NCBI GenBank assembly: GCA_001004905.1
Contig: LCRY01000003.1
Location: forward strand, 24,830-88,829
Source: Parcubacteria group bacterium GW2011_GWA1_56_13
Lineage (GTDB): Bacteria; Patescibacteriota; Minisyncoccia; Phycocordibacterales; Phycocordibacteraceae
Direction of reading: 5' to 3'
Length of the DNA stretch: 64,000 nt
Position numbers and translations under genes: made by a program. This document shows positions 1 to 64,000 of the stretch, piece after piece; the stretch's first letter is position 1, and every line of letters starts with the position of its first letter. Below the pieces are notes generated by a model. The model ran no database searches and was not told the DNA's origin. It saw only the letters and a list, made by a program, of their open reading frames with translations.

Positions 1-38
1 TGCCCGAGGGAAGGGCGAGGGAATGGTACAGCGCGCTC

Positions 39-305
39 ATGGACTACGGCGCCCGTCTGAAGCGTTCCGGCAACTCGCACAATGCGCGAAGCAACGCCTA
101 TGCAAAGCAATCTAGGTTCGCCGGCTCCTTGCGTGAAGCGCGCGGTGCCATTTTGCGCGAGCTTTCCAAAGGAGCGTTGCCGCGCGCTCGTCTCTCCGGC
201 CTCCTCGGCGTCTCACGCCGCGCGCAAGCTACCCGGGCGCTTAAGGCGCTTCAATCGGAAGGGCTAGTGCGCGCGAAGAGAGGAACATTCTCGCTTGCGG
301 ATTAG
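39..305 (+). CDS. Uncertain ORF at window edge; possible helix-turn-helix segment (C-terminal part).
   Basis: Reads through from near the window start. Basic, HTH-like stretch ARGAILRELSKGALPRARLSGLLGVSRRAQATRALKALQSEGLV. No other support. Confidence 0.2.
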   Translation: MDYGARLKRSGNSHNARSNAYAKQSRFAGSLREARGAILRELSKGALPRARLSGLLGVSRRAQATRALKALQSEGLVRAKRGTFSLAD

Positions 306-406
306 CTCCGTCAGATAATTCGCGACAGATAAACGCGTAAAAGGAAATACTAACTGGCACTCGGCGACCGGAACGAGGAGGACAAGGTCGGAGTATCGAA
401 CGAGGA

Positions 407-1561
407 TCATCGAAAATCCTTTATAAGCAGCGTCGATGTCACGCCGGCACTGGCAATGAATCCGCCGGTGAGCGCGAAAAAGAGGGGATAATTTCCGAAG
501 AGGAGGATGATACTTGCGGCGACCGGTGCGACCAGGTTCGCCACGGGCCAAATGCCCCGGAAGACGCTTATCGAGTTGACGTCTTTTTCGCTCACGCGCC
601 GGAAGAAGTGCCCTTCCGTCATGCTTTCGACGAGCGCCGCTCCCGCGCGCGAGGTGACTAGCACCGCGAGGATGAGGATGAGCGGCGTGTTCTGTGTAAA
701 AAGGCTTATCGCCGCGAATGAAGCTCCGGCGAGAATGTAGCCGATGAACATCATCTCTTTGTCGCCGATTACCTTGTCGGCCAATATGCCCGCCGGGTAC
801 TCGATAAGCACGTACGGGACCAGCATGACGGCGAATATCCAGCCGAGGTCGCTCCAGGGAATGCCGATGATCTCGTGCAGATACAGTGGAGTATAGAAGG
901 GTGCCCATGAGAAAAAAAGATAGAGCAGAAAATGACCGAAGGTGACGGCCGCAAGGTCGCGGTCGCGCACCATACATTGCGCCGTATCTTTGACGTGCGA
1001 GAGGAGCGGCGGAGTTCCGGGGGGCAATTTCCGCGCGGCAAACAGAATGATGAACGGCACTGTGGCGGCCGCGGAGGCGATGAAGACGAGGTGATAAGCG
1101 TCACGCGACGCAAGGAGCGCTCCCATGAGAAGCGGGGCGGCGAGCGCCGCCACGTTCCACGCGGTCAGGAAAATGGTCCGTACGCGCCCCGTGACTCCTT
1201 CTTCGGCCACCGTCGCCTCCAAGAGCAGGTCGAGCTGGTATGCGAGGAACGGTCCAAGAGCGATAGCCATTGAAGCGAACACGGATACCGAGAGCGCATT
1301 TGGCACGGCGGCGAGCGCGAGCAGAGATAACATTTCGAGTATTGCGATGATGATGGCGAGTTGCTGCGCACCGTAGCGGGCAACGATGCGGGGGAGGAAG
1401 GGAAAGACGATGCATGAAACAAGTGCGCCGGCGGCGATGACCAATCCGGCGGACACCTCCGACATGAAGGAGAAAAGATAAGGCACAATGATGTAGGTAA
1501 GAGCTGTCGAAAAAAGCGCAAAGAAGAAATTTCCGAGCGACAGAACGACTCGCGGACGCAT
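407..1561 (-). CDS. MFS-type transporter (12-TM permease).
   Basis: About 380 aa of continuous hydrophobic helices, with G/P-rich loops typical of the major facilitator superfamily. Start refined to the internal Met MRPRVV; the ORF could extend to 1621. Confidence 0.65.
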   Translation of the reverse strand: MRPRVVLSLGNFFFALFSTALTYIIVPYLFSFMSEVSAGLVIAAGALVSCIVFPFLPRIVARYGAQQLAIIIAILEMLSLLALAAVPNALSVSVFASMAIALGPFLAYQLDLLLEATVAEEGVTGRVRTIFLTAWNVAALAAPLLMGALLASRDAYHLVFIASAAATVPFIILFAARKLPPGTPPLLSHVKDTAQCMVRDRDLAAVTFGHFLLYLFFSWAPFYTPLYLHEIIGIPWSDLGWIFAVMLVPYVLIEYPAGILADKVIGDKEMMFIGYILAGASFAAISLFTQNTPLILILAVLVTSRAGAALVESMTEGHFFRRVSEKDVNSISVFRGIWPVANLVAPVAASIILLFGNYPLFFALTGGFIASAGVTSTLLIKDFR

Positions 1562-1626
1562 AGTGTTTCGAGCATAGCACACAAAGAACGCGGCTCGCCT
1601 CAGGCGAGCCGCGTTCCGCAAAACGT

Positions 1627-3585
1627 CTACATCCCGATAAGAACCGGGATGACCATCGGCGCTTTATTGGTGCGGGCGAAGAGGAACCCCGCGATGACAT
1701 CGGTCAGGTTGTTCTTCACATAATCGAGGTCGATCGGGTTCATATTGCGCGTGGAATCCTCGATGGTCTTCTTGATGAGGACGCGCGCCTCATTGAGAAG
1801 ATTCTGCGACTCGCGCAGATAGATGAAACCGCGACTGATGATGTCGGGCGACTTGCGCAGTTTCCCGGTCTTGAGGGCGACGCTCGCGATAATGACGAAC
1901 ATACCGTCCTTGGCGAGCGACTGGCGGTCGCGAATGACGACTTCCTGTATGTCGCCGATCGTAAAGCCGTCAACGACCATCGGCGCGGAAGGCACTTTTT
2001 GCTTGTGCACGTTCATCCGCTCGCCGTTCTCAATGTCGATGACCGTGCCGTTGTCCGGCACGATGATGTTCTCCTTCGGAAAGCCCGACTGTTCGACGGC
2101 CTTCGCATGGCAGCGCAGCATTGAGTGGTAGCCGTACGCGGGCATGAAGAACGTAGCCCCGACTTGCTTGTTGATCCAGACCAGCTCGCCTGTGTTGCCA
2201 TGGCCGGTCGAATGGACGTCGCTTGAGCGGTAGTGGATGAGCGTCACACCGTGACGGTAAAGATTGTCCTTCAGTTTCTGCACGGCTATCTCATTACCGG
2301 GGATGACGGAAGAGGACAGCACGATGGTGTCACGCTCGTTCAGGGTAATGTTCTTATGCTGTTCGGTGGCGATGCGCATCAGCGCCGCGAATTCTTCGCC
2401 CTGCGCGCCGGTGGAGAGAATGACGATCTTGTCCGGCGGATAATTGCCGATGTCCTGCGCGGGGATGATCGTCTCCTTCTTTATCTTGAGAAGGCCGGTT
2501 TTTTCCGCGATCTCGAGGTTGTTCCGGATGGAACGACCTTCGGTGACGATTTTTTTCCCGAGTTTTTCCGCCGCTTCCATGATGTGGATCATGCGTTCGA
2601 ACTGTGACGCGAATGTCCCAATGATGAGGCGACCGGAGACCGTCTTAATGATCTCCTCGAGCGTCTGGATGACGCGCTTCTCGGGAATGGAGAAACCGTC
2701 CTTTTCCGCGTTCGTCGAGTCGGCGATGAAGAAAATGTTTTTATCTTTGCCGATGGTGCCCCACGTCTTTACTTCATGCTCGGCGGGTACGCCATCATCA
2801 TGGTCGAGCTTCAGGTCGCCGGTGATGACGACATTGCCCTGCGGAGTCTCGACCGAAACACCCATCGAGTCGGGGATAGAGTGCGTGACCGGGAAGAATT
2901 TGACCCGAGTGCTCCCGATGGTCACGGATTGGCCGACTTCGACGGTGTGTATCTCGGATTTAGGCACGTCCGGATATTCTTCTTGCCGTCGCTGGATCAT
3001 GATACCAGTGAGATTCTGCGTATAGAGCGGAGGCGTTCCGAATCGCGGCAGTGTGAAGGGAATGCCGCCGATGTGGTCGAGATGTCCGTGAGTGATGATG
3101 ACGCCTTTCACGCGGTCGGCGTTCTTCTCCAGATATTTCGTGTTGGGGAGGATGTAATCGACCCCCGGGGAGGTATCCTCGGAAACGAATTGGAAGCCGG
3201 CGTCAAAGACGAGAATGTCGCCGGTCGCGCCCACTTCGACTGCGGTCATGTTACGGCCGACCTCTTCGACGCCTCCGAGCGGGATGATGCGGACCGTCGT
3301 TGGTCCTGCCGGTTCCGGAAAATAATCGGCGGCGCGGGGAACTCGGTTCGACTGGCTCATGGGACGGCGCAGGATGCGCTGAATGCGGCGCGACGCGCCG
3401 CCGGGGCGGGATGTTCCCCTTCCTCCTCGGTTCGAATGGCGGCCGCCTGGTTGCGAGCGGCCTCGTTCAGGCAGACCGCGCTCGAAACGCCGCGGCCCCC
3501 CCGGCCGCGGTGCACGCGATGGCGCCGGACGCGTGTATCCCGGAGTCGGTGCTGGTGCTGGTGCTGGTGCTGGTGCTGGATTCAT
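1627..3585 (-). CDS. rnj: Ribonuclease J (metallo-beta-lactamase / beta-CASP) with an Arg/Gly/Pro-rich N-terminal extension.
   Basis: HGHLDHIGG metal-binding motif; beta-CASP and RNase J C-terminal regions; 652 aa. The N-terminal ~100 aa are low-complexity (PAPAPAPAPAPTPG..RGGRG..). Confidence 0.85.
   Translation of the reverse strand: MNPAPAPAPAPAPTPGYTRPAPSRAPRPGGPRRFERGLPERGRSQPGGRHSNRGGRGTSRPGGASRRIQRILRRPMSQSNRVPRAADYFPEPAGPTTVRIIPLGGVEEVGRNMTAVEVGATGDILVFDAGFQFVSEDTSPGVDYILPNTKYLEKNADRVKGVIITHGHLDHIGGIPFTLPRFGTPPLYTQNLTGIMIQRRQEEYPDVPKSEIHTVEVGQSVTIGSTRVKFFPVTHSIPDSMGVSVETPQGNVVITGDLKLDHDDGVPAEHEVKTWGTIGKDKNIFFIADSTNAEKDGFSIPEKRVIQTLEEIIKTVSGRLIIGTFASQFERMIHIMEAAEKLGKKIVTEGRSIRNNLEIAEKTGLLKIKKETIIPAQDIGNYPPDKIVILSTGAQGEEFAALMRIATEQHKNITLNERDTIVLSSSVIPGNEIAVQKLKDNLYRHGVTLIHYRSSDVHSTGHGNTGELVWINKQVGATFFMPAYGYHSMLRCHAKAVEQSGFPKENIIVPDNGTVIDIENGERMNVHKQKVPSAPMVVDGFTIGDIQEVVIRDRQSLAKDGMFVIIASVALKTGKLRKSPDIISRGFIYLRESQNLLNEARVLIKKTIEDSTRNMNPIDLDYVKNNLTDVIAGFLFARTNKAPMVIPVLIGM
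3548..3580. repeat. Hexanucleotide repeat (GGTGCT)x5.5, encoding (Pro-Ala)n at the rnj 5' end.
   Basis: ggtgctggtgctggtgctggtgctggtgctgg is seen directly. On the minus strand it reads CCA GCA repeats. Confidence 0.8.
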
Positions 3586-3645
3586 ACTGATTGGTTGGTT
3601 ACTGGGCTTGCGAAACGAATAAATGAAACCCGTACGAAAAATGGT

Positions 3646-5367
3646 TCAGCGGCTGCGGTTAGCGAAGAACGGCCACACAGCATCGGTCGAGCGATACCAG
3701 GATGCTGCGGTCGCAAAGCGGTCGGCGGGTACGATGATCTGCGGAAGAGTGACGCCGGAGAGATCTTTCGGCACTGCATACGTGAAATCCGGCGCGTAAA
3801 TGAACGCGGCGGGATACTCGGCGGCGATGATGTCCTCGATCTTTTGAAGATCGTTCGTCCGCTTCGCGTCATCGGTCGAACTGCGGACGTTCGCAAGCAG
3901 AGCATCGACGGTTTTGTTCGCGTACAGCGCGATATTCAAACCGGGGTCATTGCGCTCATGCGAATCCCAAAATGCATAGAGGTCCTGGTCGCGGCCGATG
4001 ACCATGCCATAGAGCAGCGCTTCGTATTTGCGCGGTCGGATGATGTTTTGCGAAAGGTCGCCCGATTCATAGAGCTCGATAGTGACGGGGATACCGAGTT
4101 TCTCCCAATCCGCCTTTACGGCGCTCGCGACGCTTTTGAGCTCAGGTACGTTCGAAGTGCGCAGGGTGATGCCGTCGAGGGTCTGTTTGATGCCCGTATT
4201 CTTCCAGACGCGGTCAGAGCCGTCGTACGTCCATCCTGCCGCTTCAAGTACGCCGGCTGCTGCCATCGTCGGGTTCTGAAGTGCCGGAACCGGCGCCTGT
4301 CGCACCGATCCTCCCGGCGGGACCGGTCCCATGATGGCGGTCGCATACCCGCCGAATATCGAATCAACGATCGCCCGCCGGTCGAGCGCGAGCGAGAGCG
4401 CCTTGCGCACTTCGCTCCGCGCGTACACCTGCTTCTCGCTCGGGTTCCAAAACACGCCGAAGACCCGCGCGTACGGAGCAGTCAGCGCCCCTTTGTATGC
4501 AACGTCATATGCGCTCTCGATGTCCCCCTTGATAAGCGCGTTCGTCAGGTCCCCCGCCCGCGAATAGAAGTTGAAGCGGATTCGGTCGAGATAGGGCCGG
4601 CCAAACACGTAATAGGGATTTGCGGCGAGCGTCACATTCTCGATAAGCCCGGAAATGCCGCGCGAAACGTCCGCAACCTTAAAGGGTCCCGCGCCCACCG
4701 GGTTTGCTTGCAGGGTAGAGAAGGGGAATTCCTCGTCCGAAAGGTTTCTCCAGAGCCTGGCGGGGAGGATCCCGAGGGTCGTGAGCCCGAGGAACGGCGC
4801 ATAGGGCTTTGTGAGCGTGAAGCGCACGGTGCGTTGGTCCACCGCGACGACCAGCACGCCGGACCAGTCGGCATACCTCGGGCTCTTGAGCGCAGGGTCC
4901 TGCGCTTTCTGCACCGTGAAGACAACATCATCGGCATCTACTGGCGTGCCGTCCGAGAATTTCGCATTCTCGCGCAGAACGAAGGTATAGCTCTTGCCGT
5001 CAGGCGACGCTTCGTAGCTTTCCGCGAGCACGGGGACGAGCTCTCCCGTCCCGGAGATACCCATGAGGCCCGCGTAGGTGAGCGACGAGAGGTCGCGGTC
5101 CGCGTCGCTGATGGCAAGCAATGGATTGATGAACCGCGGGCTTCCTATCTCGCCTTCGACCAAAGTCCCTCCATAGGTAGGCACTTCCACGAGAAGCGAC
5201 TGTTCGAGGGCGTAGAGGCCGGAAAGCGAAGCGATGCAGACAAGACCTGCCAGAAGATAAAAGAGCACACGGTCTCCCGAGGACAGAGAGCGCACATGAG
5301 CGCCCGCGCGCTCAAGCGCCGGTATGCTCCGCCAGCGCTTGAGTTTCTCGCGCGTCTCGTCGTTCAT
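3646..5367 (-). CDS. ABC transporter substrate-binding protein, family 5 (peptide/nickel type), N-terminally membrane-anchored.
   Basis: 573 aa. N-terminal TM helix, then a family-5 solute-binding-protein-like domain. The 3' end overlaps secG by 4 nt. Confidence 0.7.
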   Translation of the reverse strand: MNDETREKLKRWRSIPALERAGAHVRSLSSGDRVLFYLLAGLVCIASLSGLYALEQSLLVEVPTYGGTLVEGEIGSPRFINPLLAISDADRDLSSLTYAGLMGISGTGELVPVLAESYEASPDGKSYTFVLRENAKFSDGTPVDADDVVFTVQKAQDPALKSPRYADWSGVLVVAVDQRTVRFTLTKPYAPFLGLTTLGILPARLWRNLSDEEFPFSTLQANPVGAGPFKVADVSRGISGLIENVTLAANPYYVFGRPYLDRIRFNFYSRAGDLTNALIKGDIESAYDVAYKGALTAPYARVFGVFWNPSEKQVYARSEVRKALSLALDRRAIVDSIFGGYATAIMGPVPPGGSVRQAPVPALQNPTMAAAGVLEAAGWTYDGSDRVWKNTGIKQTLDGITLRTSNVPELKSVASAVKADWEKLGIPVTIELYESGDLSQNIIRPRKYEALLYGMVIGRDQDLYAFWDSHERNDPGLNIALYANKTVDALLANVRSSTDDAKRTNDLQKIEDIIAAEYPAAFIYAPDFTYAVPKDLSGVTLPQIIVPADRFATAASWYRSTDAVWPFFANRSR

Positions 5368-5603
5368 GACCCCGCAAGAAGGAAGTTCGCTATCGCAGCG
5401 AGTACGAGGAGCAGCGCGATAACGATGGTCGCGTTGAACAAAAATTTTTCGGCGCCTCTGCGCTTGTAAAACGTTGACGCGAAGTTATCGCCTCCGAAGG
5501 CTCCGCCGAGGGTCGCGCCGCGCTGCTGCAGCACGATGCCGACGATGAGGAGTATTGAGAGGATGATTTCCGCGTACGGCAGTGCCGATACGAGTGCCTC
5601 CAT
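5364..5603 (-). CDS. secG: Preprotein translocase subunit SecG.
   Basis: MEALVSALPYAEIILSILLIVGIVLQQRGATLGGAFGG..., a two-TM SecG signature. Start refined to the internal Met; cat at 5601-5603. Confidence 0.75.
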   Translation of the reverse strand: MEALVSALPYAEIILSILLIVGIVLQQRGATLGGAFGGDNFASTFYKRRGAEKFLFNATIVIALLLVLAAIANFLLAGS

Positions 5604-5706
5604 CTTGATTGGGATGGTACCACGGCGGGGGAATGGGGCGCAAGCCAGTGTGTAAAGAAAACAGAACGCCGCGAGGTTCCCCGCGGCGCCGGACTGATTC
5701 CTTGTG

Positions 5707-6138
5707 CTACTTTTTTGCAGACAGCGCTTCGGCCGGTGCGGCGACGGCGACCGGTTTGCCGATAGCGACCGGTTGGCCGTCGACCAGGGCGAAGTACTCT
5801 GACGGCGGGGCCGGCGCCTTGACGCGGATTGCAAGAAACTGCTTTTTCACGACCCCTTTCACGAGAAGAACCTGATCCCCCCCGTCCTCGGTGGACGAGA
5901 TGACCTGGTACGCCGTCCCTTCCTTGAGCCGTGCCGTGAACTCCTCGGCTGAATACGGAATACGCCCGTAGCCGAACCCGTTGGGACTGAAGATTGCAGT
6001 GCCGAATACCACCAGAGCGAATGCCGTCAATATCCAGGGGAGAATGGAACCCACCTCTTTTTTCCCGGAGAGAACAACGGCTACCACCGTGACAATGACA
6101 CCGATAATGAAAAGAAACGTGACGTCCAACATGCCCAT
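5707..6138 (-). CDS. Hypothetical membrane protein (2 TM plus an extracytoplasmic beta-rich domain).
   Basis: The N-terminal half is hydrophobic; the C-terminal half is an Ala/Pro-rich soluble domain. No family recognised. Confidence 0.4.
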   Translation of the reverse strand: MGMLDVTFLFIIGVIVTVVAVVLSGKKEVGSILPWILTAFALVVFGTAIFSPNGFGYGRIPYSAEEFTARLKEGTAYQVISSTEDGGDQVLLVKGVVKKQFLAIRVKAPAPPSEYFALVDGQPVAIGKPVAVAAPAEALSAKK

Positions 6139-6323
6139 CTCCTCGTATTGATTACCACGGCGTTTCCCGCCGTGAGGAACTTCGTTTTGAAGAACTTTTT
6201 TAAGAATAGCATTCTATTTATTGTGTGTCAAGTCCAACATAGTTGCACGGAGACGGAACTTTCTCTATACTCCCTTCACGTGTGAAGAGGGCGTGATTAT
6301 TCATCTTATTTACATAGGACACT

Positions 6324-6629
6324 ATGGCTAAAAAGCTTTCGCTTGTGCCGCTCGGGGACCGCGTGGTCGTGGCGCCCGCCGACAAAGAGGGCGAGAAGAA
6401 ACTCGCCTCCGGCATCATCATTCCCGAGACGGTGGACAAAGAGAAGCCGGCGAAGGGCGAGGTCATCGCCGTCGGCCCGGGCAAATACGAAGACGGCAAG
6501 CGCATCCCGCTCCAGGTCAAGGTCGGCGATACCGTGCTCTTCAGCAAGTATGGCTACGACGAAGTGAAGATCGAAGGGCAGGAGTACTACATCCTCTCGG
6601 AGTCCAGTATTTTAGGTATCGTTAAATAA
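6324..6629 (+). CDS. groES: Co-chaperonin GroES.
   Basis: [54 protein letters not shown]...; 101 aa, immediately upstream of groEL. Confidence 0.95.
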
Positions 6630-8273
<1,644 letters not shown>

Positions 8274-8310
8274 TTGGCCGGCCGCTCATAGCGGATAGCG
8301 TATAGAAAGA

Positions 8311-8338
8311 GAAAGGCCCTGTGATACGGGGCCTTTCT
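8311..8338 (+). terminator. Hairpin downstream of groEL (weak intrinsic terminator).
   Basis: gaaaggccc-tgtgatac-gggcctttc stem-loop. The U-tract is short. Confidence 0.4.
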
Positions 8339-8540
8339 CGTCGGCGCGCTGGTCAGGGAAGCGTGCCGAGCGTGTGCCGCACGATGAATTGTTGTTGTTG
8401 GAAAAGGAATGCGCCGAACCGGTGCCGAAGGGTCTCCCACACCCCCCGTGCGATTTCGGAAGGTATATCGCCGTCGTTGCTGCGGTCTTTTCCCATCGCC
8501 ATCTTCCTCTTTATCGCGGGAATGTCAATTCGGTTCGGAG

Positions 8541-9053
8541 CTACCAGGAACTGCACGCGGGCTCGCCGCTACAAAGCATCCACGACCAGGTCGGGCGCAC
8601 CGGATCATAAAATGGCTGCCCCACGGCGGGGTAGCTTTCGGGAGTACCGTGCACCAGGAGCTTGTAATTCGTACCGTCGGAATTGTACAGATAGCCGTTG
8701 CAGCTCCCCGGTGCGGCCGGGTCGGTCGGGAGTACGGATATATATTTCGGCGTCAGCCCCCTAATATAGGCCTCCGCACCGCTCGTCTGTCCATTGCCCG
8801 GACCGCAGGGGACAGTGCTTACTCCGCTCCACGCTCCCGGGTGCGGCAACGGATAGGACCCATTGTCGACGTAGTACATGACGATGGCCGTCCGCAACTG
8901 CACCATGTCCTGCACGCGCTTCGTGTCCCGGGCTTTTATCCGCGCTCCGTTGAGGGTCCCGACGACGATGCTCGAAAGTATGCCGATGATGGAGATGACG
9001 ATCAGCAATTCGACGAGCGTAAATCCCCGGGCGCGCCTGTGTGCGTTGGTCAT
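8541..9053 (-). CDS. Type IV pilin-like protein (orphan, outside the main pilus cluster).
   Basis: Prepilin leader MTNAHRRARG|FTLVELLIVISIIGILSSIVVG, with the class III signal peptide and N-terminal hydrophobic helix. Start refined to 9053. Confidence 0.7.
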   Translation of the reverse strand: MTNAHRRARGFTLVELLIVISIIGILSSIVVGTLNGARIKARDTKRVQDMVQLRTAIVMYYVDNGSYPLPHPGAWSGVSTVPCGPGNGQTSGAEAYIRGLTPKYISVLPTDPAAPGSCNGYLYNSDGTNYKLLVHGTPESYPAVGQPFYDPVRPTWSWMLCSGEPACSSW

Positions 9054-9057
9054 ATCG

Positions 9058-9399
9058 TCAGATCTTTTCCAGGCGGGGCGGCGCGTTTGGGGGGTAGAGT
9101 ATCTTCTGCCCCGGCGGCGCTTTGAAAGTGGCATTACCGCCGTTGCCAAAGAGCATCATTCCCATGACAATGGCCAGCACTGCGATGAACGCGATAAGCA
9201 CGTACGCTATCTGCTTCTCGTTCTTGAGAAGGCCGCCGGAATGCTGCAGTATCCACAGAGTCGCTTTCGACGGCTCCGCGTAGGACACCCGACTCGGCTG
9301 CTGCCATTGCTCCTCTTCAAACTGCACTTTTGGGGGTTCATTCAGCGGGTCCATGGGTGCGGGGGTCTCCTGATGCTTCAATGGTAGCACCCGCCGCAC
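9058..9399 (-). CDS. Hypothetical small single-TM protein, upstream of and co-oriented with the orphan pilin.
   Basis: 113 aa, one TM helix (IAYVLIAFIAVLAIVMGMMLF). No family recognised. Confidence 0.35.
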   Translation of the reverse strand: MRRVLPLKHQETPAPMDPLNEPPKVQFEEEQWQQPSRVSYAEPSKATLWILQHSGGLLKNEKQIAYVLIAFIAVLAIVMGMMLFGNGGNATFKAPPGQKILYPPNAPPRLEKI

Positions 9400-9447
9400 A
9401 TGCCGGAGGGCCCCCGGTGGAGAATCGGATGCTTCGCGGAAAGTTAT

Positions 9448-9567
9448 GCCGGCAAGGACGATGCGGCTTCCGCCGCCGCGCTCCTTCTTACCACCGAAGC
9501 GGCAGTCGCTGACATCCCGGAGTCGAAAAAGGAAGCACCCGCAGGAGAAATGGGGATGGACTACTGA
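9448..9567 (+). pseudogene. Truncated duplicate of the groEL 3' end (C-terminal ~39 codons).
   Basis: The gccggcaaggacgatgcgg...ttccgccgccgcgctccttcttaccaccgaagcggcagtcgctgaca segment is near-identical to groEL 8010-8030 plus 8166-8215. It reads [39 protein letters not shown] and is followed by its own terminator. Confidence 0.75.
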
Positions 9568-9576
9568 AAATAAAAA

Positions 9577-9600
9577 GCCCGTGCTCGCGGGGCTTTTGTT
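9577..9600 (+). terminator. Intrinsic terminator after the groEL fragment.
   Basis: gcccgtgctcgcggggc hairpin followed by ttttgtt. Confidence 0.55.
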
Positions 9601-9658
9601 CTGCAGCGAGATAAAAGAGAAAGCCCGCCGGAGCGAGCTGTCTCGCGCGGCGGACTCC

Positions 9659-9940
9659 TTAAGAAGATCCTTTCTTTCGCAATTCCTCCATCAGCAGCAA
9701 GAGACAGCCGGCAGTGAAGACACCGGGAACGATGTAGAAGAGGATAGTGAATCCCATCGCGGCGAACGCCATCTCCCTGTCGAAGCAGCCGCGCTCCAGG
9801 GCGTAGCAGGCCCTGCTCATCTCCAGGATGGCCGCATCTACTCGCGCGGTTCCCAGATACCCGAAAAGGAGCCAAAGCAACACGGCTCCTATGCATATCC
9901 CTGCCACGCTTACAACGACGGCGACCGTTTTCTTCGTCAT
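9659..9940 (-). CDS. Hypothetical membrane protein.
   Basis: Two or three TM helices. Start taken at MTKKTV; the ORF could extend to 10021. Confidence 0.35.
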   Translation of the reverse strand: MTKKTVAVVVSVAGICIGAVLLWLLFGYLGTARVDAAILEMSRACYALERGCFDREMAFAAMGFTILFYIVPGVFTAGCLLLLMEELRKKGSS

Positions 9941-10055
9941 GCGCCTTCCCCTTATCTGTCGTGAATGGCCATCCGGTAAGGATGGATCAAATTTCCTGGG
10001 TTGAGTGTAGAATACTATCAATCACTTGTCAAGTGGCCGCCGCTCACCATACCGC

Positions 10056-10775
10056 CTACGGCTGTTCGTTGTAGGAGACGACTTCCCAGCCGCGCGTGGG
10101 CGACAGTATCTTCCACGGGTGGAATTCGCAGGTGGTGATGCCCGCGTTATCGGATACGTTAAAGAAGGAGAGCTTCACGAAATCGGCGGAGTGAAGGCGT
10201 TCGCGGTAGAGCAGGTACGCGATGAGCATTTTGAGAAAATGGTGGTGGGTAACGACCACGGTCTCGCGCGTGCCCTGGCGAGCGAGCAGGGCGAGGCATT
10301 TGCGCGCCCGCTTTTTCAGGTCGATGAAATTTTCCTCGTCGGAAAAGCGGTAGTCGTCGCCGTGGTACGCGAGGTCCATCTGGTCAACGATACGGATGAC
10401 GTCGGGGTCGCGGGTCGGCTTGCCGACGATTTCCGACGGATTTCTGCGCTCCGCGAAGAGCGGGGAATAGATGATGGGAACATTCAGGTGTTTTTTGAGG
10501 ATATCCGCGGTCTCGCGTGCGCGGGGATACGTACTCGAGATGATGCGCTCTATGGGGAGGCGCTTGAGGACTTCGCCCACTTTCTCCGCCTGATGCCGGC
10601 CGTCCTCGGAAAGGCCTCCTTCCGGGCCTTGCCGGATGTGCTGCGCATTCAAGAGCGTCTCGCCGTGGCGGACGAAATAGAACCGCCGCGTTCGCATGAA
10701 AAAGAACAGGAGTGCGAGCGCGACGAGCGCCAACAGCGGCGAAAGGGCGGAGGCGAGCGCGGAGAGGGGGAGCAT
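10056..10775 (-). CDS. Histidine phosphatase family protein (PGAM/SixA-like) with an N-terminal TM anchor.
   Basis: RFYFVRHGETLLN (RHG catalytic motif), ...STYPRARETA..., and a conserved His near the C-terminus (VVVTHHHFL). Confidence 0.7.
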   Translation of the reverse strand: MLPLSALASALSPLLALVALALLFFFMRTRRFYFVRHGETLLNAQHIRQGPEGGLSEDGRHQAEKVGEVLKRLPIERIISSTYPRARETADILKKHLNVPIIYSPLFAERRNPSEIVGKPTRDPDVIRIVDQMDLAYHGDDYRFSDEENFIDLKKRARKCLALLARQGTRETVVVTHHHFLKMLIAYLLYRERLHSADFVKLSFFNVSDNAGITTCEFHPWKILSPTRGWEVVSYNEQP

Positions 10776-10885
10776 GACGCCCAGTATAGCCCGGCGGTGT
10801 CCGACTTGTTGAGGACCTGTCTGCCTCGTGCGGCGGCTGTTGATAAGGGTTCGCCGTCCCCCCGACCCCCTGTAGAATTACCCCT

Positions 10886-11272
10886 GTGACGGAACAGGCG
10901 AAAAAGGTAGCGCTGGTAGAGGACGATCCGCTCATGTCGGGGATTCTTGCCACACAGCTTATCAGCAAGCAGTTCCAGGTCATTTCCATGAACGATGGGA
11001 CAAAGGCGTTCGAGCGCATCAAGGCCGAACAGCCCGACATCGTGCTGCTCGATATCATTCTCCCCGGAGTGAGCGGCTTCGACATCCTGGACCAGCTGAA
11101 GCGCGACGAATCGACGAGAGCGATTCCCGTACTCGTTCTGTCGAACCTGGGAAGCAGGGAGGATATTCAGCGGGGCATCAGCCTGGGCGCGGAGGGCTAC
11201 CTGGTCAAGGCGAACAACATGGTCGAGGACATAGTAAAGAAGGTCGGTGCCATTCTGGACAAGCCCCATTAA
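10886..11272 (+). CDS. Single-domain response regulator (CheY-like receiver).
   Basis: VALVEDDP...DIVLLDIILPGVSGFDIL...AIPVLVLSN...GAEGYLVK, with the receiver Asp and Lys motifs. Paralog of the receiver at 25559-25969. Confidence 0.8.
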   Translation: MTEQAKKVALVEDDPLMSGILATQLISKQFQVISMNDGTKAFERIKAEQPDIVLLDIILPGVSGFDILDQLKRDESTRAIPVLVLSNLGSREDIQRGISLGAEGYLVKANNMVEDIVKKVGAILDKPH

Positions 11273-11291
11273 CAGCCGTTAACAGAAAAAT

Positions 11292-11849
11292 ATGAACCTC
11301 ACAAAATTCATCCCCGTCTCGCTCATGGTCGCCGCATTTGCGGCCGCGTGGGTGCTTATCGGGCAGTATTACAACCTCGCGCTTTGGGTCCCGTTCATCA
11401 GCTGGCCGCTGTATTTCGTTTACGATCCCGACGCAACGAAGCTGAAGCGCATCCCGAAAGAGATCGTCGGCTTGCTCGGCGGCATAGTGTTCGGTTACGT
11501 GACGCTCTGGCTCGCTCCGCAGATAGGCAACGTCTCGGGCGCCACGTGGGCCCTGCCGCTCACGGTGTTCCTCGTCGCGTTCACCATAGTGATGCTCGAA
11601 CTCACGAACCTCTTCGAGCTCGCGCCCGCGTACTTCTTCTCCTACGCCGGATACTTCGCGTACGTATTTGGCGGATTCGCCGGCGCGTATTCGCTCGGTA
11701 CGGCGTTCCAGGCCATGCTTCCGTACGGAGCGCTCATCCTGGTCGGCCTGGCGATCGGCCTCGTAACGGCATACCTGCGCCGGATCATATTGCAGGCGGA
11801 AGGACTCTACGGCTTCGCGCAGAGGACCGTGTTCGACAAGGAGATCTAG
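11292..11849 (+). CDS. Hypothetical polytopic membrane protein.
   Basis: 185 aa, 4-5 TM helices. No family recognised. Confidence 0.45.
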   Translation: MNLTKFIPVSLMVAAFAAAWVLIGQYYNLALWVPFISWPLYFVYDPDATKLKRIPKEIVGLLGGIVFGYVTLWLAPQIGNVSGATWALPLTVFLVAFTIVMLELTNLFELAPAYFFSYAGYFAYVFGGFAGAYSLGTAFQAMLPYGALILVGLAIGLVTAYLRRIILQAEGLYGFAQRTVFDKEI

Positions 11850-11852
11850 CGC

Positions 11853-13553
11853 TTACTTCGCGGGTATCTTCTCCGAAAATGGCGGGAGGCAGACCGTAAA
11901 GGTCGTCCCGCTATTTTCTTTTGACGCGAAGCGGATGGTGCCGTGGTGATGCTCGACGATGTGCTTCGCGATATAGAGACCGAGGCCCGAACCCTCCGTC
12001 TCCCGCAAGAGCGCGTTCTTGGCGCGGAAGAACTTGTTGAATATGAACGGCTGGTCGCTTTCGGGGATGCCGATGCCGGTGTCGCGAACGTCGAGGCACA
12101 GCACATCCGGTTCCGACCGGAACGCAAGCGTGACCGTTCCCCCTTTCGGCGTGTACCGGACCGCATTATCAACCAAATTCCCGACGGCTACGCCTATCTT
12201 CTCGCGGTCGGCGCCGATCGGGGGCAGCGCACGGTCCGGTTCGGCGAAATGGAGCGCGATGCCGCGGCGTTGCGCGTCCTGTGTGAAAAGGGAGACGGTC
12301 TCCCTGGCGAGTGCGACCGGGTCGATCGGCGCGAACTCGTAGCCGAACTGGCCCTCCTCGATGCGGGACGCGTCGAGCAAGTCATTGGTGAGGCGTATGA
12401 GGCGTTCGTTCGTCCTGGATGTTTCCTCCAGTATATCCTTTTGGGTCGGCGTGAGCGCCTGTTCCTTCGAGAGCGCTTCGAGCGCCCATTTGATGCCGGC
12501 GAGCGGGGTGCGCATCTGGTGCGAAGCGATGGTGAGAAAGTGGGATTTCAACTGCTCGACCTCCCGCTCGCGAGTGACGTCGTGGAGCACTTGCACCGTA
12601 CCGATTTTCGTCCCGGCTTCGTCCCGGACGGGGATGCGGGTCACCAAAAGAACGAGCCGGTGCGGACCCTCCGTGGTGTATTCCTTATCCTCGTAATCGG
12701 ATTGGGGAAGGCCGTATATGGCATAGAGATTCTTGTGGTAAACATCGGCTGTCGCAAACGATGCGGCAGGGTGCTTTCCGATGACGTCCTTCGCCTTGAG
12801 CCACAACAGCTCCTCGGCTCTCGGGTTGAAAAAGGTGATGGTGCCGTCGAGGTCGTACATGATGAGGCCGTCGTTCAAACTTTGCACGATGGAGTGTGTC
12901 TTGAGGCGTTCCGCGCCGAGCTCGTCGAAGATGCGGCTGTTCTCCACGGCGGTCGCGGCCTGATTCGCGACGATGCCCGCGACGGTCATCTCGAACGGTC
13001 CGAATTCGTGCACACTGTCGTAGTAAATGCACATGCCGCCTATCATGCGGTCTTTTATCTTAAGCGGCATGCACATGAGCCCGTGGTACCCCTGCTTTTT
13101 GACCGCGGGAAGCCATGAGCGCGGAAGGCGCGGGTCTTTCTGGACGTTCGAGGTCGCCCATATCTTGCCGTTTTGCATGGCCCGACCCACCCACGCGCTA
13201 CCCAGAGGCAGCGGGTCCTTCTTCGAGTGGTCGATGTACTGCTGCTGCATGCCGTACGCCGCGCGGATATACACACCCTTCTTGTCCGGAGTAAAATTCC
13301 AGAAATTCACGTACCGCGCGTGAGTGGCCTGGCCGACGCTCTTAGCGATACCTTCGAGAATGGTGTCGACGCGCTTTTCGATGGCGAGGGATTGGGAGCT
13401 TTTCGCGAGCGCGGTGAGCAGGCGCTGACGTCCCGCCTGCTCGGCGGGCGTCAGATTGCGCTTGGTATCCGTGAATACGCCGGGAGTAAGGGAAAACGTG
13501 CGATATTCTTTTTTTCGTTTTGCCGACGCCACTGCCGCAATAGTATCACGCAC
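11853..13553 (-). CDS. Sensor histidine kinase with GAF and PAS domains.
   Basis: HisKA H-box (FLTIASHQMRTPL), N, G1 and G2 boxes (DNAVRYT...DTGIGIP...GSGLGLYI) of the ATPase domain, preceded by GAF/PAS-like regions. Confidence 0.8.
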   Translation of the reverse strand: MRDTIAAVASAKRKKEYRTFSLTPGVFTDTKRNLTPAEQAGRQRLLTALAKSSQSLAIEKRVDTILEGIAKSVGQATHARYVNFWNFTPDKKGVYIRAAYGMQQQYIDHSKKDPLPLGSAWVGRAMQNGKIWATSNVQKDPRLPRSWLPAVKKQGYHGLMCMPLKIKDRMIGGMCIYYDSVHEFGPFEMTVAGIVANQAATAVENSRIFDELGAERLKTHSIVQSLNDGLIMYDLDGTITFFNPRAEELLWLKAKDVIGKHPAASFATADVYHKNLYAIYGLPQSDYEDKEYTTEGPHRLVLLVTRIPVRDEAGTKIGTVQVLHDVTREREVEQLKSHFLTIASHQMRTPLAGIKWALEALSKEQALTPTQKDILEETSRTNERLIRLTNDLLDASRIEEGQFGYEFAPIDPVALARETVSLFTQDAQRRGIALHFAEPDRALPPIGADREKIGVAVGNLVDNAVRYTPKGGTVTLAFRSEPDVLCLDVRDTGIGIPESDQPFIFNKFFRAKNALLRETEGSGLGLYIAKHIVEHHHGTIRFASKENSGTTFTVCLPPFSEKIPAK

Positions 13554-13647
13554 GTGTTTTACACAGGGGGCCCGCGTGCGGCCCGAAAACGGGTCATACT
13601 ATACGGAGCGGACCACCACCCCCGCTTTAACCATCTCATTCATCCGC

Positions 13648-13878
13648 ATGAAATTACATGCAATAGAGTTCATCCTCGTCATTGTCGGCGCCCTCAACTG
13701 GGGTCTCGTCGGCATCGGGGGCTTCCTGGGCGGCAACTGGAACGTCGTGAACCTCATCCTCGGCGGCTGGCCGCAGGTCGAGTGGATCGTCTACATCCTT
13801 GTCGGCCTCTCGGCCGTCGGCCTCATGTTTGGCCATAAAAAAGAGTGCCGTTCCTGCAACCCGTCGGGAATGATGTAA
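13648..13878 (+). CDS. DUF378-family small membrane protein.
   Basis: MKLHAIEFILVIVGALNWGLVGIGGFLGGNWNVVNLILGG...; start refined to the internal ATG at 13648. Confidence 0.55.
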   Translation: MKLHAIEFILVIVGALNWGLVGIGGFLGGNWNVVNLILGGWPQVEWIVYILVGLSAVGLMFGHKKECRSCNPSGMM

Positions 13879-14265
13879 GTGCGCGCCTCGCGCAGTTGAA
13901 GAACCGCCGACGCTTCGCGTCGGCGGTTTTTGTGTGCGGAGGGGGAGGGAACGCGATTACGCTTTCGAAACCTACAGTTTCAGTACACCTTGCGGATAGT
14001 TCGCTTCAGGAAATCGCGAACTATGCTCGCAAGGTCTTCGAATCCCCCACGTCCTGCCCCCGGCAGGACTCCCCCGCAGTTTCGCTGCGCTCGTTGCGGG
14101 GACGATACCCGGAACTTTGAACTAAAAACATGGCTCACATTCGAGAATCTTGATAAAAGTATACGCGAATTGAGAGCTATGTTCAAGCAACACCCTCAAT
14201 GGTTTGAGGTGCCTAAACCAAAGTCAGACAAGGGTAAAAACGTGGTTAATTATTCTGTTTGAACA

Positions 14266-14784
14266 TTACATCTGACTTTTTGCTTCCTCGTTCTTCTGTT
14301 TCGCTTTTCTCAAAATAGAAACTAATATCTTGGTATATTCTTTTATCCGTGTGTGCTCTTGATTGTCCACATTACGCATTACATCATCTAGAAAATCGTA
14401 TCTAATTTTCGTGAAATTTTCTATATAAACTTCTTTGTCGTCAGTAGTGATAATTTTATATTGGCTACCATCTTCGGTTATTTCCTTTACATCCAACTCT
14501 TCCAAGTTGGTTACGAGTGCTCCCTTTATTGTTGTTATATCGTGTCCTAACTCTCTTAACCTGTCATTGAGGGCTTTTTTATCGGAAAAACTGTTTAGCA
14601 TTACTACCCTGGATTTTAAAATAAGTTCAAAGTTATGGGATAACAAAATATAGAATGACCTTAGATAAGCTATGTCAGTCACATTATTCATTACTCTAGA
14701 TAAAGAATCTTCTATAAACGAAAGTCCTGTAGAAGCTACACTTGTGAGAGCATAAGCATATTTATGTTTTTCTAAGGGTGTCAT
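14266..14784 (-). CDS. Hypothetical protein encoded in the AT-rich islet.
   Basis: 172 aa, K/E/D-rich, with no recognisable family. Composition differs sharply from the flanking high-GC DNA. Confidence 0.45.
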   Translation of the reverse strand: MTPLEKHKYAYALTSVASTGLSFIEDSLSRVMNNVTDIAYLRSFYILLSHNFELILKSRVVMLNSFSDKKALNDRLRELGHDITTIKGALVTNLEELDVKEITEDGSQYKIITTDDKEVYIENFTKIRYDFLDDVMRNVDNQEHTRIKEYTKILVSILRKAKQKNEEAKSQM

Positions 14785-14789
14785 ATTTA

Positions 14790-16052
14790 TTAATTAATAT
14801 CCTTCCTAAACTGTTTTCCTTCGAAGTTTACCAGCTCGACCACTTTGTAGGCTTTCTGTCGTGCCCCATCGAGACTGCTCCCAGAAGCGCTAACTCCAAA
14901 TACTCTGCCGCCATTGGTTACAATCTTTCCATCTTCAGATTTTGTACCTGCATGAAAGACAACTACATCGTCAATATTTTCCGCTTTGGCGATACCGGTG
15001 ATTGGTAACCCCTTCGGATACTTCCCCGGATAACCTGGTGAAGCCAGTACGACGCAACAAGCTGACTTAGATTCCCATTCAATCTGGGTCGAAGATAATT
15101 TTCCTTCAACACAAGCCAGCAAAATCTCGACGAGATCAGTCTTGAGAATCCGCATGTAAGACTGAGTTTCCGGATCTCCAAAGCGGACATTAAACTCCAA
15201 TACCTTTGGTCCCTCTTTGGTGAGCATGATGCCAGGAAAGAGGACGCCTTTAAACGGTCGGCCCATTCTTTTGAGCTCTTGGAGAATCGGCATAACAATC
15301 TCTTGCTTTATTTGGTCCAAAACATTCTTAGAAACTCCTGGCACAGGTGCAATCGTCCCCATGCCACCCGTATTCGGCCCTTTGTCGTTGTCAAAAATTC
15401 TTTTGTGATCTTGCGCGGATGGGAACATGACCGCCGTCTCTCCATCACAGAAGGCGTGGGTTGAGATCTCTTCGCCTTGCAGAAATTCTTCGATAATTAC
15501 CGTCTCACCAGCAGCTCCAAAGGTCTTTTGAGTCATCATTTCTTCCAAAGCCTGTTCGGCTTCTTCTTGCGTTTGTGCAATAACCACGCCCTTACCCAAA
15601 GCAAGACCACAAGCTTTTATGACCAGAGGATATTCATGATCTCGTATATATTCCTTCGCTTTTTCTATATCAGTAAAAGTCTTAGACTTTGCCGTCGGGA
15701 TATTAAGACGCTCAAGCAAATCTTTAGCAAAAGATTTCGACCATTCTATTTCAGCAGCTTCTTTGGTTGGGCCGAAAACTTTTATCTTTTCGCCCTGAAG
15801 CGAATTCACAATACCTAACGCTAGGGCGTCATCAGGACCGACAACTACCAAGTTTATTTCTTTCTTTTTTACGCACTCAATAATGGCCTGATGGTCTGAA
15901 ATGTCGACCGATATATTTTCTCCCAACTCGGCAGTTCCTGGATTGCCAGGGGCAGTAAATATTTTCTTAACCCTTGGGGACTGCTTTAACTTCCACGCAA
16001 GAGCGTGTTCTCGTCCACCGGAACCAATGACTAAAATGTTCATATTTTTCAT
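14790..16052 (-). CDS. purD: Phosphoribosylamine--glycine ligase (GAR synthetase, ATP-grasp).
   Basis: MNILVIGSGGREHALAWKL...NTGGMGTIAPVP... Start refined to MKNMNIL (cat at 16050-16052). The upstream in-frame extension is antisense to the tRNA (the GFESLP motif). Confidence 0.9.
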   Translation of the reverse strand: MKNMNILVIGSGGREHALAWKLKQSPRVKKIFTAPGNPGTAELGENISVDISDHQAIIECVKKKEINLVVVGPDDALALGIVNSLQGEKIKVFGPTKEAAEIEWSKSFAKDLLERLNIPTAKSKTFTDIEKAKEYIRDHEYPLVIKACGLALGKGVVIAQTQEEAEQALEEMMTQKTFGAAGETVIIEEFLQGEEISTHAFCDGETAVMFPSAQDHKRIFDNDKGPNTGGMGTIAPVPGVSKNVLDQIKQEIVMPILQELKRMGRPFKGVLFPGIMLTKEGPKVLEFNVRFGDPETQSYMRILKTDLVEILLACVEGKLSSTQIEWESKSACCVVLASPGYPGKYPKGLPITGIAKAENIDDVVVFHAGTKSEDGKIVTNGGRVFGVSASGSSLDGARQKAYKVVELVNFEGKQFRKDIN

Positions 16053-16071
16053 AGGTTCAAAGTTGCCAATC

Positions 16072-16163
16072 TGGCGGAGGGGGAGGGATTCGAACCCTCG
16101 ATGCGGTTTTATCCGCATAGCGAGTTAGCAACCCGCCGCACTAGGCCTCTATGCGACCCCTCC
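16072..16163 (-). tRNA. tRNA-Ser (anticodon GCT), class II with a long variable arm.
   Basis: Hand-folded: acceptor GGAGGGG/CCCCTCC; D stem CGCA/TGCG; anticodon stem GCGGG/CTCGC with loop TTGCTAA; variable-arm hairpin ATGCGG-ATAA-AACCGCAT; T arm GAGGG-TTCGAAT-CCCTC; encoded CCA. Confidence 0.8.
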
Positions 16164-16263
16164 CTGCCTGCGCAGGCAGGCGTATGAAGAACCTTAGCAA
16201 ATTTTGTGGGAGACGGCGAATGAAAAACGGCGGCCCGCGCGTTGCGCGGGCCGGAGCCGGAAT

Positions 16264-16683
16264 TCAGCTTGTCTTTCGGAGTTTGGGAGGAACGACGCCG
16301 TAATCGGAGAGCGGTTTCAGTTCGCTGCACGGTCCGAAGGGATTTGCGACCGAAAGTTGGTTCGTTTCGAGCGCCCGTATCGTTGCTTGCCGGTTCATCC
16401 GGTAGAGCTCCTCGATGAACGATATATAGTACCTTTCGACGCTGTCGAGCGCGGCTCCTTGGACGCCAGCCGGTAGTCCGTTGGACTTGCGTATTGTACG
16501 TTTGCACTCTCCACGCAAATCCTGGATTATCTCGGTAAACGGGTAGTCCAGTCGCCGGGCGAGCTGGTCGTCGATGCTTCTGCCGAGATCGATTCGATTC
16601 CTGATGTCACGCACCGCGTTCAGCACTGCCCCGAAGAGCAGAGCAAGCAGGACACCGGCCAACACCAGCTTCCATGGTTCCAT
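16264..16683 (-). CDS. Hypothetical membrane-anchored protein.
   Basis: N-terminal TM helix (LVLAGVLLALLFGAVL) followed by a soluble domain. Confidence 0.4.
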   Translation of the reverse strand: MEPWKLVLAGVLLALLFGAVLNAVRDIRNRIDLGRSIDDQLARRLDYPFTEIIQDLRGECKRTIRKSNGLPAGVQGAALDSVERYYISFIEELYRMNRQATIRALETNQLSVANPFGPCSELKPLSDYGVVPPKLRKTS

Positions 16684-16754
16684 CTGGAACTCCTTCTCCT
16701 GTGGTTGTCGGAACGCTTCTGCCGCAATAATTTACCTATTTCCTAAAAAGTCAA

Positions 16755-16865
16755 CCCGCCGCACCAGGTCACGCGTCATTTTCTGCTGAAAATGCGCGCG
16801 ACCCCGCCTCGCTCCGTCGAGCTCCGGCCCTTCGAACCTCCGGTTCGAAGCTCTATGCGACCCCT
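16755..16865 (-). pseudogene. tRNA-Ser 5'-half-like fragment interrupted by a ~70-nt insert.
   Basis: On the minus strand it reads GGAGGGGTCGCATAGAG-[70 nt]-TGGTGCGGCGGGTTGAC. This matches the first ~35 nt of the tRNA-Ser at 16072-16163 (ctctatgcgacccctcc and caacccgccgcac are repeated). Confidence 0.45.
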
Positions 16866-17171
16866 CCGTATTACGCCACAGTATCAAATTTCGCGTTTAA
16901 GGGCGAGCCCGGAACGCTTGCCAAAAAAATTTCTGAGCGCTAGGTTAAGGGTAGGTCGTCTCTCACCTGCCGGTCGTCGGACATTCCTTATCCGTGGCCG
17001 GTAGAGGGCGCCTGTATGCCATCGCTCGCTCGCCCGGCGACATTGCCCCGCCGCAGAGTGTGGTAAAGCGATGGGACCTGCGGGGGTGCCCACAAAGCTT
17101 TCCCCGCACCTATGCCAAAGTCATGCCTCCGGCATGACTTTCTTTTTTACCATCCGAAGGGAGCGAGTTCA

Positions 17172-17201
17172 GAAAAAGCGCCTTTGACAGGCGCTTTTTG
17201 C
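17172..17201. terminator. Bidirectional intrinsic terminator.
   Basis: aaaaagcgcctttgacaggcgctttttg: a GC hairpin flanked by A- and T-tracts. Confidence 0.6.
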
Positions 17202-17218
17202 TGCCGGGATATGAACCA

Positions 17219-17884
17219 CTACGGAGTCGTAAACGTCGCGGGCATGGTCACCGATACATTCTGCGATGTATCCAAGGACGTAAGGTTGTAGTAGTACGTC
17301 TGGCGCGAGCCGAGTCCGCTCACGACGAGCGAATGGTTCAAGCCCGGCGAGGATTCGGCGAGCACGAAGCCGCTTGTTGTCGGCTCGGTCTTCGGCGCCG
17401 TCGCCTCCGACATAACCAACGCCCCGGTGCTCCAGTGCACTTTGCCGATCGCCGGTTCGTTCGTCGTCCAGGAGATAGTCGCAGTCGTCGGGTTCGTAGC
17501 GACCGCCACATTGCTCATCATCGGCGAGTCCACATCGATGGTCACCGCACCGCTATTGATGATGGCATTCAGTTTCGCGCGCGTGAGCGGTCCCACGCGT
17601 CCCACCGGCGGGAGATTATTTTGGAGCTGGAACTGAATGACGGCCATTCGGGTCAGGGGGCCATAGTAGCCGGTCACGAGCGCCGCGGGGTAGAGCGCAG
17701 GACTCGACGCAAGCAGGGTTTGAAGCGTCGAAACGTCCGTGCCGGTCGAACCGAAATCAAGCTGACGGGTGATCGGCATGAGCGTCGCCGCTTGTGCGCG
17801 CGGAAGCGCCATCGACACTAGTCCCACGGCAAACAGGAGGGCGAACACAGCACCGACGAACCAATACATAGTTCTCGTGTTCAT
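17219..17884 (-). CDS. Secreted protein with a peptidoglycan-binding domain and Ig/FN3-like beta-domains.
   Basis: Signal peptide (MYWFVGAVFALLFAVGLVSMALPRAQA). PG-binding-domain-1 motif LQTLLASSPALYPAALVTGYYGPLTRMAVIQFQ. Confidence 0.6.
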   Translation of the reverse strand: MNTRTMYWFVGAVFALLFAVGLVSMALPRAQAATLMPITRQLDFGSTGTDVSTLQTLLASSPALYPAALVTGYYGPLTRMAVIQFQLQNNLPPVGRVGPLTRAKLNAIINSGAVTIDVDSPMMSNVAVATNPTTATISWTTNEPAIGKVHWSTGALVMSEATAPKTEPTTSGFVLAESSPGLNHSLVVSGLGSRQTYYYNLTSLDTSQNVSVTMPATFTTP

Positions 17885-18164
17885 GGGATTCTTAATTGCC
17901 AATTACGGATAAGGAGGCCGTGGTGAGGCCTGTATGAAAGACGCTGTTGAGACACGGCGCTTACGGCCGCGCATCGGCCGGCGCCCAAGCACGTCGCGCC
18001 GGCACTCTTCATGAGGAAATCATGGTCGCAAAGCTATCCTTCGAAGGAGGGTTTTCGGCGCGTCTTGCGTCTATCAGCCCCAGTAAGAAACGATGAGGGA
18101 CACTCGTCTATATTATTGTGCAGTCCTAATTTTTATGTCCTATTATATGATGTACATGCCACAC

Positions 18165-18815
18165 ATGAAGTACGTATTCGTTCGCGTGGTAGTCGCGCTC
18201 TTAGGAGCGCCGCTGCTACTTGCGCCGGCAGTGGCGTACGCCGAGACGGCGCCGTCTTTGACCGCTGATGCCGGCATAGGCGTTTCGGCCACTGCCTCTG
18301 CGGCAAATGCGGAAGTTACCGTTTTCACGCGCGAGAACGTGCGGGCGCAGCCCGACGCGAACGGCAACAGCACATCGACCGCGGCGCGAGAAGCGGCATT
18401 CGGCACGGCGGTGTCCGCCGAAGCGAAGCTTCTGCGTACGCGCGCGGCGGCAATTCTCGACAGCGACGCGAAAGTATCCGCAGTCGGATTTTCCGCGCAG
18501 GAGGTCTCGCTTGAGTACCGCCAGCCGGCCAGACTGTTCGGATTCGTTCCCGTCCTCATACCGGTCGCGGTTACGGTAAACGCTTCCGGTACCGCGACGG
18601 TACGGTATCCGTGGTATCGATTCCTACTTGCCGGAGACGAAGCGGGCCTCGCGGTAAAAGCGCAGGCCGCGGTCGACAGGGAATTCGGTACAGCCGGCGT
18701 GGCCGCAGAGGCGGGCTTCTCGGCGGCTATGCAGGCGCGTCTCCTTGATTCGCTTCACGCGACGATGGAGAATGAGTTCGGGACAGAAGGGTCCGTGGAC
18801 GCTTCGTCCCAATAA
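18165..18815 (+). CDS. Hypothetical secreted Ala-rich protein.
   Basis: Signal peptide MKYVFVRVVVALLGAPLLLAPAVAYA. Start refined to ATG 18165. Confidence 0.4.
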   Translation: MKYVFVRVVVALLGAPLLLAPAVAYAETAPSLTADAGIGVSATASAANAEVTVFTRENVRAQPDANGNSTSTAAREAAFGTAVSAEAKLLRTRAAAILDSDAKVSAVGFSAQEVSLEYRQPARLFGFVPVLIPVAVTVNASGTATVRYPWYRFLLAGDEAGLAVKAQAAVDREFGTAGVAAEAGFSAAMQARLLDSLHATMENEFGTEGSVDASSQ

Positions 18816-18876
18816 TTATTCTGTGGGCACCTCTCTCACATTGGAGCGTCGCACATTGGGGGATGCGCGAGCACGC

Positions 18877-19422
18877 GTGTCGCATGAGCCCGTTCCTCAT
18901 GAGAACGAATTCATCGGCGCGTTCGACGTGCACGCCGATGCGCTCTTTCGCCACGCCTATTTCCGCATTTCGAACCGCGAACGCGCGCTTGATCTCACCC
19001 AGGAGACCTTCATCAAGGCGTGGGAATATGTGCGCGGCGGCGACGAGATACGCCACTGGAAAAGTTTTCTCTACCGCGTTCTGAACAACCTCATCATTGA
19101 CGAATACCGCCGCAAGAAGGAACAGTCGCTTGACGCGCTCTTCGCGGACGACCCCGTGCGCGCGGAGGAGTCCATCGCGGTCGATGGTCGCGGCGAGATG
19201 GAAGACCGGCTCGACGAGGAACTGCTTCTCGCGCAGATGCGGTCGCTCATACTCGCCCTGCCCGAACGTCACCGGACCGTGCTCACTCTGCGCTACATCG
19301 ACGGTTTCTCGCTCGGAGAGATCGCGCGGACGCTCGGAACCTCGGAAAACGTCATATCGGTGCGCGTTCACCGGGCCACCGCGCGCCTGAGGAAGCTTTG
19401 CAATCAACTGAATACCCTATGA
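18877..19422 (+). CDS. ECF-type RNA polymerase sigma factor (sigma-70 family, regions 2 and 4).
   Basis: Region 2 (FRHAYFRISNRERALDLTQETFIKAWE). Region 4 HTH (LPERHRTVLTLRYIDGFSLGEIARTLGTSENVISVRVHRATARLR). Start probably the GTG at 18877; the ORF is open from 18745. Confidence 0.7.
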   Translation: MSHEPVPHENEFIGAFDVHADALFRHAYFRISNRERALDLTQETFIKAWEYVRGGDEIRHWKSFLYRVLNNLIIDEYRRKKEQSLDALFADDPVRAEESIAVDGRGEMEDRLDEELLLAQMRSLILALPERHRTVLTLRYIDGFSLGEIARTLGTSENVISVRVHRATARLRKLCNQLNTL

Positions 19423-20435
19423 AATCCCGCCCCGCATTTGAAGAATTGATAGCGCGCGCCGGAGCGCGGATAGAACTTTCGGCTTCCGAGCGGGAGAAGA
19501 TGCGTTTCGTACTGCGCGAGTATGCGGCGTTCAGGCCGCGGAGGGCGGCACAAGCTCTCCCCGGCTACTGGGCGGCCATCACCGAACGTATCGAATACCT
19601 GGGCCGGCGCGTTCCGGCGTTCGCGCTCGGCGCGCTTGCGCTCATGCTTGTCTCCGGAGGCGTCGCGGCCGCCGCCGAAGGAACACTTCCCGGCGACCTC
19701 TTGTATCCGATCAAGGTCGCCATACTCGAACCGGCGCGGACATCTCTTACGTTCTCGGCGGCTGCGAAGGCCTCGTGGCAAAGGACACTCGCCGAACGTC
19801 GGCTCTCCGAAGCCGCCACGCTCGCCAAGCAGGGGGCCTTGAGCCCGAACATAGAACAAGTCCTCCTTGCGGGATTTGAACGCAGTGCCGGCGCGGCCGA
19901 CGCATCGCTTCGGGAAAGCGGGTACACCGCAAGCACGACCGATGTTTCCACGGCGGATTTCGCGGCACGCCTGTCGGCGTACGAGAGCATTTTCAGGGAG
20001 ATAGACACGACAGATGAGCGGAGCACGACCGGCGCTCTTGAGAGCGCCATACACGCGCAACTCGAACGCTCTGCGAGCACGACCGCCGCCCTCGAAGATG
20101 ATGCGAACGTCACGCATCTGAAAAAAGCGGCGGACGAAGCACTCGACGCGTCGGCGAATTTCCTCGGCTCAATAAACCGGTCGCTTACCGCCTCCACGTC
20201 GGCGCGCGCGCAAAAAGCGTTCGAAGACGCGCAGGAATTTGCGGCGCACGGGGACGAGCTCCTGAAGAAGAACGATGCAAAAGGGGCGTCGAAGGCATTT
20301 CGGACGTCGCTTGATGCGGCGGCGCGTCTCGAAGTGCTCACGCGCGCGGCCGCGACGCTCAATATAGACGCGTTCGCCGCGACGACGTCCCGCAGCGTTC
20401 CCCATACGGAAGATTCCGCATCGGAAGAGGACTAG
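19419..20435 (+). CDS. Putative anti-sigma factor-like membrane protein (DUF5667-like), 4-nt overlap with the sigma gene.
   Basis: ATGA start/stop overlap with the ECF sigma gene. Cytoplasmic N-terminus, a single TM helix (AFALGALALMLVSGGVAAAA), and a long alpha-helical extracytoplasmic domain. Confidence 0.5.
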   Translation: MKSRPAFEELIARAGARIELSASEREKMRFVLREYAAFRPRRAAQALPGYWAAITERIEYLGRRVPAFALGALALMLVSGGVAAAAEGTLPGDLLYPIKVAILEPARTSLTFSAAAKASWQRTLAERRLSEAATLAKQGALSPNIEQVLLAGFERSAGAADASLRESGYTASTTDVSTADFAARLSAYESIFREIDTTDERSTTGALESAIHAQLERSASTTAALEDDANVTHLKKAADEALDASANFLGSINRSLTASTSARAQKAFEDAQEFAAHGDELLKKNDAKGASKAFRTSLDAAARLEVLTRAAATLNIDAFAATTSRSVPHTEDSASEED

Positions 20436-21052
20436 TGTGCGAGGGCGAGCGGAAGGATATTGTTCGCGCCGGCCTCTCGAAGCGCGTCAATGGCGGCTTG
20501 AAGCGTCGCGCCGGTGGTAACGACGTCGTCGATGACGATGTAAAGGCGCGCGGGCGCGGCGGCGCCCGCGCGGAACGCCTCGCGCATATTTTCCTCCCGC
20601 GCGGCGCGTGGCAGCGATACCTGTGACGCCGTCTCGCGAACGCGCTCAAGAAGCGATGGAAGAACCGCGCCACCCCATTTTTCGCCGAGCTCCGCCATCG
20701 CGCCGTTCACTATTTCCTCCACCTGATTGAAGCCGCGCTCGAAACGCCGCTTTTTACCAAGCGGAACCGGCACGAGCGCGGGCCCCGCGCGTCCGTACGG
20801 CACATCGGCTTCCCGCACGTAGTCGGCGAGCGCGCTGGAGAGCAGACGCAATGCGCGCTCACTGCCGTGATACTTCGCCTCATGAATGACCGCCCGCACC
20901 CGTGCGTCGGAGAACGGGAAAAGCGCAACCGTGCCCGGGCGCGTCATCGGCACGAGGCGCGGCGAAAGAAGCGAGAAAAAAGCATCGTCGGAAAAGTCCC
21001 GGAGCGCGACCTCGTCCACACGCGGCGGGAACAGGAAGTCAAGAAAACGCAT
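20432..21052 (-). CDS. comFC: ComF family protein (ComFC-like phosphoribosyltransferase-domain competence protein).
   Basis: PRTase motif LYIVIDDVVTTGATL at the C-terminus; ComFC-like N-terminal region; 206 aa. Confidence 0.7.
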   Translation of the reverse strand: MRFLDFLFPPRVDEVALRDFSDDAFFSLLSPRLVPMTRPGTVALFPFSDARVRAVIHEAKYHGSERALRLLSSALADYVREADVPYGRAGPALVPVPLGKKRRFERGFNQVEEIVNGAMAELGEKWGGAVLPSLLERVRETASQVSLPRAAREENMREAFRAGAAAPARLYIVIDDVVTTGATLQAAIDALREAGANNILPLALAH

Positions 21053-21066
21053 GGTATCATTCTCTC

Positions 21067-22149
21067 ATGTCGCTCCTCGATTCTCTCTTCGGGAAGAAGG
21101 AAAAGAGCGTGCTGGGCGTGGATATTGGCTCCTCGTCGCTAAAAGTCGTGCAGCTGCGCAAGGAAAAAGGGAAGGCGGTGCTCGAAACATACGGCGAACT
21201 CGCACTCGGTCCGTACGGAGGAAGCGAGGTGGGGCAGGCGACGAACCTTTCCGCCGAACAGATCACCGAAACGCTGAAAGACCTTCTGCGCGAGGCGAAA
21301 GTAACGACGAAAAATTGCGCCGTCTCCATACCGTTCGCCCGGTCGCTCCTCACCCTCGTCGAATTGCCGTACCGCGCCGACCCGAAAGAACAAAAAACCG
21401 TCATCGAACTTGAAGCGCGCAAGTATATCCCGGTGCCCATGAGCGAAGTACAGCTCGATTGGTTCATCGTTCCAAGCGCGGGTTCGCCCACCGAGAAGGC
21501 GAGTGCTTCCGCGGGGAAAACCGTCGAGGTACTCCTCGTCGCGGTCCATAACGACGAGATATCCCTTCTGCAGAAAGTGATAGACGGCGCAGAACTCCAC
21601 TCCACGTTCTATGAAATAGAGATCTTCAGCACCATACGGGCGGTGGTAGACGAGCCGGTCAAACCGGTCATGGTCATCGACGTCGGGGCGGCTTCCACGA
21701 AGGCCTACGTCATCGAACACGGGGTCGTGGCACTCTCGCATTCGATAGCGACCGGAAGCCAGGACATCACGCGCGCCATCGCCATTTCCGGCAATTTCTC
21801 CATTGCACAGGCCGAGGCGCTGAAGAAGAAGGAGGGTCTCGCCGGGGACGACACGCTCGGCTCGCCGGAGCTTGTGTTCTCGCGCATTTTCTCGGAGGTG
21901 CGCCGCGTGCTCATACAGTATGAGACGGCGCATCAGAAATCGGTTACTTCCATCATATTCACCGGCGGCGGCGGGGTCACCAAGGAGCTCGGCATATACG
22001 CGAAAAAGACCTTCTCCATCGATGTGCGCATCGCGGACCCGTTCCTAAAGACGGAAGCGCCCGCGTTCATGCGGCCGGTGCTGGAGGGGATCGGCCCCGA
22101 ATTCGCGGTGGCCGTCGGTCTCGCGCTCCGCAAGCTCGGAGAAACGTAA
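21067..22149 (+). CDS. pilM: Type IV pilus assembly protein PilM (actin-like ATPase fold).
   Basis: VLGVDIGSSSLKVVQL...; 360 aa. Start refined to MSLLDSLFGKKEK at 21067. Confidence 0.85.
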   Translation: MSLLDSLFGKKEKSVLGVDIGSSSLKVVQLRKEKGKAVLETYGELALGPYGGSEVGQATNLSAEQITETLKDLLREAKVTTKNCAVSIPFARSLLTLVELPYRADPKEQKTVIELEARKYIPVPMSEVQLDWFIVPSAGSPTEKASASAGKTVEVLLVAVHNDEISLLQKVIDGAELHSTFYEIEIFSTIRAVVDEPVKPVMVIDVGAASTKAYVIEHGVVALSHSIATGSQDITRAIAISGNFSIAQAEALKKKEGLAGDDTLGSPELVFSRIFSEVRRVLIQYETAHQKSVTSIIFTGGGGVTKELGIYAKKTFSIDVRIADPFLKTEAPAFMRPVLEGIGPEFAVAVGLALRKLGET

Positions 22150-22212
22150 TCCTTCCACTTTTACACAGGCGTCGCACCCCTTCCTTGCGGAAGTGTCGTA
22201 TACTGAACGGAA

Positions 22213-22794
22213 ATGGCTCTTCCTCCGACCATACCGACGTCGTTCGTTCCCCATCCGACCGGAGCGGCTCCGCGCAGGTTCCGCGCAGACCTCACCGGCG
22301 CGTTCGATTTTTTCGCTTACGGCGTTCTCGGCTTCGTTTTCATACTCGCGCTCGGAGTTTTTCTCTACGGGCGCGTCCTTGCCGCGGATAAACTCGCAAA
22401 AGACGCGAAGGTCAGCGCCGCGTTGACATCGATAGACCTGGAGACGGTTGATGATTTCGTGCGGCTGCGCGACCGTTTGACGTCCGGCCAGGTCCTGCTT
22501 GAGAAGCACATGGCGTTCTCGACGCTCTTCGCGGCGCTCGAGAAGCTCCTGCCCGCCACCGTCCGTTTCACTTCGCTCCGCCTCTCGATCGACTCGAGCG
22601 GTGCCACAAGCATGGAGGGTTCCGGCGTTGCGAAAAGCTTCAATGCGCTTGCCGCCACCTCCGCCGCGTTCGCGCAGGATGGCCGCATCAAAGATGCCAT
22701 CTTTTCCAACATAACCGTCAACGCGAAGGACAGTTCCGTCAGCTTCACGCTTTCCGCCATGCTCGAGCCGGACATCACCGCCTTCACGCCATGA
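22213..22794 (+). CDS. pilN: PilN-like pilus assembly protein (bitopic).
   Basis: One N-terminal TM helix (FFAYGVLGFVFILALGVFLYG) and a periplasmic coiled-coil/ferredoxin-like domain. Position directly after pilM. Confidence 0.55.
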   Translation: MALPPTIPTSFVPHPTGAAPRRFRADLTGAFDFFAYGVLGFVFILALGVFLYGRVLAADKLAKDAKVSAALTSIDLETVDDFVRLRDRLTSGQVLLEKHMAFSTLFAALEKLLPATVRFTSLRLSIDSSGATSMEGSGVAKSFNALAATSAAFAQDGRIKDAIFSNITVNAKDSSVSFTLSAMLEPDITAFTP

Positions 22795-23354
22795 ACAGTC
22801 ACCTCCTCCCCATCCTCGCGCTCATGATCGCCGTCGGCATCTTCTTCGTCTACGTACATCCGACCTGGTCCGGTTCCATAGCGCTCACCAAGCAGGCCAT
22901 CGCGACCGACGTTCAGGCACTCGCCGCCGCGGACGAATACAAGGCGAACCAAAATGCGCTCGCCGCCGCGCGGGACGCCATTGATCCGGCGAATCTCGAG
23001 CGCCTGAAGATCTTTCTTCCCGATTCGGTGGATAATGTCGGGCTCATTCTCAACATCAATGCGCTTGCGGCGCGCTCGGGACTTTCTCTCTCGAACATTG
23101 ACGTCGCGAAAGGCAGTTCGATGGGCAACAGCGAGACATCCGGCGCGGCCGCCCTGCCGACCGACGAGGCGAACCCGGTCGGCTCGATCGATCTTTCGCT
23201 CTCCGCAGTCGGCTCCTACGCGGCGCTACAGGCATTTCTCGCCGGCCTCGAAAAAAGCGCCCGTCTCCTCGATATCCGCGACATCACGGTCAAAGGCTCC
23301 GACACGGGCGTCTACAACTACCAGATGACCGTACGCCTCTATTGGCTGCGCTAA
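22791..23354 (+). CDS. pilO: PilO-like pilus assembly protein (bitopic).
   Basis: N-terminal TM helix (LLPILALMIAVGIFFVYV) then a coiled-coil. 4-nt overlap with pilN. Confidence 0.5.
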   Translation: MNSHLLPILALMIAVGIFFVYVHPTWSGSIALTKQAIATDVQALAAADEYKANQNALAAARDAIDPANLERLKIFLPDSVDNVGLILNINALAARSGLSLSNIDVAKGSSMGNSETSGAAALPTDEANPVGSIDLSLSAVGSYAALQAFLAGLEKSARLLDIRDITVKGSDTGVYNYQMTVRLYWLR

Positions 23355-23364
23355 TGACATTACG

Positions 23365-23664
23365 ATGAAATCAAACACCATCACTCTCATCGTCCTGACA
23401 CTCCTTGCCGCCGCGGCCGCGTACTGGTTCTTCTTTTCCGGGTCCGGCAACGAACCGCCCCTGACGGTCGCAATCTCCACCGAGAGCGAGGCCCAGGCGC
23501 GATTTCAGGCGTTGGCGAGCGAACTCCAGCCCCTTACGTTCGATACGGGCATTTTCTCCGAAGCGCGTTTCTTGGCGCTCGTGGATATCACGACTCCCGT
23601 CACACCCGAAACGGCGGGGCGCCTTGATCCCTTTGCTCCCGTTCCCGGCGTCAGCGCAAAATGA
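23365..23664 (+). CDS. Small secreted/anchored protein, possibly PilP-like.
   Basis: 99 aa with an N-terminal hydrophobic segment; context between pilO and pilB only. Confidence 0.3.
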   Translation: MKSNTITLIVLTLLAAAAAYWFFFSGSGNEPPLTVAISTESEAQARFQALASELQPLTFDTGIFSEARFLALVDITTPVTPETAGRLDPFAPVPGVSAK

Positions 23665-23667
23665 GTA

Positions 23668-25446
23668 ATGAACCTTCTCGGACTACTCGTCGATAAAGGC
23701 CTTCTCCCAGTAAAGGAACGTGCCGCGGTCGAGGCGGAAGTCGCGAAGAACCGCCCGCTTGCCGACGTGCTCGCCGAACACAATGTGTCGCTCACGGACG
23801 CCCTTGCCGAAGCGGGGAAGGCGTACGGGCTTCCCGTCCGCACCCTCGGCGATCCGCCCGCCGATGAAGCCGTCTTCCAGTACATCCCGATCGACTCCGC
23901 GCGCCACTACGGATTCGTGCCGCTCGCCATGGCCGATGGAGCGCTTGAGATCGGCATAACCGACCCGGACAACATAGAGGCGCTCGACGCGCTCCAATTC
24001 ATCTCGGGGAAGATAGGCATTCCGTACAAGATATTCCTCATCACGGAACAGGATTTCGACCGCGTTATCGATACGTACCAGAACATCTCCGGGGAGATCG
24101 GCAGAGCGCTCTCCGAATACGATACGACCGCCAAGCCCCCGGTCGCGCAGGGCGCGCCGCCCTCTCCCGATGCGGGTGGGCCGCTCTCCGAGGAGGAGGC
24201 GCTGAACCTGGCCGGCTCACGCGAGAGCCTGAAGGAGGATGCGCCGGTGACGAAGATCGTTTCCACGATACTGCGCTACGCCATCGACGGACGCTCGTCC
24301 GACGTTCATATTGAGCCATCGCCGACGAAAACGCGCGTCCGCTTCCGTATGGACGGCGACCTGCACACATCACTTGAATTGCCGACGAAAGTGCACGAGG
24401 CGGTCGTCGCACGCATCAAGATCCTCGCGAAGCTGCGTCTCGATGAGAAGCGCAAGCCGCAGGACGGGCGCTTTTCGGCGACGGTGGAGAATCGGCGCAT
24501 CGATTTCCGCGTCTCGACATTCCCGACCGAATACGGCGAAAAGGTCGTGATGCGCATCCTCGACCGCTCCGATGCGACGGCGACGCTTACCTCGATCGGG
24601 TTGTCGAACACACAGCTCGCGGCGATCCGCGACATGATGAAAGTCCCGTACGGCATCATCCTCATCGCGGGACCGACCGGTTCGGGCAAGTCCACGACCC
24701 TCTTCGCCATGCTTTCCGAGACCGATCGCGAAACCGAAAACGTCGTATCGCTCGAAGATCCGGTCGAATACGAGATCCCGGGTGTCGCGCAGAGTCAGGT
24801 ACGGCCGGAGATCGACTACACATTCGCCAACGGACTCCGTTCCATCCTGCGGCAGGACCCGGACGTCATCATGGTCGGCGAGATACGCGACAAGGAGACG
24901 GCCGTGCTCGCGGTACAGGCCGCGCTCACCGGCCACCTCGTGTTTTCTACCATCCACACCAATACCGCGGTGGGAGCGATCCCGCGCCTCATTGACATGG
25001 GGGTTGACCCGTTCCTCATCGCGCCGACCCTCATCTCCGTCATCGGACAGCGCCTCGTGCGCAAGCTCTGTCCCGGCGCGGGAAAAGCGTTCCCGGCCAA
25101 GGACAGCATCAAAGTATTTTTGGAGCGGCAATTCGCCGATCTGCCATCCGAATACCGCAAGACGCTGCCCGTCTTTAAGGAGTTCTATCATGCGGCTCCG
25201 ACGGCCGAGTGTCCGAACGGCACGCGCGGTCGTACGGGCGTTTTCGAGATCTTGCGCATGAACAAAAGCCTCGAACAAGTCGTGCTTAAAGAACCGGTCG
25301 AGGAGAACATCTACGCCGCCGCCCGCGCGGGTGGCATGCTCACCATGCGCGAAGATGCGATCGTGAAAGCGCTTCGGGGTGAGATACCCTTCGAGGAGGT
25401 CAACACGCTCGGCGGGGAACTTTTCCCCGAAGGGGACGTCGCCTGA
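23668..25446 (+). CDS. pilB: Type IV pilus assembly ATPase PilB (GspE family).
   Basis: Walker A GPTGSGKST; Asp box; His box (VGEIRDKETAVLAVQAALTGHLVFSTIHTN); N-terminal GSPII domain. Confidence 0.9.
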   Translation: MNLLGLLVDKGLLPVKERAAVEAEVAKNRPLADVLAEHNVSLTDALAEAGKAYGLPVRTLGDPPADEAVFQYIPIDSARHYGFVPLAMADGALEIGITDPDNIEALDALQFISGKIGIPYKIFLITEQDFDRVIDTYQNISGEIGRALSEYDTTAKPPVAQGAPPSPDAGGPLSEEEALNLAGSRESLKEDAPVTKIVSTILRYAIDGRSSDVHIEPSPTKTRVRFRMDGDLHTSLELPTKVHEAVVARIKILAKLRLDEKRKPQDGRFSATVENRRIDFRVSTFPTEYGEKVVMRILDRSDATATLTSIGLSNTQLAAIRDMMKVPYGIILIAGPTGSGKSTTLFAMLSETDRETENVVSLEDPVEYEIPGVAQSQVRPEIDYTFANGLRSILRQDPDVIMVGEIRDKETAVLAVQAALTGHLVFSTIHTNTAVGAIPRLIDMGVDPFLIAPTLISVIGQRLVRKLCPGAGKAFPAKDSIKVFLERQFADLPSEYRKTLPVFKEFYHAAPTAECPNGTRGRTGVFEILRMNKSLEQVVLKEPVEENIYAAARAGGMLTMREDAIVKALRGEIPFEEVNTLGGELFPEGDVA

Positions 25447-25558
25447 CCCCGTGAGATACATAATCCCGATTTTTCATCGAATCCCCGTTATTGTCTTTTC
25501 CCCATGTGGGCGCCGCACGCGGTAACGCAAAGGTATCTCACGAGGTATACTTTTTACG

Positions 25559-25969
25559 ATGGCTTACCGCGTCTATCTCGTTGATGATGACCGATTCTTA
25601 CTCGACCTGTACGCGATCAAATTCCGCGATGCCGGTCATGAGGTAGCCGTATTCAGCGGCGGCGAGGACCTTCTTGCCGCGCTCCGAAAGGAAAGCGCGC
25701 CGGTTCCCGACGTCATTCTGCTTGACCTCATCATGCCGGGGATAAGCGGTTTTGAAACACTTGAAACGATACGGAAGGAGCGTCTCGCGAAGGGTACGAA
25801 GATAGTCATTCTTTCCAATCAGGGCCAGGACTCCGATATCGAGAAAGCGAAACAGCTTCAGGCCGACGGCTACATCATCAAGGCGTCCGCGATCCCTTCC
25901 GAAGTATTTGCCGAGACCCTGCGCACTATCGAGGGAGGTCGTTCCGCCGCTACCGGGGGAATATCATGA
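25559..25969 (+). CDS. Single-domain response regulator (CheY/PilH-like) embedded between pilB and pilT.
   Basis: VYLVDDD...DVILLDLIMPGISGFETL...KIVILSNQ...ADGYIIK. Overlaps the pilT start by 4 nt. Confidence 0.8.
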   Translation: MAYRVYLVDDDRFLLDLYAIKFRDAGHEVAVFSGGEDLLAALRKESAPVPDVILLDLIMPGISGFETLETIRKERLAKGTKIVILSNQGQDSDIEKAKQLQADGYIIKASAIPSEVFAETLRTIEGGRSAATGGIS

Positions 25970-27027
25970 TCGCCGATAAGCGCCTCGGAGAACTTCTGGA
26001 TATCGTCGTCAAAGAAGGCGCTTCCGATGTTCATATTTCCGCCGCCGGTCCGCCGGTCCTGCGCGTGGCGGGCACGCTCATTCCCGTCGCGAAACATCCG
26101 GCGTTTTCGAACGAGGACACCGAAGCGATGCTGAAAAGCATCGTCCCCGAAGAGCGCTGGAATTCGTTCCGGGCGAACCAGACCATTGACCTGTCCTATG
26201 CGCATAAAGCGGATGCGCGCTTCCGCGTTAACGGTTACCGCGCGCAGGGGTCGGTCTCGCTCTCGCTCCGGCTCATCCCGCATGCGATCCAGACGTTCAC
26301 CGAACTGAACCTTCCTCCCGTGCTTGAGGTATTCACCCAACGCGAACAGGGGTTCTTCCTCTGCGTGGGGCCGGTGGGGCAGGGCAAATCCACGACGCTC
26401 GCCGCCATGATCAACCGCATCAACGACTCGCGGGCAGAGCACATCCTCACTATCGAGGATCCGATAGAATATCTCTTTCCGCAGAAGAAATCCCTTATCC
26501 ACCAACGCGAAGTCCACATCGACACGCCCGATTTCCATACTGCGCTCCAAAGCGCGTTCCGCGAAGACGTCGATGTCATCATGGTCGGCGAGATGCGTGA
26601 TTACGAGACCATTTCTTCGGCGGTAACCGCCGCCGAGACCGGTCACCTCGTCTTCTCGACGCTTCACACAAATAACGCCGCGCAGACCATCGACCGCATC
26701 ATTGACATGTTCCCCGCCGAACAGCAAGGTCAGGTGCGCGTACAGCTCGCCGGCTCCCTGGTCGGCATCTTCTCCCAGCGGCTCATCCCGCGCGTCTCGG
26801 GCGGACTCATTCCCGCGTATGAGCTTCTGATCAACAACAATGCGGTCGGCACCTTGATACGCGACGCACGTACGCACGAGATCAGTGCCATCGTCCAAAC
26901 CTCGTCGGAGGAGGGCATGATCGACATGGACCGTTCGCTCGCCGACCTCGTACACCGAGGGGAAGTGACGGTCGAGCACGCCTACGAGCATTCGATGGAT
27001 CCGAAGACCTTCGAGCGCTATCTCTAA
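25966..27027 (+). CDS. pilT: Twitching-motility / pilus retraction ATPase PilT.
   Basis: GPVGQGKSTT Walker A; Asp and His boxes (IMVGEMRDYETISSAVTAAETGHLVFSTLHTN); 353 aa. Confidence 0.9.
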   Translation: MIADKRLGELLDIVVKEGASDVHISAAGPPVLRVAGTLIPVAKHPAFSNEDTEAMLKSIVPEERWNSFRANQTIDLSYAHKADARFRVNGYRAQGSVSLSLRLIPHAIQTFTELNLPPVLEVFTQREQGFFLCVGPVGQGKSTTLAAMINRINDSRAEHILTIEDPIEYLFPQKKSLIHQREVHIDTPDFHTALQSAFREDVDVIMVGEMRDYETISSAVTAAETGHLVFSTLHTNNAAQTIDRIIDMFPAEQQGQVRVQLAGSLVGIFSQRLIPRVSGGLIPAYELLINNNAVGTLIRDARTHEISAIVQTSSEEGMIDMDRSLADLVHRGEVTVEHAYEHSMDPKTFERYL

Positions 27028-27029
27028 AT

Positions 27030-28235
27030 ATGTTATTTAAATACCACGCGATCGACCAAGACGGGCACGAAAGGGACGGGACCATCGAAGCCCCCTCGCA
27101 GGAGGTCGCCGTATCCGCGCTCCAACGCCGCAGTCTGATCATCTCGAAAATTGAATCCGCTGAAAAAACGTCGCTCCTTGAATCCAACTTGTCGTTCTTC
27201 GACCGGGTGAGCAACAAGGACGTTGTCATTCTTTCGCGACAGATAGCGACTCTTTTTGAAGCGCAGGTGCCCGCGCTCCGTGTCTTCCGCCTTCTCGCGA
27301 GCGAGGTCGATAACAAAAAGCTCGCCACCGTCCTCTCGCAGGTCGGAGATGACCTCCAGGGAGGAAGTCCCATCAGCAAGGCGCTCTCGCGCCACCCCAC
27401 GATTTTTACCGTGTTCTATGTGAACATGGTGCGGGCCGGGGAAGAGTCGGGGAGATTGTCGGAGACATTCGTCTATCTCGCCGATTATCTCGACCGCTCC
27501 TATGACATTTTGAGCAAAGCCGAGAACGCGCTCATCTACCCGATGTTCGTCATCGCCACATTCTTCGGCGTTATGGCGCTCATGCTTACGCTGGTTATCC
27601 CGAAGATCAGCGCCATTCTCGTTGACTCCGGTCAGGCGGTGCCGATCTACACCAAAATCGTCATCGGTTTCTCCAACCTGCTCGTCAATTACGGCGTCTT
27701 CCTTCTCATCGCGCTTGTGGCCGGCGGCTTTTATCTCCGACAGCTCGGGAAGACCGAACGCGGGAAACTGATCATGGACAGTTTAAAACTCTCGATCCCC
27801 TATGTCGGCGACCTCTATAAAAAACTCTATCTCGCTCGCATGGCGGACAATCTCTCCACCATGCTCCTGTCCGGCATCCCGGTCGTCGAGGCCATCGATA
27901 TCACGGGTTCGGTCGTCGGCAATGCCGCATACGAGATGGTGCTTACCGAGACGGGCAAGGATGTCAAAGGCGGTTCCTCCATCTCGGGCGCTCTTGGGAA
28001 ACACCCGGAGATACCGGGAATCATGGTCGCGATGACGAAGGTGGGCGAGGAATCGGGCGAGCTCGGCAAGATACTCACGACGCTCGCGAAGTTCTACAGC
28101 CGCGAGGTGACGAACGCCGTAGACACGCTGGTCGGGCTCATAGAGCCGATCATGATCGTCCTCCTCGGTCTCGGTGTCGGCACGCTTCTCGCCGCCGTCC
28201 TCCTGCCTATCTATAATCTTGCGGGCTCCATATAA
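27030..28235 (+). CDS. pilC: Type IV pilus inner-membrane platform protein PilC (GspF family).
   Basis: Two tandem GspF repeats, each with a cytoplasmic domain and TM helices; 401 aa. Confidence 0.85.
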   Translation: MLFKYHAIDQDGHERDGTIEAPSQEVAVSALQRRSLIISKIESAEKTSLLESNLSFFDRVSNKDVVILSRQIATLFEAQVPALRVFRLLASEVDNKKLATVLSQVGDDLQGGSPISKALSRHPTIFTVFYVNMVRAGEESGRLSETFVYLADYLDRSYDILSKAENALIYPMFVIATFFGVMALMLTLVIPKISAILVDSGQAVPIYTKIVIGFSNLLVNYGVFLLIALVAGGFYLRQLGKTERGKLIMDSLKLSIPYVGDLYKKLYLARMADNLSTMLLSGIPVVEAIDITGSVVGNAAYEMVLTETGKDVKGGSSISGALGKHPEIPGIMVAMTKVGEESGELGKILTTLAKFYSREVTNAVDTLVGLIEPIMIVLLGLGVGTLLAAVLLPIYNLAGSI

Positions 28236-28311
28236 GGGACTATCCACACCTTGCTTCCTTAGGGAGCGCTCTAGGCGCTATAATCCAGCTATTAGCCGCA
28301 TACAACATACC

Positions 28312-28773
28312 ATGTACAAAAATCGTTCCCAGGCCCTCATCCTGAGCTCGTCGCGGGGCTTCACCCTTATCGAATTGCTCGTCGTCATCGCAATCATCGG
28401 CATACTTTCGGCGGTCGTGCTCGCGTCTCTCAACACCGCTCGCTCAAAGGGCAACGATGCCGCCATCCAGTCGGATCTTTCAACCATCCAGACGCAGGCG
28501 GAGATCTTCTACGGCGGCGCTGGCGGCAACACCTACACGGGGGTCTGTGCGGAATCGACCGTTGCAAAGGCGATCGCGGCCGCCGAAGTCGCGAACGGCA
28601 GCGGCACCGTCGTATGCAACGTGGCCGCCAACGGCACCGCGTATGCGGTCTCGTCGGGCCTGCAGGCGGGCATAACGATAGGGGGCGCAACCAACATGTA
28701 CTGGTGCGTGGATAGCACGGGTAATGCGAAGTCCCACGCTTCGGCGCTTGGAGCGGCGACGGCTTGTCCGTAA
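28312..28773 (+). CDS. pilA: Type IV pilin (major pilin candidate).
   Basis: Leader MYKNRSQALILSSSRG|FTLIELLVVIAIIGILSAVVLASLNTAR. Start refined to ATG 28312. Confidence 0.8.
   Translation: MYKNRSQALILSSSRGFTLIELLVVIAIIGILSAVVLASLNTARSKGNDAAIQSDLSTIQTQAEIFYGGAGGNTYTGVCAESTVAKAIAAAEVANGSGTVVCNVAANGTAYAVSSGLQAGITIGGATNMYWCVDSTGNAKSHASALGAATACP
28356..28453 (+). repeat. About 95-bp identical DNA segment shared by the two tandem pilin genes (copy 1).
   Basis: cttcacccttatcgaattgctcgtcgtcatcgcaatcatcggcatactttcggcggtcgtgctcgcgtctctcaacaccgctcgctcaaaggg is identical to 28895-28992. Confidence 0.85.
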
Positions 28774-28796
28774 TCTACGTCTCACACCGGAGAATT

Positions 28797-29330
28797 ATGA
28801 AAAGATATAACAAACTCGCGTGGCACGGACGCGGTGCCTATAACCTCTTCGAGGTTCGGGCGTCCGAAGCGTCCATAAGACATGGCTTCGGTGCGGGCTT
28901 CACCCTTATCGAATTGCTCGTCGTCATCGCAATCATCGGCATACTTTCGGCGGTCGTGCTCGCGTCTCTCAACACCGCTCGCTCAAAGGGTCAGGATGCG
29001 GCGATACAGTCCGACCTGGACGGTGTCCGGACACAAGCCCAACTCTACTTCAGCGACAACGGAAATGCCTACGGTACGAACATCGCGGTTGAGAGCGACT
29101 GTGCGGCGACCGACAATCTCTTCAGCGATCCCACTATCGCGAACCAGGTCAGTGCGGCCGATGCGGCAAACGGGAATACGCTCGGTATCACCTGCAACGT
29201 GAGCGCTGGCGGTACCGCCTACGCAGTATCCGCAGCGCTTGTCGCGAGCGCAGGCTCCTACTACTGCATTGATAGTACGGGCGTCGGCACCACCACTACG
29301 ACCGCGCTTGGCACGAACACGAGCTGCTAG
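28797..29330 (+). CDS. Type IV pilin paralog with an unusually long leader.
   Basis: ...HGFGAG|FTLIELLVVIAIIGILSAVVLASLNTARSKGQD. A 35-aa leader if it starts at ATG 28797; the C-terminal region diverges from pilin 1. Confidence 0.7.
   Translation: MKRYNKLAWHGRGAYNLFEVRASEASIRHGFGAGFTLIELLVVIAIIGILSAVVLASLNTARSKGQDAAIQSDLDGVRTQAQLYFSDNGNAYGTNIAVESDCAATDNLFSDPTIANQVSAADAANGNTLGITCNVSAGGTAYAVSAALVASAGSYYCIDSTGVGTTTTTALGTNTSC
28895..28992 (+). repeat. About 95-bp identical DNA segment shared by the two tandem pilin genes (copy 2).
   Basis: Identical to 28356-28453. Confidence 0.85.
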
Positions 29331-29414
29331 CAGGATTCTTCTCCGAAAGCGGCCTCGTTGAGAACGGCGTAGCCGTCATCTCGCGAGGCCGCTTCGCGTT
29401 ATACTGAAAACCGC

Positions 29415-30176
29415 ATGCAATTCCTCCTCGCTTTTTCGTTTTTTGCGCTCGGCGCGATCGTCGCAAGTTTTGTCGGCGTGCTTGTCGAACGGCTTTATAC
29501 GGGACAAGGATTCCTGTCGGGACGCTCCCGCTGCAACGCGTGCAACACGCCACTTACGCCCCTCGCGCTCGTGCCGGTCATTTCCTACGTCGCGCTTCAA
29601 GGAAGGGCGCACTGCTGCGGTGCCCGCCTCCCGCTGCGCGCCCCTCTGACCGAAGCCCTGCTCGGCGTTCTTTTCGTCGGTGCATATGCGGATCTCGGCC
29701 TTTCGTTCGCGCTTCTCTATTTCCTTATCTCCCTTTCAGCGCTGCTCGGCCTCGTGCTGTATGACCTCTCTCATCAAATATTGCCGCCCTCGCTTCTCAT
29801 AATTTTTATCGCGGCGAGTGTCGCGATGCGCTACGCCCTTTCGCCTTCGCTCGCGACCTTTTCCTCCTCCTGCATCACTGCCGCGCTGATCGCGCTTGCA
29901 CTCGCGCTCATACATTTCTTTTCACGCGGACGCGCCATGGGCTTTGCGGACGCGCCGCTCGCCTTCGGTCTCGCGCTTCTCGCCGGCCCGACCGCGCTCA
30001 CCGGCTTTGTTTTTTCATTCTGGATCGGCGCCGGTATCGGGATAGGTCTGTTGTTCACCAGGCCTCGTGGCTCTAGAATGGGAGTTGAGGTGCCGTTCGC
30101 TCCTTTCTTGGCCGCCGGCTTCCTTCTCGCTTACTTCACCCAATGGAACCTTTTCGCTTTCATCGCGATTCCGTAA
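29415..30176 (+). CDS. pilD: Prepilin peptidase PilD (A24 family) with an N-terminal zinc-binding CxxC...CxxC.
   Basis: RCNACNT...HCCGARL tetracysteine, plus the polytopic peptidase A24 core (LGLVLYDLSHQILP...). Confidence 0.85.
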   Translation: MQFLLAFSFFALGAIVASFVGVLVERLYTGQGFLSGRSRCNACNTPLTPLALVPVISYVALQGRAHCCGARLPLRAPLTEALLGVLFVGAYADLGLSFALLYFLISLSALLGLVLYDLSHQILPPSLLIIFIAASVAMRYALSPSLATFSSSCITAALIALALALIHFFSRGRAMGFADAPLAFGLALLAGPTALTGFVFSFWIGAGIGIGLLFTRPRGSRMGVEVPFAPFLAAGFLLAYFTQWNLFAFIAIP

Positions 30177-30910
30177 CAGCCGGAGGGTTCACCCCGTTAG
30201 ATAACGGTCCGGAAAGGGCGATACATATTCAGTGTCCACACTATCTAACGGGGTTCACGCTCGTGGAGCTCATGGTCGTGATTTCCATTATGGCGGTCAT
30301 TACGGCGATCGTGCTCACGAGCCAAAGTTCTTTCAACAAGACGCTCGTACTCGCGAATACCGCATATGACATCGCGCTCTCGCTCCGGTCCGCCGAAACG
30401 TACGGTATCGGCAGCCGCGCGATAACGGGCGGCGCGGTGAATGCCGGATACGGCATTCATTTTGAGAGGGGAAATACGGGTTCCTACGTACTGTTCGCCG
30501 ATATCTCTCCCGGTCCAGCGGCTTCAGGCTGCCACGGATTACCCGCCGGAGGCGCGACTGCTCCGGATGCGCAACCGGGGAATTGCGTATATACAAGCGG
30601 ATCGGACGCGTTGGTACGGACCTATATGCTCGGGAACGGCATAACCATAAAAGATTTTTGCGCATATTCCTCCGGTGCCTGGTCGTGCATGAGGGGGGGG
30701 CTGTCTTCGCTTGATATCGTGTTTGCGCGCCCGAATCCGGATCCTTTCATGAGCAAAGACGGTGCATATTCCCGGCCGTTCCCCGTTACCGCAGCATGCC
30801 TCACCGTCGCCTCCCCGGGCGCGCCCGACGGACCGTTCCGTTTCATTTCCATCGCGCAATCGGGGGCAATCACCGCCAACGCCGCCTCGGACCCTTCCTC
30901 ATGTCATTAA
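30143..30910 (+). CDS. Minor pilin / pseudopilin (FimT/GspH-like).
   Basis: Prepilin motif TG|FTLVELMVVISIMAVITAIVLTS. Start uncertain: the only in-frame ATG gives a 34-aa leader and a 34-nt overlap with pilD. Confidence 0.55.
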   Translation: MEPFRFHRDSVTAGGFTPLDNGPERAIHIQCPHYLTGFTLVELMVVISIMAVITAIVLTSQSSFNKTLVLANTAYDIALSLRSAETYGIGSRAITGGAVNAGYGIHFERGNTGSYVLFADISPGPAASGCHGLPAGGATAPDAQPGNCVYTSGSDALVRTYMLGNGITIKDFCAYSSGAWSCMRGGLSSLDIVFARPNPDPFMSKDGAYSRPFPVTAACLTVASPGAPDGPFRFISIAQSGAITANAASDPSSCH

Positions 30911-30987
30911 CCACCATGAACTACCATCGAGGATACACCCAGCACCAAAGCTTCGTTAAGAATGTTGGTGGCGTTCGAACGACAAAA

Positions 30988-31488
30988 ATGCTGTCAAGGC
31001 GTGGCTTTGGTGCTGGGTACACGCTCATCGAACTTGTCGTAGCGGTCGGGCTTTTTGCCCTCATCATGACGCTCGCTTCGGGAGCGTACCTCGTAATGAT
31101 AGGGGTCAATCAGCAATCCCAGGGCATCGCGACCGGCATCAATAATCTCTCCTTCGCGCTTGAGACCATGACACGCGCCATCCGCACGGGAACGAATTAT
31201 TCCTGCGGCGGCGGGGACTGCACCGGCGGCACGAACTTCTCGGTCCTGAACGCAAGCGGCGCAACGATGACCTATCTCCTTTCCGGAGGCGTGATAACCC
31301 AAAATGGCGTCGCACTCACCGATTCGTCGGTGCAAATTTCATCGCTCAAATTTTACGCATCGGGTACGGCGGGAAGCGATTCTCAACAGCCCCGCGTCAC
31401 CATTGTTGTGTCCGGCACGGTCCCCGGGAAAGCCCCCCAGCAATTTACCGTCGAGACCGGCGCGACGATGCGCGGCTCCGACATATGA
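30988..31488 (+). CDS. Minor pilin.
   Basis: MLSRRGFGAG|YTLIELVVAVGLFALIMTLASGAY. Start refined to ATG 30988; the ORF is open from 30796. Confidence 0.6.
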   Translation: MLSRRGFGAGYTLIELVVAVGLFALIMTLASGAYLVMIGVNQQSQGIATGINNLSFALETMTRAIRTGTNYSCGGGDCTGGTNFSVLNASGATMTYLLSGGVITQNGVALTDSSVQISSLKFYASGTAGSDSQQPRVTIVVSGTVPGKAPQQFTVETGATMRGSDI

Positions 31489-32048
31489 CCATGAAAATGT
31501 CCACGGGCTTCACCCTTATAGAAACGATGGTCGCCGTGACTATTATTACGCTTGCGGTTGCAGGACCTCTCTTTGCGGCGAACCGCGCGTTCGTTGCCGC
31601 GCGCATCGCCCGCGATCAGCTGACCGCATCGCACCTCGCGCAAGAAGGCATCGAATACGTGCGCGCGATGCGCGATAACGAATATCTCGCCGCATATCGG
31701 GCGGGCGGTCCGAACATCTCGAGTACGGCATGGGATAATTTTATCGCGGGCATAGAGTCCGTCTGCCTCAGTCCATCGCGCTGCACGCTTGACCCGGTGC
31801 TGCGCGCGATGGGATACGGCGCGGGTTTCGCGGTCGCACCGTACTCAGGCAATGCGCCACTGTATCTGGCGAACGGTCTGTATACGCAACAGAACCTTGC
31901 GGGCGGTGTACGAACGGTCTTCACCCGAACCATTGAGGTCTCCCGCGTATCGGCCAGCGACGAGCGTATCGTTTCGATGACGTCGTGGAACTATCACGGC
32001 ACCGCATATTCGGTGACGACGACTGCTCACCTTTCCCCATGGCAATGA
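31485..32048 (+). CDS. Minor pilin (PilV/GspI-like).
   Basis: MTMKMSTG|FTLIETMVAVTIITLAVAGPLFAANRAF. 4-nt overlap with the upstream gene. Confidence 0.6.
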   Translation: MTMKMSTGFTLIETMVAVTIITLAVAGPLFAANRAFVAARIARDQLTASHLAQEGIEYVRAMRDNEYLAAYRAGGPNISSTAWDNFIAGIESVCLSPSRCTLDPVLRAMGYGAGFAVAPYSGNAPLYLANGLYTQQNLAGGVRTVFTRTIEVSRVSASDERIVSMTSWNYHGTAYSVTTTAHLSPWQ

Positions 32049-32527
32049 AACAGACACGCCGCGGATTCGCGCTCCTCATCGCCGTCATATTCATGTCGGT
32101 CATGCTCGCGTTCGGCCTCGCACTCGGTTCGCTTGCGTATAAGCAGCAAGTCCTCGCGTCCACGGCCATCCAGTCGCAGTACGCATTCTACGCTGCGGAT
32201 GCTGGCCTCGAATGCGCTCTCTACGCCGATCAGCAGCAGGGACTCTTTGCCTATACGTCCGACATGTCCGCACCCGCCCCGTCCCTGGTCTGCGACGGCG
32301 CTTCGGCCATCTCGGCAAGCGTCCTTTCGCACACAGGGTCGCAGTGGGTCATTTTCAATCGCCTCTCCCTCGATACGAACAAACGATGCGTGGATGTGAC
32401 CGTCTATAAACGGAAAAACACGGGGACGAACTATCTCTTTTCGCAGGGATATGACGTGTCGTGCGCTACCGTCGCCGCCCCGAATGGAGCGCATTTCGTG
32501 TCGCGCGGCCTCAGTGCAGACTACTGA
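32039..32527 (+). CDS. Minor pilin (PilX/GspK-like).
   Basis: MAMKQTRRG|FALLIAVIFMSVMLAFGLALG. Start refined to ATG 32039. Confidence 0.55.
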   Translation: MAMKQTRRGFALLIAVIFMSVMLAFGLALGSLAYKQQVLASTAIQSQYAFYAADAGLECALYADQQQGLFAYTSDMSAPAPSLVCDGASAISASVLSHTGSQWVIFNRLSLDTNKRCVDVTVYKRKNTGTNYLFSQGYDVSCATVAAPNGAHFVSRGLSADY

Positions 32528-34534
<2,007 letters not shown>

Positions 34535-34539
34535 AGTTC

Positions 34540-35733
34540 ATGCGCATACTTTCAAACGATTATCTTTCCAGTGTCCCTGGTTCAGGAATTAATGTGAAAG
34601 GCGGCCCGGCTAGGTTCGCCGCTGATTTTTCCACCGTCGCTATTTCACAAGGGCATGAATGGATAGGACTCTTACATAATCCGGAATCCGGCGAATATCA
34701 AGAGCGTGCCGTCGCTGGGGGAAAGCGATTTTTTTCAATTAATGCACCGTCCGTTACCATTGAAGGTTTACGCGAATTGCGCGAACCCTTGGCGCCAGAA
34801 GCATATTTGGCCGAAGACATTAATTCCGTAAAAGACCTCTTCAAAGAACTGCGGGGAGACGTCCTATTCTTAAACGGTTTTTCGGCGTACGCGTGGCTTT
34901 TGTTTGCTGCCGCCCGTGAAATCGGACTGCCCGTCGTTATACAGCACGCCGGAATTTTCAGTCGAGAAGTGGAAGAATATGCTGATTTATTCACCCGAGC
35001 AGGCAGGGAACTGTGCTTTGCTATGGAAAAAGACGCAGCGGAATATGCTGCAGCAAATATTTTTCTGAACGAATTCAGCAAAAAAGCGTTTGAGCGAATC
35101 GTGCAAACCCGCACGGTCTCCAATCCCCACATCATCCCGCTGCCTCATCCGGGCTGGCCGTTTGAGGACGCGGCAGGGCCAAAAAAGAGAAAAGAGCGAG
35201 TACTGGGCGTCGTCGCAAGGTGGGACCGTATTAAAAATCATGAAGCGATTTTGGCATTAGCTGAAACGCTGCGAGAGACGAACGTGCCGTGGCGCATCAG
35301 AAGCGTCACCTCTATACCCGACACGGCGGTACATACAGAATTCAAGTCCCGCTATCGGAATTGCATTGAGATCGTGCCGCCTATGAGCCATACCGCACTA
35401 ATGGATTTTTACCAGTCAGTTGACGTAATCATCCTCCCTTCACACTTTGATGTTTCGCCGACCGTCGTCATGGAGGCGGCTTCTCTCGGTGTGCCGACGC
35501 TGATCTCTCCGAACGTCGGTTGGGTAAGCGAATACGAGCATTGCGGCATGGAGGAGTGGATTGCCGATTTCAGTCGGCCGCACGATGTCGTTCGTCGCCT
35601 CGAAAAACATTTTATCCGTACGGAATGGCCAGAAACAAAACGATTTGCAGAATATATAAAAAAATGTCATGATCCTGCAATAGTATACAGATCATATTTA
35701 ACCCTTCTCAAGGGAACTTCTATCGCAACATAA
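34540..35733 (+). CDS. Glycosyltransferase, GT4-like (GT-B fold).
   Basis: C-terminal donor-binding region (DVIILPSHFDVSPTVVMEAASLGVPTLIS, the E-x7-E-like motif). Confidence 0.6.
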   Translation: MRILSNDYLSSVPGSGINVKGGPARFAADFSTVAISQGHEWIGLLHNPESGEYQERAVAGGKRFFSINAPSVTIEGLRELREPLAPEAYLAEDINSVKDLFKELRGDVLFLNGFSAYAWLLFAAAREIGLPVVIQHAGIFSREVEEYADLFTRAGRELCFAMEKDAAEYAAANIFLNEFSKKAFERIVQTRTVSNPHIIPLPHPGWPFEDAAGPKKRKERVLGVVARWDRIKNHEAILALAETLRETNVPWRIRSVTSIPDTAVHTEFKSRYRNCIEIVPPMSHTALMDFYQSVDVIILPSHFDVSPTVVMEAASLGVPTLISPNVGWVSEYEHCGMEEWIADFSRPHDVVRRLEKHFIRTEWPETKRFAEYIKKCHDPAIVYRSYLTLLKGTSIAT

Positions 35734-35738
35734 TATTC

Positions 35739-36821
35739 ATGCGCGTTGCCCAACTCGCTCCTAGCTATCATTCCGTTTCTCCGCTCTTCAATAAAGCGAT
35801 TTATTCGCACATTGCATGGCTTGCGAACGGCCTCGTCGATCTCGGACATGACGTTCACCTTTTTGCCTCAAGCGATTCAGAAACAAAGGCGGTATTGCAC
35901 GGCGTGAGCGAATCCTTATCGAAACTCAATCTCCCCGAGGATATCGCCCGTTACTACATGTTGCTCACCATATCCTCTTGTTATGCATACGCGCGCACCT
36001 CATCCGACATCATTCACTCCCATTTCAATCTCCTCTCTTCGTTCGTTTCTCAGATCAGCGATGTGCCGACGGTTACCTCGGTGCACAGCCCCATTACCGA
36101 CAGGACCCGCCCTCTGTTGGAGCACTTCAAGAATGAGCGCTACATTTCTTTTTCTCTAGCCCAGCGAAAACAGATGCCGAATCTGAACTGGTATGCAAAT
36201 ATATACCACGGTGTTGATACGGCGCTGTTCGCGTTTAACCCAGACCCGGAAGAGTATCTGCTGTATCTCGGCAGAGTGACGGAAGAAAAAGGCATTCATT
36301 TCGCTATTGAAGCCGCGAAGGTCACAGGAATGCCGCTCTATATTGTCGGTGCCAGTTATCCCGCAGAAGGGTATTGGCAAAAGCATGTCGAACCGCACAT
36401 CGACGGCCGTATGATCAGATTTTTAGGCGAAGCGTCGTTTGAAAGAAAAATTCCTCTTTTTCAGAATGCAAAAGCTCTCCTTTTTCCGACGCAGGCAGAT
36501 GAAGTATTCGGGTATTCGATGATAGAAGCGATGTCGTGCGGTACGCCAGTCATCGGCTTTGCCAACGGCTCCGTTGCGGAGATTGTCAAACACGGCATTG
36601 CCGGTTTTGTGGTTAATGATGTGGAAGAAATGGTAGAGGCCATTAAACATTTAGATGAGATCGACAGAATGAAAGTGCGCAAACGCGCAGAAATATATTT
36701 CAGCGTGGAAAAAATGGTTTCCGGATATGAGAAAGTCTATAAACGCGTTTTGGACGACGAGACCTTCTTGCAGCGTAAGCGTGACGAGAACGCGAACATG
36801 TCGTCCGATTCCCTAAAATGA
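35739..36821 (+). CDS. Glycosyltransferase family 4.
   Basis: LGRVTEEKGIHFAIEA...FPTQADEVFGYSMIEAMSCGTPVIGFANGSVAEIV, the canonical GT4 C-terminal domain. Confidence 0.75.
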   Translation: MRVAQLAPSYHSVSPLFNKAIYSHIAWLANGLVDLGHDVHLFASSDSETKAVLHGVSESLSKLNLPEDIARYYMLLTISSCYAYARTSSDIIHSHFNLLSSFVSQISDVPTVTSVHSPITDRTRPLLEHFKNERYISFSLAQRKQMPNLNWYANIYHGVDTALFAFNPDPEEYLLYLGRVTEEKGIHFAIEAAKVTGMPLYIVGASYPAEGYWQKHVEPHIDGRMIRFLGEASFERKIPLFQNAKALLFPTQADEVFGYSMIEAMSCGTPVIGFANGSVAEIVKHGIAGFVVNDVEEMVEAIKHLDEIDRMKVRKRAEIYFSVEKMVSGYEKVYKRVLDDETFLQRKRDENANMSSDSLK

Positions 36822-36849
36822 GGACCGAGTTTTTTGCTATAGTTTCCCT

Positions 36850-37140
36850 ATGGCAACAAAAAACGATGTGAAGAAGCTTGCGGCGCTCGCGCGCATCAGC
36901 GTCGAGGACGCGTCACTGGAGAAATTCACGGGCGAATTTGACGCCATACTGGCGTACATCGGCCAGCTGGAGAAGCTCAAGCTGCCGAAAGGAAAGCAAA
37001 CGAAACCCGCATTGCGTAACGCCATGCGGGAAGACGGTGAGCCGCATGCGGCACGCGCGTATACCGAAAAACTCGTCAAACAATTTCCCGCGCAGGAAGG
37101 CGACGCCCTTTCGGTGAAGCAGATACTTTCTCATGACTAG
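36850..37140 (+). CDS. gatC: Glu/Asp-tRNA amidotransferase subunit C.
   Basis: 96 aa; (V)KKLAALARISVEDASLEKFTGEFDAILAYIGQLEKL; immediately upstream of gatA. Confidence 0.8.
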   Translation: MATKNDVKKLAALARISVEDASLEKFTGEFDAILAYIGQLEKLKLPKGKQTKPALRNAMREDGEPHAARAYTEKLVKQFPAQEGDALSVKQILSHD

Positions 37141-37230
37141 GAATGGACTTCGGCTGCGTCCGCAATACGGAAATCGGCCGCGCTCCGGGCCGCTAGGCCA
37201 AGTCCTACGACCGATTTCCGTATCGCGGAC

Positions 37231-38652
37231 TTGCCTATGAAAAAACCGAATGAGATGACCATCGTTGAAGCAGCCCGCGCGCTGCGCGCGCGCTCCTTTT
37301 CGGTCCGAGAGCTCTGGGACGCGTGCATTGAGGCGATACGAGCAAGAGATGGGGAGTTGCATGCGTTCCTTGAGGTCTTCGACGCCGATGAGCGGGCGAT
37401 AGCCGCCGCACAGGCGCGCATTGAAGCGGAAGGCGATTCAGCGCCGCTTCTCTGCGGCATCCCGCTTGCCGTAAAAGACAATATTTTGATAGAAGGGAAG
37501 GTAGCTAGCGCGGCATCGCGGATGCTTGCGAACTACCGCGCGACCTACGATGCGACGGTCGTGCGAAAATTGAAAGAGGCGGGAGCGTTGTTTTTGGGGC
37601 GGACCAATATGGACGAATTCGCGATGGGTTCTTCGACCGAACATTCGGCCTTCGGCCCGACGAAAAATCCGCGCGGCCTTTCCCGGGTTCCCGGCGGTTC
37701 TTCCGGCGGCTCCGCCGCCGCTGTGGCTGCAGACCTCTGCGTCGCCGCCCTCGGCAGCGATACGGGCGGCTCTATTCGCCAGCCGGCGGCGTACTGCGGC
37801 GTCGCCGGCCTGAAGCCTACCTACGGCGCGGTCTCGCGCTCGGGGCTCATCGCACTCGGGTCCTCTCTTGACCAGATAGGCCCGCTTGCAAAATCGGTCG
37901 AAGACGCTCGCATTCTGCATGACGCTATCCGCGGCAAGGACCCGCTTGATTCCACGACTATTCCTGACGGGTTGTATCCGCAAAGAACGGTCCCGAACAC
38001 ATTCCGCATCGGCATACCCGATTTTGTGAACAGAACGCTCCTGCATTCGGACCAGCCACTTGGCATGCTCGCCAAGAAATTGACGGACGACGGCCACACG
38101 CTGGTAGACGTCGCGCTCCCGACGAACCAATACGCGCTTGCCATCTATTACATCATTATGCCGGCGGAGGCCTCGACCAACCTTGCGCGCCTCGATGGCA
38201 TCCGCTACGGCTGTGCCGCGCGCGGAAAGACCTTGCTTGACGACTACGTCCTTTCGCGGACGGAGGGTTTCGGCGAAGAGGTGCGCCGGCGCATCCTGCT
38301 CGGCACCTTCGTTCTTTCCTCCGGCTATATAGACGCCTATTATCACAAGGCGCAGGCCGCACGCTCGCTTTTGCGCACGGAATATGAGAAGGCGTTTGAA
38401 AAAGTCGATGTCATCATGACCCCGACGGCGCTTTCCGCCGCGTTCGCGTTCGGCGAAAAGAAAGACCCGCTCTCCATGTACCTGGAAGATCTTTTTACCG
38501 TGACCGCAAACCTGACCGGCATGCCGGCCATTTCTCTCCCAATCGGTGGAGGCGGACAGCTTCCCGTCGGCGTACATTTCACGGCGCCGCACCAGGCCGA
38601 GAATCTGCTATTCGGCATCGGTGAAGCAGTGGGGAAGGCGCAAGGCGCATAG
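37231..38652 (+). CDS. gatA: Glu/Asp-tRNA amidotransferase subunit A (amidase signature family).
   Basis: GGSSGGSAAAVAA...GSDTGGSIRQPAAYCGVAGLKPTYG amidase signature. Confidence 0.92.
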   Translation: MPMKKPNEMTIVEAARALRARSFSVRELWDACIEAIRARDGELHAFLEVFDADERAIAAAQARIEAEGDSAPLLCGIPLAVKDNILIEGKVASAASRMLANYRATYDATVVRKLKEAGALFLGRTNMDEFAMGSSTEHSAFGPTKNPRGLSRVPGGSSGGSAAAVAADLCVAALGSDTGGSIRQPAAYCGVAGLKPTYGAVSRSGLIALGSSLDQIGPLAKSVEDARILHDAIRGKDPLDSTTIPDGLYPQRTVPNTFRIGIPDFVNRTLLHSDQPLGMLAKKLTDDGHTLVDVALPTNQYALAIYYIIMPAEASTNLARLDGIRYGCAARGKTLLDDYVLSRTEGFGEEVRRRILLGTFVLSSGYIDAYYHKAQAARSLLRTEYEKAFEKVDVIMTPTALSAAFAFGEKKDPLSMYLEDLFTVTANLTGMPAISLPIGGGGQLPVGVHFTAPHQAENLLFGIGEAVGKAQGA

Positions 38653-38676
38653 TATTTTTCGTTTATACTAGGAGCG

Positions 38677-39246
38677 ATGGCTCCCCAGCAGGCAAATATC
38701 GAATATTTCTTCCGCCTCCTGTACGAATGGATATACGGAACGCACGGGGCAAATTATGAGGAGTTGCGCGTACTCGCCTCGCACATTTGGCTTTGGATCA
38801 TCGCTGTCGGCTACCTGCTCTCGGTCATTGCGCTCGTTTTCATCGTCTACACGACCGTGCGGCTGTTCGAATTACGCAAGCGAGAGGACGCATACTATGG
38901 CACGCTCGTTTCTCCGCCGGAGAGCGGGGGAGAAAACCCGCGATGGAAGCACATCGAGTCGCTCGCCAACAGCCAGAGCGCAAGCGAGTGGCGCGAGGCG
39001 ATCATCGAGGCCGACATCATGCTCGACGACATCCTGGCGCGGCAGGGATATGTGGGTGCCGGCGTAGGGGAGAAGCTGAAGGCCGTCGAGCCCTCCGACA
39101 TGGGCACGCTTCAGGATGCCTGGGAGGCGCACAAGGTGCGCAACCAGATCGCGCACGAGGGTTCGGCCTTCAAGCTTTCCGACTCGCTCACCCACCGCAC
39201 TATTGCGCGCTACGCGGCCGTGTTCCGCGAACTGAAGGCAATCTAG
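38677..39246 (+). CDS. Hypothetical membrane protein.
   Basis: One or two TM helices (IWLWIIAVGYLLSVIALVFIVY), then a soluble helical domain. Confidence 0.4.
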   Translation: MAPQQANIEYFFRLLYEWIYGTHGANYEELRVLASHIWLWIIAVGYLLSVIALVFIVYTTVRLFELRKREDAYYGTLVSPPESGGENPRWKHIESLANSQSASEWREAIIEADIMLDDILARQGYVGAGVGEKLKAVEPSDMGTLQDAWEAHKVRNQIAHEGSAFKLSDSLTHRTIARYAAVFRELKAI

Positions 39247-39358
39247 CCAATTGCACATTAGGAGAGTAAGATATACGTAGCGGGGTAGAGGAGAGCCGTG
39301 TCCTACGGGCGGGAGGGCAAGTGTGCAAACCAACTGCGAAAAGAGTAAACTAGTACAC

Positions 39359-39429
39359 AGCGGGGTAGAGGAGAGGTACCTCGGGAGGCTCATAACCTCC
39401 AGACGCCGGTTCGATTCCGGCCCCCGCAA
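39359..39429 (+). tRNA. tRNA with anticodon CAT (Met, or Ile2 if lysidinylated).
   Basis: Hand-folded: D stem GAGG/CCTC; anticodon stem GGAGG/CCTCC with loop CTCATAA; T arm GCCGG-TTCGATT-CCGGC; acceptor AGCGGGG/CCCCGCA (an A1.A72 mismatch). No encoded CCA. Confidence 0.7.
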
Positions 39430-39442
39430 CACGATTGGAAAT

Positions 39443-39470
39443 GGCGCCGTGAGGCGCCTTTTCCTTTTCT
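39443..39470 (+). terminator. Intrinsic terminator directly after the tRNA.
   Basis: ggcgcc-gtga-ggcgcc hairpin followed by ttttccttttc. Confidence 0.6.
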
Positions 39471-39473
39471 TGT

Positions 39474-39705
39474 TGCGGGGGAGCGAAGCGCCTGCGCGCT
39501 TCGCGTCCGGAATCGAATGCCGGAACATGTTTCAGTCGGCAGACTGAAACGGTGAGGCTGTGCCCAGACCTCGGCGAGCGACGGCGAGCCGAGAGTCGAG
39601 GGAGATAAGTCGTAATCGACGGTCCGGCCCCCGCAACACGGTTGTGACGCCAGGAACCAGTACCGACAGGGGTCAAACCCAGTACAGTACCGGCCCCCTC
39701 GGTCA
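39474..39705 (+). ncRNA. Unassigned structured-RNA candidate between two terminators.
   Basis: No plausible ORF: the only long frame is antisense and carries tRNA-antisense GIEPAS motifs. It starts at a 5' GCGGGGG. At 39626-39632 there is a CCCCCGC complementary to it, inside an 18-nt 3' segment (tccggcccccgcaacacg) that duplicates the tRNA 3' end. T-arm-like hairpins are present. It ends just before the terminator at 39709-39743. Confidence 0.25.
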
Positions 39706-39708
39706 CCA

Positions 39709-39743
39709 GAAAAAGCGCCTACATGCTAGAGGCGCTTTTTCTG
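39709..39743. terminator. Bidirectional intrinsic terminator.
   Basis: aaaaagcgcctacatgctagaggcgctttttctg. Confidence 0.65.
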
Positions 39744-39893
39744 TTATGCAGCAAACGCAACATATTTCCAGTTCGATTCCGACTCTCGTATTCGCCGCAC
39801 CTTCGTGTCGCAATCACAGAAATCCGGTTCAATAGTTCCGTCCCCCTCTGGGGGGCGGGAATGCTCGACTCGCGCTATACTGCGGACAAATAC

Positions 39894-40436
39894 ATGACCC
39901 TCCACTTCATCACAGGTAACAAAAACAAGCTCGCAGAAATGCGGACGATGCTTGGGAGTGTCGAGCAACTTGATATTGAACTGCCGGAGATTCAGGAGAT
40001 CGATGCGCACGAAGTTATCAAAGCGAAACTCAAAGCAGCTACTCAGCACCATACGGGCGCACTTATTGTCGAAGACACTTCGCTTTCCCTCGACGCCCTT
40101 AACGGTCTCCCAGGACCACTTGTTAAGTGGTTTTTAAAAACGATTGGGAATGACGGTCTTTTTAAGATTGCGGAAGCTTTTGGTAACTATGGTGCTGAAG
40201 CGAAGACTATTATTGGCTATACCTCTGGCGACGGAGCAATCCAATTCTTTGAGGGGTCAGTCAGGGGTACGATAGTCGCTCCTCGGGGTGATACTGTCTT
40301 TGGCTGGGACCCGATCTTTCGGCCTGAAGGAAAAGATAAAACCTACGCTGAACTATTTGATGCAGATGAGGCCGAGAAGAATTCAATAAGCATGCGCAGA
40401 CTCGCCGCCGAGAAATTAAAGGCACATTTATCATGA
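39894..40436 (+). CDS. rdgB: Non-canonical purine NTP pyrophosphatase (RdgB/Ham1 family).
   Basis: LHFITGNKNKLAEM...EDTSLSLDALNGLPG...FGWDPIF; start refined to ATG 39894. Confidence 0.85.
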   Translation: MTLHFITGNKNKLAEMRTMLGSVEQLDIELPEIQEIDAHEVIKAKLKAATQHHTGALIVEDTSLSLDALNGLPGPLVKWFLKTIGNDGLFKIAEAFGNYGAEAKTIIGYTSGDGAIQFFEGSVRGTIVAPRGDTVFGWDPIFRPEGKDKTYAELFDADEAEKNSISMRRLAAEKLKAHLS

Positions 40437-40846
40437 CGGACTATTCCAAGTTCCTGGTCAAAGAATATAAACACTGGCTGGTGAACGTTCACGAGAACCA
40501 GGGCTATCTCGGCAGATGCATAGTGTGGTGTAAGCGGGAAGATGCTCTCGACTTGGCCGATGCAACTAAAGATGAACAGAAGGAACTCATAACTATCATT
40601 GGCGAACTGCGAGAAGCGACGAAACGAGTGTTTCAAGCCGACTGGTTCAACTACGCTTTCTTAGGTAACGAAACGCGACATCTCCATGGCCATTTCATTC
40701 CGCGTTATTCATCGCAGCGAACATTTGAAGGAGTAACTTTTACAGACGAGCGTTGGGGTCATAACTATCGAACAAATCACGAGTTTGCTACCCCTCCTGG
40801 CGTATGGGAGGCAGTACGGCTACGGCTGAAAGAGGAGCTTGGCTAA
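40433..40846 (+). CDS. HIT-family hydrolase (histidine triad).
   Basis: HLHGHFIP histidine triad; 137 aa; 4-nt overlap with rdgB. Confidence 0.75.
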   Translation: MTDYSKFLVKEYKHWLVNVHENQGYLGRCIVWCKREDALDLADATKDEQKELITIIGELREATKRVFQADWFNYAFLGNETRHLHGHFIPRYSSQRTFEGVTFTDERWGHNYRTNHEFATPPGVWEAVRLRLKEELG

Positions 40847-41927
40847 AAATATGGAGGGACAAATAGGTCGACAAGCAACCGCAGCGATTAAAAACAAAGT
40901 GTTTCCGGGATGCGTGGTTGGCGTCGTGAGGAAATCTGGCGAGCGCCTCGTGCTCCCCTTCGGGAGATTCACTTACGAGCATGATTCTTGGAGCGTCGAG
41001 GAGAACACAATGTACGATATTGCCTCAATCACAAAATCCATTCCCACGGCCAGTCTCGCCTTGATGTTGATTGATCAGGGGGAGCTTAAGCTGACGGATA
41101 AGCTTATCGACCACGTTCCGGAATTCAATAACTCTGATCGTGAAAATGTGCTTATCAAGCACCTTCTCACCTACACACTTGATGGCTACAAATTGGCGAC
41201 TGCTCTCGATGGCGGAAAATTCGACATCAATAAAGATAAGACTGCGACGCAACTGCTGAATATTCTGCTTACGCATGATTTTGAAAAGCGTCCTGGAACA
41301 GTATTTAATTACACGAACATTCCTGCCGCCCTCCTCGGGCTGGTAGTGGAGCGAATTTATGGGAAGACTCTGGATGTGCTTGCCGATGAGCATTTCTTTG
41401 TCCCACTAGGAATGACTCGGAGCACGTTTTATCCCGAAAAGTTCCCGACCGAGGACATACCGCCTACAGAAATAGATAGCTGGCGCGGAGAAGTGCGCGG
41501 CGTGGTGCATGATGAGAGTGCTTACATAGCCAAACGCGATGGCAGGATCGTTGGTCACGCAGGCCTCTTCTCTACCGCCGGCGACATTCTTACTTTTCTT
41601 GAAATGCTCCTCAATGGAGGGATCTTCAATGGGAAGACATTCTTTTCAGAAGAAATTCTCCAGCAGATGGAGACGAATCAGATCCCAGAACTTAATAACT
41701 TTACCGGACTCGGCTGGGAATTAAACCAACCGCGCTACATGGGAAAGTACTGCGGCGAACATACGTTCGGCAAAACTGGCTTTACGGGGACGCTCTGTGT
41801 TGCTGATCGCCAGGAGGAGGTTGCATATGTGATTCTTTCCAATCGTGTTTATCCGAAACGAACAAAAGATTCTGCAGCGATCAACGCTTTTCGAGCGGCT
41901 GTAGGCGAAATTGTATTGGCTTCATGA
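40839..41927 (+). CDS. Serine hydrolase, beta-lactamase / PBP-like family.
   Basis: SxxK active-site motif (SITKS); overall class-C-like fold length (362 aa). Confidence 0.75.
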   Translation: MAKNMEGQIGRQATAAIKNKVFPGCVVGVVRKSGERLVLPFGRFTYEHDSWSVEENTMYDIASITKSIPTASLALMLIDQGELKLTDKLIDHVPEFNNSDRENVLIKHLLTYTLDGYKLATALDGGKFDINKDKTATQLLNILLTHDFEKRPGTVFNYTNIPAALLGLVVERIYGKTLDVLADEHFFVPLGMTRSTFYPEKFPTEDIPPTEIDSWRGEVRGVVHDESAYIAKRDGRIVGHAGLFSTAGDILTFLEMLLNGGIFNGKTFFSEEILQQMETNQIPELNNFTGLGWELNQPRYMGKYCGEHTFGKTGFTGTLCVADRQEEVAYVILSNRVYPKRTKDSAAINAFRAAVGEIVLAS

Positions 41928-42045
41928 CGAGGGCCGGAATCGAACTACGGCGCGCAAGGTAAAAAATGGGGGCGGGAATCGAACTTGAGCATCTAGGCCG
42001 TAGAAAGTCCAATTCATTTCGGGCGCCCCCAACACGTTGTAGCGA
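41928..42045 (-). other. Two degenerate tRNA 3'-end-like motifs (T-loop plus acceptor) that do not fold into full tRNAs.
   Basis: ggaatcgaac occurs twice on the plus strand; this is the antisense of GTTCGATTCC. One copy pairs GGGGGCG...CGCCCCC but lacks a complete T stem. Confidence 0.3.
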
Positions 42046-42064
42046 AACGAAAGGGTCTATACTT

Positions 42065-42808
42065 ATGCGTATGCAGGTCCAGAAGGTGATCGAGCAGCTT
42101 GGCTACACCCGCGACGAAGCGAAGGTCTATCTTGCTGCCCTGGGACTTGGCGAAAGCCATGTTTCCGATATCGCCCAGAAGGTCCGGCGGCCGCCAAGCA
42201 GCGTTCAGGTCATCATCAACAAGCTCCACAAGGACGGTTTGATGAATTTTTATGTCCGCAAGCGCTATAAATACTGGGTTGCCGAGAACCCGACACGCCT
42301 CATCGCGCGGCTTCGCGAACGCGAGGATTCGGTGCGCTCCGTGATGCCGCAGCTCGAGGCGCTCCAGCATGAGCGGGAGCAAAAGCCGCGCATCAAGATA
42401 TTCGAAGGAGTTGACGAGATACGGCTCCTGTATGACGACATGCTTGAGACGAAGACGCATATCCTCGCCATCATTCCCTGGGACGATTGGATACGCCTCC
42501 TCGGCCGCGGCTTCATGGAGGATTTCATAGAGAAGCGGGTCAAGCATTATCTGCACATCCGGCTTCTTATACCGAACACCGCGGTGGCGGCGGAACTCCG
42601 GTCGCGCGATGCGAGCGAACTGCGCGAGACGCGGTACGTGCCGGACGACGCGCCCATCCGGACAACGGTGCTCTTGTACGGCGCGAAGGCCGCCGTCGTG
42701 TCGCTTAACAGAAAACTGCCGACGGCGGTCCTGATCGAGGACGCCGACGTGCACGAAACACTCTCGGTATTTTTCGAGGAATTATGGGCTCGGAGCGCGG
42801 CCGCGTGA
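42065..42808 (+). CDS. TrmB-family transcriptional regulator.
   Basis: N-terminal winged HTH (LGYTRDEAKVYLAALGLGESHVSDIAQKVRRPPSSVQVIINKLHKDGLM) plus a C-terminal TrmB-like domain. Start refined to ATG 42065. Confidence 0.65.
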   Translation: MRMQVQKVIEQLGYTRDEAKVYLAALGLGESHVSDIAQKVRRPPSSVQVIINKLHKDGLMNFYVRKRYKYWVAENPTRLIARLREREDSVRSVMPQLEALQHEREQKPRIKIFEGVDEIRLLYDDMLETKTHILAIIPWDDWIRLLGRGFMEDFIEKRVKHYLHIRLLIPNTAVAAELRSRDASELRETRYVPDDAPIRTTVLLYGAKAAVVSLNRKLPTAVLIEDADVHETLSVFFEELWARSAAA

Positions 42809-42853
42809 ATCGAAGCGGCCGGCGACAAGATTTTTGCTGTCGTCGGCGCCGCA

Positions 42854-42884
42854 AAGCGCCCAGCATCTGCCTAGGCGCTTTTCG
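42854..42884 (+). terminator. Intrinsic terminator after the regulator gene.
   Basis: aagcgcccagcatctgcctaggcgcttttc. Confidence 0.5.
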
Positions 42885-43166
42885 GCGAAGTGCAATGCAC
42901 CCCTTTTTGTAGTGACAGTGGGCAGCATCAGGCGAGAATGATGATAGTTCGTTCTCACCAGAAACGTCCTTGCCGTATACCAGGTCCGCTTACAGATGTG
43001 GATGGGAATCCGCTCTACAGGACCACCTTACAACATAAAGGATCCGTCTTCTTCGAAGAACGAACGGGGCAAGCAAGAAGGTCCCGCCATGTGCGGGGCC
43101 TTCTGCGAAAAGGTAGCGGGACCTTATCTCCGCTTTTATTATTAACAGCGTTAATGTATAACAATT

Positions 43167-43349
43167 ATGTGGCAAGATTACGTAAATGCATTGCTCGGGC
43201 TCTGCGTCTTTGCGGTCGCTTTTCTCGGGCTCACGGGCGCAACCCTTAGTTGGACGCTTGGCATTCTCGGCGCAGCAATTCTGGTTCTCGGTTTGTGGGG
43301 CGCAAGCAGGACATCGTCTGCATCGGAATTTGAGCACAAGCATGCCTAG
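43167..43349 (+). CDS. Possible small two-TM membrane protein.
   Basis: 60 aa, two hydrophobic helices. Weak support. Confidence 0.25.
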   Translation: MWQDYVNALLGLCVFAVAFLGLTGATLSWTLGILGAAILVLGLWGASRTSSASEFEHKHA

Positions 43350-43383
43350 TTTCCGGCATTACCAGCCCTAACACGAAACTACT

Positions 43384-43803
43384 ATGCCCATCATCAAGTG
43401 GGAGCCGCTCAGCGAATTGGACCGCCTTTTTGAGGGGCGTCCGTACATCTCAATGTTCCCGAAACTGGGATGGGACCTCGCCATTGACCTCTACGAAGAG
43501 GACGGCACTGTGGTCGCAAAGATGAATTTGCCGGGCGTGAAGAGCGAAGAACTCGACATCGCCATCGATGAAGATTCGCTCAGCGTCTCCGGGAGCCGCG
43601 AAGAGGAGGAGGAAACAGAAAAAAAGGACTACTACAGCAAGGAAATCCGTCGGGGGTCGTTTTCGCGCTCCGTGAGTTTGCCGAAGCCGGTCAACGCGTC
43701 AGGAGCCGAAGCGGAGTATGCCGACGGCATCCTCACCATCACCATGCCGATCCTGGAGGGGAAGCAGAGGGAAACCGTGCGGGTAAGGGTCGCCGCGAAG
43801 TAG
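43384..43803 (+). CDS. Small heat-shock protein (Hsp20 / alpha-crystallin family).
   Basis: Alpha-crystallin-domain hallmarks: DLYEEDGTVVAKMNLPGV...GILTITMP. Confidence 0.9.
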   Translation: MPIIKWEPLSELDRLFEGRPYISMFPKLGWDLAIDLYEEDGTVVAKMNLPGVKSEELDIAIDEDSLSVSGSREEEEETEKKDYYSKEIRRGSFSRSVSLPKPVNASGAEAEYADGILTITMPILEGKQRETVRVRVAAK

Positions 43804-43962
43804 ATACGATCATGGGGAAGCGAGATTTTCTTGATTGGAAACGCATCCTGCGCGAGCAGGACCGTCTCACGCGCCCGCCGCGGCTTGAGGGGAAAGTGAA
43901 GAATGCGATGATGAACCCGGTCCGTAAGAAAAAGAAACAGGGATTCCGAGCAATAGTCGCTC

Positions 43963-44610
43963 ATGAAAACCGACAACAGATCGCCTCTGCATTTTGAAGA
44001 TCGCCGTGACGCGGGCGTGCGGCTTGCCAAAGCGCTCGCGCGATACGACAGCGAAGACGCGGTGATTTACGCTTTGCCGCGCGGAGGCGCGGTGCTCGGG
44101 GCCGAAGTGGCAAAACAGCTGGAACTCCCGCTTGCACTCGTCATTCCGCGCAAGATCGGCCACCCCGAAAATCCCGAGTACGCCGTCTGCGCCGTAACCG
44201 AGGAAGGAGAGCTCGTCTGCAACGAGGAGGAGTCGAGCAAGCTTGACCCGAAATGGCTCAAAGCGGCGGCGAAGCGCGGACAAAACGAGGCGAAGCGCCG
44301 GCGCGCCGCCTACGGCGGCGCGCGCCTCTCCGCTACCGGCAAGCTCGCGATAATCGTCGACGACGGTATCGCGACCGGCCTCACCATGCGCGCGGCTATT
44401 CGCTCGCTCCGCCGCGAGCTGCCGAGCGAGGTCGTCGCAGCCGCCCCCATCGCTCCGCGCGAAGTCGCCGAGTATCTGCGGGGAGAGGCGGATGATGTCG
44501 TGGTCCTTGACGACACCGAACCCTTCCTTGGCGCCATCGGGGCTTATTACAAATCCTTTCCTCAAGTGACCGACGAGGAAGTTATCAGGATTATGAAAGC
44601 GGCAGTATGA
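43963..44610 (+). CDS. Phosphoribosyltransferase-domain protein.
   Basis: PRPP-binding motif LAIIVDDGIATGLTM; 215 aa. Confidence 0.7.
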   Translation: MKTDNRSPLHFEDRRDAGVRLAKALARYDSEDAVIYALPRGGAVLGAEVAKQLELPLALVIPRKIGHPENPEYAVCAVTEEGELVCNEEESSKLDPKWLKAAAKRGQNEAKRRRAAYGGARLSATGKLAIIVDDGIATGLTMRAAIRSLRRELPSEVVAAAPIAPREVAEYLRGEADDVVVLDDTEPFLGAIGAYYKSFPQVTDEEVIRIMKAAV

Positions 44611-44891
44611 CTCGTAAACCTGTGAAACGCTGGTCGGCGAAAGTAACGCGCGAGAGCGCCGCGCTCTCGCTCATGCCGGGCATATTCACCTGGGACGATC
44701 CGAAGAAGATCGCGCGTTCGCTCAAGCGTTCGGCCGAAATGAGCCGCGCTCGGAAAGGGTCGTCGCGGCAAATCGCGATGTCCATGCTTACCTTCTACGT
44801 CAATCGCGCGGGCGCGAATCTCACCGCGAGACAGAAGCGCATTCTCGGGCGGGCGAAGCGAGAACTGCGCAAGCTTTCCACGCACGTATGA
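44607..44891 (+). CDS. DUF3175-family protein.
   Basis: TWDDPKKIARSLKRSAE...SMLTFYVNRAGANL pattern; 94 aa, basic. Confidence 0.55.
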   Translation: MTRKPVKRWSAKVTRESAALSLMPGIFTWDDPKKIARSLKRSAEMSRARKGSSRQIAMSMLTFYVNRAGANLTARQKRILGRAKRELRKLSTHV

Positions 44892-45081
44892 AAAGGCGCA
44901 TGGCAACAGAACGGCTCACACTCGTCGCGGCAAATCGCGTGTCCTTGGAGGAAGGGCTTGCCATACCGGAAGAGGTTGACGTGCCGCTCCGGCTCAAAGA
45001 CCGCACGGAAAAACCGACACGTCCGCCCGGCAAAATCCGCGCCGGGGCAAAAGAAGGATACCGGCACTTGCACCGGAAATA

Positions 45082-46062
45082 ATGCAACGGATCATGCGGT
45101 TGCTTCTTATTGGAGACGTGATGCTCGGAAGAGGCGTGAACGAACGGCTCTCCGCCGCGCCGCCGGAGCGCCCGTGGGGCAATACGCTTGCGCTCATTCG
45201 GGAAGCCGACGTCCGCATCTGCAATCTCGAATGCGTGCTGTCGGACGGCGGCGCTCCCGCCCGGAAAGAATTCACGTTCCGCTCCGATGCCAAGAATGTC
45301 GAGGTTCTCAAGACGGCGGGGATCAATCTTGTTTCGCTCGCCAATAATCATTCGCTTGACTATGGCACCGAAGCGCTCGCCGACACGCTCGGAATCCTCG
45401 ATTTTGCCGGCATCGCGCATGCCGGCGCGGGCGGGGACTCTGCGGAAGCGCAGGCGCTCGCGCAAGTCCGTCTCGACGGAGCGTCGACCGGCATGCTCTC
45501 GGCGACCGACAGCGAGCCCGGATGGGAGGCGCGCGCGGACAAGCCCGGGACCTGGTTCGTCCCCATCTCGCTCGATGAACCGCGCGCGCAACGACTCCTT
45601 GCCCGCGTGCGGGCGGGCAAGCGCGAGGTCGACGCGCTCATCGTCTCGCTCCACTGGGGAGCGAACCGGGGATGCCGCCCCGAGGCCAGGCATCGCGAAT
45701 TCGCGCACGCGCTCGTCGACGCCGGGGCCGATATCGTGTTCGGGCACTCGAGCCATGTGTTCCGGGGCGTCGAGCTATATGCGGGCCGCCTCATCATTTT
45801 CGGCGCCGGTGATTTCATCGACGACTATGCCGTGGACGAGGCCGAACGCAATGACGAGTCGTTCGTCTTCAGCGCGGAAATGGGCGACGGGCTCGTGGCG
45901 CGCGTCCGCCTCTACCCGGTCGTCATAGAAGAGCTCGCGACGCGGCTCGCGGAAGCATCGCGCGCCAGGCCAGTCGCGGCGCGCATGGAGACGCTCTGCC
46001 GCGAATTGGGGACGGCGACGGAATGGATCGAGCGGGAAGGGGCGCTCGAGGTGCGGTTCTGA
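45082..46062 (+). CDS. CapA-family metallophosphatase (PGA_cap).
   Basis: LLLIGDVMLGR...CNLECVLS...VSLANNHSLDYG...HWG, the CapA/YwtB motifs. Confidence 0.8.
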   Translation: MQRIMRLLLIGDVMLGRGVNERLSAAPPERPWGNTLALIREADVRICNLECVLSDGGAPARKEFTFRSDAKNVEVLKTAGINLVSLANNHSLDYGTEALADTLGILDFAGIAHAGAGGDSAEAQALAQVRLDGASTGMLSATDSEPGWEARADKPGTWFVPISLDEPRAQRLLARVRAGKREVDALIVSLHWGANRGCRPEARHREFAHALVDAGADIVFGHSSHVFRGVELYAGRLIIFGAGDFIDDYAVDEAERNDESFVFSAEMGDGLVARVRLYPVVIEELATRLAEASRARPVAARMETLCRELGTATEWIEREGALEVRF

Positions 46063-46079
46063 ATCACAGGAGTGCACAT

Positions 46080-46481
46080 ATGCCGTACACGTTCAAAGCG
46101 CATGTCGCCGATGTCCGGATGCAGGTTTCGGGCAGGACGCTTCGCGCTGTTTTTAAGGACGCGCTCGCCGGCATGACCGCGCTCGCGAAGCCGCGCTCGC
46201 CAGGCGCGCGCGTTACGCGCGACATCGCGCTCTCGGCTCCGGATGCGACCGCGCTCCTTATCGATTTTCTCAACGAGGCGCTCGTACTCATGCTCACGCG
46301 GCGCGAGGCATACTCCGCGGTCGTATTCGAACACCTCGGCGAGCGCGGGCTTGTCGCGCGGCTCGCGGGGAAGAGTGTCGAAGGATTTGGCGAAGATATC
46401 AAGGCGGTGACGTATCATGAAGCCGCGCTCGCGCGCGCCCCTTCCGGCTTCTGGCAGACGACCATCATCTTTGACGTATAA
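46080..46481 (+). CDS. Archease (RtcB activator).
   Basis: MPYTFKAHVADVRMQVSGRTLRAVFKDALAGM...; 133 aa. Start refined to ATG 46080. Confidence 0.8.
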   Translation: MPYTFKAHVADVRMQVSGRTLRAVFKDALAGMTALAKPRSPGARVTRDIALSAPDATALLIDFLNEALVLMLTRREAYSAVVFEHLGERGLVARLAGKSVEGFGEDIKAVTYHEAALARAPSGFWQTTIIFDV

Positions 46482-46487
46482 ATCGCC

Positions 46488-47048
46488 ATGAAGGAAACAA
46501 AAAAACCGCCGCGCCGCGTCTTCGTCGGCATCAAAATGCCGGACGAGGTCGCTCGCGCGCTCGTCAAGCTCCAAGCGCGGCTTGGAGGTCTGCCGGTGAA
46601 GCTCATCCCGAAGGAAGACCTCCATCTGACTCTGGCGCCGCCCTGGCAGGAGACGATGGTCATTCGCGCTTCGCAGAATCTGCGCAAATTGCTCGCTAAC
46701 GTGCCGATGTTCACGCTCACGCTGCGGACGCTTTCATACGGCCCGGACCGGTGGCGCCCACGCCTTGTGTGGGCGACGTGCTCCGACACCGAACCCGTCG
46801 TCGCCTTCAAGAAGAAGCTTCTCAAAGCGTTCGGCGTGCGCGAGCATGTACCTTTCACCCCGCACGTGACCGTCGCGCGTTTCGAGCTCCAGGACGAGAC
46901 TGCGCCGCTCCGCATCCCACTCGATATCCCGCTCGATATTTCCCTATCGGTTGAGCGGGTGCAGATGTTCGAATCGCCGCACGAGGGCGGGAGCGGCTAC
47001 AAGGTTCTCTACGACTTCCATCTTTCCTTCGATGGCCTGCCCCACTAA
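46488..47048 (+). CDS. 2H phosphoesterase (LigT/ThpR-like RNA 2',3'-cyclic phosphodiesterase).
   Basis: Two H-x-T-x motifs (HLTLAPP and HVTVARF) at the expected spacing. Confidence 0.7.
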   Translation: MKETKKPPRRVFVGIKMPDEVARALVKLQARLGGLPVKLIPKEDLHLTLAPPWQETMVIRASQNLRKLLANVPMFTLTLRTLSYGPDRWRPRLVWATCSDTEPVVAFKKKLLKAFGVREHVPFTPHVTVARFELQDETAPLRIPLDIPLDISLSVERVQMFESPHEGGSGYKVLYDFHLSFDGLPH

Positions 47049-47054
47049 ATCTCC

Positions 47055-48455
47055 GTGGACATCGCACGCCTTCAGAAGATCGAGGACTACCTGTGGGAGA
47101 TACCGCAGGATTTTCGAGGCGATATGCGCGTGCCAGCGCGCATTTTCGCGACGGAGCGGCTGCCCCGCGACATCGCCAGCGACCGCTCTCTTGAGCAGCT
47201 CATGAACGTCGCGGCGCTCCCCGGCATCAGAGAGTACGCGCTCGCCATGCCGGATGTGCACGAAGGGTACGGGTTCCCGGTCGGCGGCGTTGCCGCTTTT
47301 GGTCTTGAGGACGGCATTATCTCGCCCGGTGGCATCGGCTATGACATAAACTGCGGCGTGCGGCTTCTCCTGTCCGGCCTGCGGAAGGAGGTTGTTGCGG
47401 CGCATACGCATAATCTCGCGCGTACGATATTCGCAGAAGTGCCGTCCGGCACAGGCCGCGGCGGAACGCTTTCGCTTAAGGATGAGGAACTCGACCTCGT
47501 GCTTGCACGCGGTGCGAAGCGCATGGCCGAACTTGGGTATGCGGAGGATGACGATCTCGCGCACATCGAGTCAGGCGGCGTTTTACCCGGCGCCGATCCT
47601 GCCGCCATATCCGTTCACGCGAAATCACGCGGACGCGACCAGCTCGGCACCATCGGGGCGGGGAATCACTTTGTCGAGGTTGGTTTTGTTGACGAAGTTT
47701 TTGATGCAAAAATGGCACACCGCATGGGTATCGCGCTCGGGCAGGTCACGGTGCTCATTCATACAGGCTCGAGAGGGCTCGGACACCAGGTCGCCACCGA
47801 TCACATCCGCGCCATGGTCCGCGCGATGCCGAAGTATCACATTACGCTCCCCGACCGTGAACTCGCCTGCGCGCCCTTTAAGTCGCCGGAAGGGCAGGCG
47901 TATTTCTCCGCGATGAACGCCGCCGGAAACTTCGCGTGGGCGAATCGGCAACTCATCACCGCTCGTGTGCGACGTGCATGGCAGGCGGTGTTCGGAGCGG
48001 GTGAGAAACTCTCCGTCCTATATGACGTCGCGCACAACATCGCGAAGATTGAGTCATACGAAATTGACGGGAAGGTCGAGGGTCTGCTCGTGCATCGCAA
48101 GGGCGCAACGCGCGCGTTTCCCGGTCAGCCGGTCTTGATCCCCGGCTCTATGGGCACTGCCTCTTACGTTCTTGTCGGAGAGAAGAAATCGCTTGCGACG
48201 AGCTTCGGGTCAAGCTGTCATGGGGCTGGCAGAGCGATGTCACGCACGAAGGCTCGGGCGCGGATAGGAGCCAAACAACTTCGCGCCGAACTCGAAGCGC
48301 AGGGCATTGCGATCGCCGCCGGCTCGCGCCGCGGATTCACCGAGGAGGCACCGTTTGCGTACAAAGACATTGATGCGGTCGTGAGCGTTATCCACGACGC
48401 CGGCATTGCGAGCCGCGTCGCGCGGCTGCGGCCGCTCGCGGTCATGAAGGGATAG
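47055..48455 (+). CDS. rtcB: RNA-splicing ligase RtcB.
   Basis: GIGYDINCGVRL; C-terminal CHGAGR; metal-binding His residues; 466 aa. Confidence 0.92.
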   Translation: MDIARLQKIEDYLWEIPQDFRGDMRVPARIFATERLPRDIASDRSLEQLMNVAALPGIREYALAMPDVHEGYGFPVGGVAAFGLEDGIISPGGIGYDINCGVRLLLSGLRKEVVAAHTHNLARTIFAEVPSGTGRGGTLSLKDEELDLVLARGAKRMAELGYAEDDDLAHIESGGVLPGADPAAISVHAKSRGRDQLGTIGAGNHFVEVGFVDEVFDAKMAHRMGIALGQVTVLIHTGSRGLGHQVATDHIRAMVRAMPKYHITLPDRELACAPFKSPEGQAYFSAMNAAGNFAWANRQLITARVRRAWQAVFGAGEKLSVLYDVAHNIAKIESYEIDGKVEGLLVHRKGATRAFPGQPVLIPGSMGTASYVLVGEKKSLATSFGSSCHGAGRAMSRTKARARIGAKQLRAELEAQGIAIAAGSRRGFTEEAPFAYKDIDAVVSVIHDAGIASRVARLRPLAVMKG

Positions 48456-48523
48456 TCGGGCGGAATGTGTGCGTTCTGGCCCCGATGTGCTGAGGCGGCG
48501 GTTGCGGCGATGGAGACGATGCT

Positions 48524-49297
48524 ATGATGAAACGTATGGAAACTACACCGCTGAAGCAGATTATGGACCTTACCGGGAAGACAGCTATCATTACGGGCGG
48601 CGCGATGGGCATCGGATACGGCATTTCCTACCGGCTCGCGGAAGCGGGTGCGGCGGCGGATGCCGCGGCCGCAAAGCTTTCGGAAAAAGGATGGAAGGCA
48701 ATGGCCGTCGCGGTCAATGTGGCGGACGCTCCTCAGGTAGAGCACATGGCCGCCTCCGCTGTCGGAGCGTACGGTTCCATCGACATTCTCGTAAACAATG
48801 CGGGTATTTACCCGAACGTGCCGGTGATGCGATTATCCCCCGAGGAGTTCGACAAGATCATTTCCATAAACCTCAAGGGCGTTTATCTGTGTACCAAAGC
48901 CGCCGCCGCACACATGCTCAAGCAGGGCAAGGGCGGCAAGATCATCAATATTACTTCCATCGACGCCATCCACCCTTCAATGGTCGGCCTTGCCACCTAC
49001 GATGCTTCGAAACACGGCGTCTGGGGCTTCACCAAAAATGCGGCGCTCGAGCTCGCGCCCCATAAGATATGGGTGAACGCCATTGCGCCCGGCGGTATCC
49101 ACACTCCCGGCACCGGCGCGGGTTCGATGACCAAGGAAGCTGAGGAGGCCATGAAGCCATTCATGGAAAAAATCCCGATGAAACGGATGGGAGAACCCGA
49201 CGACATCGGCAAAGTCGCGCTTTTCCTCGCCTCCGACCTCTCAAGCTACATGACCGGCAGCCAGGTCGTCGTGGATGGCGGCGTGCTGCTTGCGTAA
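48524..49297 (+). CDS. SDR-family oxidoreductase (FabG-like).
   Basis: TGGAMGIGYG dinucleotide motif; NNAG; YxxxK catalytic pair (YDASKHG). Confidence 0.85.
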   Translation: MMKRMETTPLKQIMDLTGKTAIITGGAMGIGYGISYRLAEAGAAADAAAAKLSEKGWKAMAVAVNVADAPQVEHMAASAVGAYGSIDILVNNAGIYPNVPVMRLSPEEFDKIISINLKGVYLCTKAAAAHMLKQGKGGKIINITSIDAIHPSMVGLATYDASKHGVWGFTKNAALELAPHKIWVNAIAPGGIHTPGTGAGSMTKEAEEAMKPFMEKIPMKRMGEPDDIGKVALFLASDLSSYMTGSQVVVDGGVLLA

Positions 49298-49300
49298 CCG

Positions 49301-49924
49301 TTAGCGTTTGATTTTTCGGCGGAACGGCACGAACGCAAATCCCGGGAATTTCTGGACGCTGAAAGAGCCGTCAGCGTTTTTTATCTCGAGAAAAAGGGCG
49401 CCATCCTTTGGATAGACCATCCGGCCCCCGCTCGCCAGTTGCGCACGCCACTCTCCAGGCACTTCCACAAGCGATGCGGCCGCGATGATGCGGTCAAATG
49501 GCGCCCTGTCGCTATAACCGCTCTCTGCGCTCTCGCACAGCATTTCGGCGCGGTGCATGAGCGCGGGATATTTCGCGATGTTTTGTTTCCCGAACGCGCA
49601 TAACTCCGGCACGATCTCGAATGCGTAGATACGCCCCCGAGGCCCGACGAGCTTGGCCAGAAGCGCGGTCGCCCAGCACGAGCCATAGCCGACCTCAAGC
49701 ACGCGGTTTCCGCTTTGTGCCTGCAATCGTTCGAGCATGTACACGACCGTATACGGTTGGGAAATAGTTTGCCCGAAACCGATCGGCAAGGCAGTATCTT
49801 TATATGCATAGGCGCGGACATTTTCCGGAACGAAATCGGCGCGGTCAACCGTGGCGAGCGCTTGTGTGATCGGCGGAGAGCGCAGAACGCCGCTTTTTTC
49901 AAGCTCGGCAATGAGTTCATCCAT
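49301..49924 (-). CDS. pcm: Protein-L-isoaspartate O-methyltransferase.
   Basis: TISQPYTVVYMLE; SAM motif VLEVGYGSCW; 207 aa. Confidence 0.85.
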   Translation of the reverse strand: MDELIAELEKSGVLRSPPITQALATVDRADFVPENVRAYAYKDTALPIGFGQTISQPYTVVYMLERLQAQSGNRVLEVGYGSCWATALLAKLVGPRGRIYAFEIVPELCAFGKQNIAKYPALMHRAEMLCESAESGYSDRAPFDRIIAAASLVEVPGEWRAQLASGGRMVYPKDGALFLEIKNADGSFSVQKFPGFAFVPFRRKIKR

Positions 49925-49995
49925 GGAAGTAACTATAACTCCAGACGGTGAGCACAGTGCTTGCGTAATACCCCCAGGGGGTATACCATACGTCC

Positions 49996-50271
49996 ATGGA
50001 GAACAGCAAAGACCTGAGCAAGAAGAAACTCGTGCGCCGACTTCGGATAATCGAAGGGCAGGTGCGCGGGCTTGCCGCGATGATAGACAAGGGCGTCTAC
50101 TGCATTGACGTCATCGCGCAGACCTCGGCAGTGAAGCAGGGGCTCTCGAAAGTAGAGGATCTTCTTCTTGAAAATCATCTCCGGGGGTGCGTGCATGAAC
50201 AAATGACTTCCGGGCAGACGGGGAAAGCCGTAGAAGAAGTGCTGAAAGCGTATACACTGAAGAGAAAATAA
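49996..50271 (+). CDS. csoR: CsoR/RcnR-family metal-sensing transcriptional repressor.
   Basis: LVRRLRIIEGQVRGLAAMIDKGVYCIDVIAQTSAVKQGL...HLRGC, the C-H-C metal-ligand pattern. Immediately upstream of copA. Confidence 0.8.
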   Translation: MENSKDLSKKKLVRRLRIIEGQVRGLAAMIDKGVYCIDVIAQTSAVKQGLSKVEDLLLENHLRGCVHEQMTSGQTGKAVEEVLKAYTLKRK

Positions 50272-50273
50272 AG

Positions 50274-52820
50274 ATGCAGACGAAAACCTACAAGGTAGAG
50301 GGAATGCATTGCGCCAGCTGTGTCGCAGTCATAGAGCGCGTGCTCGGGAAAACCTCCGGTGTGCGTTCCGCCGCGGCAAATGCTGCCGCCGGAACCGTAA
50401 AGATAGAGTTTGACCCGCATGTTGTTTCCGAAGCGGACCTGGCGAAAGCCGTTGGTTCCGTCGGTTATCGCCTCGTCGTGCCCGACTATGCGCCCCGCAC
50501 GGCAAGCGCGGGCACGTTGGAGACCGTTTCAATGAAAGTGCTGGGCATGGACTCTCCCCATTGCGCGATGGTCGTTGACGGTGCATTGAAGAAACTGCCC
50601 GGCGTCAAGCAGACGGACTTAGACTTCGCGAATCAGCGGGCGAAAGTCGCTTTCGATCCGTCGCTGGTGCGGGTACAGCGCATATTCGACGTCATTCTCG
50701 ACGCCGGGTATAAACCGATAGCCGAGGAAGGCAAAGTGGAAGACCTGCTCGACCACGAGAAGGCCGAACGGAAAAAGCAATTGCGGGTCCTCACCACGAA
50801 GCTCGTTGTCGGCGGCATACTTGCCGTGCTCATATTCCTCGGCAGTTTTCCAGAATGGTTCTCGTTCGTGCCCGGCATTCTTGCCGACCGATGGGTGCTT
50901 CTTGTACTTACCACCCCGGTGCAATTCTGGGTCGGTTCCCAGTTCTACAGCGGCCTGCGGCTCCTCGTGAAGTACCGCACCGCCGATATGAACACGCTCA
51001 TCGCCATCGGCACGCTCGCGGCATACTTCTACAGCGCCGCCGTCACGGCCATCCCGTCGTATTTTGCGCAGGGAGGGCTCACGCCGGCGATCTATTTCGA
51101 TACATCCGCCATCATCATCGTGCTCATCCTGCTGGGGAAATACTTTGAAGCCCTCATGAAGGGGCGGGCCTCGGAAGCGATACAGAAGCTCATCGGGCTT
51201 CAGCCAAAAACCGCGAAGATAGTGCGGGAGGGGAAAGAAGTCGAGGTATCCATTGCGGACGTGCGCGTCGGGGATTTGGTGGTCGTGCGGCCCGGAGAGC
51301 GGATCCCGGTTGACGGCGCGATAACGGAAGGGGAATCCGAAATAGACGAATCAATGATCACTGGGGAATCAATGCCGGTCCATAAAAAAATCGGCAGCTC
51401 GGTCATCGGGAGTACGATAAACAAATACGGAACGTTCACGTTCAGGGCGACGAAGGTCGGCGCGGATACGGTGCTCTCGCGCATCATAAAAATGGTGGAG
51501 GATGCACAGGGTTCCAAAGCGCCTATACAGCGGCTTGCGGACTTCGTTTCCTCCTATTTCGTTCCCGCGGTCTTTGTCGTTGCGGTTCTTACCTTCGCGG
51601 CATGGTATTTCTTCAGCCCGGTTCCGAGTGTTACCTTCGCGCTGGTTAATTTCGTCGCCGTGCTCATTATTGCGTGCCCGTGCGCGCTCGGTCTCGCGAC
51701 CCCGATGGCCATCATGGTCGCGTCAGGAAACGCCGCCGGCAGGGGCATGCTGGTGAAGGACGCCGCTTCCCTTGAGATCGCCAACAAGATAAACGCGGTC
51801 ATCCTGGATAAAACGGGCACGCTCACGCAAGGGAAACCGCAATTGACCGACATTGTGGCGTTCGGCAACGGAAGCCAAACGGAGGTGCTCACCTTCGCCG
51901 TTTCCCTGGAACAGCGCTCCGAACACCCGCTCGCACAGGCAGTCTTGCAGTACGCGGCGAGCGTGGACCAGAGATCGTCGCACCCGCTCGATGCCGCGAT
52001 AGCGGCGGAAGCGAAGAGAGAGAAGATGCAGCCGTATGCGCTTGAGAATTTTGAGGCCATTCCGGGCAAAGGACTGCGGGGTACCTTGCGGGTCGGCCCC
52101 GCCTCCTCGCACATCGAGGCGTACCTCGGGAACCGGGCGCTTTTGGCGCATCTCGGCATTGCGCTTGCATCGTATGAAAGCGATATCCAGAAGCTGGAAC
52201 ACCAAGGGAAGACCGTTATGATTCTTGTCGCAGGCAAAAAGGTCATGGGCGCGCTTGCCATCGCCGACGTGCTGAAAGAAGAGTCCTTCCAGGTCGTACG
52301 CGCCCTTAAGGGGCAGGGTATCGAGGTTTGGATGCTTACCGGCGATAATGAACGCACTGCGCGGGCAATCGCGGAGCAGGCCGGTATAGATAATGTCATG
52401 AGCGAGGTTTTGCCGGAACAGAAGTCCCAGAAAGTGCGCGAACTACAGAACCAAGGGAAGATCGTAGCGATGGTCGGCGACGGCATCAATGACGCGCCCG
52501 CGCTCACTCAGGCGCATATCGGCATCGCGATGGGGGAAGGCACGGACATCGCGATGGAATCGGCGAACGTGACGCTCATGCGCGGTGACCTGCGGCTCAT
52601 CCCGGAGATCATCACGCTTTCAAAGCGCACGATGGTCATCATCAAGCAGAACTTGTTCTGGGCGTTCTTCTATAACATCGCGTTCATTCCGGTGGCCGCC
52701 GGGGCCTTGTATCCGTTCTTCGGCATCCTGCTGAATCCCATCTTCGCGGGTGTTGCGATGGCGTTCTCCAGCATTTCAGTCGTAGGAAACTCACTTCGCC
52801 TAAGGACAAGTGTGCTATGA
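50274..52820 (+). CDS. copA: Copper-translocating P1B-type ATPase with two N-terminal heavy-metal-associated domains.
   Basis: GMHCASC (HMA1). A degenerate HMA2 (GMDSPHC). CPC in TM6; DKTGTLT; GDGINDAP; 848 aa. Confidence 0.95.
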   Translation: MQTKTYKVEGMHCASCVAVIERVLGKTSGVRSAAANAAAGTVKIEFDPHVVSEADLAKAVGSVGYRLVVPDYAPRTASAGTLETVSMKVLGMDSPHCAMVVDGALKKLPGVKQTDLDFANQRAKVAFDPSLVRVQRIFDVILDAGYKPIAEEGKVEDLLDHEKAERKKQLRVLTTKLVVGGILAVLIFLGSFPEWFSFVPGILADRWVLLVLTTPVQFWVGSQFYSGLRLLVKYRTADMNTLIAIGTLAAYFYSAAVTAIPSYFAQGGLTPAIYFDTSAIIIVLILLGKYFEALMKGRASEAIQKLIGLQPKTAKIVREGKEVEVSIADVRVGDLVVVRPGERIPVDGAITEGESEIDESMITGESMPVHKKIGSSVIGSTINKYGTFTFRATKVGADTVLSRIIKMVEDAQGSKAPIQRLADFVSSYFVPAVFVVAVLTFAAWYFFSPVPSVTFALVNFVAVLIIACPCALGLATPMAIMVASGNAAGRGMLVKDAASLEIANKINAVILDKTGTLTQGKPQLTDIVAFGNGSQTEVLTFAVSLEQRSEHPLAQAVLQYAASVDQRSSHPLDAAIAAEAKREKMQPYALENFEAIPGKGLRGTLRVGPASSHIEAYLGNRALLAHLGIALASYESDIQKLEHQGKTVMILVAGKKVMGALAIADVLKEESFQVVRALKGQGIEVWMLTGDNERTARAIAEQAGIDNVMSEVLPEQKSQKVRELQNQGKIVAMVGDGINDAPALTQAHIGIAMGEGTDIAMESANVTLMRGDLRLIPEIITLSKRTMVIIKQNLFWAFFYNIAFIPVAAGALYPFFGILLNPIFAGVAMAFSSISVVGNSLRLRTSVL

Positions 52821-53242
52821 TGAAGGCCATGGTTCCTCTTCCGGCAAAAATTATAGCGCCATTCGTTCTCCTGTCATTTTTGACGCTGGCATTCTTCGGT
52901 TTCACCGGCATGTCGTACGGCTCCAACGGACAGATGCAAGGGGACTGCCCGTTTTCCGCGGTGGGAACGTCGCTGTGCCCCCCGAGCGCCCTGCCGGGCG
53001 CGCTACACCATCTCTCCGCATACCAGTCGTTCTTGAACGTGCCGGTGGGTTCCGCGTTCGCCGCGCTCATCATCGGACTGCTCCTCATCGCCTTCGGCCT
53101 TTTGGCATACCGCATCCAGCCGCGCATACTCCCTGTTTCCGCGCGCGGCGCATACTGCACTCACGATCCCCCGGTCTCAGCCCGCACGTGGAAACTGACG
53201 CGCTGGCTCTCTCTTCTTGAGAACAGTCCCGCTCCGCTCTAA
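52817..53242 (+). CDS. Hypothetical membrane protein overlapping the copA stop.
   Basis: Two TM helices flank a Cys/Pro-containing loop (GDCPFSAVGTSLCPPS). 4-nt overlap with copA. Confidence 0.35.
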   Translation: MMKAMVPLPAKIIAPFVLLSFLTLAFFGFTGMSYGSNGQMQGDCPFSAVGTSLCPPSALPGALHHLSAYQSFLNVPVGSAFAALIIGLLLIAFGLLAYRIQPRILPVSARGAYCTHDPPVSARTWKLTRWLSLLENSPAPL

Positions 53243-53339
53243 GAGCACTTAGGAGGCGATCCGCTTTTTGAGTGCTCCCGCTCGCGCCCGTTCGCGAGTC
53301 GTTTGATGTGCGTTCTATAAAACCCCTAATCTCATCACC

Positions 53340-53849
53340 ATGAAATCAATCAGCATCATCTCCATTGTGCTCGTCATCCTCCTCGGGCTTTTCCTATGGG
53401 GATACGGCGGCAGCAAAGGGACCACAGCGTCAGTTCAGGGAGTCACCCAAACGCCCGCATCGGCAAGCGAGCTCACCGCGGCGGAAACCCTCTACGACTT
53501 CGGCACTATCTCAATGAAAGACGGCAATGTCACGAAGGACTTCACGGTGGAAAACACAACCAGCAAAGATATCGTGCTTTCCACGGTGGTCACGTCATGC
53601 ATGTGCACCACCGCGTACGTCGTCGGACCGGATGAGAAAACGAAAGGACCGTTCGGTATGCCGGGCATGGGCTATACGCCTCCGGTAAATGAGGTCATGA
53701 AATCGGGAGAAACTCGGACGGTTCGCGTCGTCTATGACCCGAACGCGCACGGGCCTGCGGGCGTCGGCCGGATCGACCGGTTCGTCACGATCACCGACGC
53801 TACGGGAGGCACTCTAGAACTTGAGGTGAAGGCGCTTGTAACTCCGTAG
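53340..53849 (+). CDS. DUF1573-domain secreted protein.
   Basis: Signal/anchor, then ...TSCMCTT... matching the DUF1573 conserved Cys-x-Cys region. Confidence 0.55.
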   Translation: MKSISIISIVLVILLGLFLWGYGGSKGTTASVQGVTQTPASASELTAAETLYDFGTISMKDGNVTKDFTVENTTSKDIVLSTVVTSCMCTTAYVVGPDEKTKGPFGMPGMGYTPPVNEVMKSGETRTVRVVYDPNAHGPAGVGRIDRFVTITDATGGTLELEVKALVTP

Positions 53850-53871
53850 TCGTGGCGCATCCCATTGAACC

Positions 53872-54651
53872 ATGAAGCGTCTTCTCATTATCGCCGGCAT
53901 CGTCGGGGCGTTCATTCTTGCGGTTATCGCACTGAAATTCAGTCCCGTGACAGCATCACTCATGTGGAATATGAGCCAGGGCGGAGCATGGCTCCTGCCC
54001 CTGGTACTCGTGTCATCGCTTCTCGACAGCGTGCACCCGTGCTCGTTCTCCATCCTGCTCATCACCATCGCGTTCCTCTTCGGTTTGCAGATGACGCGAA
54101 AAAAGATACTGCAGCTGGGGGGCCTGTATATCGCAGGCATCTTCGCAGCGTACCTCCTCATCGGGCTCGGCATCCTGAAGGTGCTGCACCTCTTCAATAC
54201 GCCGCATTTTATGGGGAAGCTCGGCGCGGCGCTTCTCATCATATTCGGCGTCATCAATCTGCTGAACCGGTTCTTCCCGAATATGCCCATTAAACTCGTT
54301 CTGCCCTCCGTGGCCCATCGCCCGATGGCGGCGCTACTCGAGAAAACGTCCGCTGTCGCCGCGTTCGGACTCGGTGCTCTGGTCGGCATCTGCCAGTTCC
54401 CCTGCATGGGCGGCCCGTACCTCATGGTCATCGGCCTCCTGCACGACCAGGTCACATACCTCGCGGGATTCTGGTATCTTTTCCTCTACAATCTCGTCCT
54501 CATCGTTCCGCTCGCGCTCGTCCTGTGGGTCGCGGCGGACAAACTGATGGTGGAAAAGATGCAGGAATGGAAGCTTGCGCACATCGGGCGGGTGCGTCTC
54601 ATCGCAGGCATCGCGATGATACTTATCGGCGTGCTTATCCTCGTCATCTAA
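53872..54651 (+). CDS. ccdA: CcdA/DsbD-like transmembrane thiol-disulfide electron transporter.
   Basis: Six TM helices with one Cys in TM1 (VHPCSF) and one in TM4 (FPCMGGPY), the CcdA arrangement. Confidence 0.6.
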   Translation: MKRLLIIAGIVGAFILAVIALKFSPVTASLMWNMSQGGAWLLPLVLVSSLLDSVHPCSFSILLITIAFLFGLQMTRKKILQLGGLYIAGIFAAYLLIGLGILKVLHLFNTPHFMGKLGAALLIIFGVINLLNRFFPNMPIKLVLPSVAHRPMAALLEKTSAVAAFGLGALVGICQFPCMGGPYLMVIGLLHDQVTYLAGFWYLFLYNLVLIVPLALVLWVAADKLMVEKMQEWKLAHIGRVRLIAGIAMILIGVLILVI

Positions 54652-54655
54652 GCCC

Positions 54656-55090
54656 ATGATCATTCTCGCCACTCTCATCTCGATTCTTGGTGTTACCGCG
54701 CTTGTGTGGCTTGCGAGCCGGTTCCTCCCGCTTACCGTGTGCCCGATCTGCGCGGGTGTATTTCTCACCTGGGTGGGGCTCCTCGTCGCATACCTCTTGG
54801 ACTACCCGATCCCGCAACTTATTCCCGCACTCCTTATGGGCGGATCGGTGGTCGGCGTCACCTCCCTTATGGAGAAGAGATTCACCGGTCCGGCGGGCAC
54901 GCTCCTTACATGGAAGACGTTCTTCATTGTGGCGGGATTCCTCGCTGCATACGCCGTCCTCGAGCGGCTTTGGGGCGTGTTCGTCGGCGCGGCCGCGTTC
55001 CTCATCGTGATATCGTTCGTATTGCTCATGTCCTCGAACCGTGCGGGCGCGGCCGTCGATATCGAGAAACAAATGAAGGATTGCTGCTAG
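54656..55090 (+). CDS. Four-TM membrane protein with a CPIC motif and a C-terminal CC (possible DsbB/VKOR-like oxidoreductase).
   Basis: TVCPICAGV at the edge of TM1-2; terminal KDCC. No firm family assignment. Confidence 0.4.
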   Translation: MIILATLISILGVTALVWLASRFLPLTVCPICAGVFLTWVGLLVAYLLDYPIPQLIPALLMGGSVVGVTSLMEKRFTGPAGTLLTWKTFFIVAGFLAAYAVLERLWGVFVGAAAFLIVISFVLLMSSNRAGAAVDIEKQMKDCC

Positions 55091-55100
55091 CCAACTCGCT

Positions 55101-55994
55101 ATGGAAACCTCATCACACACGCTAGCGGACACCATTCGGCACTATTCCACGCCGCTTAGCATCATTGCCGCCGGCGCGCTCGTCGCGATGGCGATACAGT
55201 ACGCGCCGCCGCCGGGCAGTACGGCGCCGGCGCAAGCGACCGAACTGGAAGAGTCGGTTTTGCCGCCTGCGGGAGTAGTATTGCCAATCACTTGGGGCGA
55301 TCTCGGGGCGCGATTGGCGGAAGTTGGCGCGATCGATGTGGCGAAATTGGAAGCGCTGTATAAGGAGCGCGGAGGATTCTCGTCCGAGTACCGGAAATTA
55401 CTGGAGAAAAACGCAAACGATGCCATCGTCATCACGAGCTGGAACGCGGGATATCTCCTCAACCTTTTCTGGGCGCTCGGACTTGCGAATAAAAATCCGA
55501 TCCTGGAAGACGCTTCGGAAATGCTGAATCCGGTCTATGAAGGCGCTGGCAATTTCGCGTCAACGGGCGGTTGGACGCTCGCGAACGGCAGTGCGATGAG
55601 CCACTACAACATGCACGCGCTCGTGCTGCTTACCGCAGAACAGCAGGCGCTCGTTGACCGCGTGTCGCGCAACATCTTCCGGCCCTGTTGCGGCAATTCG
55701 ACGCACTTCCCGGACTGCAACCACGGCATGGCCATGCTCGGTCTTCTCGAGCTCATGGCGTCGCAGGGCGTGAGCGAAGAGGACATGTACAAGATGGCAC
55801 TCGCGGTGAATTCCTACTGGTTCCCAGATACGTACCTCACCATCGCAAGGTATATGCAACAGCGGAATGTCGCCTGGAAAGACGTCTCGCCGAAGGACGT
55901 GCTCGGCGCGAAGTATTCAAGCGCTTCCGGTTTCGCGAATATCTCCTCGCAAGTAACAGGATCGCCGCAGGGCGGCGGGGGATGTTCGGCATAA
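55101..55994 (+). CDS. Hypothetical membrane-anchored Cys-rich protein (possible metal-binding).
   Basis: N-terminal TM helix; central PCCGNSTHFPDCNHG motif; terminal GGGGCS. Confidence 0.4.
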   Translation: METSSHTLADTIRHYSTPLSIIAAGALVAMAIQYAPPPGSTAPAQATELEESVLPPAGVVLPITWGDLGARLAEVGAIDVAKLEALYKERGGFSSEYRKLLEKNANDAIVITSWNAGYLLNLFWALGLANKNPILEDASEMLNPVYEGAGNFASTGGWTLANGSAMSHYNMHALVLLTAEQQALVDRVSRNIFRPCCGNSTHFPDCNHGMAMLGLLELMASQGVSEEDMYKMALAVNSYWFPDTYLTIARYMQQRNVAWKDVSPKDVLGAKYSSASGFANISSQVTGSPQGGGGCSA

Positions 55995-56393
55995 CCAGGT
56001 TCGTCCGTAATGGGCCGGGTACGGTATATACTAAAGGAGTTAATAACCAACGCTATGATCAACACACAACACCTTCTGAAAGTAACGGCAGTGTGGGTAA
56101 GTATCGTGGACATCATCTGTTTCGCGGGAGTGGCACTGTTCCCGAACATCCGGCCGGCATTCATGCTGTATGGGCTTCATACCACGACCAGCTTGGGCGA
56201 GAATGTCATGACACTCACGACATTCGTTTCCGGTCTCGTGATATGGAACGTCATCGCATTTCTTGCGGTTGGATTGTTCGCTTATTTGTTCAATCGAATG
56301 CACGCTTAACGTCGCCGGAGTGGCAATAGATAACATTCCCTTCGGTCTGTGCGGGTCCGGTGTGTGGTGCCTGAACGAATGCCGAAAACGACT

Positions 56394-57086
56394 ATGCAAT
56401 ACATTTGGCTCGTGTGGAGCTTGGCGCTTATCGCAATTTGGCTCGTTATTTACGCTCTGCTCGACACGCAGGAGAGAAAGAGAGAAATGCTTATTGTCAG
56501 CATATGGACGGCGCTTCTCGGCGTCACGGAACCGTTTTTCGTCCCGCTGTATTGGGCGCCGCCGTCATTGTTCGATCTTGCCCTGCGAACCGGGTTCGAT
56601 ATTGAAAGTTTTCTTTTTTCCTTCGGCATAGGGGGGATTGCGGTCGTCCTCTATGGCATGTTTTTTAGGAATCGTTGCGCTCCCGTATCGGCGAACGAGC
56701 GTCACCGGTCCCGTCACCGCTACCATTGGTGGGCTATCGTATCATCTCCGGTCATTTTCATCGTTCTGTTTTTTGCGACCGCGCTGAATCCGATCTATTC
56801 GGCGATAATCGCTATGACGGTGGGGGGTGTTGCCGCATTGCGCTGCCGACCGGACTTAAAAAAGAAAATGGCAACAAGCGCTCTTTTGTTTTTAGGGCTC
56901 TATTTCGTTTATTTTCAGGTGCTCATCATTCTTTCACCCGGGTATGTCGAACGGGTCTGGAACATGGAAGCCCTTTCAGGCGTCCTGATCGCGGGAATAC
57001 CTCTTGAAGAGCTTCTATTCGCGGTCAGCTTCGGCTTTTTCTGGTCAAGCATTTACGAACACATCGCGTGGAAGAAGTTAAATTAG
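56394..57086 (+). CDS. Lycopene-cyclase-domain-like membrane protein (CrtYcd-type repeat).
   Basis: Two internal repeats, each ending in a P-x-E-E-like charged motif within TM helices (IPLEELLFAVSFGFF). Start ambiguous; ATG at 56394. Confidence 0.45.
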   Translation: MQYIWLVWSLALIAIWLVIYALLDTQERKREMLIVSIWTALLGVTEPFFVPLYWAPPSLFDLALRTGFDIESFLFSFGIGGIAVVLYGMFFRNRCAPVSANERHRSRHRYHWWAIVSSPVIFIVLFFATALNPIYSAIIAMTVGGVAALRCRPDLKKKMATSALLFLGLYFVYFQVLIILSPGYVERVWNMEALSGVLIAGIPLEELLFAVSFGFFWSSIYEHIAWKKLN

Positions 57087-57138
57087 CGGGTGTATAATCA
57101 TCGTACAGTAGTCGCATTATCGGTAACCAAAAACTAAC

Positions 57139-57279
57139 ATGATGGGATACGGGACAACATATGGGTATGGCTCAATGATGGCAGGGTTCGGCTCGTTCGG
57201 ACTCATCACATGGCTCGTCATCCTCGTCGACCTCGTTTTGGTCGGCATCTGGCTCTGGCAGCAGATAACAAAGAAGTAG
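57139..57279 (+). CDS. Small ORF (46 aa) encoding a GYG-repeat N-terminus plus a single TM helix.
   Basis: MMGYGTTYGYGSMMAGFGSFGLITWLVILVDLVLVGIWLWQQITKK. Below the ORF-track cutoff; lies in an intergenic gap. Confidence 0.3.
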   Translation: MMGYGTTYGYGSMMAGFGSFGLITWLVILVDLVLVGIWLWQQITKK

Positions 57280-57295
57280 GACAGGTTCCGGGCGG

Positions 57296-58300
57296 CTACG
57301 AGACGATATTCGTCGGGGAGCCCGCCTCGAATTTCCGTATATTGTCCACGGTGGCGTCGAGGATGCGCTCGACGGCTTCTGTTGTGTTGAATGCCGTGTG
57401 CGGCGTCACGATGACGCGCGGATGCCGGATAAGATAGTGATTCTCAAGCGCCAGTTTCAGTCCCTCCTTGTTCGGGTGGGGAGCCGTGAGAAGCGCCGTT
57501 TCATCGGAAAGCGTTCCTTCTTCCTCAAGCACGTCCAATCCTGCGCCGGCGAGCGTGCCATTCTGAAGCGCGTCAATCAAGGCCTGCGTTTCCACCACTG
57601 CGCCGCGCGATGTATTGATGAGATACGCTCCTTTCTTCAGGAAATCGACATTTTCCCGATTGATGAGGTGGTGCGTGTGTTTGTTGTAGGGGACATGCAG
57701 GGAAACGATATCGGATGCCGCCAAGAGCTCGGGGAGCTCCGCATAGGAAAAGGCGTGTGTCCGGGCGAGCTCGTCATCGCGGCGCACGTCGAATCCGAGG
57801 ACATTCATTCCGAAGCCGTTCGCCATGCGGATGGCGTGGATACCGATGTGGCCGCAGCCGACGATACCGATCGTTTTTCCCGCGAGATCAAAGCCGCGCA
57901 GATTGTCATGCGAAAAAGTGCCGGTCTCGCGCACGCGCTCGTCGGCGTCGATGACCCGCCGGGAAAGCGCGAGGAGGAGCGCGAAGGCGAATTCAGCAAC
58001 GGTGTGCTCGCCGTAATACGGGACATTCGCCACCACAACGCCTCGTGCAGCGGCCGCCTTAAGATCAATATGGTCAAACCCCGTTGAGCGGGTCGCGATG
58101 AGTTTCAGTCCCGGGAACCGCTTGAGCTCGTCCGCACCGATGCGCGACTCGATGAACGTGCACAAAACCTCCGTATCTGCGTCCGACAGGTCCTTGAATG
58201 TAGCAAGGGGACCCGCATGAAAGAAGATGTCTTCATTCGGAAGCTTCGCGCGCACATACGACTCCTCCCACAGTTCTCCCGAGAAATAACGGATTTTCAT
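57296..58300 (-). CDS. D-isomer-specific 2-hydroxyacid dehydrogenase (NAD-dependent).
   Basis: GxGxxG NAD motif (IGIVGCGHIGIH); catalytic R/E/H triad region; 334 aa. Confidence 0.88.
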   Translation of the reverse strand: MKIRYFSGELWEESYVRAKLPNEDIFFHAGPLATFKDLSDADTEVLCTFIESRIGADELKRFPGLKLIATRSTGFDHIDLKAAAARGVVVANVPYYGEHTVAEFAFALLLALSRRVIDADERVRETGTFSHDNLRGFDLAGKTIGIVGCGHIGIHAIRMANGFGMNVLGFDVRRDDELARTHAFSYAELPELLAASDIVSLHVPYNKHTHHLINRENVDFLKKGAYLINTSRGAVVETQALIDALQNGTLAGAGLDVLEEEGTLSDETALLTAPHPNKEGLKLALENHYLIRHPRVIVTPHTAFNTTEAVERILDATVDNIRKFEAGSPTNIVS

Positions 58301-58319
58301 GCGGCAACCGGGACCGGCG

Positions 58320-58931
58320 TCAGAATCGTTGCGAATAAAACTTCCGTTTCAGATACGGTCTCACGTAGCGGTCGAGACCCCAATGACCGGCGACGCGCCG
58401 GGCACTCATGAGGGCGAGCGCGAGTACCATGAGCGTAGGATTGACGCTTACCGTGCCGGCGAGCAGGAAGTTGAGATTCATGAAGAAGCCGAAGAAGGCG
58501 GCGGTGCCGACAAAGAGCCCGGCAAGAAGCCCGAGGCCGACAAGCACTTCGCCGACGGCGATGGCGTTCGACCAAGAAACGAGGTGGGGAAGTACGGCAC
58601 CCTTCAAAAACGCGGCGTACCACATTTGGACATCAGGGTGGCATGCCGCCCCCGGCTGACAGAATTCCGCCGTCTTGCGGAGCGCCCCCTGGATAAAGCC
58701 GTTCATCGCGGCCCCGGCGCCGCTGCCGAACCATGCCGGATTGGTCACTTTTTCCCATCCGGCGATGAGCCACTCGTAGCCGACATAGAGGCGCACGAGG
58801 AACCAGAACGGAGCGCTTTTCGCGCTGGCGAGGAAAAAATGAGAGAACCGCGACTGCTCTAATGTGTAGTTGGGCATGCTGTTATAGTAGGGCAGATGGA
58901 AAAAAGCGAAAGCGGCGCCTGGGGAATACAT
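58320..58931 (-). CDS. DoxX-family membrane protein.
   Basis: Four TM helices with DoxX-like W/G-rich segments (YVGYEWLIAGWEK). Confidence 0.55.
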   Translation of the reverse strand: MYSPGAAFAFFHLPYYNSMPNYTLEQSRFSHFFLASAKSAPFWFLVRLYVGYEWLIAGWEKVTNPAWFGSGAGAAMNGFIQGALRKTAEFCQPGAACHPDVQMWYAAFLKGAVLPHLVSWSNAIAVGEVLVGLGLLAGLFVGTAAFFGFFMNLNFLLAGTVSVNPTLMVLALALMSARRVAGHWGLDRYVRPYLKRKFYSQRF

Positions 58932-58961
58932 ACCCTCGAGTCATGTATCGACCGCACCACG

Positions 58962-60431
58962 ATGTATCGGCTGGTGCTGTATTATGTGCTCGCATTATTC
59001 GCTTCGGCAGTGATTTTCAGCACCGTCGGCGCCTTGCCGTACGCGCCAGCAGAGCTTCTGTGGTCGGCGGGAGTATTCCTGGCAGCGTCATGGCTCGCGA
59101 ATATGTGTTTCGCGCGGATATGCAGGGCGGTGACCAATGCGGAATCCGTCTATATCACGGCGCTCATTCTGGCGCTCATCGTGACGCCGACGACTTTCTC
59201 CGATATAACCGGTTCCTCCGTGCTTGCCGTCATCGCGGTGTTGGCGATGGCGTCCAAATATGTTCTCGCGATAGGGAAGAAGCACCTGTTCAACCCTGCG
59301 GCAGCTGCGGTGGTGATATCGGGATTTGTTTTCGGCCTACCGGCGAGCTGGTGGGCCGCAGAGCACCCCGTCCTCCTTCCATTCATTATCGTGGGCGGCC
59401 TCCTCATTGTGCGCAAATTGCGGACGTACGACCTCGTGCTTGCTTTCGCCACCGCTGCTCTCGCAGTTACCGCGCTTCTGTCATCCGATCTTCTTGCTGA
59501 AGTCCGGGCGTTATTCCTCGAGTCGGCATTTTTTTATTTCGGGTTCGTTATGCTTACGGAACCGCTGACCATGCCGCCGACGCGCGCGCTTCGCATAGGG
59601 TACGGCGCGCTGGTCGGCGCGTTTTTCGTCCCGGTCGCGCACATCGGTTCGTTCTATTTTTCTCCCGAACTGGCGCTTGTCACGGGCAACTTGTTTTCGT
59701 ATATCGTGAGTCCGAAAGGTCGGTACATGCTTTCCTTCATCGGACGTCGTCCGCTTGCGAGCGGCATACACGAGTATCTTTTCCGAAGCGACCGGCCTTT
59801 GCGTTTCCGGGCGGGACAATACCTTGAATGGACGATCCGCACGCTGCAATCCGACGCGCGCGGGAACCGCCGCTTCTTCACCATCGCGTCGGCACCCGAG
59901 GACGAGACGCTTGCGCTCGGCGTGCGTTTTTATGAAAGGCCGAGTGCGTTCAAACGAGCACTGGCGAAACTCCTCGCAGGAGCGGTGGTTTCAACTTCTT
60001 CGCCTGCAGGCGATTTTACGATGCCCAAGGACACGCAGCGGAAACTCGCCCTCATCGCAGGCGGTATCGGCGTTACGCCTTTCGCCAGTATGGCGAGGCA
60101 CTGCATCGCCGCGAGCGAACGGCGGGATGCAGTATTGCTGTACGCCAGCCGGACCTCGGCGGAGGTCGCCTATCAGGACGTTTTCGCGCGCGCTGCAGGG
60201 CTCGGCTGGCGCGCGGTCTACGCGGTTTCAGAAGAGGTGCCGGCTTCTTCTGGCGTGCGTACAGGGACCATAGATGCGGCGTTCATCAAAAGGGAAGTTG
60301 CCGATTACCATGAGCGGATTTTTTATATTTCAGGCCCGCCCGGGATGGTTGATGGCATCAAGCGTATTCTCCGTGGTCTCGGCATATCGCGTTTCTCCAT
60401 AAAAACCGACTTCTTCCCGGGCCTTGTCTAG
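58962..60431 (+). CDS. Fusion of a polytopic membrane domain with a ferredoxin-NADP-reductase-type FAD/NAD(P)-binding domain.
   Basis: C-terminal RFFTIAS (the RxYS-type FAD motif) and GGIGVTPF (NAD motif). N-terminal ~230 aa with 6-7 TM helices. Start could instead be at 58896. Confidence 0.65.
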   Translation: MYRLVLYYVLALFASAVIFSTVGALPYAPAELLWSAGVFLAASWLANMCFARICRAVTNAESVYITALILALIVTPTTFSDITGSSVLAVIAVLAMASKYVLAIGKKHLFNPAAAAVVISGFVFGLPASWWAAEHPVLLPFIIVGGLLIVRKLRTYDLVLAFATAALAVTALLSSDLLAEVRALFLESAFFYFGFVMLTEPLTMPPTRALRIGYGALVGAFFVPVAHIGSFYFSPELALVTGNLFSYIVSPKGRYMLSFIGRRPLASGIHEYLFRSDRPLRFRAGQYLEWTIRTLQSDARGNRRFFTIASAPEDETLALGVRFYERPSAFKRALAKLLAGAVVSTSSPAGDFTMPKDTQRKLALIAGGIGVTPFASMARHCIAASERRDAVLLYASRTSAEVAYQDVFARAAGLGWRAVYAVSEEVPASSGVRTGTIDAAFIKREVADYHERIFYISGPPGMVDGIKRILRGLGISRFSIKTDFFPGLV

Positions 60432-60499
60432 CATTGTCTCGAAGGGATGGTTTTGTTACTGTCTTTGTATCGCTGGCGGTGTGTAGGCATACGTCAGCG

Positions 60500-60646
60500 G
60501 CGTTCGGAGAAAATGCTTACACGAGGACGTGCAGTCATTTTTCCTCGCTCGCTGGCGTAAGCGTTGATTGCACGCTTTCGTTCAGCTCGCTCGGAGAACA
60601 TGCGTGTGCGAAGACGCATCCGCATATTTCCTCGCTCGCTGGCGTA
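60500..60646 (+). repeat. Tandem ~86-87-bp duplication of the tRNA upstream region plus the first ~10 nt of the tRNA.
   Basis: tcggagaaaatgc...ttcctcgctcgctggcgtaag (60504-60561) is repeated as tcggagaacatgc...ttcctcgctcgctggcgtagc (60591-60646). The second copy continues into the tRNA. Confidence 0.65.
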
Positions 60647-60711
60647 GCTCAGGTAGTTAGAGCATGGCATTCATAAAGCCAAGGTCGAAGGTGCAAGTCC
60701 TTCCGCCAGCA
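60638..60711 (+). tRNA. tRNA-Met-like (anticodon CAT) with an atypical T-loop; possibly degenerate.
   Basis: Acceptor GCTGGCG/CGCCAGC pairs perfectly; D stem GCTC/GAGC; anticodon loop TTCATAA with a 31.39 A.A mismatch; T stem GAAGG/CCTTC with loop TGCAAGT (G at position 54). No CCA. Confidence 0.55.
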
Positions 60712-60796
60712 CTTGAATTCAATGGGAAACTTACAAACTTGAACGTTTGTGTGGATGAACAATGGTTATAGTAATATCCTGTCATAAACTGTGTAG

Positions 60797-61483
60797 ATGC
60801 CCATACGCCGTGAACTAGATCAGGATTTTTTTAAGAAATGGTCGCCGCAAATGGCGTACGTGTTAGGATTTTTTGCGGCTGACGACTCCATGCTAAAGAA
60901 TCGTCGGGGTAGCCATTACATTGAATTCACGGTTACCGATAAAAGTGTCTTAGAACAGATACGGGAAGCAATCGGTTCGACGAATCGTATAGCAGAGCGG
61001 AAGCGGATTAGTAAACAAAAAGCAGTGTATCGCTTACAAATTGGCAGCAAAGAATGGTTTAAGGACTTGTCGTGTCTCGGTTTTATGCAAAACAAAAGTA
61101 AAAGACTTGCGTTGCCTGTTATACCCGCAAAATATTTTGGAGATTTTGTACGCGGATATTTCGACGGAGATGGGTGTGTGTATTTCAATCGCCTGAAATA
61201 TGCGGACCGCAAAAATCCTCGCTGGATACTAATGACACTTTTCACTAGCGGATGCCAATTATTTCTCAATTCACTTTGGACCGAACTCAAGATTCGAGGC
61301 ATCCACGGCGGTTCATTAAAGCGCAAAACACGTGGCTTTGAGCTTTGTTTCAGCCATAAAGACAGCGTTGCGCTCTACCGCGTCATGTATCATACTGGAA
61401 AAGCGCCTGAATTATGGCTGCCTCGTAAGCGGAGAAAGATCGAGGAAGCGATTCGGCAGTTAAATCTTGCGGTCGTGGTGTAG
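60797..61483 (+). CDS. LAGLIDADG homing endonuclease (double-motif, single-chain type).
   Basis: Two LAGLIDADG-type motifs: LGFFAADDS and RGYFDGDGCVY. 228 aa, AT-richer than the host. The last 15 nt overlap tRNA-Asp. Confidence 0.85.
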   Translation: MPIRRELDQDFFKKWSPQMAYVLGFFAADDSMLKNRRGSHYIEFTVTDKSVLEQIREAIGSTNRIAERKRISKQKAVYRLQIGSKEWFKDLSCLGFMQNKSKRLALPVIPAKYFGDFVRGYFDGDGCVYFNRLKYADRKNPRWILMTLFTSGCQLFLNSLWTELKIRGIHGGSLKRKTRGFELCFSHKDSVALYRVMYHTGKAPELWLPRKRRKIEEAIRQLNLAVVV

Positions 61484-61543
61484 CCTGGTTAACACGTCTC
61501 CCTGTCACGGAGAAGATCGTGGGTTCAAATCCCATCGACCGCG
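61469..61543 (+). tRNA. tRNA-Asp (anticodon GTC).
   Basis: Acceptor GCGGTCG/CGACCGC; D stem GTGT/ACAC; anticodon stem TCTCC/GGAGA with loop CTGTCAC; T arm GTGGG-TTCAAAT-CCCAT; discriminator G. No CCA. Confidence 0.75.
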
Positions 61544-61686
61544 CAATCAGCGAAATCCGGGGAACGGCCTATTTTGTGTTATGAGCGGGTTTCGACTCCT
61601 GACCAAGCCCGTCCCTCGCGCAAATAACCGTAGATTGGTTCAAAAATGGCTGTCCATAGGGCAGTCATTTTTGTTATAGTTGACGT

Positions 61687-62268
61687 ATGAAAGGAGGACC
61701 CGAGGGACCAAAAAATAATACTGACAGGGTGCCGGAGCCAAGATTTCCTCAAAGAGCTGAAGAGATAGGGCGAATGTTTGCCGTAGATCAAGACATGCGG
61801 GGGAAAAGTCTTCAGGATGATTCTGTTTGGGATGAGGAAGTCGATAGCAAAAATACCGAGGCAATGAAGCAGATTGTCGCAGAGATTGGATGGCCGACTG
61901 TATCTAAAGTTGGCAAGGAGGCATCTCACGCCGCTTGGCTCTTGGTTCAGCATGCAGATCATGATCCAAAGTTTCAACAAGAGTGCCTCGCTCTGATGAA
62001 GCAGGAATCAGAGAGTGAAGTAAGCCCTGTCGATATTGCTTATCTCGAAGATCGAATACGAGTCAATACAGGTCAGGGTCAGGTATACGGAACGCAATTT
62101 CATGAGACGAGAGATGGGGAAGGCAACATTGTCCAATATGGACCCCGACCAATAGAAGATCCAGAACATATCGACGAAAGGCGGGCGAAAGTAGGCCTTC
62201 AACCACATGCCGAGTATTTAAGATCTCTCACAGAAAAGTATTATCCTCATCTGTTAAAGAAGGAATAA
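61687..62268 (+). CDS. Hypothetical protein in an AT-richer segment.
   Basis: 193 aa, acidic. No family recognised with confidence. Confidence 0.45.
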   Translation: MKGGPEGPKNNTDRVPEPRFPQRAEEIGRMFAVDQDMRGKSLQDDSVWDEEVDSKNTEAMKQIVAEIGWPTVSKVGKEASHAAWLLVQHADHDPKFQQECLALMKQESESEVSPVDIAYLEDRIRVNTGQGQVYGTQFHETRDGEGNIVQYGPRPIEDPEHIDERRAKVGLQPHAEYLRSLTEKYYPHLLKKE

Positions 62269-62344
62269 GAATCACATCTTTCTGACTCTCCCGTATCTTA
62301 GTTCCAACAGCGTCCACAAGATTGCGCAAAACAAGAAAGTCGGA

Positions 62345-62557
62345 TCAACCCCGATCCCTTAGGAGGCCACGCAGACCGTAGAGCAGGATCGAAAACCAGA
62401 TCAAAAACGAGCCAAGACCTACGACAAAGAACGTGGCTGCTATTTTGAAATATATTTCTGAAGGGGGGTGAGGACCCCAGATAAAGGAGAGGACCAAGCT
62501 TGCGCACCCTGCGAGACAGATGAAGAATATGCGTACAGTTAGCCGCTCCAACATACT
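62345..62557 (-). CDS. Possible small two-TM membrane protein.
   Basis: Hydrophobic helices (IFFICLAGCASLVLSFIW; FFVVGLGSFLIWFSILLYGL). Start uncertain. Confidence 0.3.
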   Translation of the reverse strand, partial: SMLERLTVRIFFICLAGCASLVLSFIWGPHPPSEIYFKIAATFFVVGLGSFLIWFSILLYGLRGLLRDRG

Positions 62558-62638
62558 ACCGGTAACTCCCGTTCCCCTTGAGAGGTTGCTTGTCCTGCGT
62601 ACAAGCAGTCCCGATCTCGTCAACAAGAGAGTGTGCAA

Positions 62639-63010
62639 TCAAGAACGGCCGTACCGGTCCTCGAGGCGTTTGACGTCGTTCTCATCGAAGTTGCCGAATG
62701 CTATTTCAAGGCACGCAAGCCCGTCAGGGCCGCCGGTAATGCGATGCGCACAGCGCCGCGGGGTAAAGAAGGCATCGCCTGCCTTCGCGTGGGTGTCCTT
62801 TTCTCCGATGCGAATGACGCCCGAACCCTGCAAAACGCGCCAGAATTCGTCGCGGTGGTCGTGGGTCTGTAAACTGAAGGATTCCCCGGCACGGACCGTG
62901 ACTATTTTTACAGTCGTTTTCTCATTCAGCGTGAAGCGTTCAAAATTGCCCCACGGGCGCTCCTCCTTCTCATAATGCGCGAGGCCTTCCATATGGCGAT
63001 AAGTATACAT
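62639..63010 (-). CDS. Cupin-domain protein (mannose-6-phosphate isomerase type II C-terminal-like).
   Basis: E-RPWG-F motif (EERPWGNFERF); cupin metal/His motif (SLQTHDHRDEFWRVLQGSG); ...ENDVKRLEDRYGR C-terminal tail typical of ManC C-terminal cupins. Confidence 0.6.
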   Translation of the reverse strand: MYTYRHMEGLAHYEKEERPWGNFERFTLNEKTTVKIVTVRAGESFSLQTHDHRDEFWRVLQGSGVIRIGEKDTHAKAGDAFFTPRRCAHRITGGPDGLACLEIAFGNFDENDVKRLEDRYGRS

Positions 63011-63118
63011 ATTTTTATTGAAAGTAGCGGAGTTATCCGCTACTATGCGCGAGTGCGATAGGTCCGAGCACATTCAGCAGTTGAATGTTCGAGCGAACGA
63101 TCGCGGACAATCACGTTA

Positions 63119-63194
63119 GCCGAGATAGCTCAGTTGGTAGAGCACGTCCATGGTAAGGACGAGGTCGTCGGTTCAATCCCGACTCTCGGCTCCA
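63119..63194 (+). tRNA. tRNA-Thr (anticodon GGT).
   Basis: GCCGAGATAGCTCAGTTGGTAGAGCACGTCCATGGTAAGGACGAGGTCGTCGGTTCAATCCCGACTCTCGGCTCCA. All four stems pair canonically; encoded CCA. Confidence 0.85.
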
Positions 63195-64000
63195 GTTTCA
63201 AAGTCAGGTCAGTTTCGCCGTCAGAAAATTTCGCGGCGCGGAGCGCCGCATAGGGGGAATGCGCATTTCCGCGCGCTTCGCGCGCGTGAGGGAGGTTCAG
63301 AAATACAAAATCCGAAAATTTTTGGAGGGAGGATTCAAGACGCGAAGCGTCCGAAATCCAATTCCTGACAGGTTCAACCCACGCGGCAGGGGCTCGTTCG
63401 AGACGGACGATTTGTTCCTCAATCGTCTTACGCTCGCTCATTAGCGAACGACGGCGGGACAAGTACTCTTCGCGCTCCAAATCCTCGGCGACATACAAGT
63501 CCGTTAGCCGAGCGTGCGTGCGGGAGATTGCCGCAGCCTTCTCCCGCAGATCTTGAACGGCCTCTGCCGCCGTTTTAGAGGCGTCAGTAGCATCTCTATC
63601 TATCAGTGCAGACAGTGGCGATACCCATTCTTTAGGCATAGCGTACTCGCCGAGAAGCGCCGAAAGTTGCGAATCCAATAATTCGCTTCGTATCGGCGCT
63701 TCGGTACATTTAACCGCTTTAGATTTCCGCGTACAGCGGTAATAGGTATAGAGGTGAATATTGCCGTTCTTTTGGTGTTTCTCTTTCTTCTCGGCCGTGA
63801 TGCTCATACCGCAGGAGCAACGGAGTAAGCCGCAATACGGGCTCGGATCATCCTTGATGTCCGGCACGCGACCGCGACTGTGCAGAACGATATTCGCCTT
63901 ATCAAAAAATTCCTTTGAAACGATAAGTTCGTGTTTCCCCTCGTACACTTCGCCCGCGTAGCGGAAGTGGCCGTAGTAGAACGGGTTTTGGAGATAGAAC
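63130..64000 (-). CDS. Large serine recombinase (partial; recombinase and zinc-ribbon domains plus coiled-coil; catalytic N-terminus lies beyond the window end).
   Basis: Zinc beta-ribbon YCGLLRCSCG...YYRCTRK and recombinase-domain segment HELIVSKEFFDKANIVL. The open frame runs to the window edge. The C-terminal tail is read antisense through tRNA-Thr. Confidence 0.7.
   Translation of the reverse strand, partial: FYLQNPFYYGHFRYAGEVYEGKHELIVSKEFFDKANIVLHSRGRVPDIKDDPSPYCGLLRCSCGMSITAEKKEKHQKNGNIHLYTYYRCTRKSKAVKCTEAPIRSELLDSQLSALLGEYAMPKEWVSPLSALIDRDATDASKTAAEAVQDLREKAAAISRTHARLTDLYVAEDLEREEYLSRRRSLMSERKTIEEQIVRLERAPAAWVEPVRNWISDASRLESSLQKFSDFVFLNLPHAREARGNAHSPYAALRAAKFSDGETDLTLKLEPRVGIEPTTSSLPWTCSTN

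What the first reader, a model, noticed from the sequence alone, without database searches (positions are those of the whole stretch)
61687..64000. Large serine recombinase abutting tRNA-Thr at the window edge, beside an AT-richer segment
A serine-recombinase recombinase/zinc-ribbon region (63130-64000, minus strand, N-terminus off-window) ends inside tRNA-Thr(GGT) (63119-63194). A recombinase gene reading into the 3' side of a tRNA is the typical attL arrangement of an integrated element, whose body would extend beyond the window to the right. To the left lies an AT-richer stretch (61687-63073) with a hypothetical 193-aa protein, a small membrane protein and a ManC-type cupin. These could be remnants of earlier insertions at the adjacent tRNA-Asp/tRNA-Thr hotspot.
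Basis: partly seen in the sequence, partly recalled or inferred. Interest (0 to 1): 0.55.

Follow-up and report, generated by a model that had tools for sequence, protein, structure and literature searches.

The report
Serine-integrase defence island at tRNA-Thr
The window ends inside a small mobile island that a large serine recombinase inserted at the 3' end of a tRNA-Thr gene in a Patescibacteria genome. The island belongs to a widespread family, not found in the literature searched, that carries anti-phage or toxin genes and keeps an unexplained inverted spare copy of its own attachment site.

Summary
tRNA-Thr(GGT) lies at 63119-63194. The last 289 codons of a large serine recombinase (LSR) run antisense from the window edge, and the stop codon falls inside the tRNA.

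A 100%-identical metagenome contig (L001) extends 2.56 kb past the window. It shows a full 518-aa LSR with its catalytic domain, then an AT-rich two-gene cargo: an RmrA-like HTH/M78 peptidase and a DUF4411 PIN-like protein. It ends in an inverted copy of the DNA next to the tRNA.

About 60 related loci from Patescibacteria show this is a family of 3.6-11 kb integrative islands. They sit at tRNA 3' ends (Thr, Glu, Leu, Arg; more distant relatives at other tRNAs) and mostly carry defence cargo. The inferred crossover is at tRNA positions 72-73. The far junction is a conserved 35-nt motif joined to native tRNA-downstream DNA.

The element is a small island, not a prophage or ICE. The cupin is a syntenic host gene, not an insertion remnant.

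Three features are unusual. An internal inverted attP-like site is conserved across the family. The LSR ORF has no stop of its own and crosses the crossover site. The window's LSR allele is altered at its C-terminus.

Verdict: new variant of a known kind; moderate interest.

The parts
63119..63194 (+). tRNA-Thr(GGT), intact. Its 3' end is the B-type half of attL ('T').
   Evidence: ARAGORN; Rfam tRNA, 68 bits.
63190..63195 (+). Core shared by attL and the family's attP-like sites (CT-CCAG). The inferred crossover dinucleotide is CT at 63190-63191, i.e. tRNA positions 72-73.
   Evidence: Repeat boundaries in relatives stop here. The dinucleotide covaries with the target tRNA: CT for Thr, CA for Leu/Glu/Arg. 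The site is a quasi-palindrome, TTTRAT-N5-CT-N5-ATYAAA. The exact cut position is inferred, not shown.
63190..63335 (.). Arm R': element-derived right half of attL. It encodes (on the minus strand) the LSR C-terminal tail and is repeated inverted about 3.2 kb away, off-window (L001 1-66).
   Evidence: BLAST and repeat finder: L001 1-66 vs 3251-3316, 98%. Arms of 97-167 nt, 88-100% complementary within a genome, in relatives.
63130..64000 (-). Large serine recombinase, C-terminal 289 codons: end of the Recombinase domain, zinc ribbon, coiled coil and tail. The N-terminus is off-window. The ORF has no stop of its own and ends in antisense tRNA.
   Evidence: Full 518-aa gene in L001 1911-3467. 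The same read-through is seen in 27 homologous loci.
63335..63336 (.). Position of a 36-nt in-frame deletion in the window relative to L001. It removes 13 residues (DEIAKSEDYPSKK) and leaves one (E), a net loss of 12.
   Evidence: Unique among 28 homologues.
62639..63073 (-). ManC-type cupin (144 aa). A host gene, syntenic with tRNA-Thr(GGT); not part of the island.
   Evidence: Pfam. Adjacent to tRNA-Thr in L002, L003, L004, L018/19, L030 and L044.
61687..62638 (.). Lineage-specific low-GC insert: DUF6624 (61687-62268, +) and a 97-aa membrane ORF (62345-62638, -). Origin unknown; no att remnants.

Best explanation
The window's right edge is the left junction (attL) of a small integrative island. 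A large serine recombinase (LSR) inserted it at the 3' end of tRNA-Thr(GGT).

Inferred mechanism. A circular form carries an attP made of a conserved 35-nt left half 'M' (AAATAGGTTCTAGCG..TTTAATAGGGA) and a right half 'R', which is the antisense of the LSR's own 3' coding end. LSR dimers bind attP and the tRNA end (attB = tRNA 3' half + native downstream DNA). They exchange strands at the dinucleotide at tRNA positions 72-73. The products are attL (tRNA|R, as seen at window 63190) and attR (M|native DNA). The tRNA's CCA is then supplied by the element.

What this island carries. It holds the LSR and an AT-rich RosmerTA-like pair (an HTH-M78 peptidase plus a DUF4411 PIN-like protein). That pair most likely acts as a defence or addiction module.

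Family peculiarities. The island keeps an internal inverted copy of attP (site 's2'). In this genome the s2 arm is visible as the inverted repeat at the end of L001. The role of s2 is unresolved. The LSR ORF crosses the crossover site, so its last ~20 residues depend on whether the element is integrated.

Shown versus inferred. Shown: gene content, junction anatomy, family-wide conservation, empty sites and complete elements in relatives. Inferred: the exact cut position, recombinase activity, cargo function, and this genome's far end, for which no sequence is available.
For: LSR identity:
- Pfam Resolvase, Recombinase and Zn_ribbon domains on the full protein.
- Related to SPbeta SprA, E=3e-13, and to the Ccr and XisF models.

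Continuation past the window:
- L001 is 100% identical over 3,343 nt.
- It shows the LSR, an RmrA-like protein (PADLOC E=1e-19) and DUF4411.
- Cargo GC is 0.41-0.43 against 0.577 for the window.

Family:
- 16 GTDB and 44 metagenome loci, 53-91% aa identity (two remote hits at 35-37% and one at 24%), all Patescibacteria-like.
- The LSR reads into a tRNA in all 27 loci where that side is visible.

Complete elements:
- attL and attR are in direct orientation in L007, L008, L009, L038 and L072. Sizes are 3.6-11.2 kb.
- Their outer flank is native DNA: tandem tRNA-Thr(ggt)-tRNA-Thr(cgt)-prfB is seen uninterrupted in L009, L031, L042 and L066.
- The core dinucleotide of M covaries with the target tRNA.
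- GGTTC lies 4 nt further from the core in M than in the tRNA, as expected for P-type versus B-type half-sites (the rule itself is from my knowledge of Rutherford & Van Duyne 2013).

Other support:
- Tandem accretion in L042.
- Defence cargo elsewhere: OLD/GajA-like ATPase, type IIG RM (E=1e-292), defence-type reverse transcriptase, AbiEii.
Against: - The far end (attR) of this particular genome's island could not be reached. L001 ends inside the inverted repeat, and no other assembly of this population was found.
- No circular form or excised junction was found in any collection. The protein search for it was uninformative.
- No recombination directionality factor is evident, so present-day mobility is unproven.
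- The window's LSR allele is atypical. It has a 12-aa net deletion plus a C-terminal stretch converted to the s2-arm variant, and it may be impaired.
- Some relatives lack a recognisable far-end M (L032, L068).
Confidence: 0.8

Rival explanations
1. Invertible DNA switch. The LSR acts as an invertase that flips the ~3.2-kb segment (LSR + cargo) between the two ~157-nt inverted repeats. This would toggle expression of the cargo, or toggle the recombinase's C-terminus.
For: - Long, near-identical inverted repeats flank the LSR segment in more than 20 loci.
- The two sites have identical cores in inverted orientation.
- The arms exchange sequence. The window/L001 carries the s2-arm variant in both arms and L005 carries the tRNA-arm variant in both.
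Against: - In all 27 loci where the tRNA side is visible, the LSR reads into the tRNA. No flipped isomer was seen in independent assemblies.
- The direct-orientation attR with a native flank explains the insertion without any inversion.
- Contig breaks at the repeats are explained by repeat length exceeding the assembler's k-mer, and by IS110 copies.
Confidence: 0.08
2. Immobilised remnant. The island was once mobile but is now fixed and decaying in this lineage. The recombinase is a relic or has been domesticated, and the repeats are fossil att sites.
For: - The window allele has a unique 36-nt deletion and a converted C-terminal stretch.
- L042's LSR is frameshifted.
- L010, L042 and L066 hold C-terminal LSR remnants.
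- L068 has the same cargo without arm R or motif M.
- No RDF and no circular forms were found.
Against: - L001's LSR is full-length with an intact catalytic motif, and the window's deletion is in-frame.
- The family is 75-89% identical across different Patescibacteria classes and sits at several different tRNAs with matching cores. That requires recent movement.
Confidence: 0.2
3. IS-like transposon with terminal inverted repeats. The unit R...LSR...R' would be a serine-transposase element whose joined ends form a perfectly palindromic attP. It would insert between the tRNA end and an M-like sequence.
For: Minimal units consist only of the LSR between two R arms (L008, L009, L010). In L005 both arms abut tRNA-Thr 3'-end sequence.
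Against: - The core dinucleotide is non-palindromic (CT or CA), and the two flanking sites are inverted. They cannot be excised as a circle.
- Re-drawing the sites to share a dinucleotide on one strand puts the half-site motifs 4 nt out of register (my analysis).
- M travels with the element across lineages and also forms the far junction.
Confidence: 0.04
4. Edge of a prophage or a conjugative element (ICE), as the first reader suggested checking.
For: An integrase next to a tRNA is typical of both.
Against: - Complete relatives are 3.6-11 kb and contain only the LSR, small regulators and defence/TA genes.
- There are no LSR or att-motif matches in IMG/VR.
Confidence: 0.02

Closest known systems
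Large serine integrases/recombinases of temperate phages and chromosomal cassettes (SPbeta SprA/YokA, SCCmec CcrA/B/C, Anabaena XisF, phiC31/Bxb1-type)
   Same: Same three-domain architecture: Resolvase catalytic domain with the R-x-S motif, Recombinase domain, and zinc ribbon with a coiled-coil insert. Sequence-related to SprA (E=3e-13) and to the Ccr/XisF models. The att sites are quasi-palindromic with a short core. The attP-type half-site carries its outer motif 4 nt further out than the attB-type half.
   Different: - Scores are far below every NCBIfam equivalog cutoff, so this is a separate clade.
- The target is the extreme 3' end of tRNA genes.
- The recombinase ORF runs across attP.
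- The element keeps a second, inverted attP.
- No RDF was recognised.
tRNA-targeting genomic islands and tycheposons (Hackl et al., bioRxiv 10.1101/2020.12.28.424599, read)
   Same: Small cargo-carrying integrative elements at tRNA genes. They can stack in tandem, and they carry defence or adaptive genes. A minority of tycheposons (27 of 937) use a large serine recombinase.
   Different: Most such islands use tyrosine integrases and are flanked by direct repeats of the tRNA 3' part. Here only ~5 nt are shared. The hosts are Patescibacteria. There is no replication module, and there is an internal inverted attP.
Inverted-repeat recombination systems (Hin/Gin invertible segments; yeast 2-micron plasmid FRT repeats). 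From my own knowledge.
   Same: Two identical recombination sites in inverted orientation, embedded in longer inverted repeats, with the recombinase gene between or beside them. An excised circle of this island would carry two inverted attP sites separating two unique segments, as in the 2-micron plasmid.
   Different: No second orientation was observed in 27 loci. The recombinase is a large serine integrase rather than a small invertase or Flp. The element has no replication genes, so copy-number amplification by flipping would serve no evident purpose.
Integration-dependent gene truncation in mycobacteriophages (attP inside a coding sequence; Broussard et al. 2013). From my own knowledge, not checked here.
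   Same: The crossover site lies inside an ORF, so the protein's C-terminus differs between the integrated and excised states.
   Different: There it is a tyrosine-integrase system and the affected gene is the repressor. Here it is the serine recombinase itself, and no functional consequence has been shown.
RosmerTA (RmrA antitoxin with HTH + M78 peptidase, variable toxin RmrT)
   Same: The 374-aa cargo protein matches 14 PADLOC RmrA models over nearly full length (best E=1e-19). It overlaps a small downstream gene in the same operon.
   Different: The partner, DUF4411 (PIN-like), matches no PADLOC model. No experimental link exists. NCBIfam's nearest model is the spr1629 repressor/antitoxin family, well below its cutoff.

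Membership tests
Large serine recombinase (LSR / serine integrase) | N-terminal resolvase catalytic domain with a serine nucleophile | tested here: met
   Off-window, in the 100%-identical contig L001. PF00239 E=1.2e-19, residues 5-149. Motif LYARKST.
Large serine recombinase (LSR / serine integrase) | Recombinase domain (PF07508) followed by a zinc-ribbon domain (PF13408) with a coiled-coil insert | tested here: met
   Both pass Pfam gathering scores on the window fragment and on the full protein. Cysteines are at CGLLRCSCG...YYRC, followed by a long helical stretch.
Large serine recombinase (LSR / serine integrase) | Short quasi-palindromic att sites with a 2-bp crossover; attP and attB dissimilar outside the core | tested here: inconclusive
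   The anatomy fits: TTTRAT-N5-CT-N5-ATYAAA, a ~5-nt shared core, and a core that covaries with the target tRNA. The cut position and recombinase binding are inferred only.
Large serine recombinase (LSR / serine integrase) | Catalyses attP x attB recombination | not testable with these tools
   Needs an in-vitro or in-vivo recombination assay.
Integrative genomic island at a tRNA gene | Integrase gene adjacent to the tRNA, foreign composition, cargo genes | tested here: met
   (cargo GC 0.41-0.43 vs 0.577).
Integrative genomic island at a tRNA gene | Two junctions in direct orientation flanking the insert; native sequence outside; empty sites in relatives | tested here: inconclusive
   Met in relatives L007, L008, L009, L038 and L072, with empty tRNA-Thr sites in L009, L031, L042 and L066. 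For this genome only attL is available.
Site-specific DNA inversion switch | Both orientations of the segment occur in populations or relatives | tested here: not met
   0 of 27 loci have the LSR reading away from the tRNA. Read-level data were not available.
Prophage / ICE | Virion, packaging or conjugation genes within the element | tested here: not met
   None in L001 or in complete relatives. No IMG/VR matches.
RosmerTA defence/TA system | RmrA (HTH + M78 peptidase) encoded next to a toxin gene | tested here: inconclusive
   RmrA-like match, E=1e-19. The neighbouring DUF4411 has no PADLOC model. Function untested.

The most novel reading that the evidence does not exclude
The conserved internal inverted attP (s2) and the recombinase ORF that spans the crossover site may be functional parts of a new way of running a serine-integrase element. 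One version: s2 is a live landing pad inside the integrated island. It would capture attB-bearing DNA or recombine with other tRNA genes. L005 looks like such an event, with breakpoints exactly at the core. A second version: the integration-dependent swap of the LSR's C-terminal ~20 residues (antisense-tRNA tail versus antisense-M tail) substitutes for a separate directionality factor.
Probability: 0.2. Interest if true: 0.75.

Novelty: new variant of a known kind. Interest (0 to 1): 0.45.

Why it matters
- Mobile elements of Patescibacteria (CPR) are poorly known. This family appears to be a common vehicle for defence genes in these reduced genomes. It supplies dozens of natural LSR/attP/attB sets with readable specificity, because the core covaries with the tRNA.
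- Such sets are the raw material for genome-engineering integrases.
- If the internal attP or the tail swap proves functional, it would be a compact solution to the directionality problem of serine integrases that needs no separate directionality factor.
- For annotation, these recombinase ORFs should not be trimmed or flagged as overlapping errors at tRNA genes.

Tried and rejected
- Looked for the far end of this genome's island. The cupin look-up found only L001. An exact 30-mer from the cargo side found nothing in JGI contigs. The window's source genome is not among the GTDB representatives.
- Hainich contigs with the same cargo stop about 100 nt after DUF4411. This first looked like repeat-induced breaks but turned out to be IS110 insertions.
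- Tested whether motif M and the GC-rich region beside it are a known RNA such as tmRNA, tRNA-like, RNase P, ROOL or GOLLD. There were no Rfam hits at gathering or relaxed thresholds. RNAalifold found only a 4-bp consensus.
- Considered a standard attP made of the two R arms (a palindromic attP). Rejected because the core is asymmetric and the half-site motifs fall 4 nt out of register.
- Searched proteins for full-length LSRs ending in the M-derived tail, which would mark circular or flipped forms. Only 56-117-aa fragments came back. Ordinary full-length LSRs were missed too, so the test is uninformative.
- Counted variable columns by codon position in the LSR tail: [14,10,15] and [13,12,20]. 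This gives no clear sign of protein-level selection.
- Looked for partial tRNA-Asp repeats or other att remnants around the DUF6624 segment. None were found.
- Literature searches for this element family found nothing relevant.
Full report
**1. Observation**

ARAGORN finds tRNA-Met (60638-60712), tRNA-Asp (61469-61544) and tRNA-Thr(GGT) (63119-63194), all on the + strand. Rfam confirms them.

On the minus strand, the frame window:63130-63999 is open for 289 codons. It matches Pfam Recombinase and Zn_ribbon_recom above their gathering scores. The stop codon is at 63130-63132, so the ORF runs antisense through 62 nt of the tRNA.

To the left lie a ManC-type cupin (62639-63073, -), a 97-aa membrane ORF, DUF6624 (61687-62268, +) and a LAGLIDADG_3 ORF (60797-61483, +).

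GC content is 0.45-0.46 for LAGLIDADG and DUF6624, but 0.55 for the cupin. The window mean is 0.577.

**2. What lies beyond the window**

An exact look-up of the cupin protein returned one contig, L001 (5,938 nt, an ENA assembly of a groundwater sample). It is 100% identical to window 60659-64000 except for 36 extra bases at window position 63335. It extends 2,560 nt further.

L001 encodes:
- a full 518-aa recombinase with Resolvase (E=1e-19), Recombinase and Zn-ribbon domains and the LYARKST catalytic motif;
- divergently, a 374-aa HTH/M78-peptidase protein;
- an overlapping 162-aa DUF4411 protein.

The 374-aa protein matches 14 PADLOC RmrA (RosmerTA antitoxin) models, best E=1e-19. DUF4411 matches none. 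These two genes have 0.41-0.43 GC.

Neither is met.

L001 positions 1-66 are a 98% inverted copy of L001 3251-3316, which corresponds to window ~63281-63335 plus part of the 36-nt insert. The contig ends inside this repeat.

**3. A family of elements**

The recombinase has relatives in 16 GTDB species representatives. Nearly all are Patescibacteria: Paceibacterota, Kaiserbacteria and Nomurabacteria. It also has relatives in 44 metagenome contigs. Identities are mostly 53-91%, with two remote hits at 35-37% and one at 24%.

Where the downstream side is visible, the recombinase reads into a tRNA gene:
- Thr-GGT, Thr-CGT or Thr-TGT for close relatives;
- Glu, Leu or Arg for some;
- Lys, Asn, Gln or Phe for the 53-58% relatives.

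In all 27 loci examined, the ORF has no stop before the tRNA.

The 97-167 nt next to the tRNA (arm R') recur inverted on the other side of the recombinase. They lie 1.6-3.6 kb away and are 88-100% complementary within each genome.

The outer edge of that second arm abuts a conserved motif 'M', consensus aAAaTAGGTTCtAGCg..gTt.AATAG.GA. M is followed by the same core as the tRNA end (CT-CCAG). There are 22 distinct M|R sites.

The dinucleotide at the centre is CT where the target is tRNA-Thr. It is CA where the target is tRNA-Leu, Glu or Arg, matching tRNA positions 72-73. Around it the site is a quasi-palindrome, TTTRAT-N5-CT-N5-ATYAAA.

The GGTTC block sits at -24..-20 in M and at -20..-16 in the tRNA (my reading). 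This resembles the known outward shift of the zinc-ribbon motif in attP relative to attB half-sites. That rule comes from my own knowledge (Rutherford & Van Duyne 2013).

**4. Complete elements and empty sites**

In L007, L008, L009, L038 and L072, a second copy of M lies on the same strand and in the same orientation as the tRNA junction, 3.6-11.2 kb away. It is joined at the same core to unrelated DNA.

That DNA is native:
- in L008 and L009 it is the start of prfB;
- in L007 it is a 57-nt spacer followed by tRNA-Thr(CGT);
- in L072 it leads to tRNA-Leu.

The uninterrupted arrangement tRNA-Thr(GGT)-spacer-tRNA-Thr(CGT)-prfB is seen in L009, L031, L042, L066 and L068.

These are therefore insertions with attL = tRNA|R' and attR = M|native DNA.

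The internal site (s2 = M|R, inverted) is essentially the attP that excision would rebuild. Its left 100 nt are 99-100% identical to attR's left. Its right 100 nt are 85-94% identical to attL's right.

L042 shows a simple element without s2, inserted into the attL of an older, decayed element.

Many contigs of close relatives (L002, L003, L029, L030, L039, L049, L064) stop 25-270 nt beyond M. This is consistent with a second copy of the M-flanking region elsewhere in those genomes.

By analogy, the island in this genome most likely continues beyond L001 with M, a GC-rich region, a second cargo segment and attR. This is inference only.

**5. Cargo**

Where scanned, cargo is mostly defence or toxin-antitoxin:
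- RmrA-like + DUF4411 (this genome, L003, L029, L068);
- OLD/GajA-like ATPase (L004);
- type IIG restriction-modification enzyme (E=1e-292) plus DUF3644 (L032);
- a defence-type reverse transcriptase (L008);
- AbiEii (L042);
- a PIN protein (L005);
- an XRE regulator (L072).

No virion, replication or conjugation genes were seen. Neither the recombinase nor the M motif occurs in IMG/VR.

**6. Rival readings**

An inversion switch is suggested by the inverted repeats. However, no locus shows the flipped orientation, and contig breaks are explained by repeat length and by IS110 copies.

The arms do exchange sequence. In most genomes the tRNA-side arm has GGTTCAATCC, while the s2 arm has GGTTCA-GAAATACAAA-ATCC. 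In the window/L001 both arms carry the s2 form, and in L005 both carry the tRNA form. This fits gene conversion between repeats.

A transposon with a palindromic attP is rejected. The core is asymmetric, and the motifs would be out of register.

Decay is possible for this copy. The window allele lacks 12 residues net and carries the converted stretch SSLQKFSDFVFLNLPH instead of the family's SSLQKIFGLNLSLH. Both features are unique among 28 homologues.

**7. Unresolved features**

The role of s2 is unknown. L005 has M joined to foreign DNA and, 165 nt away, 21 nt of a tRNA-Thr 3' end joined to arm R. Both breakpoints are exactly at the core. This is what a recombination of s2 with an attB-like site would leave, so s2 may be active.

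The region next to M (150-670 nt, GC-rich, conserved between distant loci) has no Rfam match and no consensus fold.

Because the ORF crosses the core, the recombinase would end in ...LILE-PRVGIEPTT...STN when integrated at tRNA-Thr. In a circle it would end in ...LILE-SLLKHARTYFAQH. The tail's length is conserved, but substitutions are not concentrated at third codon positions. Whether the swap matters cannot be decided here.

**8. The left-hand segment**

The cupin lies next to tRNA-Thr(GGT) in L002, L003, L004, L018/19, L030 and L044 (63-73% aa identity). The LAGLIDADG ORF lies next to tRNA-Asp in L002 and L006. Both are syntenic host features.

DUF6624 and the 97-aa ORF occur only in this lineage. 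They are low in GC, but no partial tRNA repeat or M/R-like sequence marks them. 'Earlier insertion' is plausible for them and unsupported for the cupin.

**9. Verdict**

It belongs to a Patescibacteria-wide family for which I found no description in the searchable literature.

In kind it is ordinary: a tRNA-targeted island with defence cargo. In architecture it is unusual: an internal inverted attP, and a recombinase ORF spanning attP. I rate it a new variant of a known kind, of moderate interest.

Noticed in passing
window 60797-61483 (+): A free-standing LAGLIDADG_3 ORF (228 aa, GC 0.45) lies between tRNA-Met and tRNA-Asp. Its stop overlaps the first 15 nt of tRNA-Asp. The same synteny occurs in L002 and L006 at 46-49% aa identity.
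   Followed up: partly
window 60501-60559 and 60588-60646: A 59-nt direct repeat (76% identity). Its second copy runs into the 5' end of tRNA-Met, so it looks like a partial duplication of the tRNA-Met upstream region.
   Followed up: no
window 63335 / L001 3227-3261: A 36-nt in-frame indel between two otherwise identical assemblies, at the inner edge of the inverted repeat. The window allele lacks DEIAKSEDYPSKK (replaced by E). This is unique among 28 homologues. It could be strain variation or an assembly effect.
   Followed up: partly
L018-L027 (about 75 nt after the DUF4411 stop); L020 1168-2256; L042 1090-2250: Two different IS110-family elements are inserted at the same point (after ...GGCAAAAAGTCAA) in Hainich groundwater populations. 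A third sits inside the GC-rich region of L042. This suggests IS110 targeting of these islands.
   Followed up: partly
L042 246-915; L005 1955-2616; L008 12696-12869; L038 470-754: The GC-rich non-coding region flanking motif M is conserved between distant loci (89% over 675 nt between L042 and L005). It has no Rfam family and no consensus fold. It could be an unknown RNA or a set of accessory sites.
   Followed up: partly
L036 ~2790-2900; L037 ~1890-2000; L032 ~11497-11600: Here the recombinase reads into a tRNA-like 3' half (T-arm + acceptor + CCA). Neither ARAGORN nor Rfam calls it as a tRNA or tmRNA. It may be a truncated or interrupted tRNA, or a divergent tmRNA.
   Followed up: partly
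L068 2-1100: The same RmrA-like/DUF4411 cargo (96-98% aa identity) lies 300 nt upstream of tRNA-Thr(CGT)-prfB, with no R arm or M motif. This may be a deleted far end. The rest of that contig could not be fetched.
   Followed up: partly
L010 11340-11586 (-): A group I intron (Rfam 72 bits), about 7 kb downstream of the recombinase in a Paceibacterota contig.
   Followed up: no
window 58896-60431 (+): A 511-aa membrane protein combining an RnfD/NqrB-like region with an FNR-type NAD-binding domain, just upstream of the tRNA cluster.
   Followed up: no
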